The translations under genes and the position numbers were made by a program. This document shows positions 1 through 64,000 of a DNA stretch of 64,000 bases, piece by piece. The notes under the pieces were generated by a model. It was not told the DNA's origin. It was given only the letters and a program-made list of their open reading frames with translations, and ran no database searches. The DNA comes from an uncultured Acidobacteriota bacterium (GTDB lineage: Bacteria; Acidobacteriota; Vicinamibacteria; Vicinamibacterales; SCN-69-37). Location of the stretch: NCBI GenBank assembly GCA_963752045.1, contig CAVVWN010000007.1:157961-221960 (forward strand), read 5' to 3'. Positions within the stretch are counted from its first letter, which is position 1, and the number at the start of each line of letters is the position of its first letter.

Positions 1-240
1 CCCCGCGATGTTGCCCGTGCCGATCGAGGCGGCAAGCGCGGTCATGAACGCCTGAAACGGCGTGAGCGCGCCGCCGGCCTCCGCCGACTGCTTCGCAACC
101 ATCGCCCGGAATGCGTCCGGCAGGCGACGCACCTGCACGAATCCCAGCCGGAACGTGAGAAACACGCCTCCGCCGAGCAGCGTCCAGATGACGAGGTACT
201 GGAAGAGAAAGGTGGTCAGCGTGTCGATCGCCTGGGACAT
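1..240 (-). CDS. alanine/glycine:cation symporter (AGCS family), N-terminal fragment running off the window
   Basis: Not in the ORF track (no stop in window). Manual translation from ATG 240-238 gives MSQAIDTLTTFLFQYLVIWTLLGGGVFLTFRLGFVQVRRLPDAFRAMVAKQSAEAGGALTPFQAFMTALAASIGTGNIAG. The FQAxxTALAAxxGTGNIAG block is the conserved AGCS N-terminal signature. Confidence 0.75.
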   Translation of the reverse strand, partial: MSQAIDTLTTFLFQYLVIWTLLGGGVFLTFRLGFVQVRRLPDAFRAMVAKQSAEAGGALTPFQAFMTALAASIGTGNIAG

Positions 241-258
241 CGAGGCGGATCGTAACCT

Positions 259-437
259 GAATCTGGGATCTGGGATCTGGGATCTGGGGGCATCTGGCGA
301 TCTGCCGATCTGCCGATCTGGTGACCGTGAGTCCGGCGGTCGCGTCGGCGGGCCACGGCTCGGCTCGACGGCCGATCCCAGATCCGAAGATCCCAGATGC
401 CGTGAGATCCCAGATCCCCAGATCCCAGATTCAGATG
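259..437. repeat. foldback of GATC-containing 7/8-bp tandem arrays (left arm 261-323, core 324-373, right arm 374-437)
   Basis: Left arm is 4x ATCTGGG then 4x ATCTGSYG-type 8-mers. The right arm is the complementary GATCCCA-type array. Outer ends GAATCTGGGATCTGGG (259-) and CCCAGATCCCAGATTC (-432) are complementary, with one indel further in. It fills the gap between the SDR stop (431-433) and the symporter ATG (240). Confidence 0.9.
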
Positions 438-1210
438 TTCGATCGACTCTGCCCGCCGTCGACGGTGACGCATGCGCCGGTCACCCAGCTGGCGCGCGGC
501 GATGCGAGGAACGCCACGACGGCGCCCAGCTCTTCGGGCCGACCGAAGCGCCCGAACGGAATCTCACGCCGGACGAACTCGGCGATGCCCGCCGGATCGT
601 CCTGCTGGCGCTTCCACCACGAGCCGCCCTCGAACACCATCGAGCCGGGCGCGATGCTGTTCACGCGGATGTTGTCGGGCGCGAGCTCGCCGGCCATGGC
701 CTTGGCCAGGCTGATCTCGGCGGCCTTCACGGCGTTGTAGGTCATGCGGCCGCCGGTCTCGCGGCCGAAGATCGACGCAATGACGAGGATCACGCCCGCG
801 CCAGCCTGCTTCATGTGCGGGGTGACGAGCCGCGACATGCGGATGGCGGGAAAGAGCGTCTGGTCGAGCGCGGCCTGCCACTCTTCGTCGCTCGTCGACT
901 CGATGCCGGTACCGCCGGCCTTTCCGACGTTGTTGACGAGGATGTCGATGCGGCCGAACCGCTCGATCGTTCCGTCGACGACGGCCTGCGCGCCGGCGGG
1001 TGTCGAGACGTCGGCGGTGATGGCCAGCACGGCATTCTCGCGGCCGGCGGCCCGTTCCAGGTCGGCGGCCGCGCGCCCGAGAACATCCGCGCCGCGCGCG
1101 CAAATGGCCACGCGACACCCCTCCTCGACCAGCGCGCGCGCCGAGGCGAGCCCAAGCCCTCTGCTGGCTCCGGTGACGATGGCGACCTGATCAGTGAGTC
1201 CGAGATCCAT
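431..1210 (-). CDS. SDR family oxidoreductase (short-chain dehydrogenase/reductase)
   Basis: ORF 431..1312 trimmed to the internal ATG (MDLGLTDQVAIVTGASRGLG). It has the TGxxxGxG cofactor motif and YNAVK (YxxxK) catalytic motif. The upstream 34 aa lie in a palindromic intergenic hairpin. Confidence 0.85.
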   Translation of the reverse strand: MDLGLTDQVAIVTGASRGLGLASARALVEEGCRVAICARGADVLGRAAADLERAAGRENAVLAITADVSTPAGAQAVVDGTIERFGRIDILVNNVGKAGGTGIESTSDEEWQAALDQTLFPAIRMSRLVTPHMKQAGAGVILVIASIFGRETGGRMTYNAVKAAEISLAKAMAGELAPDNIRVNSIAPGSMVFEGGSWWKRQQDDPAGIAEFVRREIPFGRFGRPEELGAVVAFLASPRASWVTGACVTVDGGQSRSNI

Positions 1211-1227
1211 AGGGAAACACCCAGCAG

Positions 1228-1315
1228 CTAGTGTCCTGCGCACGACGGCTCGGTACGTCTTCCGGGCGCCGCGCTCCGGAAGCCGTGTACCGATCCGTCG
1301 TACGCAGGACACTAG
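1228..1315. repeat. 88-nt near-perfect inverted repeat (long hairpin) between the DUF547 stop and the SDR start
   Basis: Hand pairing of 1228-1256 with 1287-1315 gives 27 of 29 Watson-Crick pairs. An inner stem CTTCCGG (1259-1265) pairs with CCGGAAG (1276-1282), leaving a 10-nt loop. The right arm covers the TAG of the upstream gene (1312-1314). Confidence 0.85.
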
Positions 1316-2124
1316 AGCTCATTCAGACGCCAGTCGAAATTGCCGTACTCCATCCGGAACGAGTCGCGCTCGAGCAACTGCTGTTCCCGATTGAAGAGGT
1401 GAGGATAGACCATCGCGGCAATCGCGCGCTCGATGGGACTCCTGTTCGGCCACCTGCCGGCCGCGATCGGCCCGAACGCGCGCACGAACGCCTCCTCCCG
1501 CCAGCCCATGATGGGCGACACCACCAGGCGATCGCCGGCGATGTCCACCTGCACGCACGAGAGGCGCGTCGCGCACTCGGCGACGACGTCGGTGAGCTGG
1601 GCGTCGAGCCGCCCGGCAGCGAACGCCTCGCTGCGCAGCCTCGGGCTGCCCATCGCGCCCCGACCCAGCGCAAGCGACAGGCGCGCGTCGCCGTACGTGT
1701 CGAGCATCATCTGCTCGATGCCGTCGAGCGTGAGCGTGCGCCCGCCGACCCGGTGCGTGACCGCATCGAACGCGCCGGGAACCTGCCGGACGCTGCCCTC
1801 GGGGTACTCGGACGATCGCGTACGAATGGGATACGCGTCGATGACGGTCCGGAGCACGAGGGCGTTGTAGGCATTCAGCCAGAACGCCTGCTGCTCGGCC
1901 GGCGGCCACCCGGCCACCTCGGCGGCGGGCACGTTGAGCGACGCCAGGTACCGGTCGAGCGAGGAACGCTCGGCGCGAAGCGCCCGGTAATAGACGAGCC
2001 CGTTGCGCACGTAGGTGTCGAGGACGCGGTCGAACACGACATGACGATCTGCCTGGGCCGGCAGGGCCGCATACGACGCGGCGGTGATGAGGAGAGCGAC
2101 GAGACCCTTCATGTCAGCAGGCAT
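1312..2124 (-). CDS. DUF547 domain-containing secreted protein
   Basis: It has a signal-peptide-like N-terminus (MKGLVALLITAASYAALPAQA) and the QQAFWLNAYNALVLRTVIDAYP block typical of DUF547. An alternative start is ATG at 2112. Confidence 0.7.
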   Translation of the reverse strand: MPADMKGLVALLITAASYAALPAQADRHVVFDRVLDTYVRNGLVYYRALRAERSSLDRYLASLNVPAAEVAGWPPAEQQAFWLNAYNALVLRTVIDAYPIRTRSSEYPEGSVRQVPGAFDAVTHRVGGRTLTLDGIEQMMLDTYGDARLSLALGRGAMGSPRLRSEAFAAGRLDAQLTDVVAECATRLSCVQVDIAGDRLVVSPIMGWREEAFVRAFGPIAAGRWPNRSPIERAIAAMVYPHLFNREQQLLERDSFRMEYGNFDWRLNEL

Positions 2125-2157
2125 GATAACGCGACCGCCGCCGGCCGCCGGACCGCC

Positions 2158-3021
2158 TCACCTCTTCCGGGCGTAAACGGTCATGATGTCGCCGAGGTTG
2201 ACCGACGGCTGCAGGCGGCCGAGGCCGAGCGCGGTAGCCATCCGCAGCACGGCCGGCGCAAGCGGCGGCGCCAGCATCACGGCCGCCTTCCAGGCGGCAA
2301 AATCGAGTGGCACCCGCTTGCCGGACCTGTCGAGCCTCGCCATGAGGAAGCCCGTGCCGGACAGCAGGCGCGCAAGCGTCCCGGGCGTGAAGAAATAGAG
2401 ATGCCTCGGCGGAATCATCAGGTGCCAGAACCTGCCCGTCAGCCGTGCCACGAGACTCTCGGCGTCGCCAGTGCTCACGGCCAGATAGCCGCCGGGTTTC
2501 AGCGCGGCGAACGCCTTGTGCAGGCTGACGGCCGGCTCCGGCACGTGCTCGATGTAATCCCACATGGTCACCAGGTCGATCGAGGCGGGCTCGAGCTCGA
2601 CCGTCGCGAAGTCGGCCCGCGCCACGTCGAAGCCGCGTCCAATCGCCTGCTCCGCGGCATACGGCGAAAGTTCCACGCCCCGCACTTCATCGATGCCGGC
2701 GCTGCGCGCCGCCTCGAGGAAGTCGCCGGTCGCGCATCCGACGTCCAGCCAGCGCCGGCGGCCGACGTCGGGCAGCTCGAGCAGGCGCGCGACGCGGCGT
2801 GTGGCGTTCGCGAGACCGACGCCGTCAGGCCCGCCGGCGAACTTCCGGCCGACCTGGAAGAAGGCATCGCCGTAGATGACGTCGAGCTCGGCCGCCGACG
2901 GAATCTCGTTCGTGTAGACGAGCCCGCACGCGCGGCACCGCACGATGGTGTAGCCCCCCTTGCTGAACCGGCGCTCGAGCGCCGTCGTCTCGCCGCAGAC
3001 GTGACAGGGCCTCGAGGTCAT
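2158..3021 (-). CDS. class I SAM-dependent methyltransferase with N-terminal Cys4 zinc-ribbon
   Basis: CHVCG...CRACG zinc ribbon followed by SAM motif I WLDVGCATGDF. The start overlaps the upstream hydrolase stop by 4 nt (3018-3021). Confidence 0.8.
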   Translation of the reverse strand: MTSRPCHVCGETTALERRFSKGGYTIVRCRACGLVYTNEIPSAAELDVIYGDAFFQVGRKFAGGPDGVGLANATRRVARLLELPDVGRRRWLDVGCATGDFLEAARSAGIDEVRGVELSPYAAEQAIGRGFDVARADFATVELEPASIDLVTMWDYIEHVPEPAVSLHKAFAALKPGGYLAVSTGDAESLVARLTGRFWHLMIPPRHLYFFTPGTLARLLSGTGFLMARLDRSGKRVPLDFAAWKAAVMLAPPLAPAVLRMATALGLGRLQPSVNLGDIMTVYARKR

Positions 3022-3818
3022 CGAGCGAGCACGGCTGCGTTGAAGCCGGCCGGGTCCTCGAGGTTCGACAGGTGCCCCACGCCGTCGAGCACGACCAGGC
3101 GCGATCCGCCGATCGCCTGATGCATGGCGTCGGCCTCGCTCACGGGAATGAGCGCATCCTCCGAGCCGTGGATGATGGTCACCGGACAGGTGAGCGTCCG
3201 GAGGAGGGCCGTCGAGTCCGGGCGGTCGCGCATGGCCCGCACCGCCGCCCCGAGGGCATCGGCCGGGTTCGCCACGATCAACCTGGTGACGGCTTCGGCA
3301 AGGTCCGGCTGGTCTCTCTTCGTGGTCTCGCCGAGCAGCTTCGGCACCATCTCGCGCGCCACGCCCGCCGGCCCGTCACGTTCGAGGACCGCCAGCATCT
3401 CGGCGCGACTCAGCTTGCCTCTCGGCGAGTCGGCGGCCGCGCGCGTGTTCGCCAGGACGAGGCCGGTGATCCGATCCGGGGCCCGGTGGAGCATCGCGAA
3501 CACGACATACCCGCCCATCGACAGGCCGCCGACGTCTGCGCGCGGAATGTCGAGATGCGTCATCAGCTCGAAGACATCGGCCGCATAGTCGTCGATGGTC
3601 TGCCGTTCGAGGCCCAGCTGTTCGTAAGCCGGCCCCGCTCCACGGAATCCGCGAAGGTCGGGCGCGATGAAACGCCAGCCGGGCGGCACCCGGCCAAGCT
3701 GCGGCAGCCACTGGTCGGCCGAGAGCGGAAACGCATGCAGCCAGATGAGCGGCTTTCCGCTGCCGGCCTCGAGATACCGGACCGAGCGGCCGGCAAGATG
3801 AGCGACCTCCGAGCGCAC
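3018..3818 (-). CDS. alpha/beta hydrolase
   Basis: It has PLIWLHAFPLSADQW, the nucleophile elbow GLSMGG (GxSxG) and a C-terminal GVGHLSNLE. The start is uncertain: GTG at 3818 is chosen, and the alternative ATG at 3926 would overlap the divergent FKBP gene. Confidence 0.75.
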   Translation of the reverse strand: MRSEVAHLAGRSVRYLEAGSGKPLIWLHAFPLSADQWLPQLGRVPPGWRFIAPDLRGFRGAGPAYEQLGLERQTIDDYAADVFELMTHLDIPRADVGGLSMGGYVVFAMLHRAPDRITGLVLANTRAAADSPRGKLSRAEMLAVLERDGPAGVAREMVPKLLGETTKRDQPDLAEAVTRLIVANPADALGAAVRAMRDRPDSTALLRTLTCPVTIIHGSEDALIPVSEADAMHQAIGGSRLVVLDGVGHLSNLEDPAGFNAAVLAR

Positions 3819-3882
3819 GTGAGGATTGTACGGTACCGATCCGACGGTCCGTCGTACGATACTGACCGTGAGGAGTCCCCTG

Positions 3883-4326
3883 ATGCAGACTGTCGCCCGA
3901 CTTGCCGTGTTGCTCCTGTTGCCCATCTCGATTGCCGCCGGGTGCGCGCCCAAGGACGATACGGCCGCCCCGCCCGACGTGGCCGCACCCCCGTCCGACG
4001 CCCTGCGAACCCCGTCCGGCCTTGCGAGCAAGGTCCTGAGAGTCGGCATCGGCACGCGCCGTCCGACAGCCACCTCGATGGTGACCGTCCATTACACGGG
4101 GTGGACGACCGACGGCAACATGTTCGATTCGTCAATCGGCGGCACGCCGCCGTCGTTTCCGCTCGACGGCGTGATTCCCGGGTGGACCGAAGGCGTGCAG
4201 TTGATGGTTGAAGGCGAGAAACGGCGCTTCTGGATTCCAGGCGAGCTCGCCTACGACAACATCCCGATGCCCGACGCGCCCAAGGGCATGCTGGTCTTCG
4301 ACATCGAGCTCATCAGGATTCAGTAG
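3883..4326 (+). CDS. FKBP-type peptidyl-prolyl cis-trans isomerase, lipoprotein
   Basis: AGGAG lies 7 nt upstream of ATG 3883. It has a lipobox (LLLLPISIAAGC) and the FKBP core VHYTGWTTDGNMFDSS...GVIPGWTEG. Confidence 0.85.
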   Translation: MQTVARLAVLLLLPISIAAGCAPKDDTAAPPDVAAPPSDALRTPSGLASKVLRVGIGTRRPTATSMVTVHYTGWTTDGNMFDSSIGGTPPSFPLDGVIPGWTEGVQLMVEGEKRRFWIPGELAYDNIPMPDAPKGMLVFDIELIRIQ

Positions 4327-4342
4327 GCCCGACGGCCTGCAC

Positions 4343-4819
4343 CTACAGCCAACGGCGGACGCGGCGGCAGTACTCCGCGTAGTCACGGCCGAACTTCTCG
4401 GCGAGGTGTCGTTCCTCGCGGGCGATGACGAAACGGCGAAGTGAGACGAGCACGAGCGGCAGCACGAGAATCGGCCATACCGCGTTCAGCACGACCGAAG
4501 CCCCGACATAGGCCGCCGTGAGTCCGGCGTACATCGGGTTGCGCGTGAACCGGTACGGGCCGTCCAGCACGAGCAGCCGAGCCGCTCGATGCGGGATGAT
4601 CGCCGTGCGGGCACGCGCGAAGGTCACGATGCCCCACGCCATGAGCAGGAGCCCCACCCCGAGGAAGGCCCCACCGATCGCCTCCTGAATCGCTCCAGCC
4701 CCGTCATCGTCGATCTCGAACGGCAGAACGCGATTGAGAAGCCAGGCAGCCACGAGGCCGCCCACGAACAGCAGGGGCGGCGGGAACCGTACGCCTGGAC
4801 CTCGATCCGGTGAACTCAT
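4343..4819 (-). CDS. isoprenylcysteine carboxyl methyltransferase (ICMT/PEMT) family membrane protein
   Basis: ORF 4343..5137 trimmed to MSSPDRGP. It has several hydrophobic helices and the GPYRFTRNPMYAG signature. The upstream part of the ORF is antisense to the DUF2277 gene. Confidence 0.75.
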   Translation of the reverse strand: MSSPDRGPGVRFPPPLLFVGGLVAAWLLNRVLPFEIDDDGAGAIQEAIGGAFLGVGLLLMAWGIVTFARARTAIIPHRAARLLVLDGPYRFTRNPMYAGLTAAYVGASVVLNAVWPILVLPLVLVSLRRFVIAREERHLAEKFGRDYAEYCRRVRRWL

Positions 4820-4841
4820 CGCAGTATCATCGCGGAAAACC

Positions 4842-5126
4842 ATGTGCCGAAACATCCGGACGTTGTTCAACTTCGATCCGCCGGCTACCACCGAAGAGGT
4901 GCGAGCCGCATCCCTGCAGTTCGTGCGGAAGCTCAGCGGCTTCACGAGGCCGTCGCGCGCCAATGAAGCCGCGTTCGAACGCGCCGTCGAGGACGTGACC
5001 GCCATCGCCCGGCGTCTGGTCGACGAACTGGTGACGCAGGCGCCGCCGCGAAACCGGGAAGCCGAGGCCCGGAAGGCCAGGGCGCGCACCGCGGAGCGCT
5101 TCGGACGCCCGTCCGGCGCCGCGTGA
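4842..5126 (+). CDS. DUF2277 domain-containing protein
   Basis: The internal start MCRNIRTLFNFDPPATTEEVRAASLQFVRKLSGFTRPSRANEAAFERAV matches the conserved N-terminus I recall for DUF2277. Confidence 0.65.
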   Translation: MCRNIRTLFNFDPPATTEEVRAASLQFVRKLSGFTRPSRANEAAFERAVEDVTAIARRLVDELVTQAPPRNREAEARKARARTAERFGRPSGAA

Positions 5127-5143
5127 CTGACCGCCAAATCGAA

Positions 5144-5548
5144 TCAGGTTTGACGGGGCCCAGCCAGTCGCGCGCCCAGCCAGGCCGACGGAATCGGAAT
5201 TGCCACGCTCGCCACGCTCATCCAGAGCGGATGCGGGATGGTCACGACGTTGAAAAGCGCCCCGACGGCGAGCATCGCGCCAACCGCCAGCGCGTGCCCG
5301 GCCCGCCCGCCCCGCGAGATCCGTGCCGCAACCGCGCCGCCGGCCAGTCCCCCGGCAACATAGGCCAGGAGCACGAAGAGCAACGCCGCGGGCGACATCT
5401 GGGCGACGATTCTCGACATCCCTTCGGGCGTCATCGGGTCGATTCCCGCCGGCGGAGCAAAGATCGTGAGACCGACGGTTTCGACGAGTGTGATGACGAC
5501 GGCCGCAGCGAGAAGGCCCACGAGCACCGCAGCAACGGATCGAATCAC
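5144..5548 (-). CDS. hypothetical small membrane protein (about 4 hydrophobic helices)
   Basis: 134-aa ORF with hydrophobic segments throughout. It occupies an otherwise empty gap. No family recognised. Confidence 0.5.
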   Translation of the reverse strand: MIRSVAAVLVGLLAAAVVITLVETVGLTIFAPPAGIDPMTPEGMSRIVAQMSPAALLFVLLAYVAGGLAGGAVAARISRGGRAGHALAVGAMLAVGALFNVVTIPHPLWMSVASVAIPIPSAWLGARLAGPRQT

Positions 5549-5589
5549 GGCCGCCCCCTCCGAGTTGCAGATAAACTAGCGCGCATTCT

Positions 5590-6334
<745 letters not shown>

Positions 6335-6351
<17 letters not shown>

Positions 6352-7204
6352 GGTCCGGCACGCCCTGCGGCTGCACGAGGCGAAGCAGCACATCCACTTC
6401 TCCGGAGCCCTCGATGGCGGTCACGACGAGAAGCGCGGTGACCGACGAACCGGCGGTGCCGGCCGAGCGCAGGCGCGTCACCGACATGGCCCCGTCGGAC
6501 GTCTGCCCCTCAACGGTCCAACCGGCCGCCGACAGCTGACGTGCGTAGTGCGCGCCGATGGCGTCAGCGCCGCGTGAGCTCGTCAGTCGAATCGATGAGT
6601 ACAACGCGTCGGGGGTACCGCCCATGCTCGCTCGTCCGGAGCGCGCGCCCTCCGGCACGGGCATCGACGGCAACGGCACGTTCGACACGACGGAGGGCGC
6701 CTGCACGAGACAGGCGCGGCCGCGCTCGGTGGCGACCGAGGCGCGCACGTAGCTGCCCCCTTCGGAACGGGATAGGAAGCTCAGCGTCGCGAACTGATCT
6801 CCACGACAGAGCGACAGACTCGGGCCGGTCTCGCGCGCGGCGAAGCCCGCCGGCCGCAGCGGGTTGATCCAGCCGGCCGACTCGAGCCGCTCTTCGAAAA
6901 CCACCCGCTCGTCGGCCGAAAAGCGCGCGACGATCGCCACCACGGCCGAGAGACCGTCGGTTCCCGCGCTCACGCGGACGAGCGCGCCGGAAGGCAGCAG
7001 GTCGCCCGGAAAACCCGCCGGCGCCGAACCCACGCGCAGATCGAACGGCCGGTTCCCGAATCCCTCCGGACCGGAGAGGAGCACGGCCATGGCCTCGCGT
7101 GGTACGGACTCACCGCCCTGCGCGGCCGGCGATGCCGCCGTACGGGACGCATGTGGCAACACGATGGAGACGGCGGCAAGCACGGTCAGCGTGCGGACGG
7201 TCAT
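6335..7204 (-). CDS. hypothetical secreted protein
   Basis: ORF trimmed to MTVRTLTVLAAVSIVLPHA (signal-like). No family recognised. Its 3' end overlaps the cysQ 3' end by 17 nt (convergent). Confidence 0.5.
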
Positions 7205-7308
7205 GTAGCACCTCTCTCTCCGGCATTCTCGAACACCTCCGCCAGACCGCAAAGTACCAAGTGATCTCATTTTCGTAAGGTCCGTTCTCGTGTGACAGAA
7301 TCGGAATC

Positions 7309-9645
7309 ATGTCGCCATTGCCTTCCCTCACACGACCAGACGCGACCGCAACCAGCCGCCTTCGTGCGGCCGTCGTGACGCTCGTCGCAGCGTCCATGGC
7401 GACCCTGCTGGCTATCGCGCAGGATGCGCCCCCTGGATGGCCGCGGACCATCGAAACCCAGGGCTACACGATCACGATGTACCAGCCGCAGACCGACCGG
7501 TTCGAGGGAGACCTGCTCGAAGGACGGGCAGCCGTGTCGATCCGGCGCGCCGGCGGCGGTGACGCGACCTTCGGCGCGGTCTGGTTGTCGGCCCGACTCG
7601 ACATCGACCGCGACGAGCGCCTGGCGCGCGTCCGGCAACTGACGATACCCGACGTGCGTTTCCCGGAAGCCACCGACGAACAACGCCAGCAGCTCGTCCG
7701 CCTCCTCGAAACCGAGGTACCGAAATGGGACCTGACGATCGATCTCGATCGGCTCATTGCCGATCTCGACGATGGTCCCGTGGACGCCAACACGCCGGGC
7801 CTCCGGAACGACCCGCCGACGTTCGTCCACGTCACCGAGCCCACCGTACTCCTGCTCTTCGATGGCCAGCCCGTCGTGCAGGATGTCGAGGGCGGCACGC
7901 CTCTGGAGCGCGTCGTCAATACGCCGTTCCCCGTCGTCCGCGAGAAGGGCGGCGCGACGTTCTACCTGTTCGGCGGAAACGACCTCTGGTACTCGGCCAG
8001 GGAGCCTCTCGGCCCCTGGACGGTCACGACGTCGGTGCCGGCGGCCGTGGCGCGGATCGCCGAGGGCGCAGAGGTCGCCGACCCGATGGTCGACGCGAGC
8101 CAGGCTGCGCCGCCGAAGATCATCGTCGCAACCGAGCCGACAGAGCTCCTTGTCACCGACGGCGAGCCGCGCTGGGCGCCCATCGAAGGCGTCGACCTGC
8201 TCTACTGCGAGAACACGCCGTCGGACGTGTTCCTCGAGATCGCCTCTCAGCGGTACTTCGTCGTCGTCGGCGGCCGCTGGTTTGCCGGCCAGGCCGTGGA
8301 CGGAACCGTCAGGTGGACGCACGTCGCCAATGACGAGCTTCCCGAGGCCTTCTCCGACATTCCGGAGAGTTCGCCCAAGGCATCGGTGCTCGTCCATGTG
8401 GCTGGCACCGTGCAGGCCCGCGAGGAAGCACTCGAGAACGTCATCCCCGAGATTGCCGCCGTGAAACGTGATGCGTCGGCCCCGGCCATCCAGTACGACG
8501 GCGCCCCGGAATTCACGCCGGTCCAGCAGGTCGAGGCGATCAGCTATGCGGTCAACACCGCCGCGTCGGTCTTCAAGGTGGACAACACCTACTATCTCTG
8601 CGACAACGCCGTGTGGTACAGGTCGGCGTCGCCAACCGGTCCCTGGCAAGTCGCCACCGAGATTCCGTCGATTCTCTACACCGTCCCCGCGTCGAATCCG
8701 CATCACAACGTGACGTACGTGCGCGTGTACGACGTCACGCCGCAGGTGGTCTACGTCGGCTATACGCCGGGCTACACCGGGAGTTACTGGTCGCACGGGT
8801 GCGTGGTATGGGGAACCGGGTACCGCTACTACCCGTGGTACGGACCGCACTACTACCCGTATCCCTGGACCTGGGGCCTGCACATGTCCTACTACCCGTA
8901 TGCGGGATGGGGCGTGGGTGTGAGCTGGACGAATGGCCCGTTCCGGGTCACGGTGGGCTGGCGGTCCGGCCCGTACTATCGACCGCCCTATTACGGCGGG
9001 TGGTACGGCCCAGGCGGCTACCGACCGCCGTACCGTCCGTATCCGCCTCCCGGCTACCGTCCGCCGGGCTATCGACCCATTCCGACGCCCTACCCCACGA
9101 CGCGACCCGCAACGCCAGGGGCGCGTCCGATGCCGGCCCCGGTGCCGGCGCGACCTGCCATCTACGACAGGCCGGGCGTATCCGATCGCATGGCCCCAGG
9201 TACCTCGCCCGGCAGCCGGCCGCGGCCTGCTCCGAGTCAGATGCCGAACAACGTCTTCACCGATCCCAGCGGCAACATCTATCAGCGGACACCGAGCGGC
9301 GGGTGGGATGAGCGCCAGGGAGGACAGTGGAAACCGGCCGAGGGTCTCGACCGGCCCGCCGGTCCCACGACGCGGCCTTCTGCACCGGCAACGGGTGGTG
9401 CGTCTGACACACCCACCCGGCAGCCGCGCGCGAGCCAGCTGCCGTCCGGTCGCTCCGGTTCCACACCGGCCGTCCGGCCGCCGACGGCCTCACCTCGACC
9501 GTCACAGCCGATCGTGCGGCCGCCGACTGGCGGCGCGACACGTCCGCAACTCGAACGCGATTCGCGCGCCCGGCAGCGAGGCACGACACGATCCGGGTCG
9601 GCGCCGCCACGCCCGGCCGGACGCGGCGGACGAGGAGGGCGTTAG
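7309..9645 (+). CDS. large secreted protein of unknown function, paralog A (aromatic/Gly/Pro-rich C-terminal region)
   Basis: 778 aa with a signal-like N-terminus. It is collinear with and highly similar to the next gene over about 550 aa, followed by a Tyr/Trp/Gly/Pro-rich segment and a Pro/Arg/Ser/Thr-rich tail. Confidence 0.8.
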   Translation: MSPLPSLTRPDATATSRLRAAVVTLVAASMATLLAIAQDAPPGWPRTIETQGYTITMYQPQTDRFEGDLLEGRAAVSIRRAGGGDATFGAVWLSARLDIDRDERLARVRQLTIPDVRFPEATDEQRQQLVRLLETEVPKWDLTIDLDRLIADLDDGPVDANTPGLRNDPPTFVHVTEPTVLLLFDGQPVVQDVEGGTPLERVVNTPFPVVREKGGATFYLFGGNDLWYSAREPLGPWTVTTSVPAAVARIAEGAEVADPMVDASQAAPPKIIVATEPTELLVTDGEPRWAPIEGVDLLYCENTPSDVFLEIASQRYFVVVGGRWFAGQAVDGTVRWTHVANDELPEAFSDIPESSPKASVLVHVAGTVQAREEALENVIPEIAAVKRDASAPAIQYDGAPEFTPVQQVEAISYAVNTAASVFKVDNTYYLCDNAVWYRSASPTGPWQVATEIPSILYTVPASNPHHNVTYVRVYDVTPQVVYVGYTPGYTGSYWSHGCVVWGTGYRYYPWYGPHYYPYPWTWGLHMSYYPYAGWGVGVSWTNGPFRVTVGWRSGPYYRPPYYGGWYGPGGYRPPYRPYPPPGYRPPGYRPIPTPYPTTRPATPGARPMPAPVPARPAIYDRPGVSDRMAPGTSPGSRPRPAPSQMPNNVFTDPSGNIYQRTPSGGWDERQGGQWKPAEGLDRPAGPTTRPSAPATGGASDTPTRQPRASQLPSGRSGSTPAVRPPTASPRPSQPIVRPPTGGATRPQLERDSRARQRGTTRSGSAPPRPAGRGGRGGR

Positions 9646-9646
9646 C

Positions 9647-11737
9647 ATGGCGTCATTGCAATCACAGGGGCGGCTTCAGCGGACGGCGCAGGGCGGTTTC
9701 CTGCTGGCCTGCCTGGCGGGAGCCCTCGCCGGAACCGTCGCGGTCGCGGCACGTGCCCAGGACGCTGTTCCGGCATGGCCCCGATCGATCACGTCCGGAG
9801 CGTGGGTGGTGACGATCTACCAACCGCAGGCCGACACCTACGAGGGCGACAGGCTCGAGGGCCGGGCGGCCGTCTCGGTCCGCCGGACAGATGGGAGCGG
9901 CGAGCCGATTTTTGGCGCCGTGTGGTTCGCCGCACGCCTCGACATCAACCGCCAGGAACGCATGGCGTACGTCCGGGAGCTCACCGTTCCCGAAGTGCGC
10001 TTCGCCGACTCCACCGAGGAGCAACGCCGGCGGCTCACGGACCTGCTCGAGTCGGAGATGCCGAAGTGGAATCTCTCAATCGATCTCGACCGCCTCGTAG
10101 CGGACCTCGACGCCGGCGAGGCCGATGCTCTGACGGCCGGCCTCCGGCACGACCCGCCGCGGTTCGTCCACTCGATCGAGCCGGCCGTGCTGGTGCTGTT
10201 CGACGGCAAACCCACGGTGGCCGACCTCGAGGGCAGCGTCGGTCTTGAACGTGTCGTCAACACTCCGTATCCGGTGGTCCGGCAGAAGAGCGGCGCCACG
10301 TTCTATCTGTTCGGCGGCAATACGCTCTGGTACTCCGCAGCCGATCCGCTCGGGCCGTGGTCGGTGACGAAGTCGGTGCCTGCACCCGTTCAGCGGATCG
10401 CCGATGGCATCGAGACGGCGAAGAAGGAGACTGCGCCGTCCGACGCTCGCTCGCCACGCATCATCACCGCCACCGAACCGACCGAGCTCATCGTCACAGA
10501 CGGCGAACCGAGCTGGACGGCCATCGAAGGCGTGGACCTGCTCTACTGCGACAACACGTCCTCGGACGTGTTCCTCGAGACCTCGACGCAGCGGTATTTC
10601 GTGCTCGCCGCCGGCCGCTGGTTCGCCGGACAGGCCGTAGGCGACCAGGTGACGTGGGCTCACGTGCCGAATGACGAGCTGCCGGAGGCCTTCTCGGACA
10701 TTCCGGCCGACTCCCCGAAGGGAGCCGTGCTCGTGCACGTTGCCGGAACCGTCCAGGCGCGGCAGGAGCTCGTCGACAGCCGGATTCCGGACATCAGGTC
10801 GGTGCGACTCGGCGCCGCCTCGCTCGCCATCCGCTACGACGGTGAACCGGAGTTCCAGCCCGTGACCGGAGCGGAAGGCGTGAGTTACGCCGTCAATACG
10901 GCCGCGACCGTCTTCAGAACCGGCAACGCGTACTACGCCTGCGAGAACGCGGTGTGGTACCGCGCCGGCGTGCCCACCGGACCGTGGCAGGTTGCGACAG
11001 AGGTGCCGTCGGCCATCTACCTCGTCCCGCCGTCGAACCCTCACTACAACGCCACGTACGTGCGCGTGTACGACGCCACGCCGGAAGTGGCCTACGTGGG
11101 CTACACGCCAGGATACGTGGGGAGCTACGTCTCACACGGCAGTGTGGTCTGGGGCACGGGATGGAGCTACGACCCATGGTACGGCACGAGCTACTACCCG
11201 TTTCCGTGGACCTGGGGCCTGCACATGGGCTACCACCCGTGGTCGGGATGGGGCGTGGGCGTCGGTTGGGCGAGCGGACCGTTTCAGATCACGATCGGCT
11301 GGGTGGCCGGCCCGTACCAGCCGTATTCGTACGGCGGATGGTACGGACCTGGCGGCTTCATGGCGCCGTATCCGCGCGGGCCGGTGTATGTGAATCCCTC
11401 GCCCGGGATGACCGGCATGCAGTTTTCGCGGCCGGGCGTCTACGATAAGCCGACGATGTCAAACCGCGTGGCGCCGCCGCGGCCGATGGGCAGCTACGGG
11501 ATGCGGACCGATTCGGCCGGCACGGCCAACGACGTCTTCACCGACAAGGGTGGAAACATCTATCGCCAGAACGCGAGTGGCGGCTGGGACCAGCGGCAGG
11601 GTGGCACCTGGAACGCGGCCTCTGGCCTCGATCGCGGCTCCGGCACGTCGGCCACCCGCCCCGAGCTCGAAAGCGACGCCAGGGCCCGGTCACAGGGCGC
11701 CACCAGGTCCAGCCAGTTCCGCGGGAGTGGACGCTGA
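9647..11737 (+). CDS. large secreted protein of unknown function, paralog B
   Basis: ORF 8933..11737 trimmed to ATG 9647 (MASLQSQGRLQRTAQGGFLLACLAGALAGTVAVAARAQ), 1 nt after the stop of paralog A. Similarity to paralog A begins right after the signal peptide. Confidence 0.8.
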   Translation: MASLQSQGRLQRTAQGGFLLACLAGALAGTVAVAARAQDAVPAWPRSITSGAWVVTIYQPQADTYEGDRLEGRAAVSVRRTDGSGEPIFGAVWFAARLDINRQERMAYVRELTVPEVRFADSTEEQRRRLTDLLESEMPKWNLSIDLDRLVADLDAGEADALTAGLRHDPPRFVHSIEPAVLVLFDGKPTVADLEGSVGLERVVNTPYPVVRQKSGATFYLFGGNTLWYSAADPLGPWSVTKSVPAPVQRIADGIETAKKETAPSDARSPRIITATEPTELIVTDGEPSWTAIEGVDLLYCDNTSSDVFLETSTQRYFVLAAGRWFAGQAVGDQVTWAHVPNDELPEAFSDIPADSPKGAVLVHVAGTVQARQELVDSRIPDIRSVRLGAASLAIRYDGEPEFQPVTGAEGVSYAVNTAATVFRTGNAYYACENAVWYRAGVPTGPWQVATEVPSAIYLVPPSNPHYNATYVRVYDATPEVAYVGYTPGYVGSYVSHGSVVWGTGWSYDPWYGTSYYPFPWTWGLHMGYHPWSGWGVGVGWASGPFQITIGWVAGPYQPYSYGGWYGPGGFMAPYPRGPVYVNPSPGMTGMQFSRPGVYDKPTMSNRVAPPRPMGSYGMRTDSAGTANDVFTDKGGNIYRQNASGGWDQRQGGTWNAASGLDRGSGTSATRPELESDARARSQGATRSSQFRGSGR

Positions 11738-11754
11738 AGGGTTTGCAGGGCGCG

Positions 11755-12030
11755 TCAATCGAGTCGTATCGCCCCACAGTCGCTCAGCCGTGACAGCGCC
11801 TGTTCGACGTCGGTCGTGAGGTCGTCGGCGGCTTCCGGATACGCCCCGCGCAGCAGCTCGACAATCTCGCCGACCGTGCGTGCGCCATCGCAGAGGTCCC
11901 AGACGAGCGCGGCAGTCTCATTGAGAAACACCGTCTGGGCGGTGGCGGGACAGAACAGGAGTGCCTCGTTCTCGAGGCGCTCCAGCCTGCAATCGGCACC
12001 CTGTGTGGGCCTGGCTGACAGGTTCAGCAT
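11755..12030 (-). CDS. PqqD family protein (RiPP-recognition-element-like small protein)
   Basis: 91 aa. The pattern LENEALLFCPATAQTVFLNETAALVWDLCDGARTVGEIVELLRGAYP matches the PqqD/RRE consensus (xxLNxTAAxIWxLCDGxxTVxEIxxxL). It lies 19 nt downstream of the recQ stop on the same strand. Confidence 0.75.
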   Translation of the reverse strand: MLNLSARPTQGADCRLERLENEALLFCPATAQTVFLNETAALVWDLCDGARTVGEIVELLRGAYPEAADDLTTDVEQALSRLSDCGAIRLD

Positions 12031-12049
12031 CCCTCGATGCTATAGCGAA

Positions 12050-13864
12050 TCAGGCGGGCTCTTCGTGAATCGCCCGCAGGATGGTGTCGCCCAGCACCTC
12101 GGCCTTCTTTGCGCCGATGCCGTAGACCTGTTGGAGCTCGGCCGGCGTCGACGGCCTGAGGCGCGCCAGCTCCCTGAGCGTCGTGTCGTGGAAGATGACG
12201 TAGGGCGGCACGCCGCGCGCGTGCGCGAGCTCGGTGCGCAGGGCGCGGAGGCGGTCGAAGAGCACGCGATCGACACCCTCCCAGGACTCGGCCTCCACGC
12301 GCGACCGGCGCTGCGGCCTGTCCTTCTGCGGCTTCTTCTGACGCGCCAGCTCGAGGCCATCGGCGGCGAGTGGATCCCTGAGCAAGGCCACGCCCTCGGC
12401 GGTGAGCTGCAGCACCGGGTACTGGTCGTCGGTCTGCCGGACGAGCCCGCGCGCCACGAGCTGGTCGATGTAGCCGCGAACCTCGTTCATCGTCGCGTCG
12501 CGCAGGAGGCCGAACACGCTCAGCTGGTCGTGGCCGCGCTCGGTGACCGGACCACCCTCGCTGCCGCGCAGCACGTTGGTCACATGCGCGGCGCCGAACC
12601 GGCCACGCAGCCGCGCCACAGCCGACAGAATCTTGCGCGCAAGTGTCACCGGATCGCTCACCGACTCGAGCTCGCCCAGGCAGTAGTCGCACGCGCCGCA
12701 GTCATCTCGCCCGTACGCCTCGCCGAAGTAGCCGACCAGTCGCCGATGCCGGCATCCGACGCTGCCCGCATACCGCTCCATGTCGCGCAGGAGCGCGCGC
12801 CGCGCGTCGGTGAACGCCCCGTCCTGCTCGAACATCGTCTTCCACCGCATGAAGTCGCCAGCCGAGTAGATCAGAACGCATTCGGCCTCGAGACCATCGC
12901 GACCCGCGCGGCCAGACTCCTGCTGGTAGTGCTCGAGCGACTGCGGAGCCCCGGCATGAACGACGAACCGCACGTTCGAGCGATCGATGCCCATGCCAAA
13001 CGCCACGGTCGCCACGACGACGTCGGCCTCCTCGTTGAGAAAGGCATCCTGATTGCGATGACGCGTCTGGTCGTCGAGTCCGGCGTGATACGCGAGCGCG
13101 CGCACGCCTTCGGCCTGAAGCCACGAAGACAGCGCGTCCACTTCACGACGTGACTGGCAGTAGACGATGCCGGCCTGTCCGGCGTGCCGCGACAGCACGT
13201 CGGTGAGCTGCTTCTTGAGCACGCCCCGCGCCAGCACCCGGTAGACCAGGTTTGGCCGGTCGAAGGAGCCTACAAGCTCCACTGGATCGCGGAGTCCAAG
13301 CTGCGAGACGATGTCCTGTCGCACCCGCGCGGTGGCCGTGGCGGTGAAGGCATGAAGCGCCGCGTCGGGCCACCGATCGCGCAGCCTGGCGAGCTGCCGG
13401 TACTCGGGGCGGAAATCGTGGCCCCACTGGCTGATGCAATGCGCTTCGTCGATGGCGAAGAAGCTGAGCGGCTGCCGATCGACCAGGTTCAGGAAGCTCC
13501 CGCTTCCCTCCCCCACCAGCCGCTCCGGCGCGACGTATAGCAGCCGGTAGCGTCCGGTACGAATGCCCTCCGCCACCTCGGCGCGCCGATCGGGCGTGAG
13601 CGAGCTGTTGTAGCAGGCGGCAGGCACGCCGTTTTCCACGAGCGTGTCCACCTGGTCCTTCATGAGCGAAATGAGCGGGGAGACGACCACGGCAAGACCG
13701 TCCATCAGGAGCGCCGGCGCCTGAAAGCAGACCGACTTGCCGCCGCCGGTCGGCAGCACCAGCAACGAGTCGCGCCGGGCGAGGATGGCGTCCATCGCCT
13801 CCCGCTGATGCGGGCGGAACGAGGAGAAGCCCCAGTAACGCGACAGGACTTCCTGAAGGGACAT
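12050..13864 (-). CDS. recQ: ATP-dependent DNA helicase RecQ
   Basis: It has FRPHQREAM, LPTGGGKS, DEAHCISQWGHDFRPEY, a Cys4 zinc module (CRHRRL...CGACDYC) and a C-terminal HRDC-like region. Confidence 0.95.
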   Translation of the reverse strand: MSLQEVLSRYWGFSSFRPHQREAMDAILARRDSLLVLPTGGGKSVCFQAPALLMDGLAVVVSPLISLMKDQVDTLVENGVPAACYNSSLTPDRRAEVAEGIRTGRYRLLYVAPERLVGEGSGSFLNLVDRQPLSFFAIDEAHCISQWGHDFRPEYRQLARLRDRWPDAALHAFTATATARVRQDIVSQLGLRDPVELVGSFDRPNLVYRVLARGVLKKQLTDVLSRHAGQAGIVYCQSRREVDALSSWLQAEGVRALAYHAGLDDQTRHRNQDAFLNEEADVVVATVAFGMGIDRSNVRFVVHAGAPQSLEHYQQESGRAGRDGLEAECVLIYSAGDFMRWKTMFEQDGAFTDARRALLRDMERYAGSVGCRHRRLVGYFGEAYGRDDCGACDYCLGELESVSDPVTLARKILSAVARLRGRFGAAHVTNVLRGSEGGPVTERGHDQLSVFGLLRDATMNEVRGYIDQLVARGLVRQTDDQYPVLQLTAEGVALLRDPLAADGLELARQKKPQKDRPQRRSRVEAESWEGVDRVLFDRLRALRTELAHARGVPPYVIFHDTTLRELARLRPSTPAELQQVYGIGAKKAEVLGDTILRAIHEEPA

Positions 13865-13878
13865 CAGGACATCATACG

Positions 13879-13987
13879 GGTAACGACAGGTACGACAGGT
13901 ACGACGGGTACGACAGGTACGACAGGTACGACAGGTACGACAGGTACGACAGGTACGACGGGTACGACGGGTACGACGGGTGCCTCA
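13879..13987. repeat. tandem array of 9-bp unit GGTACGAC(A/G): 10 perfect units (13889-13978) plus a degenerate unit on each side
   Basis: Counted by hand. It reads (C/T)GTCGTACC on the recQ sense strand and ends 14 nt before the recQ ATG. Confidence 0.95.
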
Positions 13988-13993
13988 TGAAGA

Positions 13994-14039
13994 ATTCGGG
14001 GAGCCGGCCGGGTCTGAGTGGCCCGGTGGCTCCCCGAAT
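13994..14039 (-). terminator. stem-loop terminator candidate downstream of the outer-membrane protein gene
   Basis: Perfect 12-bp arms ATTCGGGGAGCC (13994-14005) and GGCTCCCCGAAT (14028-14039), followed on the minus strand by TTCTTC. It lies 27 nt after the stop at 14067. Confidence 0.6.
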
Positions 14040-14066
14040 GTCGTCAATGCGCCGAAGTGCGTGCGC

Positions 14067-14735
14067 CTAGCCGCCGAACTTGATGGCGATGCCGCCCGAG
14101 ACTTCGAACTGGTGCGAGTACTTCGAGTCGCCGACCACGTAGCAGCCCCAGAAGGGGTCGCACCACCAGCCGGCAGCCTCCGACGTGATGTAGGTCGGCG
14201 TCCAGCGGACACCGGCCTTGAAGCCAACGTTGCGGCTCTGTCCGGCGTAGAACTTCACGCCGGCGCCCCAGGTCGTGCTGAATCTCGTCGTCGATTCGGT
14301 GCTTCGTGCCTGGCCGAGCGAAGTGAAGTCCACGCTGCCGTAGTTGGTGGCGCCGAACCCGATCATCACGTAGGGGCGCACGGCGGCGTCGAACTCGCCG
14401 AAGTTGTAGCCGAAGTAGCCGTGGTAGTTGTCCACGTTCATGTCGCCAACGGTCGTCGTGGCCGTGCCGCGCAGCCGCAGTTCCGACATCTGCCGGCCCC
14501 ACTGGAAGCCGAACTCGCCGCCGTTGCGGGCGATGTAGCCGGCCGAGAAGCTGAACGACATCCCGTCGACGGGTTCGATGCGGTTGTACGCGTTTCCGTC
14601 CGGCGCCTCAACGGCATCGCCGGAAATTCCGTTGCTCACGGTCCAGCCGATGTTGCCGGTGATCTCCATCTGCGCCTGCGCTGGCGCCGCGAGCGCCACA
14701 ACCAGGCCCGCTCCAACTAGTGCTCTCGAGAACAT
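14067..14735 (-). CDS. outer membrane beta-barrel protein (OmpW/OmpA-N-like small porin family)
   Basis: GGAG lies upstream of ATG 14735. It has a signal peptide MFSRALVGAGLVVALAAPAQA and an alternating aromatic/Gly-rich beta-strand pattern through to the C-terminus. Confidence 0.7.
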   Translation of the reverse strand: MFSRALVGAGLVVALAAPAQAQMEITGNIGWTVSNGISGDAVEAPDGNAYNRIEPVDGMSFSFSAGYIARNGGEFGFQWGRQMSELRLRGTATTTVGDMNVDNYHGYFGYNFGEFDAAVRPYVMIGFGATNYGSVDFTSLGQARSTESTTRFSTTWGAGVKFYAGQSRNVGFKAGVRWTPTYITSEAAGWWCDPFWGCYVVGDSKYSHQFEVSGGIAIKFGG

Positions 14736-14928
14736 CAAGTCATCTCCTTCACTGATCCGAGGGCCTGTCACTCGTCCCTTCTGGACTGCCCTCAACACTT
14801 CAAGCTATCACACGCACAGCCAGGTAGTTCCCCGGTTTCCATGAAAAGGTGTTCACAAGTGCACACTGAGGATACTGGCCTGCACCACCGGCGGCGGTGT
14901 TGCCGCGGCATATACTTCGCCCACGACA

Positions 14929-15888
14929 GTGGCTGACGACGCACGTCTCTCCGTGATCGGCATCGACGCCGGCGGGTCCAAGACCGTATGCCGGCTGGCC
15001 GATGCCGACGGCCACGTGATCGCGGAGGCCCGCGGCCCCGGCGCGGGACTCCACGTGATGGCCGATGCGGATGTGGCGAGAACCCTGGGCGACGTCATCC
15101 GGCAGGTCTCCCGGTCTGACCGGCCGGGCCCGTCTGCCGTGTGCCTGGGAATGGCCGGCGTCGACCGCCCGGGCGAGCCGGAACGCATGGCGCGCGTGCT
15201 CGAGGGCCTCATCCCCGGCACGCGCGCGCTCGTCGTGAGCGACGCACTCATCGCGCTCGAAACCGGCGCCCCGGACGAACCGGGCGTCGTCATCGTCGCC
15301 GGAACTGGATCGATGGCCTACGGCCGCAACGCCGCGGGCCGCGCCGCACGCGCCGGTGGCTGGGGATACGTGCTCGGCGACGAGGGCAGCGGCTACTGGA
15401 TGGGCCGCCAGGCGCTGCAAGCGGTGATGCGAGCCGCGGACCGACGCGGGCCCCAAACGGCACTCACACCGCGCGTGCTGGCGCACTGGGGCGTCGACCG
15501 GCCTCAGGGTCTCGTCGAGAAGGTCTACGCGAGCGACCCCAAACCGTCCACCATTGCCGCGCTCGCCTCGCTCGTCGAAGACGCGGCCGTCGCAGGCGAC
15601 CCGATCGCGCAGCGCATCGTCAGTCATGGCGCTGCCGAACTGGCCACCGCGGCCACGTCGGTGGCCGCTCGCCTCGAACTCGAAGACACTCCGATGGTGC
15701 TCGGCGGCAGCCTCTTCCGGGTGATGCCGAGCCTCACCGCCGAGGTGACCGGGGAGCTGGGCCGGCGCATGCCGAATTCGACCGTGCGGCCGCTCGCGGC
15801 CGATCCGGTAGTGGGTGCGATCCGTCTGGCGCTTGCCGTGGCCGAGGACCGCCTGCGCCTGCCGGTGTACGCCGACGAAGGCGACTGA
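14929..15888 (+). CDS. BadF/BadG/BcrA/BcrD-type ATPase (N-acetylglucosamine kinase-like)
   Basis: It has IGIDAGGSKT, GMAGVDRP, AGTGSMAYG and GWGYVLGDEGSGYWMG, the ASKHA sugar-kinase motifs of this family. GTG start. Confidence 0.75.
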   Translation: MADDARLSVIGIDAGGSKTVCRLADADGHVIAEARGPGAGLHVMADADVARTLGDVIRQVSRSDRPGPSAVCLGMAGVDRPGEPERMARVLEGLIPGTRALVVSDALIALETGAPDEPGVVIVAGTGSMAYGRNAAGRAARAGGWGYVLGDEGSGYWMGRQALQAVMRAADRRGPQTALTPRVLAHWGVDRPQGLVEKVYASDPKPSTIAALASLVEDAAVAGDPIAQRIVSHGAAELATAATSVAARLELEDTPMVLGGSLFRVMPSLTAEVTGELGRRMPNSTVRPLAADPVVGAIRLALAVAEDRLRLPVYADEGD

Positions 15889-15934
15889 CGAGGCCGCGGC
15901 CATGGTGAAATAGGCGCAACCAAGGGGAGGTCTC

Positions 15935-17266
15935 GTGAGACGCTCAGCAATCGCCCTCGTAGCCACGGCCACCTTCTTCGCACCGGCGCCGACGGCCGCC
16001 CAGGATGCCTACTGGACGAGCGTGCAGGCCGAAGCGTCCCGGCTGCTCCAGCAGTACGTCCGGATCGACACGTCGGTGCCTCCGGGCGACGTGACGAAAG
16101 CCGCCGATCTGCTGGAGGCCGTGCTCGAGAAGGAAGGGATCCCCGTCACGCGCTACGAATCCGGCCCCGGTCGCTCGATCGTCGTTGCCCGCCTCGAGGG
16201 CACAGGGCCGGCGAAACCCATTCTGCTCATGCACCACATGGATGTCGTTCCGGCCGACGGGAGCCGGTGGGCACGCGACCCGTTTGGCGGCGAGATCGCC
16301 GATGGTCGCCTGTGGGGCCGCGGCGCGATGGACATGAAGGGCGTCGGCGTGGCGCACCTCATGGCCTTTCTGACACTGAAACGCCAGAACGTGCCTCTCG
16401 CCCGTGACGTGATCTTCATGGCGGTGCCAGACGAGGAAATTGGCGGCGATCTCGGCAGCCGCTGGATGATCGAGCACCACTACGCGGAGCTCGACCCCGA
16501 GTTCGTGCTGGATGAAGGCGGCTTCGGCAGCGCGGACCTCTTCGCCACTGGCAAGCGCGTGTACGGCATCTCGGTCGCCGAGAAGAAGATCCTGTGGCTC
16601 ACCCTCCGCGCCGAGGGCGTGGCCGGCCACGGTTCGCAGCCCCACGACCAGAATCCCAACGACCGCCTCGTCGCCGCGCTCGCCCGGCTGCTCGGCGAGC
16701 CGCTGCCCACGTCCGACTTCAGCGTCCTCGAGACGATGCGGGCGCGGGTAGGCACGTTCGCCGAGAACAAGTTCACCAACGCCATCCGCCATTCGACGAT
16801 TTCGGTCACGTCACTTCGCTCGGGCGTGGGCGATCCGCCCAAGGTGAACGTGATTCCGTCGGTGGCCGAAGCGACGCTCGATTGCCGGCTGCTGCCGGGC
16901 ACGACGCGCGATGAGTGGCTTGCCGAGATCCGGCGGCGACTCGGCGACCCCGGCATCGCGATCGACGTGACGTACGAGTCGGAAGATCCCGTGGTGACGC
17001 CGACCGAGACAACGCTCTACCGGGCGCTCGAGGCGGCAGTCCTGCGAGACGACCCGTCAGCCATCGTCACCCCCATCCTGATCCCGTACGGCACCGATTC
17101 GAATTCCTTCCGCCCGAGAGGTGTCAAGAGCTACGGCTTCTTCCCGGCCTTGCTCTCGGCAGACGCGCTGTCGTCGATGCACGGCGATGCCGAGTTCATT
17201 CCCATCGACCAGCTGGGCCGCGCATCCCGCCTGCTCTTCGAAGCGCTTCGCGACACGGCCCGGTAG
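15935..17266 (+). CDS. M20 family metallopeptidase, secreted
   Basis: GGGGAGG lies upstream of GTG 15935, followed by a signal peptide. Motifs present: HHMDVVP, GRGAMDMKG and PDEEIGG. Confidence 0.85.
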   Translation: MRRSAIALVATATFFAPAPTAAQDAYWTSVQAEASRLLQQYVRIDTSVPPGDVTKAADLLEAVLEKEGIPVTRYESGPGRSIVVARLEGTGPAKPILLMHHMDVVPADGSRWARDPFGGEIADGRLWGRGAMDMKGVGVAHLMAFLTLKRQNVPLARDVIFMAVPDEEIGGDLGSRWMIEHHYAELDPEFVLDEGGFGSADLFATGKRVYGISVAEKKILWLTLRAEGVAGHGSQPHDQNPNDRLVAALARLLGEPLPTSDFSVLETMRARVGTFAENKFTNAIRHSTISVTSLRSGVGDPPKVNVIPSVAEATLDCRLLPGTTRDEWLAEIRRRLGDPGIAIDVTYESEDPVVTPTETTLYRALEAAVLRDDPSAIVTPILIPYGTDSNSFRPRGVKSYGFFPALLSADALSSMHGDAEFIPIDQLGRASRLLFEALRDTAR

Positions 17267-17291
17267 GGTTCATACGGGATCGGAGACGCTC

Positions 17292-19595
17292 ATGGCTCAC
17301 GACAGAGGCCCGCGCAACGCCCCGCTCCTCGTCGGGATGCTCATCCTCGTCGTCTCGGGCGTTGCGACGTGGTTCCGGTCGGCGCCGCCCGATCCGCTGC
17401 CGACCGATGCGCCGGTGGGCGCCTTCTCGGCCGGGCGCGCCATGGTCGTCCTCGAACGGCTCGTCGGCGACGGCGAGCCCCACCCCATCGGCACCGACGC
17501 GAATGCCCGCGTGCGCGCGCGCCTCGTGGAGGCATTCGCCAGGCTGGGCTACGTGACGGACGTGCAGGAGACCTTCGCCTGCTCCGGCACGGATCGGGCG
17601 TGCGGCCTGGTGCAGAACGTCATCGCGAGGCAGCCCGGACCGCCGAGCGGCCCCGTCGTGCTCCTCGTCAGCCACTACGACTCGGTGGCCGCGGGCCCTG
17701 GCGCATCGGATGCCGGCGTGTCGGTGGCGGCCATCCTCGAGGCCGCCCGCGCGCTCGCCACCGATTCGGACCGGCGCAACGCCGTCGCCTTTCTCGTCAC
17801 AGACGGCGAAGAAGCCGGATTGCTCGGTGCGTCTGGCTTCGTCGCCGGCCATCCGCTCTTCCGCGAGGTTGGCGCCGTGGTCAACCTCGAAGCTCGCGGC
17901 ACGTCCGGCCCGAGCGTGATGTTCGAGACGAGCAGCGACAACGCCTGGCTCATCGCTCTGCTGTCGCGGTCGCTTCGGCGGCCGATGGCCAGCTCGCTCT
18001 TCTATCCCATCTACGAGCGGCTCCCGAACGACACGGACCTCACCGTGTTCAAGGAGGCCGGTGTGCCCGGCCTGAACTTCGCCTTCATCGGCGATGTCGC
18101 CCGCTACCACTCCCCGCAAGACGACGTGGCGCACGCGAGCCCGGCGAGCCTGCAGCATCAGGGCGAAAACGCTCTGGCCATCGTGCGTGCGCTGGCGGAG
18201 GCGGATTTCGAATCTCGCTCACCCGGCAACGCCGTGTTCTTCGACGTACTCGGGTTTGGCATCGTCGCCTGGCCGATCACGTTCACGGTGCCGCTCGCGG
18301 TGGCCGCATTTCTGATGGTGACCGTCGCCACGCTCGTGGGCTGGCGGTTCACCGAGTCGACGATGGCCGGCACGGCCGTCGGCCTCGTGAGCTGGATTCT
18401 CGCCCTTGGCGCGGCGGCGCTCGGCACCTGGCGCCTGATGGCCTGGCTCGACGCGAGCCGCGTCTGGCCCGGCGGCGCCACGACACGACCCGAAGCCTGG
18501 GTGCTCGCGTTCTGGCTCGTCGGACTCGCGTGCGCGGCCTCGGTGACGGCCCTGCTGGGCCGATGGAGCAAGGCGCCAGGAGCATGGTCAGGCTGCTGGC
18601 TTGGCTCGTCGGCCGCGGCGATCGCCGCGGCCCTGTACTTCCCGGAGGCGAGCTATGTGCTCGTCGCTCCTGCACTCCTGGCCGGCGTCTCCGGCGTGAT
18701 CGCCGTCAGCCTGGGCGGCAGGGCGCCGGGCGCGTTCGCCAGCGTGCTGCCGCTTGCGGTGGCCTCCGCGCTGCTGATGCCTCCCGCCTGGATGCTGTTC
18801 GACGCGCTCGGCCCGCCAGCGCTGCCTGTTGCCGGTTCGGCCATCGCGTTCGCGTCGGCCATGCTGGCCCCGGCAATGGCCGGCGCCGGGCGCTCCCGCT
18901 GGCTCGTACCGGTGTCGGCCCTGGCCGCCGCCGCAGTGCTTTCGGCGTGGGCGGTCCGAGCGCCTTCCTTCTCGCCCGAGCTTCCCGAACGCATGAGCAT
19001 CACTTTCTTCCAGCTGGCCGGCGAGGCGAAGGCTCGCTGGCTGGTGTCGCCGCAGTCGGGCACGCTCCCCGAGCCACTGCGTGCGGCGGCCCCGTTCGGC
19101 GCCGAGATGGGCGCCGGCTTCCCGTGGTCGCGGAATGGAACGGCGTTCTTCGCCGAGGTCGACCTCACGACCATGCGAGAGCCCGTCGTGGACGTCCTCT
19201 CGCGCCGCACGGAAGGCGCACGAACGACGGTGACGCTGCGCGCGCTCTCTCCCCGAAAGGCGCCGACGCTGGCCCTGCTCGTCCCGTCGAATCGGGTGGT
19301 GTCGGCGCGCGTGAACAACACGGAGATTCCCGAACGCCAGGCCGACCTGGAGGTTCGCCCTTCGCAGCGTGAGGCGGGCGCGTCGCTTCGCCGCTATGCG
19401 TGTTTCACGCTGCCGGCCGGCGGCGTCGAGATCGAGCTCGTCGTCGAGGGCGACGACCCGGTCGAGGGCTTCGTCATCGACCAGAGTGTCGGACTGCCAC
19501 CCGGCGGCAACCGCCTGGTATCAGCGCGGCCGTCGACCGCCACCGCAAGCGGCCAGGGCGACATCACGATGCTCGCGCGCCGCATTCGGTTCTAG
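17292..19595 (+). CDS. M28 family peptidase fused to a polytopic membrane domain
   Basis: ORF 17121.. trimmed to MAHDRGPRNAPLLVGMLILVV (TM anchor). It has the M28 motifs HYDSV, ASDAGVSVA and TDGEEAGLLGA, followed by multiple hydrophobic helices. Its TAG shares the CTAG tetranucleotide (19592-19595) with the stop of the convergent gene. Confidence 0.85.
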   Translation: MAHDRGPRNAPLLVGMLILVVSGVATWFRSAPPDPLPTDAPVGAFSAGRAMVVLERLVGDGEPHPIGTDANARVRARLVEAFARLGYVTDVQETFACSGTDRACGLVQNVIARQPGPPSGPVVLLVSHYDSVAAGPGASDAGVSVAAILEAARALATDSDRRNAVAFLVTDGEEAGLLGASGFVAGHPLFREVGAVVNLEARGTSGPSVMFETSSDNAWLIALLSRSLRRPMASSLFYPIYERLPNDTDLTVFKEAGVPGLNFAFIGDVARYHSPQDDVAHASPASLQHQGENALAIVRALAEADFESRSPGNAVFFDVLGFGIVAWPITFTVPLAVAAFLMVTVATLVGWRFTESTMAGTAVGLVSWILALGAAALGTWRLMAWLDASRVWPGGATTRPEAWVLAFWLVGLACAASVTALLGRWSKAPGAWSGCWLGSSAAAIAAALYFPEASYVLVAPALLAGVSGVIAVSLGGRAPGAFASVLPLAVASALLMPPAWMLFDALGPPALPVAGSAIAFASAMLAPAMAGAGRSRWLVPVSALAAAAVLSAWAVRAPSFSPELPERMSITFFQLAGEAKARWLVSPQSGTLPEPLRAAAPFGAEMGAGFPWSRNGTAFFAEVDLTTMREPVVDVLSRRTEGARTTVTLRALSPRKAPTLALLVPSNRVVSARVNNTEIPERQADLEVRPSQREAGASLRRYACFTLPAGGVEIELVVEGDDPVEGFVIDQSVGLPPGGNRLVSARPSTATASGQGDITMLARRIRF

Positions 19596-21460
19596 GGGGA
19601 GTCCCCAGGCTGGATGAGCACGTACCAGAACCGGAATCCGACGCGGTCGTCCGGGGCCAGCACCGGATAGATGCCGGCCGAAGATCCGGCCTCCACGAGC
19701 CCGTCCGACTGGAGCCTGAGCAGGTTCGACCCTGGCCTGACCAGCCGACCCGGCACGACGAGCTCGTACCGGCCGACCAGCTCCGGATTCCAGGTGAGAT
19801 CGAACGTCGCGAGCGTCTCGCCATTGACGTCCACGCGAACCCGCTGAGGTGGCAGGTCCTCACGCGGAATCGGATCCAGGCGAAGCACGAGGCCGTAGTC
19901 GTGGCGCTCGGGCAGCGGCAGGACGATCTCCACGGACTCGGCCGACGTGAACCGAGCGGTGACGTTCCCGGTCACCGAGAGCGCCCCCCAGCCCCGACGG
20001 AGGAGCCAATGGTCGCGCGGCCCCGCGACGAGAGGGGTCGGACGGTGCTCGACGAGCGCCTCGCGGGCGACGAGTGCCGGCATGCCCCACCACCAGGTGA
20101 GTCCAACCGCGGTGATGGCTGCCGCGACGGCGACCCGCCCGGCTGCGAGCCGCCACGAGGGTCGCGCGGTCCGCGCGACCCTGACGGCGCGGGCAATCGC
20201 GCCGGCACAGCCAAAGGCGGCCAGCAGGTAGAAGGCGTACGCGTGGAACGTGAACCGCCACTCCGCGCCGCCGGGAATCGACCACGTGATCATGTACGGC
20301 ACGAGCGAGCCGAGGAGCACGCCGAGCAGCAGGCGTCCGCGCGACGCGAACAGCCACAGCAGAAGGCCGGCCGCCGACAGCCACGCGAGCCCCGTGCCGA
20401 GCCCGGCCAGCCAGACGTTCAGGCCGTTCCACTTGTTCATGAACGGGACGACGAAGAGTCCCTGCAGCGCGATGTCGAGCGTCTCGACGGGCCGGGCGGC
20501 GAACTTGTCGATGATGTAGCGGCCCGAGCTCACGATCTCCGGTGCGGCGCCCTCGCGGCCGAGATAGAACTGCGTGTGGTAGTTCACGGCGTAGAACGGG
20601 TCGCCGTACACGACCGCGCAGCTCACCAGATACGGCGTCACGATCGCGGCCGCGACAAGACCGCCTGCGAGCACGAGCCTCAACCGCTCGCGAAAGACGA
20701 CCCCGTCGCGGGCAAAGAGCGTCCACAACACGGCGGGAGCCAGCATGAACGGTGCCGTCAGTCGCGTCAGGCAGGCCAGACCCGTGGCGACGCCAGCGAG
20801 GCCCGCGGCCCATGTCGTCGGTGTGCGGACCGTTCGAAGCCACAGCCAGACGGCCAGCAGGCTGAATGCCGTGAAGGTCTCCTCCCGCCAGCCTTCGATT
20901 GACCACAGAATGGCGTCGCGGTCGATGGCCAGGGCCGCGGCCGCGGCAAGGCCCGCCGGGGCCGAGACCGCTTCGCGACCCAGCAGGAACACGGCCACGA
21001 GCACAACAAGCGAAAACGTGATGGACGTCAGGCTGATGCCCACATCGCGACCGCCGGATGTGAAGAGTCCCAGGCGAACGGCCACGAGGTACACCGGTTC
21101 GCGCACGTGGGCCTGATAGAAGTGACGCATCTCACGCGCGAATCTGAGGTAGTTGTGAGGGTCGCCACCCGCGTACGGGTCGGGGTCGTACGGCCAGGCC
21201 CATCCCTCGGGCGTCACCGACGGACTGAGGCGCGTGGCGACGCCCTCGGCCGCACCGAGCCAGCGCGGTTCAGCGTGCCGCCCGAACGTGTCGGCGAGCG
21301 CGTCGAGACGCAGCAGGGCCGCAAAACCGACAATGAGCACGAGTGCGAGCCACGCCAGCACGCGCCCCGTGTTCCTGCGACCGAACGGGGTCGCTGGCGA
21401 TACCGCGGAAGATGGGGAGCCGGAGGTGCGATCCCCGGATGACACGGCGCAGTCTAGCAC
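19592..21460 (-). CDS. GT-C fold membrane glycosyltransferase-like protein (ArnT/PMT_2-like) with C-terminal extracytoplasmic domain
   Basis: It has many TM helices and a first-loop acidic/aromatic motif (GGDPHNYLRFAREM), resembling the GT39/83-like gene at 51164. GTG start at 21460 is uncertain. Confidence 0.55.
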   Translation of the reverse strand: MLDCAVSSGDRTSGSPSSAVSPATPFGRRNTGRVLAWLALVLIVGFAALLRLDALADTFGRHAEPRWLGAAEGVATRLSPSVTPEGWAWPYDPDPYAGGDPHNYLRFAREMRHFYQAHVREPVYLVAVRLGLFTSGGRDVGISLTSITFSLVVLVAVFLLGREAVSAPAGLAAAAALAIDRDAILWSIEGWREETFTAFSLLAVWLWLRTVRTPTTWAAGLAGVATGLACLTRLTAPFMLAPAVLWTLFARDGVVFRERLRLVLAGGLVAAAIVTPYLVSCAVVYGDPFYAVNYHTQFYLGREGAAPEIVSSGRYIIDKFAARPVETLDIALQGLFVVPFMNKWNGLNVWLAGLGTGLAWLSAAGLLLWLFASRGRLLLGVLLGSLVPYMITWSIPGGAEWRFTFHAYAFYLLAAFGCAGAIARAVRVARTARPSWRLAAGRVAVAAAITAVGLTWWWGMPALVAREALVEHRPTPLVAGPRDHWLLRRGWGALSVTGNVTARFTSAESVEIVLPLPERHDYGLVLRLDPIPREDLPPQRVRVDVNGETLATFDLTWNPELVGRYELVVPGRLVRPGSNLLRLQSDGLVEAGSSAGIYPVLAPDDRVGFRFWYVLIQPGDSP

Positions 21461-21583
21461 GGCGTTCCCGGCGCGCTCAGCGCGGCACGCTCAGATGCAA
21501 CTGCGGTTCGGCGATTCTAGTCGCGCCGGTGTCGCCGCGAGCGTCACGCGCTCAGCACGCGTCATCGGCTGCGGCCCTCGGGC

Positions 21584-22492
21584 TCAGTCCTTCCCTCGGC
21601 TGGCGATCTTCTTCCGGATGGCCTCGGCCGTCAGCGTGGCCCGGAACTCCACGATCTTCCGGCCGATGGCGACCGCCGCGTCCTTGTCGGCGATGGACAG
21701 GCCGTTGATCGTCGCCTTGCCGGCGGCGACACGGGCCGACCACCGGACCGATTCCGGGTCGGTGACCATCATGTTCATCGTGATCTGCGGATCGTCGTGC
21801 AGGCCGTCACTCGGCTGATCGGCCTTCGTCACGCCCGTCTCCACGAGAAACTCCGCCACGCGGGCGTAATCGTAATACTCGGGAATGTGCGCCACGACAG
21901 GCTGCGCGTTCCACTCGGCGTTGAGTTTCTCGGCGACGTTCCGCATGCCGTTGGTGTTGCCGCCCGAGTCGCCGATCAGGATGATGTTCTCGAACCCGTG
22001 CATCTTCATGCTGTGCACGACGTCGGTGAGGAGCGCCTCGAAGGTCTCCTGACGCAGGCTGATCGTGCCGACGGTTCGCATGTGCCCGGCCTTGGGCTCG
22101 ATCGTCCCTTCCGGCACGAAGGGCACGATCGGCGCGCAGAGCGCGTTGCCGAGCGTCCTCGCGATCGCGTCGCAATTGGCGCGCAGCACGTAGTTGTGCT
22201 TGCCGAGCGCGAGCCATGGTCCGTTGGGCTCGATGCCGCCCGTCGAGATGATGATGGTCTTCCTGCCGGCGGCCATCGCGTCGCGCACGTCCATCCAAGT
22301 CATCTCTTCGATCCACACCGTGTCAACGGCGGGCAGCGGGTTCGGCGTGTCGATGCAGTTGTAGGGATTGGCGCTGCACTCGCCGCCGCCGGCCGTGCGG
22401 GGATCAGGCGGCCGCTGTCCGCGGCCCTGCGCGCCCAGGTCCACTCCCATCGCGACCACGGCCAGCATCAATCCGAGTGCAACTCGTCTCAT
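21584..22492 (-). CDS. creatininase-fold family protein, secreted, with non-canonical active-site residues
   Basis: The layout TWMDVRDAM..GRKTIIISTGGIEPNGPWLALGKH...GTISLRQETFEALLTDVVHSMKMHGFENIILIGDSGGN parallels creatininase-family blocks (GSxExHGPHLPLxTD, GTISL, NGHGGN). The His/Asp/His positions read Asn/His/Ser. It has a signal peptide. Confidence 0.55.
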   Translation of the reverse strand: MRRVALGLMLAVVAMGVDLGAQGRGQRPPDPRTAGGGECSANPYNCIDTPNPLPAVDTVWIEEMTWMDVRDAMAAGRKTIIISTGGIEPNGPWLALGKHNYVLRANCDAIARTLGNALCAPIVPFVPEGTIEPKAGHMRTVGTISLRQETFEALLTDVVHSMKMHGFENIILIGDSGGNTNGMRNVAEKLNAEWNAQPVVAHIPEYYDYARVAEFLVETGVTKADQPSDGLHDDPQITMNMMVTDPESVRWSARVAAGKATINGLSIADKDAAVAIGRKIVEFRATLTAEAIRKKIASRGKD

Positions 22493-22670
22493 CGTCGTCT
22501 CCTGCCGGCCGGTCGACCGCCGGCGATCGCATTCCTGAGTGAAGCCAGACAGTAGCGCGAGGCCAGCCCCGAAGCAAGCCGCAGTTTCCAGAAACGTCGT
22601 ACGGACGTAGCGCGGCCGTTGCAGGGCATTGATATCTCTTCATGGTCCGGTTTGTGAGGTGAGCATCGCC

Positions 22671-24263
22671 ATGCGCAACGTGAAGACATTCCTGTACGTC
22701 TGGGCCGCCGTCTTCTTGGTCCTGGCGGCCGTGGGCCGACCGGTGAGCGGCCAGTCGTCGAAGAAGAGCATCATCCTGAGTCCGGTCGGCTCGTACGACA
22801 CGCCGTACTATGACGAAGGCGCCGTGGAGATTTCGGCCTACGACCAGCAGACGCGGAGAGCGTTCCTGACGTTTGCCGAACTGCCGCGGATCGAGGTCGT
22901 GGACCTCTCGGACCCGACAAGTCCGTTTCTGACGCACGTCATCGACCTCACGCCGTGGGGCGCCGACGCGCACGCTACGAGTCTGGCAGTCCACAACGGG
23001 GTGGTGGCGGCCGCGATTCCGCAGGGCCCTGAAGACACCGGGCCCGGCAAGGTCGTGTTCTTCAACGCCTACGGCACCTACATCAACGAAGTCACCGTCG
23101 GCGCGCTGCCCGACATGGTGAGGTTCACGCCGAACGGGCAGTACGTGCTCACCGCCGACGAGGGCCAGCCGCTCGACGACTATTCGTACGACCCGGAGGG
23201 CAGCGTGAGCATCATCGACATGTCCGACGGTGCCGAGGCGCTCACACAGGCGCACGTGACGGTCGCCGGCTTCGCCGCCTTCAACGCACCGGCCGTCATC
23301 GACCCGAGGATCCGCATCTTCGGGCCCGGCGCGTCCGTCGCCGAGGACCTGGAGCCCGAGTACATCGCCGTGTCGGCCGACTCGAAGACGGCGTGGGTCA
23401 CGCTGCAGGAGAACAACGCGCTCGCGGTCGTCGACCTGACGCGCAGGATGATCACCGGACTCGTGGCCCTCGGCTTCAAGAACCACGGCCTTCCCGCGAA
23501 CAAGCTCGACGCTTCCGACCGAGATGGCATCGATATCCAGGCCTGGCCCGGGCTCTTCGGCATGTACCAGCCCGACGGCATCGCAGCCCTCCAGTCCGGT
23601 GGACGGACCTTTCTCGTCACGGCCAATGAGGGCGATGTTCGCAACTACGACGGGTTCGATGAGGCTGAACGAGTCAAAGACGTGGTCCTGGACCCGACGG
23701 CGTTTCCGAACGCTGCGGTGCTGCAGGGCGACGACGCGATCGGACGGCTCAACGTCACCACCACACGCGGCGACGTGGACGATGATGGCGACTTCGACGA
23801 GCTCTACGCCTTCGGCGCCCGGTCGTTCACCGTCTGGTCGGCCGAGGGCGGCCTGATCTGGGACAGCGGCGATGCGTTCGAGCAGATCACGGCAGCCCGC
23901 TATCCGGCCAACTTCAACGCCAGCAACTCGAGCAATACGCCCGACAGCCGCAGCGATGACAAGGGGCCCGAGCCGGAAGGCATCGCCGTCGCGAAGCTCT
24001 TCGGACGCGACTACGTGTTCGTGGCCCTCGAACGGATCGGCGGCGTGATGGTCTATGACATCAGCGACCCGACGTCGCCGTCGTTCGTCCAGTACATCAA
24101 CATGCGGAACTTCAGCGAAAGCACGAACACGGCGGCCGCCGGAGACCTCGGCCCCGAGGCCTTCACCGTGATCGAGAACAGCTCGCTGGGCTCGCCGATC
24201 CTGCTCGTGTCGAACGAAGTGAGCGGCACGCTTCGCGTCTTCAGGATCGCGCAGGAGAAGTAG
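22671..24263 (+). CDS. choice-of-anchor I family protein (beta-propeller, formerly annotated alkaline phosphatase-like)
   Basis: ORF trimmed to MRNVKTFLYVWAAVFLVLAA. It has the characteristic blocks GAVEISAYD, LPDMVRFTPNGQYVLTADEGQP, DPEGSVSIID, EPEYIAVSADSKTAWVTLQENNA, TANEGD, GARSFTVW and DDKGPEPEGI. Confidence 0.8.
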   Translation: MRNVKTFLYVWAAVFLVLAAVGRPVSGQSSKKSIILSPVGSYDTPYYDEGAVEISAYDQQTRRAFLTFAELPRIEVVDLSDPTSPFLTHVIDLTPWGADAHATSLAVHNGVVAAAIPQGPEDTGPGKVVFFNAYGTYINEVTVGALPDMVRFTPNGQYVLTADEGQPLDDYSYDPEGSVSIIDMSDGAEALTQAHVTVAGFAAFNAPAVIDPRIRIFGPGASVAEDLEPEYIAVSADSKTAWVTLQENNALAVVDLTRRMITGLVALGFKNHGLPANKLDASDRDGIDIQAWPGLFGMYQPDGIAALQSGGRTFLVTANEGDVRNYDGFDEAERVKDVVLDPTAFPNAAVLQGDDAIGRLNVTTTRGDVDDDGDFDELYAFGARSFTVWSAEGGLIWDSGDAFEQITAARYPANFNASNSSNTPDSRSDDKGPEPEGIAVAKLFGRDYVFVALERIGGVMVYDISDPTSPSFVQYINMRNFSESTNTAAAGDLGPEAFTVIENSSLGSPILLVSNEVSGTLRVFRIAQEK

Positions 24264-24278
24264 CCGGACCACCAGTCA

Positions 24279-24306
24279 GGCGGCCGGCCGCGATCATCCG
24301 GCCGCC
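24279..24306. terminator. bidirectional stem-loop between convergent genes
   Basis: GGCGGCCGG (24279-24287) pairs with CCGGCCGCC (24298-24306), leaving a 10-nt loop. No clear U-tract. Confidence 0.4.
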
Positions 24307-24334
24307 GCCGCCTTCGGCCGCCGGCGGGGCAACC

Positions 24335-25174
24335 TCACGCGCCGGTCGGCGGGTCGAGCGACCGGCGACGCGATTCGAGCGCCGATCGGGCCTCTGCCGT
24401 CTCGGCCGCGCTCGCCTCCTGCTTCTGGATGTCTCGCGCGGCCTGGGTCACCTGCCGCTCCAGGAACTGCAGCCGCTCGGTGACGTGCTCGCGCTCGCGC
24501 TCGGCGCGCGCGAGCGCCTCGCGCGCGCGGGACAGATCGGCCGCCGCCCTGCGCTCGGCCGTCCGCGCCAGACGGATCTCGCGATCCAACGCGGCGGCGG
24601 CGCGCCTGCGGGCCTCTGCCGCGCGTTTGACGGCCCTGGCTGCGACCGGGACCGCAGCAAAGGTGATCTTCCGCCCGGGTACCCGCCCGGCCGGCACGAG
24701 CCCGGCGAGCGCCTCGAGGCCCATGGGTCTCAGCGGACGAGTCAGCCGGCCCGGCGGCTCGGACCCCGGCAGCGCCTGCAGCGTCTCGATCACGGCCGAC
24801 AGCGTCGCGGCCGACGTCACCTCGCCCGCCTCTCTGAGCAGGTCACGAATCTCCTGGGCCGCGGCCCGCACGGCGCCGCGGTGCTCGGCCTCGGCAGCCT
24901 CCACGTCGCCGCCCCGGCCCGACAGGCGCTTGCCATGCGCCGCCCGTAGGCGGCCGGCCGCGCCGACAAGGCGGTCCCAGCAGTCCCGGCGACGCCAGTA
25001 GAGCTGATTGACGGCCCAGGCCGGCAGCGACGGTTTCTGGAGCTTCCCGACCAATGCGCGGTCGGCACCAGGACGCTTCGCCAGGTCGTTACGCAGCGCC
25101 GTGAACTCGTCGAGCGGCGCCTGATACAGCCGATCGAGATCGTCGGGCGCGTCGGACCGCCGGCCCCCGGCCAC
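24335..25174 (-). CDS. hypothetical protein with Arg/Ala/Glu-rich coiled-coil-like C-terminus
   Basis: ORF 24335..25279 trimmed to GTG 25174, 1 nt after the upstream stop codon (25176-25178). No family recognised. Confidence 0.5.
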   Translation of the reverse strand: MAGGRRSDAPDDLDRLYQAPLDEFTALRNDLAKRPGADRALVGKLQKPSLPAWAVNQLYWRRRDCWDRLVGAAGRLRAAHGKRLSGRGGDVEAAEAEHRGAVRAAAQEIRDLLREAGEVTSAATLSAVIETLQALPGSEPPGRLTRPLRPMGLEALAGLVPAGRVPGRKITFAAVPVAARAVKRAAEARRRAAAALDREIRLARTAERRAAADLSRAREALARAEREREHVTERLQFLERQVTQAARDIQKQEASAAETAEARSALESRRRSLDPPTGA

Positions 25175-25175
25175 C

Positions 25176-26852
25176 CTACCGTCCCCGCTCCGCTCGTGCT
25201 CTCGGCTCGACACGGTCGAATCGAACCTGGCGAACGCGTCCCGTGCTCGCAGTGAAGCCGTCGATACGGAGCGCCGCATCTCTCGTGAACGTCACCTGCA
25301 GGCTCGCGGCCGAGAATCGATCCTCGGCTCGCGGCCTCATCGGGATCGCGCCGCGCTTGCGGTTCCACATCCGGAGCCGGCCGTCGGCGACCTCCACGCG
25401 GTATTCGACCGCCAGGTCGTCGCTCCAGTAGGTTCCCGTGTACTCGACGCGCGACGCGGCATCAGGGGCTGCTGGAGTCGCTTTCCGGAGCGCGCGCACG
25501 CGCCCGTCGATCACGCCCTGCAGCGACTGGCCGCCCACGAACCGAATGTCGGCCGAGCCCAGCCGGAAGCGGTCCGGCATGACCGGCACGAGCGGGCGGC
25601 CCGTCCCGCCGCCAAGAACGAGCTCACCGTCCCGAATACGCACCTCATCGAGCACATCCGTATCGTCCCGCGCGTAGAGCCCGGCCACTGCCTCGAGCTG
25701 AGCCGGCGACAGACGGAGTCCCTCCGGCGCGTCGCCGTTTGCGGCGGCCGGCTGCGGAAACTCGTCCTCGAGGACAACGTCGGCGACCTTGCGCGCACGG
25801 CCGCCGGGGTCCGCGTTGGGAAAACTGCAGAGCACGGCGATCGACGTGTCCTGATCCGGGAAGCGCAGGAATTCGCTGCGATACCCGGCATCCGCGCCGC
25901 CGTGGCCGACCGTGGGCAGGCCCCGGTGGCGCCCGTGCATGAGACCGGCCGCATAGCCGATCGTCTCGCCGCTCGTCAGCATGCCGCGGATGAGCAGGTC
26001 GTCGACGACCGTTCGACCGCCGACATGCGCGGTGACGAAGTTCCGGTCCCATCGCGCCAGGTCCTCGACCGTCGTGAAGAGGCTCGTGGCGCCGACCACG
26101 TCGAAGTCGGGAATGCTGAGCCGGTAGCCGCCGGGCGTTGGCGCGTATCCGTACGCCCGGCCCGGCACCACCATGTTGTGGTCGTCATGGAAGTGCGTAC
26201 GCGTCATGCCGAGCGGCTCGAAGATACGCCTGGTCGTGAACGCCCGCAGCGACTCGCCGCTGACCCGCTCGACGACGACGGCGAGCAGCGTGAACCCGGT
26301 GTTGCTGTACAGGTACTCCGCGCCGGGATCGAAGTTCGGCGCCCGCTGGCGGGACGTGATGTCCAGCACGTCAGCCTGCGTGATGACATCGGCTTCGAAC
26401 CGCCATCCGGCCATCGCCAGCAGATCCCACTGGTCGCGAAGACCGCTTGTATGGTTCACGAGGTGTCGAAGCGTGATCGTCTTCCCGAACTCCGGCACTT
26501 CCGGGATGTACGTCCGCACGTCGTCCTGCCACGACACCCGGCCCTCGGCGACGAGGAGTGCGACCGCCATGGCCGTGAACTGCTTGGACACCGAGGCCAC
26601 GTGGAAGACCGACGCCGGCGATATCGGCACGTCGTACTCGAGGTTCGCCGCGCCGTATCCGCGCATGACCAGAGGCTCGCCGCCTTGCATCACGCCCAGG
26701 GCACAGCCCGGTTCACCCGGGTCGATATCGGCAAACACCTGGTCGATGCGCGACGCCGCGGCCGGCGCCTGCGCCGAGAGCACGGCCAGCGCGGCCGGCG
26801 TGGCGAGCATCGCCAGGATCAGCCCGTGAGTCACTCCACGCCGACGCGGCAT
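25176..26852 (-). CDS. serine hydrolase (beta-lactamase/PBP4-like family), secreted
   Basis: It has SxxK (ASVSKQF) and YSN (YLYSNTGF) motifs and a signal peptide. GGAGG lies 8 nt upstream of ATG 26852, which is preferred over ATG 26867. Confidence 0.85.
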   Translation of the reverse strand: MPRRRGVTHGLILAMLATPAALAVLSAQAPAAASRIDQVFADIDPGEPGCALGVMQGGEPLVMRGYGAANLEYDVPISPASVFHVASVSKQFTAMAVALLVAEGRVSWQDDVRTYIPEVPEFGKTITLRHLVNHTSGLRDQWDLLAMAGWRFEADVITQADVLDITSRQRAPNFDPGAEYLYSNTGFTLLAVVVERVSGESLRAFTTRRIFEPLGMTRTHFHDDHNMVVPGRAYGYAPTPGGYRLSIPDFDVVGATSLFTTVEDLARWDRNFVTAHVGGRTVVDDLLIRGMLTSGETIGYAAGLMHGRHRGLPTVGHGGADAGYRSEFLRFPDQDTSIAVLCSFPNADPGGRARKVADVVLEDEFPQPAAANGDAPEGLRLSPAQLEAVAGLYARDDTDVLDEVRIRDGELVLGGGTGRPLVPVMPDRFRLGSADIRFVGGQSLQGVIDGRVRALRKATPAAPDAASRVEYTGTYWSDDLAVEYRVEVADGRLRMWNRKRGAIPMRPRAEDRFSAASLQVTFTRDAALRIDGFTASTGRVRQVRFDRVEPRARAERGR

Positions 26853-26876
26853 CGCATTCGCCTCCATGTGCTCCAG

Positions 26877-26902
26877 CTAACCCCGGTGGCCACCGGGGTT
26901 AG
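26877..26902 (-). terminator. perfect 26-bp palindrome at the corA stop (terminator-like)
   Basis: CTAACCCCGGTGG/CCACCGGGGTTAG, two 13-nt arms with no spacer. It overlaps the corA TAA (26899-26901). No U-tract. Confidence 0.45.
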
Positions 26903-27864
26903 AGCCAGCGCATTCTCCTGAAAAACCACAGCATCAGGCCCGATGCACCGAGCATCAGGCCCACGATCCACCAGAACTGGACGCCCTCGCCGCCCGGAAA
27001 GTGCGGCAGGGTCACGTTCATGCCGTAGGCGCCAGTCAGGACTGTCAGCGGCATGAAGATGGTCGAGATGATCGTCAGCACCTTCATGACGCGGTTGAGC
27101 CGATTCGACTGGTTCGACAGGTGCGCGTCGAGCAGGCCCGTCACCCGATCCTGAAGGAACAGCGCCTCGTCGGCGAGCCTGACGAGGTGGTCGTGCACGT
27201 CACGGAACCGGTAGGCCAGTGCCTCGGAGATCTGGGGGAACTCCCGCCGCGCCAGCCGGCCGACCGCATCGCGTTCGGGGAGCGTCACCCGACGCAGCGC
27301 GGCGATGTCGCGCTTGAGCCCGAGCAGGTCGCGCATCGGATTCCGGTCCGGCTCGTCGAACACCTGGTTCTCGAGCGTCTCGAGTCGGTCTTCGAGGGCG
27401 TCCACTTCGGGCCCGTAGTGATCGACCATCCGATCCACGATGCGATGGAACAGAGACACCGCGCCTTCGGCCAGCAGCTGCTCGTTGCGCGTGCAGGCGG
27501 AGCGCTCGGACTCGATCGAACGCGACGGGCCGTTGTGCACCGTGACGAGGAAGTTCCGGCCGAGGAAGAAGTCCACGTCCTGCGTCACGAAGCCGGCCGT
27601 GTCCGGACTGGCGACGATGCCGTGGAGGATGGTGTAGAGCACGCCGCCGTACGTCTCGATCTTCGGGTGATGGATCTCGGCCATCGCGTCCTCGACGGCG
27701 AGCTCGTGGAACTGGAACACCCGGTGGAGCAACCGCTGGTCGACCTCGTCGGGCTGCTCGACGTCCACCCAGAGGATCTCCGGGGCGTCAGGCTCGAGCC
27801 AGGCGGCATCGACGGTCGGGAGTTGCTCGGCACGGCCGGCGCGCCCGACGAGCACGGTGTGCAT
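26899..27864 (-). CDS. corA: magnesium/cobalt transporter CorA
   Basis: It has a YGMNV (GMN) motif followed by two C-terminal TM helices, and is about 320 aa long. ATG 27864 is preferred over TTG 27873. Confidence 0.9.
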   Translation of the reverse strand: MHTVLVGRAGRAEQLPTVDAAWLEPDAPEILWVDVEQPDEVDQRLLHRVFQFHELAVEDAMAEIHHPKIETYGGVLYTILHGIVASPDTAGFVTQDVDFFLGRNFLVTVHNGPSRSIESERSACTRNEQLLAEGAVSLFHRIVDRMVDHYGPEVDALEDRLETLENQVFDEPDRNPMRDLLGLKRDIAALRRVTLPERDAVGRLARREFPQISEALAYRFRDVHDHLVRLADEALFLQDRVTGLLDAHLSNQSNRLNRVMKVLTIISTIFMPLTVLTGAYGMNVTLPHFPGGEGVQFWWIVGLMLGASGLMLWFFRRMRWL

Positions 27865-27905
27865 GGGGTGCAATTCTACGCGCCGACCCGCACCCGGCGC
27901 ATCCT

Positions 27906-28337
27906 GTGGACCCGACGCCCCTGGCGACCAGCCGTATAATCGTCCCCGTGCCAGTCAGTCTGTCGGGTACTCCCCCGGGCGTGCAGCCCGTGCGCGTCGG
28001 CTTCAGCGCGCACGACCACGACCTCCGGTCCGTGGTCACGCTGCGGCGCGATCACCCGGCCGACGTCGGCGAGCGGCACGTCATCGCCAGGCTCAATGGC
28101 GGGCCGCCGGTCGCCCTTCGGTTCGACGAGTCGGTGACGGCCGAACTACCGCCCGGGCGGCATCACCTGCGGATCCACAACACCCTGTTCTGGAAGAACA
28201 TCCACTTCGCCATCGAGCCGGGCGAGCACATCGAGTTTCTCGCCATCAACAGCGCCCGCTGGTGGACGGCCGGCATGGCCGGCGTGCTCGGCGCCGCGCC
28301 GCTCTTTCTCACGGTCGTGCAACGGTCGCTTCGCTGA
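27906..28337 (+). CDS. hypothetical protein (C-terminal hydrophobic helix)
   Basis: 143-aa ORF with a GTG start in an otherwise unoccupied gap. No family recognised. Confidence 0.45.
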   Translation: MDPTPLATSRIIVPVPVSLSGTPPGVQPVRVGFSAHDHDLRSVVTLRRDHPADVGERHVIARLNGGPPVALRFDESVTAELPPGRHHLRIHNTLFWKNIHFAIEPGEHIEFLAINSARWWTAGMAGVLGAAPLFLTVVQRSLR

Positions 28338-28349
28338 GGCCGGTCGCGG

Positions 28350-28790
28350 TTACTTGCCCGCGATTTCCTTCATGCTCTTCTGCAGCTCGCCGAAACTGCC
28401 CTTGAACCCGTTGACCGCATCGTTCCAGGTGTCTTCGGTCGAGTCCTTCATCTTCGCGAGATGATCGGCCGCGCTCTTGTACTGCTCCTTCATCGAGGCC
28501 ACGGCCTTGTCCATCTGATCCTTGGCCTCGCCCTGAGCGCCCGCGGCCTTGCCCTCGAGCTCCTTGATGGCGGCATCCAGATCGGCCAGCGCCTTCTCCG
28601 AACGGCTCACGACCTCGTCCCTGGAGCCTTCGAACATCGTGGCGACGGCATCCGCGCCCTCCCTGGCCATCGCACCAACGTCGCTCGCCGCCGCCTCGGC
28701 CGCGCCCTGAGCTTCCTGGCCCTCGTTTCCGGAACATCCAACGGTCATCACAAGCAAGACCACGACGGGCCACATCCGCACTGTCTTCAT
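28350..28790 (-). CDS. hypothetical helical lipoprotein
   Basis: GGGAGAA lies upstream of ATG 28790. It has a lipobox (VVLLVMTVGC) and an Ala/Glu/Lys-rich mature part. Confidence 0.65.
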   Translation of the reverse strand: MKTVRMWPVVVLLVMTVGCSGNEGQEAQGAAEAAASDVGAMAREGADAVATMFEGSRDEVVSRSEKALADLDAAIKELEGKAAGAQGEAKDQMDKAVASMKEQYKSAADHLAKMKDSTEDTWNDAVNGFKGSFGELQKSMKEIAGK

Positions 28791-28908
28791 CTTTGATTCT
28801 CCCTGCATCGAAACCGCTCTGCCCCCGCGACCTTCGCTCGAGCCAGAGCCAACAGGAAATTTTACACGAGAACAGCCAGACTCTTCTCCTCTCGCAACCA
28901 GGGTCGGC

Positions 28909-31593
<2,685 letters not shown>

Positions 31594-31627
31594 GCGGACC
31601 TTCTCCTTCGCGCGTGCGCGCGTTCGC

Positions 31628-32695
31628 TCAGCCGGACCGCGGAGCCGCGTCGCCGGCCGACGATTGAGTGTAGCAGCGCACGCGCGGGGTACCGTCGGTC
31701 AGGCTCCCGATGACGGCCGCGTGCTCGAACCCGTCGCCGTGGAACACGGCAAGGACCGAAGCAACGGTCTCCGGCGCGCAGGCGACGAGCAGGCCGCCGC
31801 TCGTCTGCGGATTGGTCAGCAGGGCGCGCTGGAGGTCTGAGATGCCGTCGAGCTCGACGTCCTTTCCATAGCCGGACCAGTTGCGGCCCGAGGCGCCCGT
31901 GATGAGGCCACGGCCGGCCAGCTCGGCGACTCCCGGCAGGAGCGGCACCGACGGCCAGTGCAGTTCGGCGCCGAGGCTCGAGCCCCGGCACATCTCGAGC
32001 AGGTGCCCGAGCAGCCCGAACCCCGTCACGTCCGTCAGCGCGTGCACGCCGGGCATGGCCGACAGACGGAGTCCGGGGGTATTCAGCCGCGTCGTCGTCG
32101 CGATCATCTCGCGGTAGCAGTCGGCGTCGAGCTGCTCTTTCTTGAGCGCGGCCGAGTAGACGCCGACGCCGAGGGGCTTGCCGAGCACGAGCACGTCACC
32201 CGCGCGGGCGTCACGGTTCGTCTTGAGTCGACCGGGGTGCACGAGACCCATCGCCACGAGCCCGTAGATCGGCTCGATGGAGTCGATGGTGTGCCCGCCG
32301 GCAATGGGAATGCCTGCCGCCGTGCAGACTGACTCGCCACCTTCGATGACGCGACGAATCACGTCCACGGGAAGCTTGTCGATCGGCATCGCCACGAGGG
32401 CGAGCGCCATGATCGGCGTCGCGCCCATCGCGTACACGTCCGAGATGGCGTTTGTCGCCGCGATCCGGCCGAAGTCGAACGGATCGTCGACGATCGGCAT
32501 GAAGAAGTCGGTCGTCGCGACGAGCGCCTGCTCGTCGTTGAGCCTGTAGACGGCCGCATCGTCCGACGTCTCGAGCCCGACGAGCAGGGCCTCCGGCACG
32601 ACGCCGCCGGCCTGCTGCAGGATCTCGGAAAGCACGCCTGGCGCGATCTTGCACCCGCAGCCGCCGCCGTGCGAGAAGGAGGTCAGCCTGATCAC
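31628..32695 (-). CDS. selD: selenide, water dikinase (selenophosphate synthetase), Cys-type
   Basis: The N-terminal SFSHGGGCGCKI (Cys rather than Sec at the active-site loop) and AIR-synthase-like body are typical of SelD. Confidence 0.9.
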   Translation of the reverse strand: MIRLTSFSHGGGCGCKIAPGVLSEILQQAGGVVPEALLVGLETSDDAAVYRLNDEQALVATTDFFMPIVDDPFDFGRIAATNAISDVYAMGATPIMALALVAMPIDKLPVDVIRRVIEGGESVCTAAGIPIAGGHTIDSIEPIYGLVAMGLVHPGRLKTNRDARAGDVLVLGKPLGVGVYSAALKKEQLDADCYREMIATTTRLNTPGLRLSAMPGVHALTDVTGFGLLGHLLEMCRGSSLGAELHWPSVPLLPGVAELAGRGLITGASGRNWSGYGKDVELDGISDLQRALLTNPQTSGGLLVACAPETVASVLAVFHGDGFEHAAVIGSLTDGTPRVRCYTQSSAGDAAPRSG

Positions 32696-32749
32696 GCAGC
32701 CATTATGCCGCCTTGCGCACCAGGCCGGGACCTCCTTTCGCGGGCGGGT

Positions 32750-33970
32750 TCAGCGCCGGCCAGCCGGCCGCAGGAACTTCTGGAAGGCCCAGTGACCGAT
32801 GCGCACGCCTTGCTCTCGCCCGTCGACGTCGGCGAACCGGAAGTGAATGCCCTGGTAGATGCGCACGTCGACCATGTCCTGCTGCACGTCCGACAGCCGC
32901 AGGTACTGCCGCGGATTCACGAGCAGGTCCTGAAGCGGGCTCGACACGGTGAACACGATGTTGTCCGTGCCGAAGAACAGCTGCATCACCGTCGTGACGG
33001 CCGCCGTCAAGCAGTTGGCGCCCGAGCTGTATTCCGGATACGGCGGTGTCTGCACGAAGGGCGTCCAGTTGGCATCGCCGCTCGTCCGCGGGTTTCCGTC
33101 GGCATCTCCTTCGCGGATGGCCGTATAGGGCCGCCAGAAGGAGTAGAAGTACTTGGTCTCGTAGACGGCGATCTGCGAGTCGGCGGCGGCGTAGCTCACG
33201 AGCGCCAGCAGCCGGGCCGTGTCGCCAACGTTCGACAGATAGCCGTCGGCGACGCCGCGCACGCCTCCGTAGAGTTGAACGATGATGTTGCCCCAGAAGC
33301 GCGCCAGATCGGTCTGCGCGGCCGTTCGCGTGCTGCCCGTGGACGATCCCAGGGCCTTCACCTCGTCATAGTCGCGGCGGTACCGCTCGCTCTCGAGGGG
33401 CGCCGGCGACTCCGGCCGGAACTGTCTGGGCTCGAGGAGCGTGAACGGCTGCGTGAATGCCATGTAGGTGAACGCGCCGGCCGAGACGTTCGGCGTCAGG
33501 CGCCACTCTCCGGGATTGGTGCCTCCGATGAACGGGTCCAGGGGGGAGACGAACGGCGAGCGTCGAATGGCCAGAAACGCCTGGGCCGCTTCGGCACCAG
33601 CCGCAAGGCCCGGGTCCCCCGGATACGTACTGGCCGGGACCGGCACGCCCGTCAGGCAGGCCGGGGCCTGACCGTAGAGACCCGTCAGCACGCCGTAGGC
33701 GGCAGCGGCCGCCGCCGCGTCGACCGAGCCGATTCCCAGCCGACCCGGGTTCCGGTAGCGGTAGAACCCGAACCGGCCCTCAATCGTCTGCACGGCGTCG
33801 TGGACGGCGCCGTGGACGAGGGCGACGTCGATGAGTCCAGATGGCCCCGGACGGCCGGTCCCGACGCAGGACATCGTGATGGCATTCCAGGTGGTAACGA
33901 CATCGGCCATCGCCGGTGTGGCCACCAATAACCCCAAGGACGCGAGCATTGCCGTAAACCGCACTCTCAT
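32750..33970 (-). CDS. PAP2 / vanadium-dependent haloperoxidase family protein, secreted
   Basis: GGGAGGAC lies upstream of ATG 33970, followed by a signal peptide. KYFYSFWRP (KxxxxxxRP) and RIYQGIHFRFAD (RxxxxxHxxxD) are present. The central SGH motif reads SGA. Confidence 0.7.
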   Translation of the reverse strand: MRVRFTAMLASLGLLVATPAMADVVTTWNAITMSCVGTGRPGPSGLIDVALVHGAVHDAVQTIEGRFGFYRYRNPGRLGIGSVDAAAAAAAYGVLTGLYGQAPACLTGVPVPASTYPGDPGLAAGAEAAQAFLAIRRSPFVSPLDPFIGGTNPGEWRLTPNVSAGAFTYMAFTQPFTLLEPRQFRPESPAPLESERYRRDYDEVKALGSSTGSTRTAAQTDLARFWGNIIVQLYGGVRGVADGYLSNVGDTARLLALVSYAAADSQIAVYETKYFYSFWRPYTAIREGDADGNPRTSGDANWTPFVQTPPYPEYSSGANCLTAAVTTVMQLFFGTDNIVFTVSSPLQDLLVNPRQYLRLSDVQQDMVDVRIYQGIHFRFADVDGREQGVRIGHWAFQKFLRPAGRR

Positions 33971-34064
33971 GACAGTCCTCCCTTGCGTTTCTTCATGACT
34001 ACTGACCAAAACGAAGGCACAGCCGGTTCTGGACAGTGCCGCCGAGGAGGTCCAGCCTGCGACA

Positions 34065-34087
34065 GCGAACGTTCCGAAAGCGTTCGC
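34065..34087 (-). terminator. small hairpin 5 nt after the lipoprotein stop, containing copy 1 of a 19-nt repeated motif
   Basis: GCGAACG (34065-34071) pairs with CGTTCGC (34081-34087), leaving a 9-nt loop. Motif CGTTCCGAAAGCGTTCGCG is at 34070-34088. Confidence 0.5.
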
Positions 34088-34093
34088 GACCGT

Positions 34094-35155
34094 TCACTCG
34101 CGGCGCAGCGTCAGGGCCGACCGGCCGTTGCAGAAGCTGACTGGACTGACGCCGAACCCGTGTTGGTAGTAGTGGAACCCGCCGTCGAGCGTGCCGGCGA
34201 TCTCGTGCCCGTCAAGTACGGCCTCGACAACACCCCAGACGCCCAGAAGACCTCCCGGCTCGAGCTGGTCGAGCAGCTGGTAGGACGGATCACCGAAGTC
34301 ATCATCATCCGAGTAGTCGATCCTCGTCGTCACCGTGCTGCCAAAGACCCTGCCCTTCAGTTTCGCGGCAACCGCGACCGTCGGCCCGGACGGTCGCAGC
34401 ACGAGCTGCGATCCCGTCTGCTCGATGGACACCAGGAACTGGCGCGTTCGGGCCGGATCGGGCAAGGCCAGGCCGCAGCTGCCCGGAGGGGCGGACACGG
34501 TCAGCATCCAGTGGCCGGACAGGTCGGCGATGGGAGGAATCGGTGTCAGGGCGACATCACGAATCGTCGAGTCCGTCACGCCGATCTCCACGATGCGGCT
34601 CGTGCGCCCGGCAGCCGAGATTCGGACGCGCACGTCACCCGCGACCCCATAGAGCGCGTACGCGCCCCGGCCGTCGGTCGTCATGTGCTCTCCGGCCCCT
34701 ATGCCCTCCTCCACCTCGACGACGGCATCAGGGAGCGGCTGGCCGGTCTCGCCGTCGGTGACGAGGCCTGAGAGCTCGAACGTGCCGTCCTCGGTCACGA
34801 CGACGTTCAGACTCTGGATTGTCGTGCCGTGCCTCGCGAGGATCCTCGACCGGCCGCGCGACATGCCGCGGGCCACCCCGCCCGGGCCCACGTCCACGAC
34901 GCTTCCCGGCCGTGCGGAGAACCAGTCGGCAACCGCCGTGACGTCGCTCGTGGCGCCGTCGGCAGCCCGGACGACGGCCGAGTAGTGGGCCGTCGCCCCC
35001 GGCGCGATGGAGGCCGGCCCGGTGATGGTCAGCACGGGGCTCGCCGGCAGGCTCGTCGCCGACGTCGGCGAATCGCCACAGGCGGCGGTCGCAAGGAGCG
35101 CGAGCAGAGCGAGCCCGGTTCGGCGGAAGCGAAGGGCGCCTGGACTGGCAATCAT
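34094..35155 (-). CDS. lipoprotein with Ig-like (Big_2-type) and carboxypeptidase-regulatory-like domains
   Basis: ORF 34094..35398 trimmed to MIASPGALRFRRTGLALLALLATAACG (lipobox). It has an SPVLTITGPASIAPGATAHYSAV Ig-like segment and GLVTDGETGQPLPDAVVEV...DGRGAYALYGV (CarboxypepD_reg-like). Confidence 0.65.
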   Translation of the reverse strand: MIASPGALRFRRTGLALLALLATAACGDSPTSATSLPASPVLTITGPASIAPGATAHYSAVVRAADGATSDVTAVADWFSARPGSVVDVGPGGVARGMSRGRSRILARHGTTIQSLNVVVTEDGTFELSGLVTDGETGQPLPDAVVEVEEGIGAGEHMTTDGRGAYALYGVAGDVRVRISAAGRTSRIVEIGVTDSTIRDVALTPIPPIADLSGHWMLTVSAPPGSCGLALPDPARTRQFLVSIEQTGSQLVLRPSGPTVAVAAKLKGRVFGSTVTTRIDYSDDDDFGDPSYQLLDQLEPGGLLGVWGVVEAVLDGHEIAGTLDGGFHYYQHGFGVSPVSFCNGRSALTLRRE

Positions 35156-35220
35156 GATGGGTTCCTGCCGATTCTCTACCCGCGGGAATCGCGGAGTCGA
35201 AAACACCCTACGAAGTGGAG

Positions 35221-35239
35221 CGTTCCGAAAGCGTTCGCG
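35221..35239 (-). repeat. copy 2 of 19-nt motif CGTTCCGAAAGCGTTCGCG, 5 nt after the regulator stop codon
   Basis: Identical 19-mer to 34070-34088, with the same 5-nt spacing to the TGA (35245-35247) of the preceding minus-strand gene. Confidence 0.8.
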
Positions 35240-35244
35240 GGAAG

Positions 35245-38200
35245 TCAGGCCGGTTCCGGCGTCGAAGAGGTGAGGATCCGGTGCTCGAGCGCGCGGCTGC
35301 CCTGGGTCTGGGCCAGCTCGAGCGCCTGTCGGAGCGTGGCGTCGCGCTGCGGGGATGGTTCGAGCCTGCTGCGCTCGAGGTACAGCGCGGGAAGCCACCA
35401 GACGTCCGACCGCTCGATGGCCATCCCAATCGCGGCTTCGATAGTGGAGGCGGCCTGGTGCCTGTCTCCGGCGAGGCGATACGTCTCGGCCAGCAACGAG
35501 AGATAGTAAGGGCGCCGTGCCTGGGCCCGCTGGACGTCGAGCCGTGCCAGTGCCGACTCGATGGCCGGGATCCCGGAAGCCGGCTCACGCTGGCCGCGTG
35601 CCCAGCCCCGGAGCACCTCGGCCCAGTCTCCGTAGTACGCGAACCCGTGCCGACCGCAGAGTGACACAACGGCGTCCGCACACTCGAGGACAGCGGCCGC
35701 GTCCCGGCGCATCTGATGAAGCATGCCTGCGTAGGCAAACGCGAGCGTCTCGCTGAAGGGGTGGTCGAGCCGGCGCGCGAGCGCCAGCGCCTGATCGGCA
35801 TGCGCCAGCGCGGCCGGCTCGTCACCGAGCAGCCACACCACCTGCGCCTGCCACGCGTGCACGAACACGCCGAGATCCGACCCCAGGGGTGAGCGTCTCG
35901 GCTGCCGCTCGTCGTGTGCCGCCAGGGCCGCCTCGAAGTGCTGGTTCGCCGCCTCGAGCTCGCCACTCGTCAGCGACGTCGCGGCCATCGCGTGGTGTGC
36001 CTCGCAGCGGAATGACGGATTGAAAGCGCTCCCGGCCAGCGCCTCCTCCGACAGGGCCCGCGCGCGCCTGACCTCACCGAGCACGAACCGCAGCGTGAAG
36101 GCCACCCACAACCAGCGCACGGGCACCTGGCCACCGTGACCGCCGCGATAGAGCTCGAACACGCGGTCCAGGTTGCGCTCGACGTCCGGCGCCGCGTAGC
36201 CGCGCGCCGCATTGAACGCGACCGACAGACTCGAGCGAAGCGACAGCTCACGATCGTCTCGATCCCGGCCCGACGGGAGGCGCTCGAGCAGCGACAGCGC
36301 GTACGTCAGGCAACGGATCGCCTCCTCATTTGCCGTGACACGCATCGCCACCTCTGCGGCACGGGCAAGGAACGGCACGGCAGGTGCGGGCCGGCCTCCA
36401 CGGTCGAGGTGCAGCGCCACCGACGCGCTCACATCGTCCAGGCGATGGGCGTGCAACCGCTCCATCGCCTGCGCGATTCGCCGGTGAATCAGCCGGCGAC
36501 GCGCCGGACTGAGGGTGCTGTAGGTGACTTCGCGGATGCGGTCGTGGCTGAAATCCCACCGCTCGTCGCTCTGGGCGCGCACGACGTGCCGTCTCCAGAG
36601 CTCGTCGAGCGCCCGGACGAGCGCGTCCTCCTCCAGGTCGGCGGCCTCGGCCAGGATGTCGAACCCGAAGTCGCGCCCGACGGCCGCCGCCACCTCCGCG
36701 GTGGTGCGCGCCTCGTCCGACAGCAGGGCCATCCGCGCGGCGACAACGGCCTGCACCTGAGAGACAACGGCGCCCGCCGGGTCGCCCGGCTCCCTGACGG
36801 ACTCCATGTACCCGCGCTCGACGATGAACAGCGGATGGCCTTCGGTCTCGCGGAACAGACGCGCCGACGTCTGCTCGTCGAGAGACCGCCCGGCTACTTC
36901 GCCAGCCAGCTGCGCCGTCGCCGCCTGATCGAGCGGGCCGGGCCGGATGACCGACAGCTGACCGTCGCGCTCCAGGCGGTCGATGAGACGGCCGAGAGCC
37001 GGATTGTCCTGCTCCTCCTCAGAGCGTCCCGTGCCGACGACCAGGCAACGTGTACCCGCAGCCGAATGCAGGAAGTACCAGAGCCACTCGACCGTGTCCG
37101 TGTCGGCCCACTGCAGGTCGTCGAGAATCAGCACCAGGGGAGCTGCCGAACGAAACGCCTGCGCCAGTGACTCGAAGAAGCGCAGGCGCTCCCAGGTCTG
37201 GAGCTGCCGGGTTGGCTGGCTGACCTCAGGACGAGCCGCGACCACACCCGGATACAGCCGTGCGACGTCAGCCAGCGAGGCGGCATTCAGCCTGGCCAGA
37301 GCGGGCTGCACCGCGCCGTCCTTCAGCCAGACGGCAATCGGCGCGTAGGCCAGCCCGCCCTCGCCGGCATAACAACGCGCCGACAGAACCCTGACCCGGC
37401 TGCGCTCGCACCAGTCGACCAGTTCCTCGGCCAACCTCGTTTTGCCGATGCCGGCCTCTCCGCGGATCAGGCAGAGCCGAGGCCGGCCAGCCGCAGCTTC
37501 GCGCCAGGCACCCAGCAGCGCCTCCCACTCGAGCGCTCGACCGACCAGCCGGTACATGTTCGGTCGTGCCGGCGGCGGGACGACGGCAGCGACCTCGTCG
37601 AGCTCGAGAACCTCGCGGTACGTCTGGCGGGTGGCGGCGCTCGGCTCGACGCCCAGCTCCTTCCTGAACAGCGCTGCGCATTGCTGGTAGAGATGCAGCG
37701 CGGTCGCCCGTTCGCCGCGCCGCGCGTGACATCGCATCAGTGCGCACCAGGCCGGCTCGTCGAGCGGATCGAGGCGGAGCAGGTGCCGCAGGCATTCGAG
37801 CGCCTCGCCAAAGGCGCGATTCCCTTCCAGGAGCCCGGCCAGGCGAGCCAGCACGGCACTCGCGAGCGCGCGGAAGCGCTGCCGGTCGGACTCAATCCAC
37901 TGAGCCGCGCAGTCGGGCAGAAGGTCGCCCTTGTAGAGCCGCGCCGCTTCCGTCAGCGCCGCTTCGTCGCCACCGAGGCCACGTTCGGCCGCGGCCTCAA
38001 ACGCCGCAAGATCCACGCTGGCGTTCGACTGGTCGCGCCATGCCAGCGTTCGTGCGGTCGTTTCCACGAGAGCGTCCAGGCCGGGCCACTCTTCACGAAG
38101 GTGGTGCAGCTCGCGACGCAGGTTCGTGAGGGCCTGCGCGTCAGTCGAGTCAGGCCAGAGCGATCCGGCAACCCTCCGCCTGGCCAGCGGCGCCGCACGG

Positions 38201-38325
38201 GCATGGAGCATCAGAAACGCCAGCAGCTCCTGCTGGCGCGTGCTCGGCGCGCGGGCGCACGGCCGGCCGGCCGTGAGCACAGCGAAGCCCCCGAGCAGCT
38301 CGACGTGAACAGCCGAAGCAGCCAC
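35245..38325 (-). CDS. SARP/BTAD-family transcriptional regulator fused to a P-loop AAA ATPase and TPR-like C-terminal region (AfsR-like)
   Basis: It has an N-terminal winged-helix plus BTAD (LYKGDLLPD...WIESDRQRF...HLYQQCAALFRKELGVEPS), Walker A GEAGIGKTRL, Walker B-like LVLILDDLQWAD, and a long helical repeat C-terminus. Confidence 0.8.
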   Translation of the reverse strand: MAASAVHVELLGGFAVLTAGRPCARAPSTRQQELLAFLMLHARAAPLARRRVAGSLWPDSTDAQALTNLRRELHHLREEWPGLDALVETTARTLAWRDQSNASVDLAAFEAAAERGLGGDEAALTEAARLYKGDLLPDCAAQWIESDRQRFRALASAVLARLAGLLEGNRAFGEALECLRHLLRLDPLDEPAWCALMRCHARRGERATALHLYQQCAALFRKELGVEPSAATRQTYREVLELDEVAAVVPPPARPNMYRLVGRALEWEALLGAWREAAAGRPRLCLIRGEAGIGKTRLAEELVDWCERSRVRVLSARCYAGEGGLAYAPIAVWLKDGAVQPALARLNAASLADVARLYPGVVAARPEVSQPTRQLQTWERLRFFESLAQAFRSAAPLVLILDDLQWADTDTVEWLWYFLHSAAGTRCLVVGTGRSEEEQDNPALGRLIDRLERDGQLSVIRPGPLDQAATAQLAGEVAGRSLDEQTSARLFRETEGHPLFIVERGYMESVREPGDPAGAVVSQVQAVVAARMALLSDEARTTAEVAAAVGRDFGFDILAEAADLEEDALVRALDELWRRHVVRAQSDERWDFSHDRIREVTYSTLSPARRRLIHRRIAQAMERLHAHRLDDVSASVALHLDRGGRPAPAVPFLARAAEVAMRVTANEEAIRCLTYALSLLERLPSGRDRDDRELSLRSSLSVAFNAARGYAAPDVERNLDRVFELYRGGHGGQVPVRWLWVAFTLRFVLGEVRRARALSEEALAGSAFNPSFRCEAHHAMAATSLTSGELEAANQHFEAALAAHDERQPRRSPLGSDLGVFVHAWQAQVVWLLGDEPAALAHADQALALARRLDHPFSETLAFAYAGMLHQMRRDAAAVLECADAVVSLCGRHGFAYYGDWAEVLRGWARGQREPASGIPAIESALARLDVQRAQARRPYYLSLLAETYRLAGDRHQAASTIEAAIGMAIERSDVWWLPALYLERSRLEPSPQRDATLRQALELAQTQGSRALEHRILTSSTPEPA

Positions 38326-38412
38326 AGACCTACCGCCTCAGGGCTGACCGAAGGTCGGCCGGATTGCCCTCATGGAAGCTTGAGGATAGTCGAATCCGGG
38401 CCCGGCGTCGTC

Positions 38413-39156
38413 CTACTTCATCCCCACGGCGACCATCTTGCGGCGGATGAACGCGATCTGCGTCTGGAGCGGCAGGTCTTTCGGGCAGACGTCGTGGCAG
38501 CCGAGCAGCGACATGCATCCGAAGACGCCGTCGTCGTCGCCGACGAGCTCGTAGAAGTCCTCGTCGGTGCGCGTGTCTCGCGGGTCGAGGCGGAAGCGCG
38601 CGATCTTGTTGAGCCCCGCGGCGCCGACGAAGTCCTCGCGCATGCGGGCAGTGCCGCAGGCGGCAATGCAGCACCCGCATTCGATGCAGCGGTCGAGCAG
38701 GTAGATCTCTTCGGCCAGCTCCGGCTCCATCCGCTCTTCAATGCGCGAGAGGTCGACCTCCTGCTCCTTCATGTGGACCCAGGTCTCGAGCCGCTCGCCC
38801 ATCGCGCGCGCCCACTTGCCCGTGTTCACCGAGAGGTCGCCGATGAGCTCGAAGGCCGGAAGCGGCGCGAGCGTGATCTCGGGCCCGAGGTTCTTGGTGA
38901 GCGTGCGGCAGGCCAGATCTGGCTTGCCATCGATGAGCATGCCGCAGCTTCCGCAGATGCCGGCGCGGCAGACGAAGTCGAACTGGAGCGACGGGTCCTG
39001 TTTCTCGCGAATCTCGTTGAGCGCGATGAACAGCGTCATCCCGGCGGCTTCTTCGAGCTCGTACGTCTGCATGTGCGGCCTGCTGCCGGGTTCCTGCGGG
39101 TTGTAGCGCAGGATGCTGATCCTGAGCTGGCGGCCTCCAGGGGTCGGGTCGCTCAT
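38413..39156 (-). CDS. sdhB: succinate dehydrogenase/fumarate reductase iron-sulfur subunit
   Basis: It has the Cys clusters [21 protein letters not shown] and [12 protein letters not shown]. The start overlaps the flavoprotein stop by 4 nt. Confidence 0.9.
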
Positions 39157-41135
39157 CGGGTCACCGCCTTGTCGTCGATGCGTTCGTTGCGCCCGCGGAA
39201 GCGTTCCGGGAGCAGATGTTCGTAGGCCATGAGCGCCTGCTGGATCGCGTACCGGTCACCGCCGACCTTCCGGATGCGCTCCACTTCAGCCAGACGTGCC
39301 GCCGTGTCGGGGTGGTCCACGTAGTCTTTCGCGCCGTAGCCCCGCCAGCCTGGAGGCAGCTCCATCTTCTTCACGTCGAGCGCTTCGTAGGCGAGCGTCG
39401 GAAGCGTGTCGGACTCGTCCGCCCAGGTCGCAAGCGTGCGCTTGAGCCACTCGGCGTCGTTGCGCCGCGGGTAGTCCTCGCGGAAGTGCGCGCCGCGGCT
39501 TTCCGTGCGCAGGGCGGCGCCATAGGCCACGGCGAGCGCGACCTTCAGCATCTTCTGCGTGCGGTACGCCGTGACGAGCTCAGGATTGGACCCGCGGGCC
39601 TTGCAGCGAAGGCTGATCCGGCGGCTGCGGTCGAGTAGCTGCTCCAGCTCCGTCACGGCGGCCTCGAGGTCCTTGCCCCGCCGGAAGATGCCGACCTTGT
39701 CGGTCATGACCTGCTGCATGCGCGCGCGGATCTCGCTCGCGTCTTCCCCGCCGCCGCCGTCGAGCATGACGTCGAGCTTCGCCTGCTCCCGGCCGACGAA
39801 CTCCTTCACGACGCCGAGCGGGACGTTGAGGTCGTTCTCGGGCCTGTCGCAGAAGTCGCCGATCGACTCCCCCACGATCATGCCGGCCACGACCGTCTCG
39901 GCCACGGAGTTCCCGCCGAGCCGATTGAAGCCGTGCATGTCCCAGCAGGCGGCTTCACCGGCGGCGAACAGGCCCCTGAGCGTCGGGCTCTCGCCGCTGG
40001 GCTTCGTCCGCACGCCCCCCATCGTGTAGTGCTGCGCGGGCCTCACCGGAATCAGATCCTTCACCGGATCGACGCCGAGGAAGTAGTGGCAAATCTCGTA
40101 CACCTCGCGCAGGTTGTGCTTGATGTGGTGCTCGCCGAGCAGGGTGATGTCGAGCCAGATGTGGTCGCCGAACCGGCTCTTCGCACCCTTGCCCTTTGCG
40201 ATGTGCTCTTCCATGCGCCGCGAGACGACGTCGCGCGAGGCCAGCTCCTTCTTCTCGGGCTCGTAGTCCGGCATGAAGCGGTGGAGGTCCACGTCCTTGA
40301 GCAGCCCGCCGTCGCCGCGACAGCCCTCGGTGACCAGGATGCCGGCCGGGAAGATCCCGGTCGGGTGAAACTGGACCGCCTCCATGTTGCCAAGCGCCGC
40401 GACGCCGGTCTCGAGGGCGAGCGCGTGACCGATGCCCTCGCAGATCACCGCGTTGGTCGTCACGCGATAAATGCGACCGGCCCCGCCCGTGGCGATGGCC
40501 GTGGCCTTGGCGAGATACGCCGTAAGCGTACCGGTCACCAGGTCGCGAACGACCGCGCCGTAGCAGCGGCCCTCGTCGTGAATGAGCGCGAGCGCCTCGA
40601 CGCGCTCGTGCACGGGAATCTCGGACGCGATGGCCCGGTCGGCCACGGCCGTGAGCATGGCGTGGCCGGTGCCGTCCGACACGTAGCACGTCCGCCATTT
40701 CTTGGTGCCGCCGAAGTCCCGTTGCGCGAGCGTGCCGTGCGCCTCGTCGCGCTCGGTGATGGTCACGCGCTCGCCGTTGATGACGACCTCGCGGTCGCCC
40801 TTCCTGACCCGGCTCCAGGGCACGCCCCACGCCGCCAGCTCGCGCACGGCTTTGGGCGCAGTGTTGACGAACATGCGCACCACGTCCTGGTCGGCGCCCC
40901 AGTCCGACCCGCGCACCGTGTCCTCGAAGTGCACGTCCTCGGTGTCGCCCTGTCCCTTGATGACGTTGCCGAGGCTCGCCTGCATGCCGCCCTGCGCGGC
41001 TTTCGAATGCGAGCGCTTGGCCGGCACGAGCGAGAGCACGAGCGCGTCATGGCCCCGGCGCCTGGCGCCGAGCGCGACGCGCAGACCGGCCAGCCCGCCG
41101 CCGATCACGAGCACATCCGTATAGACGACCTTCAT
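39153..41135 (-). CDS. sdhA: succinate dehydrogenase/fumarate reductase flavoprotein subunit
   Basis: It has the FAD motif [19 protein letters not shown] (covalent FAD His region) and HYTMGG. 660 aa. Confidence 0.95.
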
Positions 41136-41911
41136 CGCCCACCTCCCGTACGGCCCTCAGCCGCCCAGGCGGGCGTGTACCGCATGTCGGGGGTGTCGCG
41201 GATCTCCCAGCCGATCCGGTAGTAGGCCGCCAGCGTCAGGAGGCCGAGCACCAGGAAGAACGCCGTCAGCGCCCACTTGAACCTCGACAGGCGCTTGCGC
41301 GACACCGCCGGGTCCGCGCCTTCGAACCAGCCCCACTTGACCGCGAGCCGGTAGAGCCCGACGCCGCCATGGAGCTCGACGCAGAAGAGCAGCACGAGGT
41401 ACAGCGGCCACCACGACTGGAAGACGCGAGTCCCTGAGGCGAAGGGCCCGATGGCGCCCGGGTTCATCAGCATCTGGTAGAGGTGCGCCGACCCCAGGAA
41501 GAACAGCAGGAACCCGGTGACGAACTGCAGCCACCAGAGCGACGTGTCGGCGTGCCGGAAGAGGTTCTTGTGGCCGATGAACGTCCGGTACTGCTCGTAG
41601 TTGGCCGGGAACTTGCGCATGGCCAGAAACGCATGGGCGATGAAGGAGGCGAAGACGAACGCCACGACTCCCGAAACCAGGATCGGATACGCGGTGCCGA
41701 AGACGAAGTAGCCCTCGAACATCTTGGTCACCGTCCACATCGCGTCCGGGCTGATCAGGATCGAGGACACGAACATCATGTGGCCCCACATGAACAGCCC
41801 CAGGAAGAGGCCAGAGACGCTCTGGAGCATGTCCAGACGAGCCGGCCAATGGCTCTTCTTCGCGCGCTCGGACAGGCCGGCGCCGGCGATCACCGTGGTT
41901 TCGGAAGTCAT
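41132..41911 (-). CDS. succinate:quinone/quinol:fumarate oxidoreductase di-haem cytochrome b subunit (Wolinella FrdC type)
   Basis: ORF 41132..42118 trimmed to AGGAG-preceded ATG 41911. [38 protein letters not shown] and [19 protein letters not shown] closely resemble my recollection of Wolinella succinogenes FrdC. Gene order is C-A-B. Confidence 0.8.
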
Positions 41912-42055
41912 CCTGCACGCTCCTGGATGGAACGTCCTCTTTGCGCGGCGATCGAACACGACCGAAGGGGAACCGGGACCGTCATGGGAGACGTGCCCAC
42001 CGCGGGAGTGACGGCAAGGAAGGACGCATACGTCGCGAGGATGCGCGCGGAAGGA

Positions 42056-42092
42056 GCGCCTGAGGTTCCGGGCAGGAACGCCCGGCAGGCGC
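42056..42092 (-). terminator. stem-loop terminator candidate after nrdJ
   Basis: An outer stem GCGCCTG/CAGGCGC and inner stem CCGGGC/GCCCGG lie about 60 nt after the nrdJ stop, followed by TCCTTCC on the minus strand. Confidence 0.4.
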
Positions 42093-42154
42093 CACGCCGG
42101 CGCACCGCTCACCCGCAATCTTACCGGATCAGCGGCGTCCTTGGGTGGACCGTT

Positions 42155-44947
42155 CTACGCGCAGCCGCTCGTGGTGCCGCAGTTGGTGCACTTGTAGCAG
42201 GCGCCCGAGCGCACCATGATCGAGCCGCACATCGAGCAGGGCGGCGCGTCTTCCTGATTCTGAATCGCCGCGAACCTCGACTTCGCCGCCTGTGGCGCGG
42301 ACTGGACTTCAGTCCGCGCTACGTCACCCGTCGCACCCGCCATCGCCTTCACATCGAGCGTGAGCTGCTCGGGCGTGGTCGGCTGCTCGGGCATGTTCAG
42401 CCCGGCGTTGTACTTGGCTTCCTCGGACAGGAACTTCGCCGCCAGCCACCGGAAGATGTAGTCGACGATGGACTTGGCGAAGCGAATCTCCGGGTTCTTC
42501 GTCATGCCGGCCGGCTCGAAGCGGACGTGGCTGAACTTGTCTACCAGGTCCTGAAGCGGCACGCCGTACTGCAGCGCGTAGCTCACGGCCTGCGCGAAGG
42601 CGTCGGCAAAACCGGAAATCGTCGAGCCTTCCTTGGCCATCGTGAGGAAGAGCTCGCCCGGCTGACCGTTCTCGTAGAGCCCGACGGTGATGTACCCCTC
42701 ATGACCGCCAATGTCGAACTTGTGGGTGATCGACCGGCGTTCGTCGGGCAGCCGCCGCCGCTGCGGTTCCGGCTGGGCGCCGGCCGCCACCTTCTCCTTG
42801 TCCTTCGACGTATTGAGCGGCTGGGTGCGCTTGCTGCCGTCCCGGTAGATCGACACGGCCTTGGCGCCGAGCCGCCAGGCATCGACGTAGGCCTGTTCGA
42901 TGTCCTCGACGGTGGCCTCTTTCGGCACGTTCACCGTCTTCGAAATCGCGCCGGAGATGAACGGCTGCACGGCGCCGATCATCTTGATGTGGCCCATGTA
43001 GTGAATCGATCGCGATCCGCTCGAGGGCTTGAACGCACAGTCGAACACGGCCAGGTGCTCGTCCTTGAGGAACGGCGCGCCCTCGATCGTCTCGTGCTCG
43101 TCGATGAAGCCGACGATGCCCTTGATCTCGTCGGCGGTGTAGCCGAGCTTCTCGAGCGCCATGGGAACGGTGTTGTTGACGATCTTCATCAGGCCGCCGC
43201 CGACGAGCTTCTTGTACTTGACGAGCGCGATGTCGGGCTCGACGCCCGTGGTGTCGCAGTCCATCATGAAGCCGATGGTGCCGGTGGGCGCGAGCACGGT
43301 GGCCTGCGCGTTCCGGTAGCCGTGCGCCTCGCCGAGCTCGACGCACTCGTCCCAGATCTCGCGCGCTTTCTCGAAGAGCGGGGCCGGAACGTGGGTCCGA
43401 TCGATGTCCTTGAGCGCGGTGCGATGCTTGCGCATCACGCGGAGCATCGGCTCGCGGTTCTTCTCGTAGCCGGGGAACGGGCCGCCGTGGTCGCGGGCGA
43501 CGCGGGCCGACTGCGCGTAGGCCGCGCCGTGCATGACGGCCGTGATCGTCGCCGCGTAGTCGCGGCCGGCGTCGCTGTCGTAGGGCAGCCCGCGCGACAT
43601 CAACAGCGCGCCCAGGTTGGCGTAGCCCAGCCCGAGCGGCCGGTAGTCGTGGCTGTTGCGCCCGATGGCCGGCGTCGGATAGCTCGCGTTGTCGATGAGA
43701 ATCTCCTGCGCCGTGATGAACGTCGCGCACGCGCGTTCGAAGCTCTCCGCGTCGAGTTCACCGTCGGGCCCGACGAACTTCATCAGGTTGATGGACGCCA
43801 GGTTGCAGGCCGAGTCGTCGAGGAACATGTACTCCGAACAGGGGTTGCTCGCGTTGATCCGCGCCGTGTTCGGGCAGGTGTGCCAGTCGTTGACCGTCGA
43901 GTCGAACTGCATGCCCGGATCGCCGCAGACCCAGGTGGCCTCCGCGATCTGACGCATCAGGTCGCTCGCCTTGTAGGTGTCCATCGGCTCGCCGCTCGTC
44001 ACCGCCCTCGTCTGCCAGTCCCCGTCGTCGAGCACGGCCCGCATGAACGCATCGGCCACGCGCACCGAGTTGTTCGAATTCTGGAAGAACACCGACGCGT
44101 AGGCCGGGCCGGTGAACGAGCCGTCGTAGCCGGCATCGATGAGCGCCCAGGCCTTCTTCTCTTCTTCCACCTTGCAGTTGATGAACTCGACGATGTCCGG
44201 GTGCTCGGCGTTGAGGATCACCATCTTCGCCGCCCGGCGCGTCTTGCCGCCGGACTTGATCACGCCGGCGAAGGCGTCGAAGCCCTTCATGAACGACACG
44301 GGGCCGGAGGCCGTGCCGCCGCCCGCCAGCACCTCCCTCGACGACCGCAGCGACGACAGGTTCGAGCCCGTGCCCGAACCGAACTTGAACAACATGCCTT
44401 CGGTCTTGGCGAGCGTGAGAATCGACTCCATCGTGTCCTGGACGGAGTTGATGAAACACGCCGAACACTGCGGCGCCTTCTCGAAACCGCAGTTGAACCA
44501 CACCGGGCTGTTGAACGCACCCTTCTGGTAGACCAGCAGGTGCTTCAGATCGTCGCTGAACGCCGACAGATCATCCTCGGAGGAAAAATACTCCTGCGCG
44601 CGCGCCCAGCCCGTGATCGTGTCGACGACACGGCCAATCAACTGCTTGACGGAACGTTCGCGCTGCGGCGTGCCGATCTGGCCGCGGAAGTACTTCGACA
44701 CCACGATGTTGGTCGCCTGCTGCGACCAGAACTTCGGGAACTCCACGTCACGCTGCTCGAACACAACCTCGCCACGCTCGTTGGCGATGACGGCCGCACG
44801 AAGCTCCCAGTCAATCTCTTCGAACGGATCGGTGCCTTCCTTGCTGAAGTACCGCTCGAATTCGAGACCGGAAACAGACCGGCCGGGGCCGAAGGCCCGA
44901 TCAGGCGCCGGTGCGGTCGTCGTGTCGCTGTGCTGAGCCCTGTGCAT
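42155..44947 (-). CDS. nrdJ: vitamin B12-dependent ribonucleotide reductase (class II)
   Basis: ORF trimmed to GGAGG-preceded ATG 44947. It has LEFERYFSKEG, NIVVSKYFRG, NSPVWFNCG, CSEYMFLDDSACNLASINL and a C-terminal Cys-rich tail CSMCG...CYKCTNCG. Confidence 0.95.
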   Translation of the reverse strand: MHRAQHSDTTTAPAPDRAFGPGRSVSGLEFERYFSKEGTDPFEEIDWELRAAVIANERGEVVFEQRDVEFPKFWSQQATNIVVSKYFRGQIGTPQRERSVKQLIGRVVDTITGWARAQEYFSSEDDLSAFSDDLKHLLVYQKGAFNSPVWFNCGFEKAPQCSACFINSVQDTMESILTLAKTEGMLFKFGSGTGSNLSSLRSSREVLAGGGTASGPVSFMKGFDAFAGVIKSGGKTRRAAKMVILNAEHPDIVEFINCKVEEEKKAWALIDAGYDGSFTGPAYASVFFQNSNNSVRVADAFMRAVLDDGDWQTRAVTSGEPMDTYKASDLMRQIAEATWVCGDPGMQFDSTVNDWHTCPNTARINASNPCSEYMFLDDSACNLASINLMKFVGPDGELDAESFERACATFITAQEILIDNASYPTPAIGRNSHDYRPLGLGYANLGALLMSRGLPYDSDAGRDYAATITAVMHGAAYAQSARVARDHGGPFPGYEKNREPMLRVMRKHRTALKDIDRTHVPAPLFEKAREIWDECVELGEAHGYRNAQATVLAPTGTIGFMMDCDTTGVEPDIALVKYKKLVGGGLMKIVNNTVPMALEKLGYTADEIKGIVGFIDEHETIEGAPFLKDEHLAVFDCAFKPSSGSRSIHYMGHIKMIGAVQPFISGAISKTVNVPKEATVEDIEQAYVDAWRLGAKAVSIYRDGSKRTQPLNTSKDKEKVAAGAQPEPQRRRLPDERRSITHKFDIGGHEGYITVGLYENGQPGELFLTMAKEGSTISGFADAFAQAVSYALQYGVPLQDLVDKFSHVRFEPAGMTKNPEIRFAKSIVDYIFRWLAAKFLSEEAKYNAGLNMPEQPTTPEQLTLDVKAMAGATGDVARTEVQSAPQAAKSRFAAIQNQEDAPPCSMCGSIMVRSGACYKCTNCGTTSGCA

Positions 44948-45155
44948 CTCGTGCCTCCGTCTTTCTGTACATGGCGACGCATCTTGCTCCGACGGCCGCC
45001 GATCGATTGTGTCGCGGACGCCGCAACAGTTACCTCGCCGCATGCCTTGCCGCCCGGAAACCCCGCGGGCCATGGTTTCCCGGGACGCCGCGACGAGTCC
45101 TCAGGCGAGACCCTGGGATGGCGTCGCCCTCGGCTGTTGCTGCTGCCGGCGAACG

Positions 45156-45184
45156 AATATGCGCCCTCACCTCCTTGATGTCAA
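45156..45184 (-). promoter_or_regulatory. sigma70-like promoter candidate for nrdJ (TTGACA-17 nt-CATATT)
   Basis: On the minus strand, TTGACA (45184-45179), a 17-nt spacer and CATATT (45161-45156). This implies a leader of about 200 nt before ATG 44947. Confidence 0.4.
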
Positions 45185-45193
45185 GCGTGAAAA

Positions 45194-45209
45194 CCACGAT
45201 ATGTTGTGG
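45194..45209. promoter_or_regulatory. NrdR-box-like 16-bp palindrome upstream of the nrdJ promoter
   Basis: CCACGATATGTTGTGG has 6 of 8 palindromic pairs. By my count it matches about 12 of 16 positions of the published NrdR box consensus (acaCwAtATaTwGtgt). It sits 9 nt upstream of the -35. Confidence 0.45.
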
Positions 45210-45360
45210 TCCCGAGAGTCACTCCCCTCGACATCTCGCGATCGAGCCCACTGGACCGGGCGTTTTTGCACCTGACCTATTTTCCCATGGTTGCACACGC
45301 CGGCACCGGGAGCCACGACGCCCGGGCGGCCCGCCGCGGCGGGCCTGATAGAGTTCGTCT

Positions 45361-46137
45361 GTGGACCCGATTCCGGCCCTCGACATGAGCCCGCAACCGG
45401 TGCCGCCGGCCATCGAGGTCCCGCGCACGGCGGTCGTGCCGCGCTGGTTCGCCATGATCCAGGCGTTCGCGGTGTGCGGCATCCCCACGCAGCTCTTCGT
45501 GGCTGCCGTGCTCATGCTCGGGCTGGGGCTCGAGCCCTTCCAGGGCGCCACCCTGTCGTTCGAGTTCTTCGCGACGCTCAGCCTGCTCGACACGGCGCTC
45601 GTCGCTCTGCTCATCCTGCTGTTCCTCACGCTCAGCGGCGAAACTTCACGGGACGTCTTCATCGGACCGCGCTCGATCCCGAGGGAGATTGTCCGCGGCC
45701 TGCTGCTCGTGCCGGTCGTCGCCATCGCGGTCACCCTGCTCGTCGTCGGCATCCGGACCGTCGCGCCATGGATGCACAACGTGCAGGACAACCCGCTCGA
45801 AGCGTTCATGCAGAGCCCGTTCGAGGCGCTCATCTTCATGGTCGTCGTGGTGCTGGCCGGCGGCGTGCGCGAAGAACTGCAGCGCGCGTTCATCCTGCAC
45901 CGATTCAGGCAGGCCCTTGGCGGCGTCGTCGTCGGCCTGGCGATCTTCAGCGTGGCCTTCGGATTACTGCACCTCGACCAGGGCTTCGACGTGGCGTTGG
46001 CCGTGGGCCTGCTCGGCCTGTTCTGGGGCATTCTCTACGTGCGGCGGCGTTCGGCCGTGCTGGGCATGACCAATCACGCCGGGTTCAACGCCGCCCAGGT
46101 GCTCCAGCAGCTCGTGGCCCGCGCTTTCGGGGGCTGA
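45361..46137 (+). CDS. CPBP family intramembrane glutamic endopeptidase (CAAX protease-like)
   Basis: It has multiple TM helices and the motifs GVREELQRAF (EExxxR), FGLLH (FxxxH) and HAGFN. GTG 45361 or ATG 45385 are possible starts. Confidence 0.8.
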   Translation: MDPIPALDMSPQPVPPAIEVPRTAVVPRWFAMIQAFAVCGIPTQLFVAAVLMLGLGLEPFQGATLSFEFFATLSLLDTALVALLILLFLTLSGETSRDVFIGPRSIPREIVRGLLLVPVVAIAVTLLVVGIRTVAPWMHNVQDNPLEAFMQSPFEALIFMVVVVLAGGVREELQRAFILHRFRQALGGVVVGLAIFSVAFGLLHLDQGFDVALAVGLLGLFWGILYVRRRSAVLGMTNHAGFNAAQVLQQLVARAFGG

Positions 46138-46147
46138 TTCCCGGCGC

Positions 46148-47185
46148 ATGGTCTCGCCCGGGCTCTTTCGCATCGTCCGCTGCCCAGACTGTGCGGGTCC
46201 CATTCATCCGGATGCGACGGCCGCCCGCTGCGAGCGCTGCGGCCGCACGTTCGACGCGGCGGCCGGGTATCTGGATCTTCGTCCCTCAACGGCCTTCGCG
46301 GAAAACACGAAGTATCTCGACGCCGAGTTGCACGCCGACGCCCGCCACGAGACGATCGCGCCGCCGCTGCTCGGGTCGAAGATCCGGCAGGACATGCTGC
46401 GGGCGTTTCTCGCGCCGGGTGCGGGCGACCGCGCAATCGACCTCGGCTGCGGGAGCGGACGCGCGCTTGCGTGGAACACGGGATCGGGAGCCGTGCTCAC
46501 GGGCATCGACATCAGCCCGTACTTCGCTCGTGAAGCGCTTGCCGGTCACGACCTGCTGCTCGGCGACCTTCGGCGGCTTCCCCTGCGCGACGCCGCCTTC
46601 ACAAAGGCCTGGACGCTCGACGTCGTCGAGCACGTCTCGCCCGATGCGCTCGAGCAGGTGCTCGCCGAAGCGAACCGCGTGCTCGCTCCAGGCGGCGCCC
46701 TGTTCGTCTACTCGCACGTGCGCAAGAACGGCTGGATCGCCGGCGGGGTCCGTGCGGTCAACAGGCTCGCCGCGCTGCTCGATCGGGCCGGCGCGCTCGA
46801 CCTCACGCAGGAACGGCTTCGCAAGTCCGACCATCTCAATCCGCTCGCCGACCACGAGGAACTGGAAGCGTTCGCCGCCCGCGCCGGATTCAGCATCGAG
46901 CGCATCACCTTCTATACGCCGATCGTCGGCGCACTCGTCGAGAACGTCCTTGTTCGCATGGGGGAACGGATGCTCGCAAGGCGGGCGGTCAGCGCCGGCG
47001 CGGCCGCGAACGCCCACGATCCGGCCGCCCTCAAGGCTGCCCGATCGGCCGCCAAGGCCCGGGTGCGCGCGAAAGGCGCAACCTACCGGATACTCGTGCT
47101 GCTCTCGGCCGTCATGAAGCTGGACATCTGGCTCTTCGGTCGCATCAGATCGGGGCCGTTCTTTGCGCTGCTCAGGAAGACATGA
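46148..47185 (+). CDS. class I SAM-dependent methyltransferase with N-terminal zinc-ribbon and C-terminal hydrophobic helix
   Basis: It has CPDCAG...CERCG, SAM motif I IDLGCGSGR, post-I LLLGDLRRLP and a C-terminal YRILVLLSAVMKLDIWLFG. Confidence 0.8.
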   Translation: MVSPGLFRIVRCPDCAGPIHPDATAARCERCGRTFDAAAGYLDLRPSTAFAENTKYLDAELHADARHETIAPPLLGSKIRQDMLRAFLAPGAGDRAIDLGCGSGRALAWNTGSGAVLTGIDISPYFAREALAGHDLLLGDLRRLPLRDAAFTKAWTLDVVEHVSPDALEQVLAEANRVLAPGGALFVYSHVRKNGWIAGGVRAVNRLAALLDRAGALDLTQERLRKSDHLNPLADHEELEAFAARAGFSIERITFYTPIVGALVENVLVRMGERMLARRAVSAGAAANAHDPAALKAARSAAKARVRAKGATYRILVLLSAVMKLDIWLFGRIRSGPFFALLRKT

Positions 47186-47188
47186 GCG

Positions 47189-47233
47189 GGTACGACAGGT
47201 ACGACGGGTACGACGGGTACGACGGGTACGTGG
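47189..47233. repeat. tandem array GGTACGAC(A/G), 4 units plus 1 degenerate (left arm of a foldback)
   Basis: It starts 3 nt after the methyltransferase TGA (47183-47185). The unit is the same as at 13889-13978. Confidence 0.95.
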
Positions 47234-47383
47234 AACGAGCTGGCGCTGGCCAGCCTTCTTCATGTGCTGGAGACGGTCGAATCAGAGAAGAGCTCGTGAG
47301 CCCTGTGGGAGTAGTGGCGAGCCGGCTTCGGTCACGTGCGGGAGTCCGCATTTGAGTAGAAGATGACAAGCTTCAGGTTCCTC

Positions 47384-47452
47384 GTACCCGTCGTACCCGT
47401 CGTACCTGTCGTACCTGTCGTACCCGTCGTACCCGTCGTACCTGTCGTACCC
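47384..47452. repeat. tandem array GTACC(C/T)GTC, 7 units plus a partial unit (right arm, reverse complement of the left arm)
   Basis: Counted by hand. It ends 11 nt before ATG 47464 of the first GT4 gene. Confidence 0.95.
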
Positions 47453-47463
47453 GAGATCTCTTG

Positions 47464-48609
47464 ATGCGCGTTCTCTACGTCGCCACCGACCAGACCGTTC
47501 CGGGCACGCTCGGCGGGTCGGTGCACGTGCAGGCTGTGGCCAACGGGCTGGCCGCGCGGGGCCACGACGTCCACGTCGTCGCCCGGCAGCGTGGACCGTG
47601 GCCGGAAGGGCCGGCCACCTGGCACGCCCTCGCCCCGCCGTTCGGCATCCGTCACCTCCGCTGGATGCATCAGGGCACTGTCACACGACTCGGACAGCGA
47701 ATCCGACCCGACGTCGTCATCGAGCGCTACCACAACTTCGGCGGCGAGGGCGTCCTGGCCGCCCGGCGCCTCGGCGTGCCCGCCGTGCTCGAGGTCAACG
47801 CGCCGGTCATCGACTATCCGGGATCGACCAAGTCGCGTCTCGACCGCGCATTGCTCGTCGAGCCGATGCGGCGCTGGCGCGATCGCGTCTGCAGGCTGAC
47901 GGACCTGTTCGTCACGCCAACGGCCGACATCCTGCCGTCGTGGGTCGACCGGAGCCGCGTCCTCGAGATCGAATGGGGCGCCGACGTTCACAGTTTCCGG
48001 CCGGACGTGCCCCGGGCGGCCGGTTTTCCCGGCGACCGCAGCCGCATCTGGTGCGTGTTTGCGGGCGCGTTCCGCTCGTGGCACGGCGTCGTCCACCTGG
48101 CGGCGGCGCTCGCGCGACTCCATGCGGCCGGCGACCATCGATTCGGCGCGGTGCTCATCGGTGACGGCCCCGAGCGGCCCGCCGCCGAACGCGCGGCGCG
48201 GGGCGTCCCTGGCATCGTCTTTACCGGCGCCGTGCCCCACGCGGCGATGCCGGGCTGGCTCGCTGCCGCCGACATCGGCGTGGCGCCATTCGACCCCATC
48301 AAGCACGGACCGCTTCGACTCGGCTTCTACTGGTCGCCCTTGAAGATCTTCGAGTACATGTCGGCAGGGCTGCCGGTCGTCGCGCCGGCGTTGCCGAGGC
48401 TGGGACGACTGATTCACACCGGCCGCGAAGGCCTGCTGTACGATCCGTCCGACCCGCGCGCACTCGACCACGCGCTCGGGGAGCTGGGCGATCCGGCCGT
48501 GCGGCGCCGAATGGGACAGGCCGCCCGTGTCCGCGTGGTCGACGAGTTCAGCTGGGAAGCGCATTGCGCGACGCTCGACGAGCGGCTCGCGCGCCTGGTA
48601 TCCGCATGA
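47464..48609 (+). CDS. glycosyltransferase family 4
   Basis: It has MRVLYVATDQTVPGTLGGSVHV and a C-terminal GT-B block WSPLKIFEYMSAGLPVVA. ATG 47464 is preferred over TTG 47461. Confidence 0.85.
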   Translation: MRVLYVATDQTVPGTLGGSVHVQAVANGLAARGHDVHVVARQRGPWPEGPATWHALAPPFGIRHLRWMHQGTVTRLGQRIRPDVVIERYHNFGGEGVLAARRLGVPAVLEVNAPVIDYPGSTKSRLDRALLVEPMRRWRDRVCRLTDLFVTPTADILPSWVDRSRVLEIEWGADVHSFRPDVPRAAGFPGDRSRIWCVFAGAFRSWHGVVHLAAALARLHAAGDHRFGAVLIGDGPERPAAERAARGVPGIVFTGAVPHAAMPGWLAAADIGVAPFDPIKHGPLRLGFYWSPLKIFEYMSAGLPVVAPALPRLGRLIHTGREGLLYDPSDPRALDHALGELGDPAVRRRMGQAARVRVVDEFSWEAHCATLDERLARLVSA

Positions 48610-49874
48610 GCTCACCGCTTCGGATTCTCGTCACGACCGATGCGTTTCCGCCGGTTTGCGGGGGCAGCGGATGGAGCAGCTGGGAGCTGGTCCGCGGCCT
48701 GGCCGCGCGCGGCCACCACGTCGAGGTCGTCAAGGTCGAGGCCGGACCGGCCGGCCACCTCGACACGACCTATGAGGGCGTCCGCGTCACGATCTTCAGG
48801 CAGCAGGCACCCGCCGTGCCGGTCGTCCGCAACGTCGCGAAGAACGAGCGGATGTGGTCGAAAGCGACCGCTTACCTGATCGACAGGCTTCGCACCGCGC
48901 CCATGGACGTCGTCCACGCGCAACACGTGATGAGCACCGTGCCGAGCATCAGGGCGGCTTCGCGAACCGGCACGCCGGTCGTCGCGACGGTTCGCGACTA
49001 CTGGCCGGTCTGCTACTGGTCCGACCTCATCCACGACCCAGCCTCGCCCACGCTGTGCCCCGCCTGTTCGACGGCCATGATGCGCCAGTGCGTGCGACCG
49101 CGCGCGGGCAATGCAGGCGTCGCCGCCTGGTCGCTGATCCCGTACATGCGCGCCAACCTGCGACGCAAGCGAACGACGCTCGCCCGCGCGAGCGCCGTCA
49201 TCGCCGTCAGCCACCGCATCGCCCACGACCTCGAGACCCGGGCGCCCGAGCTGCGCCAGACACCCGTGTTCACGATTCCCAACCCCGTGGACCTCGCGAT
49301 GCTCGATCGAGCCGGGACGGCCGCGGCCCCGCTCGACGGGGCCTACGCGCTCTACGCCGGCAAGCTCGCGCCGAACAAGGGCGCGCAGTTCCTGCTGCCC
49401 GCCTGGGCCGAAGCCGGGCTCGACTGGCCGCTCGTCGTGGCCGGCGACGGCCCGCTCCGCGCGGCGCTCGAAGAAGACGCCGCGCGTCGCCGACTCGACG
49501 TTCGTTTCCTCGGCTGGTGCGACCGGCCGGACGTGTGGAAGTGGATGCGGCACGCCACGATGCTGGCCTTCCCGTCGTACGGCCCCGAGTCTCTCAGCCG
49601 GGTGCTGCTCGAAGCCGCGGCGCTCGGCACGCCAATCGCCGCGATGGAGACCGGCGGAACGGCCGACATCCTCAAACACGGTGTGACGGCACTCCTCTCG
49701 GCCTCGAGAGAAGCGTTTGCCGAGGACCTTGCGACGCTCGGCCGTGATGAGCGGCTGCGCGCGAAGCTCGGCCACGCGGCTCGAGAGGACGTGCGGGCGC
49801 GGTTCTCGGCGGCCTCGGTCGTGGACCGGATCGAACAGGTTTACCGGGGACTGCTCCAACCCAGGGCAGCCTGA
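48606..49874 (+). CDS. glycosyltransferase family 4
   Basis: ATGA start/stop overlap with the previous gene. It has LRILVTTDAFPPVCGGSGWS and GPESLSRVLLEAAALGTPIAA. Confidence 0.85.
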   Translation: MSSPLRILVTTDAFPPVCGGSGWSSWELVRGLAARGHHVEVVKVEAGPAGHLDTTYEGVRVTIFRQQAPAVPVVRNVAKNERMWSKATAYLIDRLRTAPMDVVHAQHVMSTVPSIRAASRTGTPVVATVRDYWPVCYWSDLIHDPASPTLCPACSTAMMRQCVRPRAGNAGVAAWSLIPYMRANLRRKRTTLARASAVIAVSHRIAHDLETRAPELRQTPVFTIPNPVDLAMLDRAGTAAAPLDGAYALYAGKLAPNKGAQFLLPAWAEAGLDWPLVVAGDGPLRAALEEDAARRRLDVRFLGWCDRPDVWKWMRHATMLAFPSYGPESLSRVLLEAAALGTPIAAMETGGTADILKHGVTALLSASREAFAEDLATLGRDERLRAKLGHAAREDVRARFSAASVVDRIEQVYRGLLQPRAA

Positions 49875-51154
49875 TGGCGGGCACTGCTTCTGCGCGTCTC
49901 CGTGTCGCCGTCGTTTCGCGATCGGTCATGCCGCTCCACGGCGTCGGCGGACTCGAGCGCTCGACGCGGGATCTCGTCCGGCACCTTGCCGCACGTGACG
50001 TGGACGTGACGCTCATCACGCCGCCGCCGTCACGCGACGGCCTGGACGTCGGCGCCGACCCGTTCGCGTCGCGCCGCATCACCATCCGGCACGTGCCCTA
50101 CGTGACTTTTCCGCTGGCCAACCGCCGGGGCACGACCGTGCTCGACCGGAGCACGGCCTACCTCGTCTGGGCTCGCCGGGCGGGCCGGCTGGCACTCTCA
50201 CTGGTTCGCGAAGGACAGATCGACCTTGTGCACAGCCAGGGCGCGGCCGCGCTCGGGTACGCACGGGCGCGCCTCGGTGGCGAAGCCACCGCGCCGTTCG
50301 TCCTCAATCCGCACGGCCTCGAGGAGTTCGGAGCCACCGGCGCCGGTCTGCCACCAGCCAAGCGCCTGGGCTACGCGCCGCTCCGCAGGGCCGTCCGCAC
50401 GTGCGCGCGCGCGGCCGACTGTGTCATCGCCACCGACCGCGCGCTCGAGCCAGCGATCCTCCGGCACCTGCGTATCGACGCGGACCGGATGCGGACCGTT
50501 CCGAACGGCATCGACGTGCAGGAGGCCATGGACCATGCTGGCCCGCCGGAAGGCGCGATCCTGCGGCGCCGCCACCACATCGAGCCCGTCGAACTGGTGC
50601 TGCTCTCGGTCGGACGACTCGAAGTCAACAAGGGCTTCGAGCTTCTGCCAGCCGCCATCGCACGGGCGCTCGAACGATCGCCCTCGATGGCCGCGCGCGG
50701 ATGGCGCTGGGTCCTCGTCGGCGCCGGCTCGCGAAGCGGACAGATCGACGAGGCCATCGACGCTCACGATCTTCGTCGTCACGCGATCGTTGCCGGGCGC
50801 GTCGACGAGCGCGAGCTCCACGCCTGGTACGAGGCCGCCACGGTCTTCGTCCACCCGACCCGGTACGAAGGCAGCTCGCTGGTCACCCTTGAAGCGATGA
50901 GCCACGGGAAGCCGGTGATCGCGACGCGCGTGGGCGGTCTGCCCGACAAGGTGCGGCCGGGCGTCAACGGCTGGCTCGTCGAACCCGACGATGTGGAGGC
51001 GCTCGGAGCGGCCATTGCCGAAGCCGCCCGCAACACGACCCACCTCGGCACGATGGGCGCGAAGAGCCGGGAAATCGTGGAATCCGAATTCGCGTGGCCG
51101 GCGGTCGCGGCTCGTCAGCTGGCCGTCTACGACGAGTTGCTCGGCAAGCGCTAG
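49874..51154 (+). CDS. glycosyltransferase family 4
   Basis: Its start overlaps the previous stop by 1 nt. It has LRVAVVSRSVMPLHGVGGLE and YEGSSLVTLEAMSHGKPVIATRVGG. Confidence 0.85.
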   Translation: MAGTASARLRVAVVSRSVMPLHGVGGLERSTRDLVRHLAARDVDVTLITPPPSRDGLDVGADPFASRRITIRHVPYVTFPLANRRGTTVLDRSTAYLVWARRAGRLALSLVREGQIDLVHSQGAAALGYARARLGGEATAPFVLNPHGLEEFGATGAGLPPAKRLGYAPLRRAVRTCARAADCVIATDRALEPAILRHLRIDADRMRTVPNGIDVQEAMDHAGPPEGAILRRRHHIEPVELVLLSVGRLEVNKGFELLPAAIARALERSPSMAARGWRWVLVGAGSRSGQIDEAIDAHDLRRHAIVAGRVDERELHAWYEAATVFVHPTRYEGSSLVTLEAMSHGKPVIATRVGGLPDKVRPGVNGWLVEPDDVEALGAAIAEAARNTTHLGTMGAKSREIVESEFAWPAVAARQLAVYDELLGKR

Positions 51155-51163
51155 AATCTGCCC

Positions 51164-52705
51164 GTGCTCCCCCGCTCGCCCGCCACGCGTGTCTCAGCCG
51201 TCGAGTGGACCCTTGCGGTCGCCATCGTCGGGCTCGGCGGCGCGCTCCGCTTCGCGTTCATCGGTTCTGGCGTGCCGGCCGCGGTCGCCTCCGACGAGCC
51301 GTTCCTCATGGAACGCGCCTTCGCCATGCTGGTGACCGGGGATTTCAACCCGAGGGTGTTCGACTACCCGTCCTTGTACATGTACCTGCAGACGGCGGTG
51401 GCCGCGCTGCGTTTCGTGGTCGGCGCATTCCGGGGCGAGTGGTTTCAGCTCAGTCACGTCACGGCGTCCGATTTCTACGTCTGGGGCAGGGCGCTCACGG
51501 CACTTCTCGGCACGCTCACCGTCCTCCTCACCTGGCGTGTCGGCCGACGGCTGACTCCGGCGGCAGGCCTTTTCGCGGCGCTCTTCATGGCCGTGCAGCC
51601 CCAGCACGTCCGCGATTCCCATTTCGCGCTGACCGACGTGCCAATGACCTTCTTCGTCACGCTGGCCCTGCTCGCCAGCGTGCGGGCGGCCGAGGCGCGG
51701 AGCCTCCGCGCCTTCGCGCTCGCCGGCGCGGCGGTCGGGCTCTCGGCTGCCACCAAGTACACCGGCGGGATCGCGCTCGTCATCCCGCTCGCGGCCGTGG
51801 CGTGGACCCGCCTGGACGCGGCGACCAGGCTGCGCGCCGCCCTGGCCGTCGTCGGCGGTTCGGCGGCTGCCTTTCTGATCGGGGCTCCGTACACGGTGCT
51901 CGACCTGCCGGCATTCCTCAATGGATTCGGCTACCTCGCGAAAGCTCATGCCGGAGGCCCCGCGCCGGCGACCCCGGCCTGGTGGACCTACCTTCTCCAC
52001 CTGAACATCAACCTCGGGCTTCCTTTGTTGTGCCTGTCGATCATCGGCGTCGCCGTCGGCGCGATACAGGCCTTTCGCGCCGCGGCTTCCACGCGCGTCG
52101 TCTGGGCGACCGCCACCGTGTTCACGGCCGCCTTCTACCTGGAAGTCTCCGGACAGACACTGATCTACGGCCGCTATCTGCTCCCGATCCTGCCGCCGCT
52201 CTTCGTCCTCGCCGGCGGGGCGCTCGACCTGGGCCTCTCACGCTGGGGTCCCGTCGTCCGATCGAGTCGCTGGCGACGTGCCCTCGTCGTGGTGGCCGTC
52301 GTGGTTCTCGTCAGTCCGGCCGTCCTCCGAACGGGCACGCTGCTCTCGACGATGTCGAAGACGAGCAGCAACGAACTCGCGTATGACTGGATAGTCCAGA
52401 ACCTCCCTGCCGGGTCGAGAGTGGTCGTCGAGGCCGAGGGCATGAAGCTGCCGAACCGCTTCCGCGCCCGCAACGTCCAACGGCTCATCGACGAAAGCTA
52501 CGACGAGCTCGCTGCCGGCGGCGCCGAGTATCTCGTCGCCTCGTCGCTGGCTTCTCGAGGCGCGATGGCCGGCGGCTCCACCGATGAAGGCCGCGCGTAT
52601 CAGGAGCTGTTCGCACGCATGCAACTCGTGTTCGCCGTAAGGCCGACCGACCAACATCCCGGTTCAGAGATCCGGGTGTACCGCCTGGCGACGCGGGCGC
52701 CGTGA
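51164..52705 (+). CDS. GT-C fold glycosyltransferase (family 39/83-like, ArnT/PMT_2 type)
   Basis: It has about 10 or more TM helices and a first-loop motif ASDEPFLMERAFAM. The SAATKYTGG region is typical of phospholipid-carrier-dependent glycosyltransferases. GTG start lies 9 nt after the previous stop. Confidence 0.7.
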   Translation: MLPRSPATRVSAVEWTLAVAIVGLGGALRFAFIGSGVPAAVASDEPFLMERAFAMLVTGDFNPRVFDYPSLYMYLQTAVAALRFVVGAFRGEWFQLSHVTASDFYVWGRALTALLGTLTVLLTWRVGRRLTPAAGLFAALFMAVQPQHVRDSHFALTDVPMTFFVTLALLASVRAAEARSLRAFALAGAAVGLSAATKYTGGIALVIPLAAVAWTRLDAATRLRAALAVVGGSAAAFLIGAPYTVLDLPAFLNGFGYLAKAHAGGPAPATPAWWTYLLHLNINLGLPLLCLSIIGVAVGAIQAFRAAASTRVVWATATVFTAAFYLEVSGQTLIYGRYLLPILPPLFVLAGGALDLGLSRWGPVVRSSRWRRALVVVAVVVLVSPAVLRTGTLLSTMSKTSSNELAYDWIVQNLPAGSRVVVEAEGMKLPNRFRARNVQRLIDESYDELAAGGAEYLVASSLASRGAMAGGSTDEGRAYQELFARMQLVFAVRPTDQHPGSEIRVYRLATRAP

Positions 52706-54771
52706 CGTCCGTCATGCCAGCCGCGCCGGTCGTGGCCCTCTGGTGTGCCGGTACTCTCGGGCATTTTCTGCTGACCGCCGTGTGGGTCGATCGTTTCGGC
52801 CGAACCGGCGAGACCGGCGACGCCCGCTTCTTTGCCACCATGCTGTGGGCGACGGCCACCTTGAGTGCGGCGCTTTACGCGGTTGCCTCGACGGTCGGCC
52901 TCGACGTGATGACCGTCGTCTGCCTGCTCGCGGCCGGTCATTTCGTCACGTGGCGCCTCGGCGCCGGGAGGTGGGGGGCACATCTCGCCCACCCCCCGGC
53001 GCCGACCCGTGCGCTCGAAGTCGCCGCGGCCGTGACGCTCGGTGCGATCGTGCTTCGATGGGTGATCGTCGCCGCGCCAACGCTCGAGGTGAGCGGGACC
53101 GATGCGGCGCACTATCACATTCCGAACGCCGTGAACCTCGCCCTCGGCGCCAGTCCGTTCGACCTGCCGCCGAGCTCGCATCTGTACCCGATGGGCAGCA
53201 GCATGCTTGCCGCCTGGTTCATCCTGCCGTTCGGCGACGCGCTCCTGACCGACCTGACGATGGTCATCCCGTTCCTGCTGCTGGCATCGGGATTGGGCTG
53301 GCTCTTCCGCCTGACGACCGGGCTTTCCGGCCTTGCGTGGATGACGTGGCCCGTGCTCGCGCTCTTTGGCACGCGCCTGTTCCGGTCGGCGAGCCTCATG
53401 TCTGCCGACCTGATGTTTGCCGCAACGGTCACGGCTCTGGCTGCGCTCCTGTCGGCGATCGTCCTCGAGCGACGGCTGTCGCGGTGGTCACTCGTCTCGA
53501 CCGCGCTCGCCGCCGGGCTTCTGCTGGGTGCGAAGACCACCGGACTCATCGCGCTCGTCCTCCTCTCCGCGCCCGCGGTTGGGATCCTCGCCGTGATGGC
53601 CTGGCGCGGCATGGTCAGGATCGACGTGCGGCCGGCCGCGCTGACGTCGCTCGTCTCCGGCGTTGCGTTGGTTGCGGCCGGCGGGATCTGGCTGATTCGA
53701 AACTGGTGGGTATGGGGATCGCCGGTCGTGCCGAACGGCCTGACGCTCTTGGGCATTGAGATCTTCGCCGGCGTTCCGTTCGAGCGGTCCACCTACCTCT
53801 CCGTGCTTGGCGATCTCGCACGCGACCCGGCGTACCCGCTCGCCGAACGCGCCCGTCACTACATCAGCGAGTGGCTGAGCCCCTGGTACTTTCTGGCACT
53901 CGTCCCGATGGCGGCGATTCCGATCGACGCGCTCATCAACCGGCTGCGCGGCGGCCCGGGCGAACCCGCCGTCCGGCGGCTCGCTCTGCTGGCTCTCGTG
54001 GCGGGCACCATGGCGCCGATGCTCTGGCTGCTGGCCGGGGCACCCTGGACGAGCCTCGAGTGGACACGCGGGATGGCCCTGCGTTACGCGCAACCCTGGT
54101 GGGCCCTGCTGCCACTCGTGGCCACGGTCGGACTGTTTCCGGTGAGCGTTCCCTGGTACCGGCGGCCGATCCCCGCGGCCATCGCGGGTGCGGCACTGGT
54201 GACTGGAAGCATGATCGCCCTCAGCGCCGACGCCGGCATGCCGTATCCGCCACTGCCCACCGCAGCGACGTTACTCGGCGCTGGAATGCTGTGGGTGTGG
54301 GCCCGGCCGGGTGTGCGGGGGCGGATCTGGCAGGGCATCGCCGGCCTGGCCGTGATCTCGATCGCGTTCGCGGCATGGACGGTCCGGCTCGATGCGGACG
54401 CGCGCGCGGCGAGCGCCGCGGCCGCATCAGCGGTGCCGCCGACACCCGTGCGCCTCATCTACGAGGCGGCGCAGAATCACGAAGCGGCAAGCGGCAGGAC
54501 CTGCACGCAGCGCCGTTTTTTCGTGACCACACGGCTCGACGAGCCGCTGGGCCTCCAGGGCGTGGACTTCAGCAATCTCGTGTTCTATGCCGCCCGCGAC
54601 GTGGCCGTGACCTCGACGGTCGATCCGCTCGGAACGTGTGACTACGTCATCAGCTCGCGGGCCGTGCTCACGACGAAGAAGGGCGTGGATCTTCTCGGCG
54701 CGGTGAACCCCTACGCGGCCACGGTCGAGATCGCCGAGGCCCCTCCGTTCGTGCTCCTCGGCAAGCGCTGA
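52702..54771 (+). CDS. large polytopic membrane protein, possible GT-C-like glycosyltransferase or polymerase
   Basis: GTGA overlap with the previous gene. 689 aa, hydrophobic helices throughout, and an early-loop motif GTDAAHYHIPNA. Family not recognised with confidence. Confidence 0.5.
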   Translation: MTSVMPAAPVVALWCAGTLGHFLLTAVWVDRFGRTGETGDARFFATMLWATATLSAALYAVASTVGLDVMTVVCLLAAGHFVTWRLGAGRWGAHLAHPPAPTRALEVAAAVTLGAIVLRWVIVAAPTLEVSGTDAAHYHIPNAVNLALGASPFDLPPSSHLYPMGSSMLAAWFILPFGDALLTDLTMVIPFLLLASGLGWLFRLTTGLSGLAWMTWPVLALFGTRLFRSASLMSADLMFAATVTALAALLSAIVLERRLSRWSLVSTALAAGLLLGAKTTGLIALVLLSAPAVGILAVMAWRGMVRIDVRPAALTSLVSGVALVAAGGIWLIRNWWVWGSPVVPNGLTLLGIEIFAGVPFERSTYLSVLGDLARDPAYPLAERARHYISEWLSPWYFLALVPMAAIPIDALINRLRGGPGEPAVRRLALLALVAGTMAPMLWLLAGAPWTSLEWTRGMALRYAQPWWALLPLVATVGLFPVSVPWYRRPIPAAIAGAALVTGSMIALSADAGMPYPPLPTAATLLGAGMLWVWARPGVRGRIWQGIAGLAVISIAFAAWTVRLDADARAASAAAASAVPPTPVRLIYEAAQNHEAASGRTCTQRRFFVTTRLDEPLGLQGVDFSNLVFYAARDVAVTSTVDPLGTCDYVISSRAVLTTKKGVDLLGAVNPYAATVEIAEAPPFVLLGKR

Positions 54772-54787
54772 CCCGCCGGGCGATCGG

Positions 54788-55294
54788 TCAGCGCAGACCC
54801 GCGCGCACGCGCAGGCCGGCAATCCAGCCGGCGATGGCCTCGGACCGATCCGCCGCCGGGACGCTCCCAAAACGGTTCTCGATGTACGCCCGGATCGTCA
54901 CTGCATCTTTGAGCCAGGCCTCGAGCTCGTCCTCACTCATCCCGGCTTCCCCGAGCAGGACCCGCGTATCGACAGCGGGATCGAGCCGCGACCGCCAGCG
55001 TTCGCGTTCGGCGTCGACGAGATCCGGATCGGGCGGCGCGGGATTGAACCGGGCCACCTCGGCCACCATGAGCCAGTGGTTCTCGAGCGCGCGCTGAATG
55101 TCCGCATCGGTCGTCGCCTCGGCCGCGACGAGCTGCAACTGACGAGCCCGTCTCACATCGAGCTGGGTGATCACCTGATTACCCACACGCACGAGCACCC
55201 GGTCGACCTCGACCTGGGCGCCAACAGGAACGGCCGCAACGCCCATCAACACACCCATGACCGCCGAAGCCCACCGTGCCCTCGAAGATCTCAT
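54788..55294 (-). CDS. periplasmic SurA-N-terminal-domain-like chaperone candidate
   Basis: ORF trimmed to MRSSRARWASAVMGVLMGVAAVPVGA (signal). VDRVLVRVGNQVITQLDVRRA resembles the SurA_N start. It lies last in the tamB-bamA gene string. Confidence 0.45.
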   Translation of the reverse strand: MRSSRARWASAVMGVLMGVAAVPVGAQVEVDRVLVRVGNQVITQLDVRRARQLQLVAAEATTDADIQRALENHWLMVAEVARFNPAPPDPDLVDAERERWRSRLDPAVDTRVLLGEAGMSEDELEAWLKDAVTIRAYIENRFGSVPAADRSEAIAGWIAGLRVRAGLR

Positions 55295-55320
55295 CACCAC
55301 CACCCCCGTCGCCGCACCCC

Positions 55321-55415
55321 CGAACCCCGAACCCTCGGACCGTCGGACCGTCGGACCCCCGGACCTTCGGACCCCCGGACCGTCGGACCGTCGGACCCTC
55401 GGACCCTCGGACCTC
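55321..55415. repeat. tandem array of 8-bp unit CGGACCNN: 10 units (55336-55415) preceded by 2 degenerate CGAACCC units
   Basis: Counted by hand. It directly abuts the TAG (55416-55418) of the bamA-type gene and ends 26 nt before ATG 55294 of the next gene. The 8-bp period is incompatible with coding. Confidence 0.95.
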
Positions 55416-58362
55416 CTAGAACGCCTCCCCGATGCTGAAGTGCATCTCCCACAGGCGTTCCGGGCGGCCATTGAAGACCAGGCGGCTCATCTTGAACCCC
55501 ACGTCGAAGCGGAGTGGCCCGAGCGGGGAATCCCACCTGACGCCGAGCCCGGACGTGCCTCGGAGCCGGCCGAGGTCGAGGTCGCCGACCCGTCGGAACA
55601 CGTTGCCGCCGTCGACGAACCCGACCCCGACCAGACGCCGGCCGAACAAGTTACCGATACCGGCGCGCAGTTCCGCATTTACGACGATGACGGCGTTTCC
55701 GCCATTCGACAGACCGTCGTCATTGAGGATCTCCGACACGCCGAGCCGGTCGAGCTGGAAGCCGCGCACGGTGGTGCCGCCGCCGGCAAAGAACCGCTGG
55801 CTGGCTGGAAGGTCGTCGAGCGCGACGTCGGGAATGGGCTCGAAGGCAACCGGCTCCTCGAGCGGCAACCGGCGCTCGGCGGCTCTGGCAAGACCAAGCT
55901 GCGCGCGCGTGGCGAGAATGAACCGGCGATCCTCGGACAGCGGCGTGAACCGGACGGCCTGAAAGAATGTCTTGACGTAGTTGACTTCCGAGCCAATCGC
56001 CGTGAGCGCGGTTTCGATGTCCGCGGTGGCGAACGTCCCGCGCGTCGGCGCCACCAGGCTGTCACGCCTGTCCCACACGACGCCGGTAGAAAGCGTCGAC
56101 AGGCGCACCTGGGGAAAGAGCCGGTCGATGGCCGGCTGGTCCTCCGGAGGGATGAGCTCGTCGAAGAGCTTGGTGAAGTCCAGCCCGTAGCGTCCGGTCA
56201 CGCTGACGGTCGGCGAGACCCGGTGGAGGATCTCGGCGTTGACCGCCCGGCGCAGGAAGTTGAAATTCGTCCGGGTTGCCTGCTCCGACGTGAGGCCGAA
56301 CAGGATCTCCGAGTCGCTGCCAAAAGCGCGCCGTTCGCGATAGGCCACCGTGGTCCGGGTACTCGACGAACCCGAACGTGCCTCCCGAGTCGCCGATTTC
56401 CTTCAGCGTGGCGCGCTTGAGACTGAGCCGCCCGAAGAAGCTCAGGGTGCGGTCGCGCCCGCCGATGTGCCGCCTGGCCAGCTCGACGAAACCCCGCGGG
56501 GCGATCTCGAGCACCTCCTCGATGCGCTGACCGGCGAACGATTGTGGCCGACGGCCGGCCTCGATGCCGCCGCCGTAGCCAACGGTGGTTGCCGGAGCCT
56601 CGTCGACGGAGAGGATCACGTGCGCGCGCATGTCGCCAGGCGGTCTTGGCTGCTCGCTGAACGACGCGCGGGATACGCCGAGCTCCGCCAGCCGTCGCCG
56701 GCTCTCGTTGATGGCCGCCGGGCCGAACGGCTGCCCGGGCTTCAGCATGATGCGTTCGAGGATCGTCTCTTCCGACACCCGCTCGTTGCCGACCACCGTA
56801 ATCTGCGCGACGATGGTCTGGGGCCCTTCGGTGATGTGAAACGTCAGGTCGACGGAGGTGCCTTCGTCGGCGAACACCGGCTCGCGCGCTTCGACCCGAG
56901 CCGCGCGGAAGCCGCGGTCCTGATAGAGCGTCTCCAGATCGAGTCGGTCGAAGTAGACGGCCGCGACCGAGTACGGTTCCCCGGGCCGCGATCGCATCAC
57001 GGCCCGGAGATCGGCTTCGGGAACGACCGCGCTGGCGTCGGCCGGCTCGATCGCCACGGACCGCAGCAGGCCGCGAGGCCCTTCGACGATCTCCGGATTG
57101 AGGGCGAGCCAGGCCTCGGCCGGCGTCGACCTGTCGGCGTCCTCGGTGTACTGGGGTGTCGCCTCGACCGCATAGAAACCCTGCCGCTGGTACTCCAGGG
57201 CGACGCGCTGAATCCCCTGCAGCACGCGGGCATCGTCGACGGGATCGCCCGGCTTGACGCCAATCGCATCGCGAATCACGTCGTCGCCGAGGGCCAGTCC
57301 GGCAGGCAGATCGATACGAGCCAGGCGGTAGCGTCGCCCTCGCGTGACATGAAACGTGATGATGAGCTCGTCTCCCCGCGCCTCCCGCGTGTGGAAGACG
57401 TCGGCCTGCCGGTAGCCATCCTGCTCGAGCGCGCTGCGGATCAACTGGTCGGCGTCCTCGAGGAGATCTTCGTCGGCGAGGCCTTCACGCCGAATCGGGA
57501 CGAGGTCGTCCACGTTGCCACCAGGGCGCGCGTCTCCGGCCCACTCGACGCGAATGCGCGGCCCCGCGCCGATGATGAGCTCGAGATCGACCGCCGTGCG
57601 GTCGGCCGACTCGGTGACCTGGGGGTTCGCGAACGCGGAGTAGTAGCCGAGGCCGCTCAGCTGATCTCGCAGGCCGGCGAGCGCGCTCGAGAGCGCGCGC
57701 GGCCGATACGGGCTGCCTTCGACGGCGCCCGTCCGGTCGCGGATCTGCCGCTCGGAGAGCGGCGACTGGTTGTCGATGGTCACGCTCGCGATGCGGGCCT
57801 GCACACCGGCGTCCACGTCGATCGCGAGCGTCGCCCGTGAAGCACCGGCCGTCCGCACCGTCGCCGCCCGGGCCCGGGCACCGAGAAAGCCCTCGTCGTT
57901 GAGGGCCCGTTCGACGGCCTGCTCCACGTTGCGCAGGTTGGCGTTGGCTGGTGGCAGCCCGCCATACAGGTCGCGAACGTATCGCTGCAGGTCCGCCTCG
58001 GGCACCCCGAGCGTTCCCGCGAATGTGACCCGCTCGATCGGCAGCCTCGGCTCGAGGGCGATGGTGACGATGAGGCCGGCTGGCCCGTCGGCCACGAGCA
58101 GGCGGACGTCGTCGAAACGCGCGAGCCGCCCGAAGTGGTCCATTGTGGTACGAACGTCGACGATCGACAGCGGCCTGCCGACGGTGATCTCGACGAGGTC
58201 GCGCAACGAGCTGTCCGACTGCGGCACTCCCGCGAGCTCGATGCGGATCTCGGCCACGGTCCGGCCCGCAAACGACGCGACCGGGTCCTGCGCGAACGCC
58301 CCGGCCGGCAGAGACGCCGCGAGCAGGCCGACGAGGAGAACGGCAAGCGGGCGCGGACGCAT
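55416..58362 (-). pseudogene. bamA: BamA/Omp85-family outer membrane protein assembly factor, reading frame interrupted by a 1-nt frameshift near 56357-56359
   Basis: ORF 56062..58362 encodes a signal peptide, POTRA-like repeats and the first barrel strands up to ...GGTFGFVEY. ORF 55416..56348 continues in another frame with ...RTTVAYRERRAFGSDSEILFGL... to the Omp85 terminus HFSIGEAF. Removing one C of the CCC run (GGG 56357-56359 on plus) joins them. This could be a true pseudogene or a homopolymer sequencing error. Confidence 0.75.
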
Positions 58363-61300
58363 CAGAAGACGTACCGTATCCGAAAGTCGAGCGCGAAGGT
58401 CCGATCTTCGTTGCGGGACAGCACCCAGGACAGCCGGTCGCTCTGATCGTATTCGAGCAGGATGACTTCGTATTCGGCAGAGCTGTTGAGCGCGCGCGAG
58501 TACGTCAGAAACACGCGGCTCGAGATGCGTTTCCCGAGCGTGATGCGAGCCGTCGGGTTGAGCTGCTGCAGCGTGGCCTCGTCGCCGAGAAGCGGCGTAA
58601 TCGCAATCGTGTCGATCGGCACCGCCTGCTGCACGACCCGCTGCACGCCGCTCGTGATCGGCGAGGCCAGCACCTGCGCGGCCGCCGTCCGAAGCAGCAT
58701 CGCCTGCGCCTGCTGCGGCGACTGCAGCGACCGCTGCTCCACCTGGCCGAGGTCCGGAAGCTCGCCGAACATCAGCCCGAGAATGTCGATGTCGCTCGCG
58801 AGCGGCGGGTCGGACGTGAGCGTCGGCACGAACGAGTCCTTCGTGCCGGTCACGCGCAGGTCCACCTGGTACGTCTGCCCGGGAATGCGCACGCGCGTGA
58901 CGAGCTCGACGTCGAAGTACGGATCGAACCCGGACCCGCCGCCCTGGAAGTCCACCACGCCGCGCTGGACGATGTAGCGGTTCCCGGAAAAGAAGAGCTC
59001 GCCCTGGTCGATCGACACCCCTCCGACCAGCTGCGGCCGGTCCACCGTGCCGGAAAACAGCAGGTCCGCGCTCGCCCAGATCGTCGCATCCGGAAGACGG
59101 ATGACGGGTTCGGGCAGCCGGCTCGCCACCACGCGCACGTCGAAGACCAGCGGGAAGCCGGTCGGCTGGGACGGCGCATCAGGCAGCCCCCGTTCACCGC
59201 CAATCTGGCCGGATGCCGCCGACAGGTAGCCGAGGAGTCCCGCGCCCGGATCCAGCGGGACGCGGTAGTTTGCGCGCAGCACATCGACGGTGCCCGAGAG
59301 ACGCGGCGCCTCGGGCGGGCCCGTGAGCGACAGATCGGCGTTGAGCGTGGAGCGCAGGCCCTCGGGATAGCGCAGGTTCATCGCCGTGCCGGTCGCGCGC
59401 ACGTTGAACTCGGAGATCGCCGTGCCCTCGAGCAGAATCGCGCCGCCGAACCGCACCTGCCCGTCACCGAGCCGTCCGCCGAGCGCATCGAGGTTCACGC
59501 CGGTGCGGTCGAAGACGATCACGCCGTTGACGTCCGTCAGGCTCTGCGCGAAGGCGCTGTGGCGGATACGCCCGTCGGTGATCTGCGCCTGCCCCCCAAG
59601 GCGATAGCCGTCGAGCGGCCCTTCGAGGTTCGCCCGCAACGACGCGGCACCGGTCGCCCGCACGTCGGGAAAAAACAGCTGCAGAATCGTGAGGCTGGCA
59701 TCGCCGTCGAGCCGGACGTTGACGTCGGAGGTCTCAAGGTCCACGCCGCCCGACAGCGCCAGACTCGTGTCGGTGCCCGTCAGGCGCAGTTCGTCGATCG
59801 CAAAGCGGTTGTCGACGAACGACAGCCGGACCGGTCCGTCGTTGCTGAGCGTGAACTGCAGCAGCGTCAGGCTGGCCTCGTCGAGCGTGGCCGTCACGCC
59901 GAGCGACTCGACGGTGGCGAGCGGACCCTCGACGTGGATGCGGCCGGTGGCCGTGGCGACGGCGTAGCCGGCCAGCTCGGGCCCGAAGAACCGGATGTAC
60001 GGATCGAGCGAGGTCTCGAAGAACGACAGGTCGAGTACCGCGTCGGAACCCTCGGTGAGCGAGACGCGACCCGACCCGCTGATCGTCCCAAGCGGCGAGG
60101 TCGCGAGGAAGTTGTCGATCGTCATGGCGTCGCCGCGCACCGTCAGCCGGGCGCTGACCTGCCCGACGAACTCGTCCCCGACGTAGAGGTCGGGAACGAC
60201 CGGCGTGAACTCGTAGGTCGGGTCGTCGAACGATCCGCCACCGGTGGCCGTGAAGTGCATCACGCCGGTGAACGGCGCGCGCTCGAGCTTGAAGTTGTCG
60301 AGCGACTCGACCGGAATCTGTCCGCCGTCGGCGTCGAAGTCGTAGGTGTTGTCCCAGCCGATGTGCGCGGCCCCGCGCACCCTGCCGCCGCCCTTGTCCA
60401 TCTCGATGCCGCGGATTTGCAGGCCGTCGCCCTCGAACTCGAGCTCACCCGTCACCCAGGCGAACCGTTCGCCCCAGGCCTCGCCGGGCTCGATGCGCAA
60501 CCGGCCGGAGCCAACCGGTCCGCGGTACGGCCCGCTCAGGGCCAGGTCGACCTCGGACACGATGCCGTCCACCGACCAGTCGTCGAGACCGAACGCGTGA
60601 CGAAGATCGGACAGCGGCCAGCCCGTCAGCCGGAACCGGGCATCGATCTCCTCGCTGCCGTCGTCGCGGAAGCCGAGGGCAAAGCGGCCGTCGGTGCGAA
60701 TCGTGCCGCCAGTCGCGCTTCGGACCGAGCCGTCGCTGATCTCGACGAAGCCGCCTTCGACCACGAGGTCACCGGTCGCGTCACCCCACTCGACGTCCCA
60801 CGCCCGCAGCGCCTCGCTCACGAACCGTCCCGTGACGCGCGGGCGCGAAAACAGCCCGGTCATGCGGCCGTCGAACGTCCCCCGGCCGCCAACCTCAATC
60901 GCCTTCGTGGGCGACCCGCGCGACGTCAGCACGGCGGCGAGCAGCCGATCGCTTTCCTGCCATTCCCGGCTCGTGGCCCGGAAGGCGATGTCGGCCTCCC
61001 CGCCGCCGGACCTGCCGCTGAACGAGACGTACGTCGTCGGCGTGGCCGCCCAGCTCTCGTCGAAGTGGAGGCCCGACGGATCGAATCGATATCGGATCTC
61101 TCCGGCTGCCGGAAACGGCCCGAGGGGTGCCGCTCCGTCGAACGGCCTGACGGTCGGCGGCCGGATGTACGGTTCGTCGGGGACCGTGGCGCTGGCAATG
61201 CGCACGCCCGCAGGCGCGGCAATCGTCGTCAGGCCCTCGCCCGTCAGGCCCTCGCCGAACCGGCCGTTCGGCCAGCTCATCGAGGCGTTCCCCGTCAGCC

Positions 61301-62531
61301 GGCCGCGCGGATCGAGGCCGCCGAGATCGACCCGCGCGCCAAGCGCCAGAAGGTCCACGCCCGTGTAGTCCGCGCTGAACGTCGCCGTCGCTCCGCCCGG
61401 CGATCCGAGCGGGGCCAGGCCGTAGGCGAGCGTCATGTCTCCGCCGTAGAAACCAGCGTCGGCGCGGTGCACGCGGAAGCTCTCCGGCAGCCAGGTGAGC
61501 GAGCCACGCAGGTTCCGGAAATCGAAGCCGTTGACGCCGGCGAGCGCGCTCGAGAAGTCGCCCGAGAGTTCGCGGCCCTCCTTGAAGACGTGGAAGAACC
61601 CGTTGAACCGGCCCTGGCCGCTGAACACCCAATCCTGGCTCGCGAAGAACAGCTCGCGCATCCGCGGAAAATCGATCGTGGACTGCACGTCGTAACGCTG
61701 CTCCGGCCAGTTGCCGAAGTCGACGACGCCCGTGATGCTCGACCGCGCGCCGTCCGTATCGAGGTCGATCTGATGCAGGCGGACGAGCGAGCCGTCGATC
61801 GTGAAGCGCGTCCTGAAGTTCGCCCACATCGGCAGGAAATCGATGATGCGCACCGTGCCGTCCGAGAACCGCGCGGTGCCGTCATAGCGCCCGTACGCCC
61901 GGTTGCGAACCACGCTCACGTCGAGGTTCGGCGCCACGACGCTCCAGGGAGCCCCATGGTCGTCGTAGGTGAACTGGCCATCGAGCGCGTGCACGAAATG
62001 AACGCGGGTGCGCACGATCGGTGGCCGATCCGAGGGCGGACCGCCGCCACCGGTGCGAAGCCTCGGCAGGTTGTGACGGCCGTCGGCCCACCGTTCGATG
62101 ACCATGTCCCAGTCGGTCATCGTCACCTCGAGGACGATCTCGTTACTCCAGAGCGCGGACCAGTTGATGTGCACGCCGATCCGGCGCGCGGTGAGAAATG
62201 GCCGATCGGCCGGGTCGAGCCCCTCGATGACGAGGTCCTCGATCACGAAGTCCCCCGGCGTGATCTTGGCCGAGATGCTGCCGATGCGCATCGGCCGCTC
62301 GAGAAACCGGCTGCCCTCGCGCTCGGCGAGCGCGCGCACGTCGACGAAGGGGATCCGCGCCAGATCGATCGTGAAGAACGCGACGACCAGCGCAGCCACC
62401 ATCGCCGCGCCAATTTCCAGCGCTCGGCGGGTCCACCGTCCGAGCGCGCGCCGCTTGCGGCCCCGGACGCGCGGCGGCGTCTCGCCGGGCGCTGGAGGAT
62501 CGGGCGGATGCGACGTGTGGGCCCCGCTCAC
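58362..62531 (-). CDS. tamB: translocation and assembly module protein TamB (AsmA-like/DUF490 family)
   Basis: 1389 aa with an N-terminal TM anchor (IGAAMVAALVVAFFTI), a long beta-rich body and a DUF490-type C-terminus ...LLEYDQSDRLSWVLSRNEDRTFALDFRIRYVF. Its TGA overlaps the bamA ATG by 1 nt. Confidence 0.85.
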   Translation of the reverse strand: MSGAHTSHPPDPPAPGETPPRVRGRKRRALGRWTRRALEIGAAMVAALVVAFFTIDLARIPFVDVRALAEREGSRFLERPMRIGSISAKITPGDFVIEDLVIEGLDPADRPFLTARRIGVHINWSALWSNEIVLEVTMTDWDMVIERWADGRHNLPRLRTGGGGPPSDRPPIVRTRVHFVHALDGQFTYDDHGAPWSVVAPNLDVSVVRNRAYGRYDGTARFSDGTVRIIDFLPMWANFRTRFTIDGSLVRLHQIDLDTDGARSSITGVVDFGNWPEQRYDVQSTIDFPRMRELFFASQDWVFSGQGRFNGFFHVFKEGRELSGDFSSALAGVNGFDFRNLRGSLTWLPESFRVHRADAGFYGGDMTLAYGLAPLGSPGGATATFSADYTGVDLLALGARVDLGGLDPRGRLTGNASMSWPNGRFGEGLTGEGLTTIAAPAGVRIASATVPDEPYIRPPTVRPFDGAAPLGPFPAAGEIRYRFDPSGLHFDESWAATPTTYVSFSGRSGGGEADIAFRATSREWQESDRLLAAVLTSRGSPTKAIEVGGRGTFDGRMTGLFSRPRVTGRFVSEALRAWDVEWGDATGDLVVEGGFVEISDGSVRSATGGTIRTDGRFALGFRDDGSEEIDARFRLTGWPLSDLRHAFGLDDWSVDGIVSEVDLALSGPYRGPVGSGRLRIEPGEAWGERFAWVTGELEFEGDGLQIRGIEMDKGGGRVRGAAHIGWDNTYDFDADGGQIPVESLDNFKLERAPFTGVMHFTATGGGSFDDPTYEFTPVVPDLYVGDEFVGQVSARLTVRGDAMTIDNFLATSPLGTISGSGRVSLTEGSDAVLDLSFFETSLDPYIRFFGPELAGYAVATATGRIHVEGPLATVESLGVTATLDEASLTLLQFTLSNDGPVRLSFVDNRFAIDELRLTGTDTSLALSGGVDLETSDVNVRLDGDASLTILQLFFPDVRATGAASLRANLEGPLDGYRLGGQAQITDGRIRHSAFAQSLTDVNGVIVFDRTGVNLDALGGRLGDGQVRFGGAILLEGTAISEFNVRATGTAMNLRYPEGLRSTLNADLSLTGPPEAPRLSGTVDVLRANYRVPLDPGAGLLGYLSAASGQIGGERGLPDAPSQPTGFPLVFDVRVVASRLPEPVIRLPDATIWASADLLFSGTVDRPQLVGGVSIDQGELFFSGNRYIVQRGVVDFQGGGSGFDPYFDVELVTRVRIPGQTYQVDLRVTGTKDSFVPTLTSDPPLASDIDILGLMFGELPDLGQVEQRSLQSPQQAQAMLLRTAAAQVLASPITSGVQRVVQQAVPIDTIAITPLLGDEATLQQLNPTARITLGKRISSRVFLTYSRALNSSAEYEVILLEYDQSDRLSWVLSRNEDRTFALDFRIRYVF

Positions 62532-62557
62532 AGTTCCAGCTTAACCGACCGGCGCGC

Positions 62558-63073
62558 CTACTCGACCACGACGAGCAGACGCCCGGCCTCCACCGAAACG
62601 CCCTCGACGACGGCCACCTCGGTGACGCGGCCGGCGCGGACCGCCGTGAGCTCGTTCTCCATCTTCATGGCCTCGACGACGACCAGGCCCTGTCGAACCG
62701 CAACCTCGTCGCCGGCCTTGACGAGCACGCGAACAACCCGCCCCGGCATCGGCGCCACCACCCGCTGCGCCCCGGAGCTGCTGGCCTGGTCGGCCCCCAA
62801 CCGCCGGTACCGGCGGCCGTCGACGAGCGCCCCCACCACGACATGCGGAAACTCGACGATCCACTCACCCCCGGGGAGCCCGGTGAGCGCGGCGTCGACG
62901 ACTCCGCGATCGGCGGTGATGAGCGACAGGCCGAGGTCGGTTGGACGCGCGTCGAGCTCGACCGAAACGTCGTCGACGGCGACGCGGAATCGACCTCCCG
63001 AGCCGTCGGCCGGGCCGATCGGCTCGACGGAGACCTTGCGGAGCCGGCCGGCGACCTCCACCTCGAAGGTCAC
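62558..63073 (-). CDS. biotin carboxyl carrier protein (biotin/lipoyl attachment domain)
   Basis: It has a C-terminal biotinyl domain with VVEAMKMENEL (AMKM motif). GTGA overlap with the accC stop. Confidence 0.8.
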   Translation of the reverse strand: MTFEVEVAGRLRKVSVEPIGPADGSGGRFRVAVDDVSVELDARPTDLGLSLITADRGVVDAALTGLPGGEWIVEFPHVVVGALVDGRRYRRLGADQASSSGAQRVVAPMPGRVVRVLVKAGDEVAVRQGLVVVEAMKMENELTAVRAGRVTEVAVVEGVSVEAGRLLVVVE

Positions 63074-64000
63074 GAGCGTACCCCGTCAAGCCTTGCCGCG
63101 CGGCGCCAGGCCCCGCCGGTGCCAGCGTCGCTCGCCGCGGCCCCATGCGCGCGGAACCAGGTGCCGAGCGCGGCGGCCATCGCCGCATGTCGCTCGTCGT
63201 CTTCGGTCGGTTCGATGAAGAGCCGGCCCTTCCGCTCGGCGAGAATCCGGTCGAGGTACGTCGTGTCGAACCGGCCTTCGAGGAACTCCGGCTGGTGCAC
63301 CACCCACTGGAAGAACGGCACCGTCGTTCGTACGCCCACGACGCGGTATTCGTCGAGCGCCCGCGTGAGCCGGTTGGTGGCTTCGTCGCGCGTCTCGCCC
63401 CAGGCGACGAGCTTGGCGATCATCGAGTCGTAGAAGACCGGGATGTCGAACCCGGCGGCGACGCCTCGGTCATCTCGGATGCCGGGGCCGCTCGGTGTCG
63501 ACAGCGCGCGCACCAGGCCCGGCGACGGCATGAAGCCGCGGTCCGGATCCTCGGCGTAGATCCGGCACTCGATGGCGTGCCCGCGCGGCGTGAGCGCCCG
63601 CTCGGGCGCGACCGTCAGGGGCTCGCCCCGCGCGATGCGCAGCTGCCACTGCACCAGGTCGACGCCGGTGACCATCTCGGTGACCGGGTGCTCGACCTGG
63701 AGCCGCGTGTTCATTTCGAGGAAATAGAACTGGCCGTCGGCGTCGAGCAGGAACTCGATGGTCCCTGCGCTCCGATACCCGACCTCGCGCGCGATGCGCG
63801 CCGCGCATTCGGCCATCGCGGCACGCGTCTCCGCCGCGAGCACGGGCGACGGGGACTCCTCGACGACCTTCTGGTGCCGGCGCTGGATCGAGCACTCGCG
63901 CTCGACGAACGGCACGACCGTGCCATGGTGATCGGCGAGCAGCTGAATCTCGACGTGTCGCGGCGTGACGAGCCGGCGTTCGAGATAGACGGCCGCGTCG
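63070..64000 (-). CDS. accC: biotin carboxylase subunit of acetyl-CoA (acyl-CoA) carboxylase, C-terminal part; continues beyond the window
   Basis: The frame stays open to position 64000 (...AAVYLERRLVTPRHVEIQLLADHHGTVVPFVERECSIQRRHQKVVEESPSP...FLEMNTRLQVEHPVTE...). Confidence 0.9.
   Translation of the reverse strand, partial: DAAVYLERRLVTPRHVEIQLLADHHGTVVPFVERECSIQRRHQKVVEESPSPVLAAETRAAMAECAARIAREVGYRSAGTIEFLLDADGQFYFLEMNTRLQVEHPVTEMVTGVDLVQWQLRIARGEPLTVAPERALTPRGHAIECRIYAEDPDRGFMPSPGLVRALSTPSGPGIRDDRGVAAGFDIPVFYDSMIAKLVAWGETRDEATNRLTRALDEYRVVGVRTTVPFFQWVVHQPEFLEGRFDTTYLDRILAERKGRLFIEPTEDDERHAAMAAALGTWFRAHGAAASDAGTGGAWRRAARLDGVRS

Follow-up and report, generated by a model that had tools for sequence, protein, structure and literature searches.

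The 64-kb stretch of DNA analysed here, referred to as the window, carries on its minus strand a tamB-type gene, a gene of the Omp85 superfamily and a gene for a small secreted protein in direct succession (Table 1). The Omp85 gene extends overall from 55416 to 58362 and changes frame once. As written, it is therefore represented by two ORFs, an upstream ORF of 766 aa (56062..58362, minus strand) and a downstream ORF of 310 aa in the next frame (55416..56348, minus strand).

Table 1. Features of the tamB-Omp85 cassette, in window coordinates
Feature	Position	Strand	Evidence or remarks
tamB-type gene, 1389 aa	58362..62531	-	Pfam TamB PF04357 (E=2e-41) and DUF748
5′ part of Omp85 gene, original frame, residues 1-668	56359..58362	-	Signal peptide, seven POTRA, barrel strands 1-3 and first half of strand 4; tblastn, Pfam, model
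Frameshift site, coding-strand CCC (plus-strand GGG), one C surplus	56357..56359	-	Between Tyr668 (TAC) and Arg669 (CGG)
Out-of-frame tail of 766-aa ORF, PDHGGLSRTARFWQRLGDPVRP..., non-coding in that frame	56062..56358	-	GC3, codon log-likelihood
3′ part of Omp85 gene, +1 frame, residues 669-981 and stop	55416..56357	-	Strand 4 (second half) through strand 16, VRGF loop 6, C-terminal Phe; PF01103, alignment, model
8-bp tandem repeat, 12.4 copies, in spacer just 3′ of Omp85 stop	55316..55413	.	Separate from the frameshift; absent from relatives
Gene for small secreted protein, 168 aa from MRSSRARW..., third cassette gene	54788..55294	-	Homologues downstream in relatives

The tamB stop codon and the Omp85 start codon overlap by one base at 58362 in the sequence TGATG, and the same TGATG overlap was found in the related loci L003, L004, L005, L087, L088 and L089. 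This overlap suggests that translational coupling may be conserved in the order tamB then Omp85, which is opposite to the order described in PMC4494059. The C-terminus of TamB is encoded upstream of the Omp85 gene in all 38 relative loci with enough flanking sequence, and in 67 of 74 relative loci a homologue of the small secreted protein follows the Omp85 gene, making this a three-gene cassette. Homologues of the small protein are about 165 aa long, for example at 10957..11457 of L003 and at 10968..11465 of L005. A Pfam search with the 168-aa protein returned no family; our impression is that it may resemble the N-terminal part of SurA.

Two further observations concern the borders of the Omp85 gene. 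The tandem repeat behind its stop codon reads GGTCCGNN on the coding strand with 85% matches, and the spacer of the relatives is just 22-52 nt long. The motif pair of the repeat occurs 10 times within 55316..55413 and at about the level of chance elsewhere in the window. At the other border, TamB (PF04357) is joined to POTRA and Omp85 domains within a single ORF in the database proteins P0051 (1411 aa), P0062 (1670 aa) and P0064 (1642 aa). Given the one-base overlap of the two genes, these may be either artificial fusions caused by a single-base error or genuine ones.

The frame change and its position

The signal peptide at the start of the 766-aa ORF (MRPRPLAVLLVGLLAASLPAGAFA/QDP) is of the typical Sec type, and the ORF reads ...GGTFGFVEY before it runs into PDHGGLSRTARFWQRLGDPVRP... 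and stays rich in Arg, Pro and Gly, whereas the 310-aa ORF in the next frame ends in ...HFSIGEAF. An earlier reading of the letters and ORFs alone (the sequence-only reading) had taken these two ORFs for the halves of a bamA-type gene split by a frameshift within the early barrel strands, and had proposed that deletion of one C would join them. Both proposals held: the ORFs and peptides are present, the junction falls in strand 4 of 16, and removal of one base from GGG at 56357-56359 gives an uninterrupted 981-codon ORF without a stop that reads ...FGFVEYRTTVAYRERRAFGSDSEILFGL.... The downstream frame had been described as open only from a TGA near 56397; that stop codon exists, but its position is 56403-56405.

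The coding signal changes frame at the same place. Between 56410 and 56320 the GC3 of the upstream frame fell from about 0.9 to about 0.5 while that of the next frame rose to about 0.9, and throughout the out-of-frame tail GC3 was about 0.4-0.6 in the tail's own frame versus about 0.9 in the next. The codon log-likelihood over the overlap of the two ORFs was -37.0 in the frame of the 766-aa ORF and +18.8 in the alternative frame, and the optimal switch point was 56351. When the repaired protein was placed on the window by tblastn, residues 1-668 matched from 58362 to 56359 and residues 669-981 from 56357 to 55419.

The repaired protein aligned without gaps across the junction with 15 homologues, and in this 16-sequence alignment Tyr668 and Arg669 were invariant, as were the next Tyr, Arg and Arg of the segment YRERR. 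Because the homologues align in this way and the Tyr and Arg residues are invariant, the frame change is not a product of chance. At the DNA level, five relatives carry GAGTACCG[G/C] at the junction versus GAGTACCCGG in the window, which corresponds to the codons GAG TAC CG[G/C] ACN in the relatives versus GAG TAC C CGG ACC in the window. Since the invariant Tyr-Arg pair and the DNA of the relatives fix the position, the lesion is exactly one extra C (CC to CCC), and the shift, which the sequence-only reading had proposed to locate against homologues, lies between codons 668 and 669.

We compared the junction with 85 related loci, 80 of them fetched from metagenomes. One in-frame tblastn segment without a stop spans the junction in 83 of these loci, and the other two end at a contig edge. 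The sequence-only reading had allowed for the case that homologues share the two-ORF organisation; it was absent from all 83 informative loci, each of which is in a single frame. Among the closest database proteins, 43 of 46 are single ORFs of 956-1006 aa in which the POTRA and Omp85 domains are both present. Two of the remaining three are cut by short contigs, and the third, P0008, is 766 aa long, 100% identical, and is the window's own upstream ORF; its contig, recorded at NCBI and ENA with 319,682 bp, is the sole trace of the source in the databases. NCBI names the relatives 'POTRA domain-containing protein [Vicinamibacterales bacterium]'. A scan of the GTDB species representatives found one relative only, the protein collection had no entry for the exact 310-aa ORF or the exact TamB ORF, and an exact DNA scan of the JGI metagenomes for the junction, run with CC and with CCC, gave no match and no sequence of the same species. 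The extra C is thereby shown to be exclusive to the window sequence. The product of the repaired gene runs on without a seam and takes the expected fold in the model described below.

A tamB-coupled Omp85 paralogue

The repaired 981-aa protein matched the Pfam families POTRA (PF07244, E=1e-52, six stretches) and Omp85 (PF01103, E=1.3e-39). An AlphaFold model of this protein, built from a 55-sequence alignment, was confident (mean pLDDT 87.4) and contains seven POTRA units of the beta-alpha-alpha-beta-beta type followed by 16 barrel strands between residues 592 and 977. The junction between residues 668 and 669 is in the middle of the strand formed by residues 663-677, which is the fourth of the 16. 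The loop-6 motif is conserved as TTVRGFQ in the alignment, and the protein terminates in ...IGEAF. The POTRA repeats, the 16-strand barrel with its VRGF/Y motif and the terminal aromatic residue that mark the Omp85 superfamily are thus all present, the barrel, the motif and the terminal residue only after removal of one C; the gene as written departs from the superfamily in not being one uninterrupted frame, the frame changing at 56357-56359.

Structural searches with the model gave BamA chains as the best matches (E about 1e-46) and TamA as the next (about 5e-33). The protein scored 247.4 bits against TIGR03303, the BamA equivalog model, which is under the cut-off of 297.15, and 81.5 bits against NF047950, the TamA model, which is under the cut-off of 625. 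A canonical BamA has five POTRA domains, and seven are present in our model. With TamA the protein shares adjacency to tamB, but it has neither three POTRA domains nor a score above the TamA cut-off. It does agree with the acidobacterial, tamB-linked type with extra POTRA domains (up to seven) described in PMC4494059. Acidobacteria possess a canonical BamA and a second, TamB-associated copy (Heinz et al. 2015, PMC4494059); the second copy groups with TamA, has seven POTRA domains in some members, and has been reported in the gene order BamA-TamB (PMC4494059). We conclude that the gene is a tamB-coupled seven-POTRA Omp85 paralogue of Acidobacteria rather than a canonical bamA.

The sequence-only reading had argued from the essentiality of BamA. 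Its view of the protein as having an Omp85, BamA-like fold stands, but assignment as the canonical BamA is doubtful, though not disproved, given the equivalog score and the number of POTRA domains. Because genes of this type are described as the second, TamA-like copy beside the canonical BamA in Acidobacteria (PMC4494059), the premise that BamA is essential is unsafe here. A second bamA elsewhere in the genome would be expected whether or not this gene is broken. In some phyla a tamB-linked Omp85 protein is the sole BamA. A tblastn search found no other Omp85 gene and no canonical bamA within the window. One candidate for the canonical bamA of the Vicinamibacterales, P0073, lies in a textbook rseP-bamA-skp-lpxD locus but comes from a member of the Woeseiaceae (a gammaproteobacterium) and was rejected. 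P0060, P0053 and P0065 are linked to TamB or AsmA.

Origin of the extra base

The part of the gene that follows the junction is under strong purifying selection, with no decay, no relaxation and no second lesion. Its dN/dS values relative to three relatives were 0.08, 0.10 and 0.22, and those of the part before the junction were higher (0.14, 0.25 and 0.29). Over the 244 post-junction sites with agreement among at least 6 of 8 outgroups, we counted 8 private changes in the window, all of them conservative, versus 7 in the closest relative, P0002. All invariant columns of the 16-sequence alignment are retained in the window protein. As there is no decay downstream, the origin of the extra C, whatever it was, left no time for a second change.

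We surveyed the rest of the window for frame changes by codon log-likelihood, since GC3 alone was too noisy. All same-strand overlapping pairs of open frames with coding signal on both sides were included, in a test that is blind to shifts reaching a stop within 30 codons. An internal change of frame was seen in just one of the six pairs, that of the Omp85 gene; in the remaining five the coding signal changes over at the stop codon of the upstream frame or close to it. No further frame break was found in a 12-kb block that is syntenic with L005, and none was detectable at the 45 G/C runs of the window (38 of five bases and 7 of six). As the window is clean apart from the Omp85 gene, the assembly is not obviously error-ridden. 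A second frameshift had been suspected at 7309..11737; this region instead contains two tandem paralogues with low-complexity tails. The paralogous genes (7309..9645 and about 9650..11737, plus strand) encode secreted proteins without a Pfam match; in each, a segment rich in Tyr, Gly, Trp and Pro comes after a conserved core and leads into a low-complexity tail rich in Pro and Arg.

Two readings would give the sequence as written a function, and both fare poorly against the relatives and the local sequence. In the first, ribosomes would undergo programmed +1 frameshifting at UAC-C-CGG and so make the full-length protein; a shift at exactly this point would restore it, and a GGGAGG motif is present upstream. 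The shift is absent from all 83 informative loci, however, and the five that were read as DNA carry GAGTACCG[G/C] in frame. On inspection of the sequence, neither tRNA-Tyr (UAC to ACC) nor tRNA-Pro (CCG to CGG) could re-pair after a +1 slip. The A-site codon of the zero frame, CCG, accounts for 62% of the 509 Pro codons, more than any other, so that no hungry, slow or stop codon is present there. The GGGAGG motif lies 19 nt before the Tyr codon, whereas the spacing of the Shine-Dalgarno-like element of prfB is roughly 3 nt, and the RNA structure predicted for the next 107 nt is weaker than in shuffled controls (z = +2.4). The combination found at prfB-type sites, a conserved shift with a slippery P site, a slow or stop codon in the A site and a close stimulator, is thus lacking, and we regard programmed frameshifting as very improbable. 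A run of three C residues is also far too short for transcriptional slippage. It is just as hard to credit that the two ORFs specify two working polypeptides, one a periplasmic protein with POTRA domains only and the other a truncated barrel. Although both ORFs are long and open, the 310-aa ORF (MAYRERRAFG...) has no signal peptide and no Shine-Dalgarno motif ahead of its GTG, and according to the model its product would be short of half of barrel strand 4 and of the three strands before it. At the end of the 766-aa ORF, 98 residues (99 codons including the stop) lack coding signal, and no relative is organised in this way.

The split is probably a one-base insertion error (CC to CCC) in the consensus of a metagenome-assembled contig, the extra base having presumably come from sequencing, assembly or a strain-mixture consensus rather than from the cells. 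A deleterious frameshift in a gene this constrained would be unlikely as the majority allele of a wild population. Four further MAG contigs at ENA, three of which are also at NCBI, belong to one accession series and have contig_N record names. Three of the four contain obvious frame breaks: tamB changes frame about seven times in L087 (2000..6000, about eight pieces), accC is broken once in L088 (1..1351, two pieces), and a distant Omp85 homologue is broken twice in L091 (1500..8100, three pieces). From the naming of the records and the lengths of the contigs, we take these to be presumable long-read assemblies. Indel errors in such assemblies occur about once per 10-100 kb, which has to be set against how rarely a frameshift would become the majority allele of a gene whose dN/dS is near 0.1. 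The contexts of the frame breaks in L087 and L088 showed no clear sequence motif. Counting against an error are the result of the overlap test, in which the Omp85 pair stood alone, and the site itself, which is a two-to-three-base run and no long homopolymer. The sequence-only reading had favoured an error of the homopolymer kind; the error remains the favoured explanation, but CC to CCC is hardly a homopolymer, and the 45 longer G/C runs are unbroken. The main competitor is that the sampled population or strain really acquired one extra base very recently, so that the gene would be a fresh pseudogene tolerated through a canonical BamA encoded elsewhere. The absence of frame breaks from the rest of the window speaks for this possibility, as does the character of the gene, which is no canonical BamA by score and POTRA number and is tamB-coupled in all 38 loci. 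Against it, there is no downstream decay of any kind, canonical bamA is absent from the window, and an unbroken copy of the gene in conserved synteny is present in each of the 83 informative relatives, which implies strong selection for keeping it. We consider a recent mutation unlikely, though well ahead of either functional reading; in the present data it would look identical to a consensus error. Unlikely, too, is the reading in which the extra C is real and the majority allele, so that a wild Vicinamibacterales population would just have lost its tamB-partnered seven-POTRA Omp85 with tamB still intact. TamB would then be able to work with the canonical BamA or alone in this lineage. The order in which the sequence-only reading had ranked its explanations, with an error first and translational frameshifting last, holds; what it lacked was the simple possibility that the frameshift is a real mutation of very recent origin.

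If the favoured explanation of a consensus error is correct, the gene would most likely be one intact 981-codon ORF in the organism. The tamB-coupled Omp85 protein that it encodes would carry a Sec signal peptide, seven POTRA domains in the periplasm and a barrel of 16 strands in the outer membrane, and would be translated directly after tamB by way of the TGATG overlap.

Annotation and relation to known systems

The frameshift is most likely ordinary, a likely consensus error and at most a very recent mutation, with no biological mechanism behind it. Annotators should join the two ORFs or flag the gene as frameshifted, rather than enter a POTRA-only protein and an orphan barrel, and the appropriate label is a tamB-coupled Omp85 paralogue, not an essential BamA. 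Split genes from public ENA MAG sources of the contig_N type should be distrusted by default. Were the lesion real, an uncultured soil lineage would have provided a natural knockout of TamB's Omp85 partner, adding a modest point to the question of which Omp85 serves TamB outside the Proteobacteria.

The frame change resembles the frame breaks of public, presumably long-read MAGs, which are also single-base changes in conserved genes, including tamB and a distant Omp85 gene. Those contigs contain many breaks per 10 kb, however, and the window contains one detectable break in 64 kb.

As to the protein, the TamA of the proteobacterial TAM (NF047950; PDB 4C00 and 8US1) is likewise an Omp85 protein whose gene adjoins tamB and is probably translationally coupled to it, but TamA is a protein of about 577 aa with three POTRA domains, and its gene lies upstream of tamB. 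Canonical BamA (TIGR03303; E. coli BamA, PDB 5D0O) has the same overall plan of POTRA domains and a 16-strand barrel with VRGF in loop 6 and a C-terminal aromatic residue. The gene described here differs from it in encoding seven POTRA domains versus five, in scoring 247 versus 297 bits, and in lying outside any rseP-bamA-skp-lpxD neighbourhood of the kind seen for P0073. The TamB-linked 'duplicated BamA' (PMC4494059) differs in gene order, which is BamA-TamB in that paper and tamB followed by Omp85 here, and the gene in the window is frameshifted as assembled; the two are alike in their occurrence in Acidobacteriota, their coupling to tamB, their seven POTRA domains and their Omp85 barrel.
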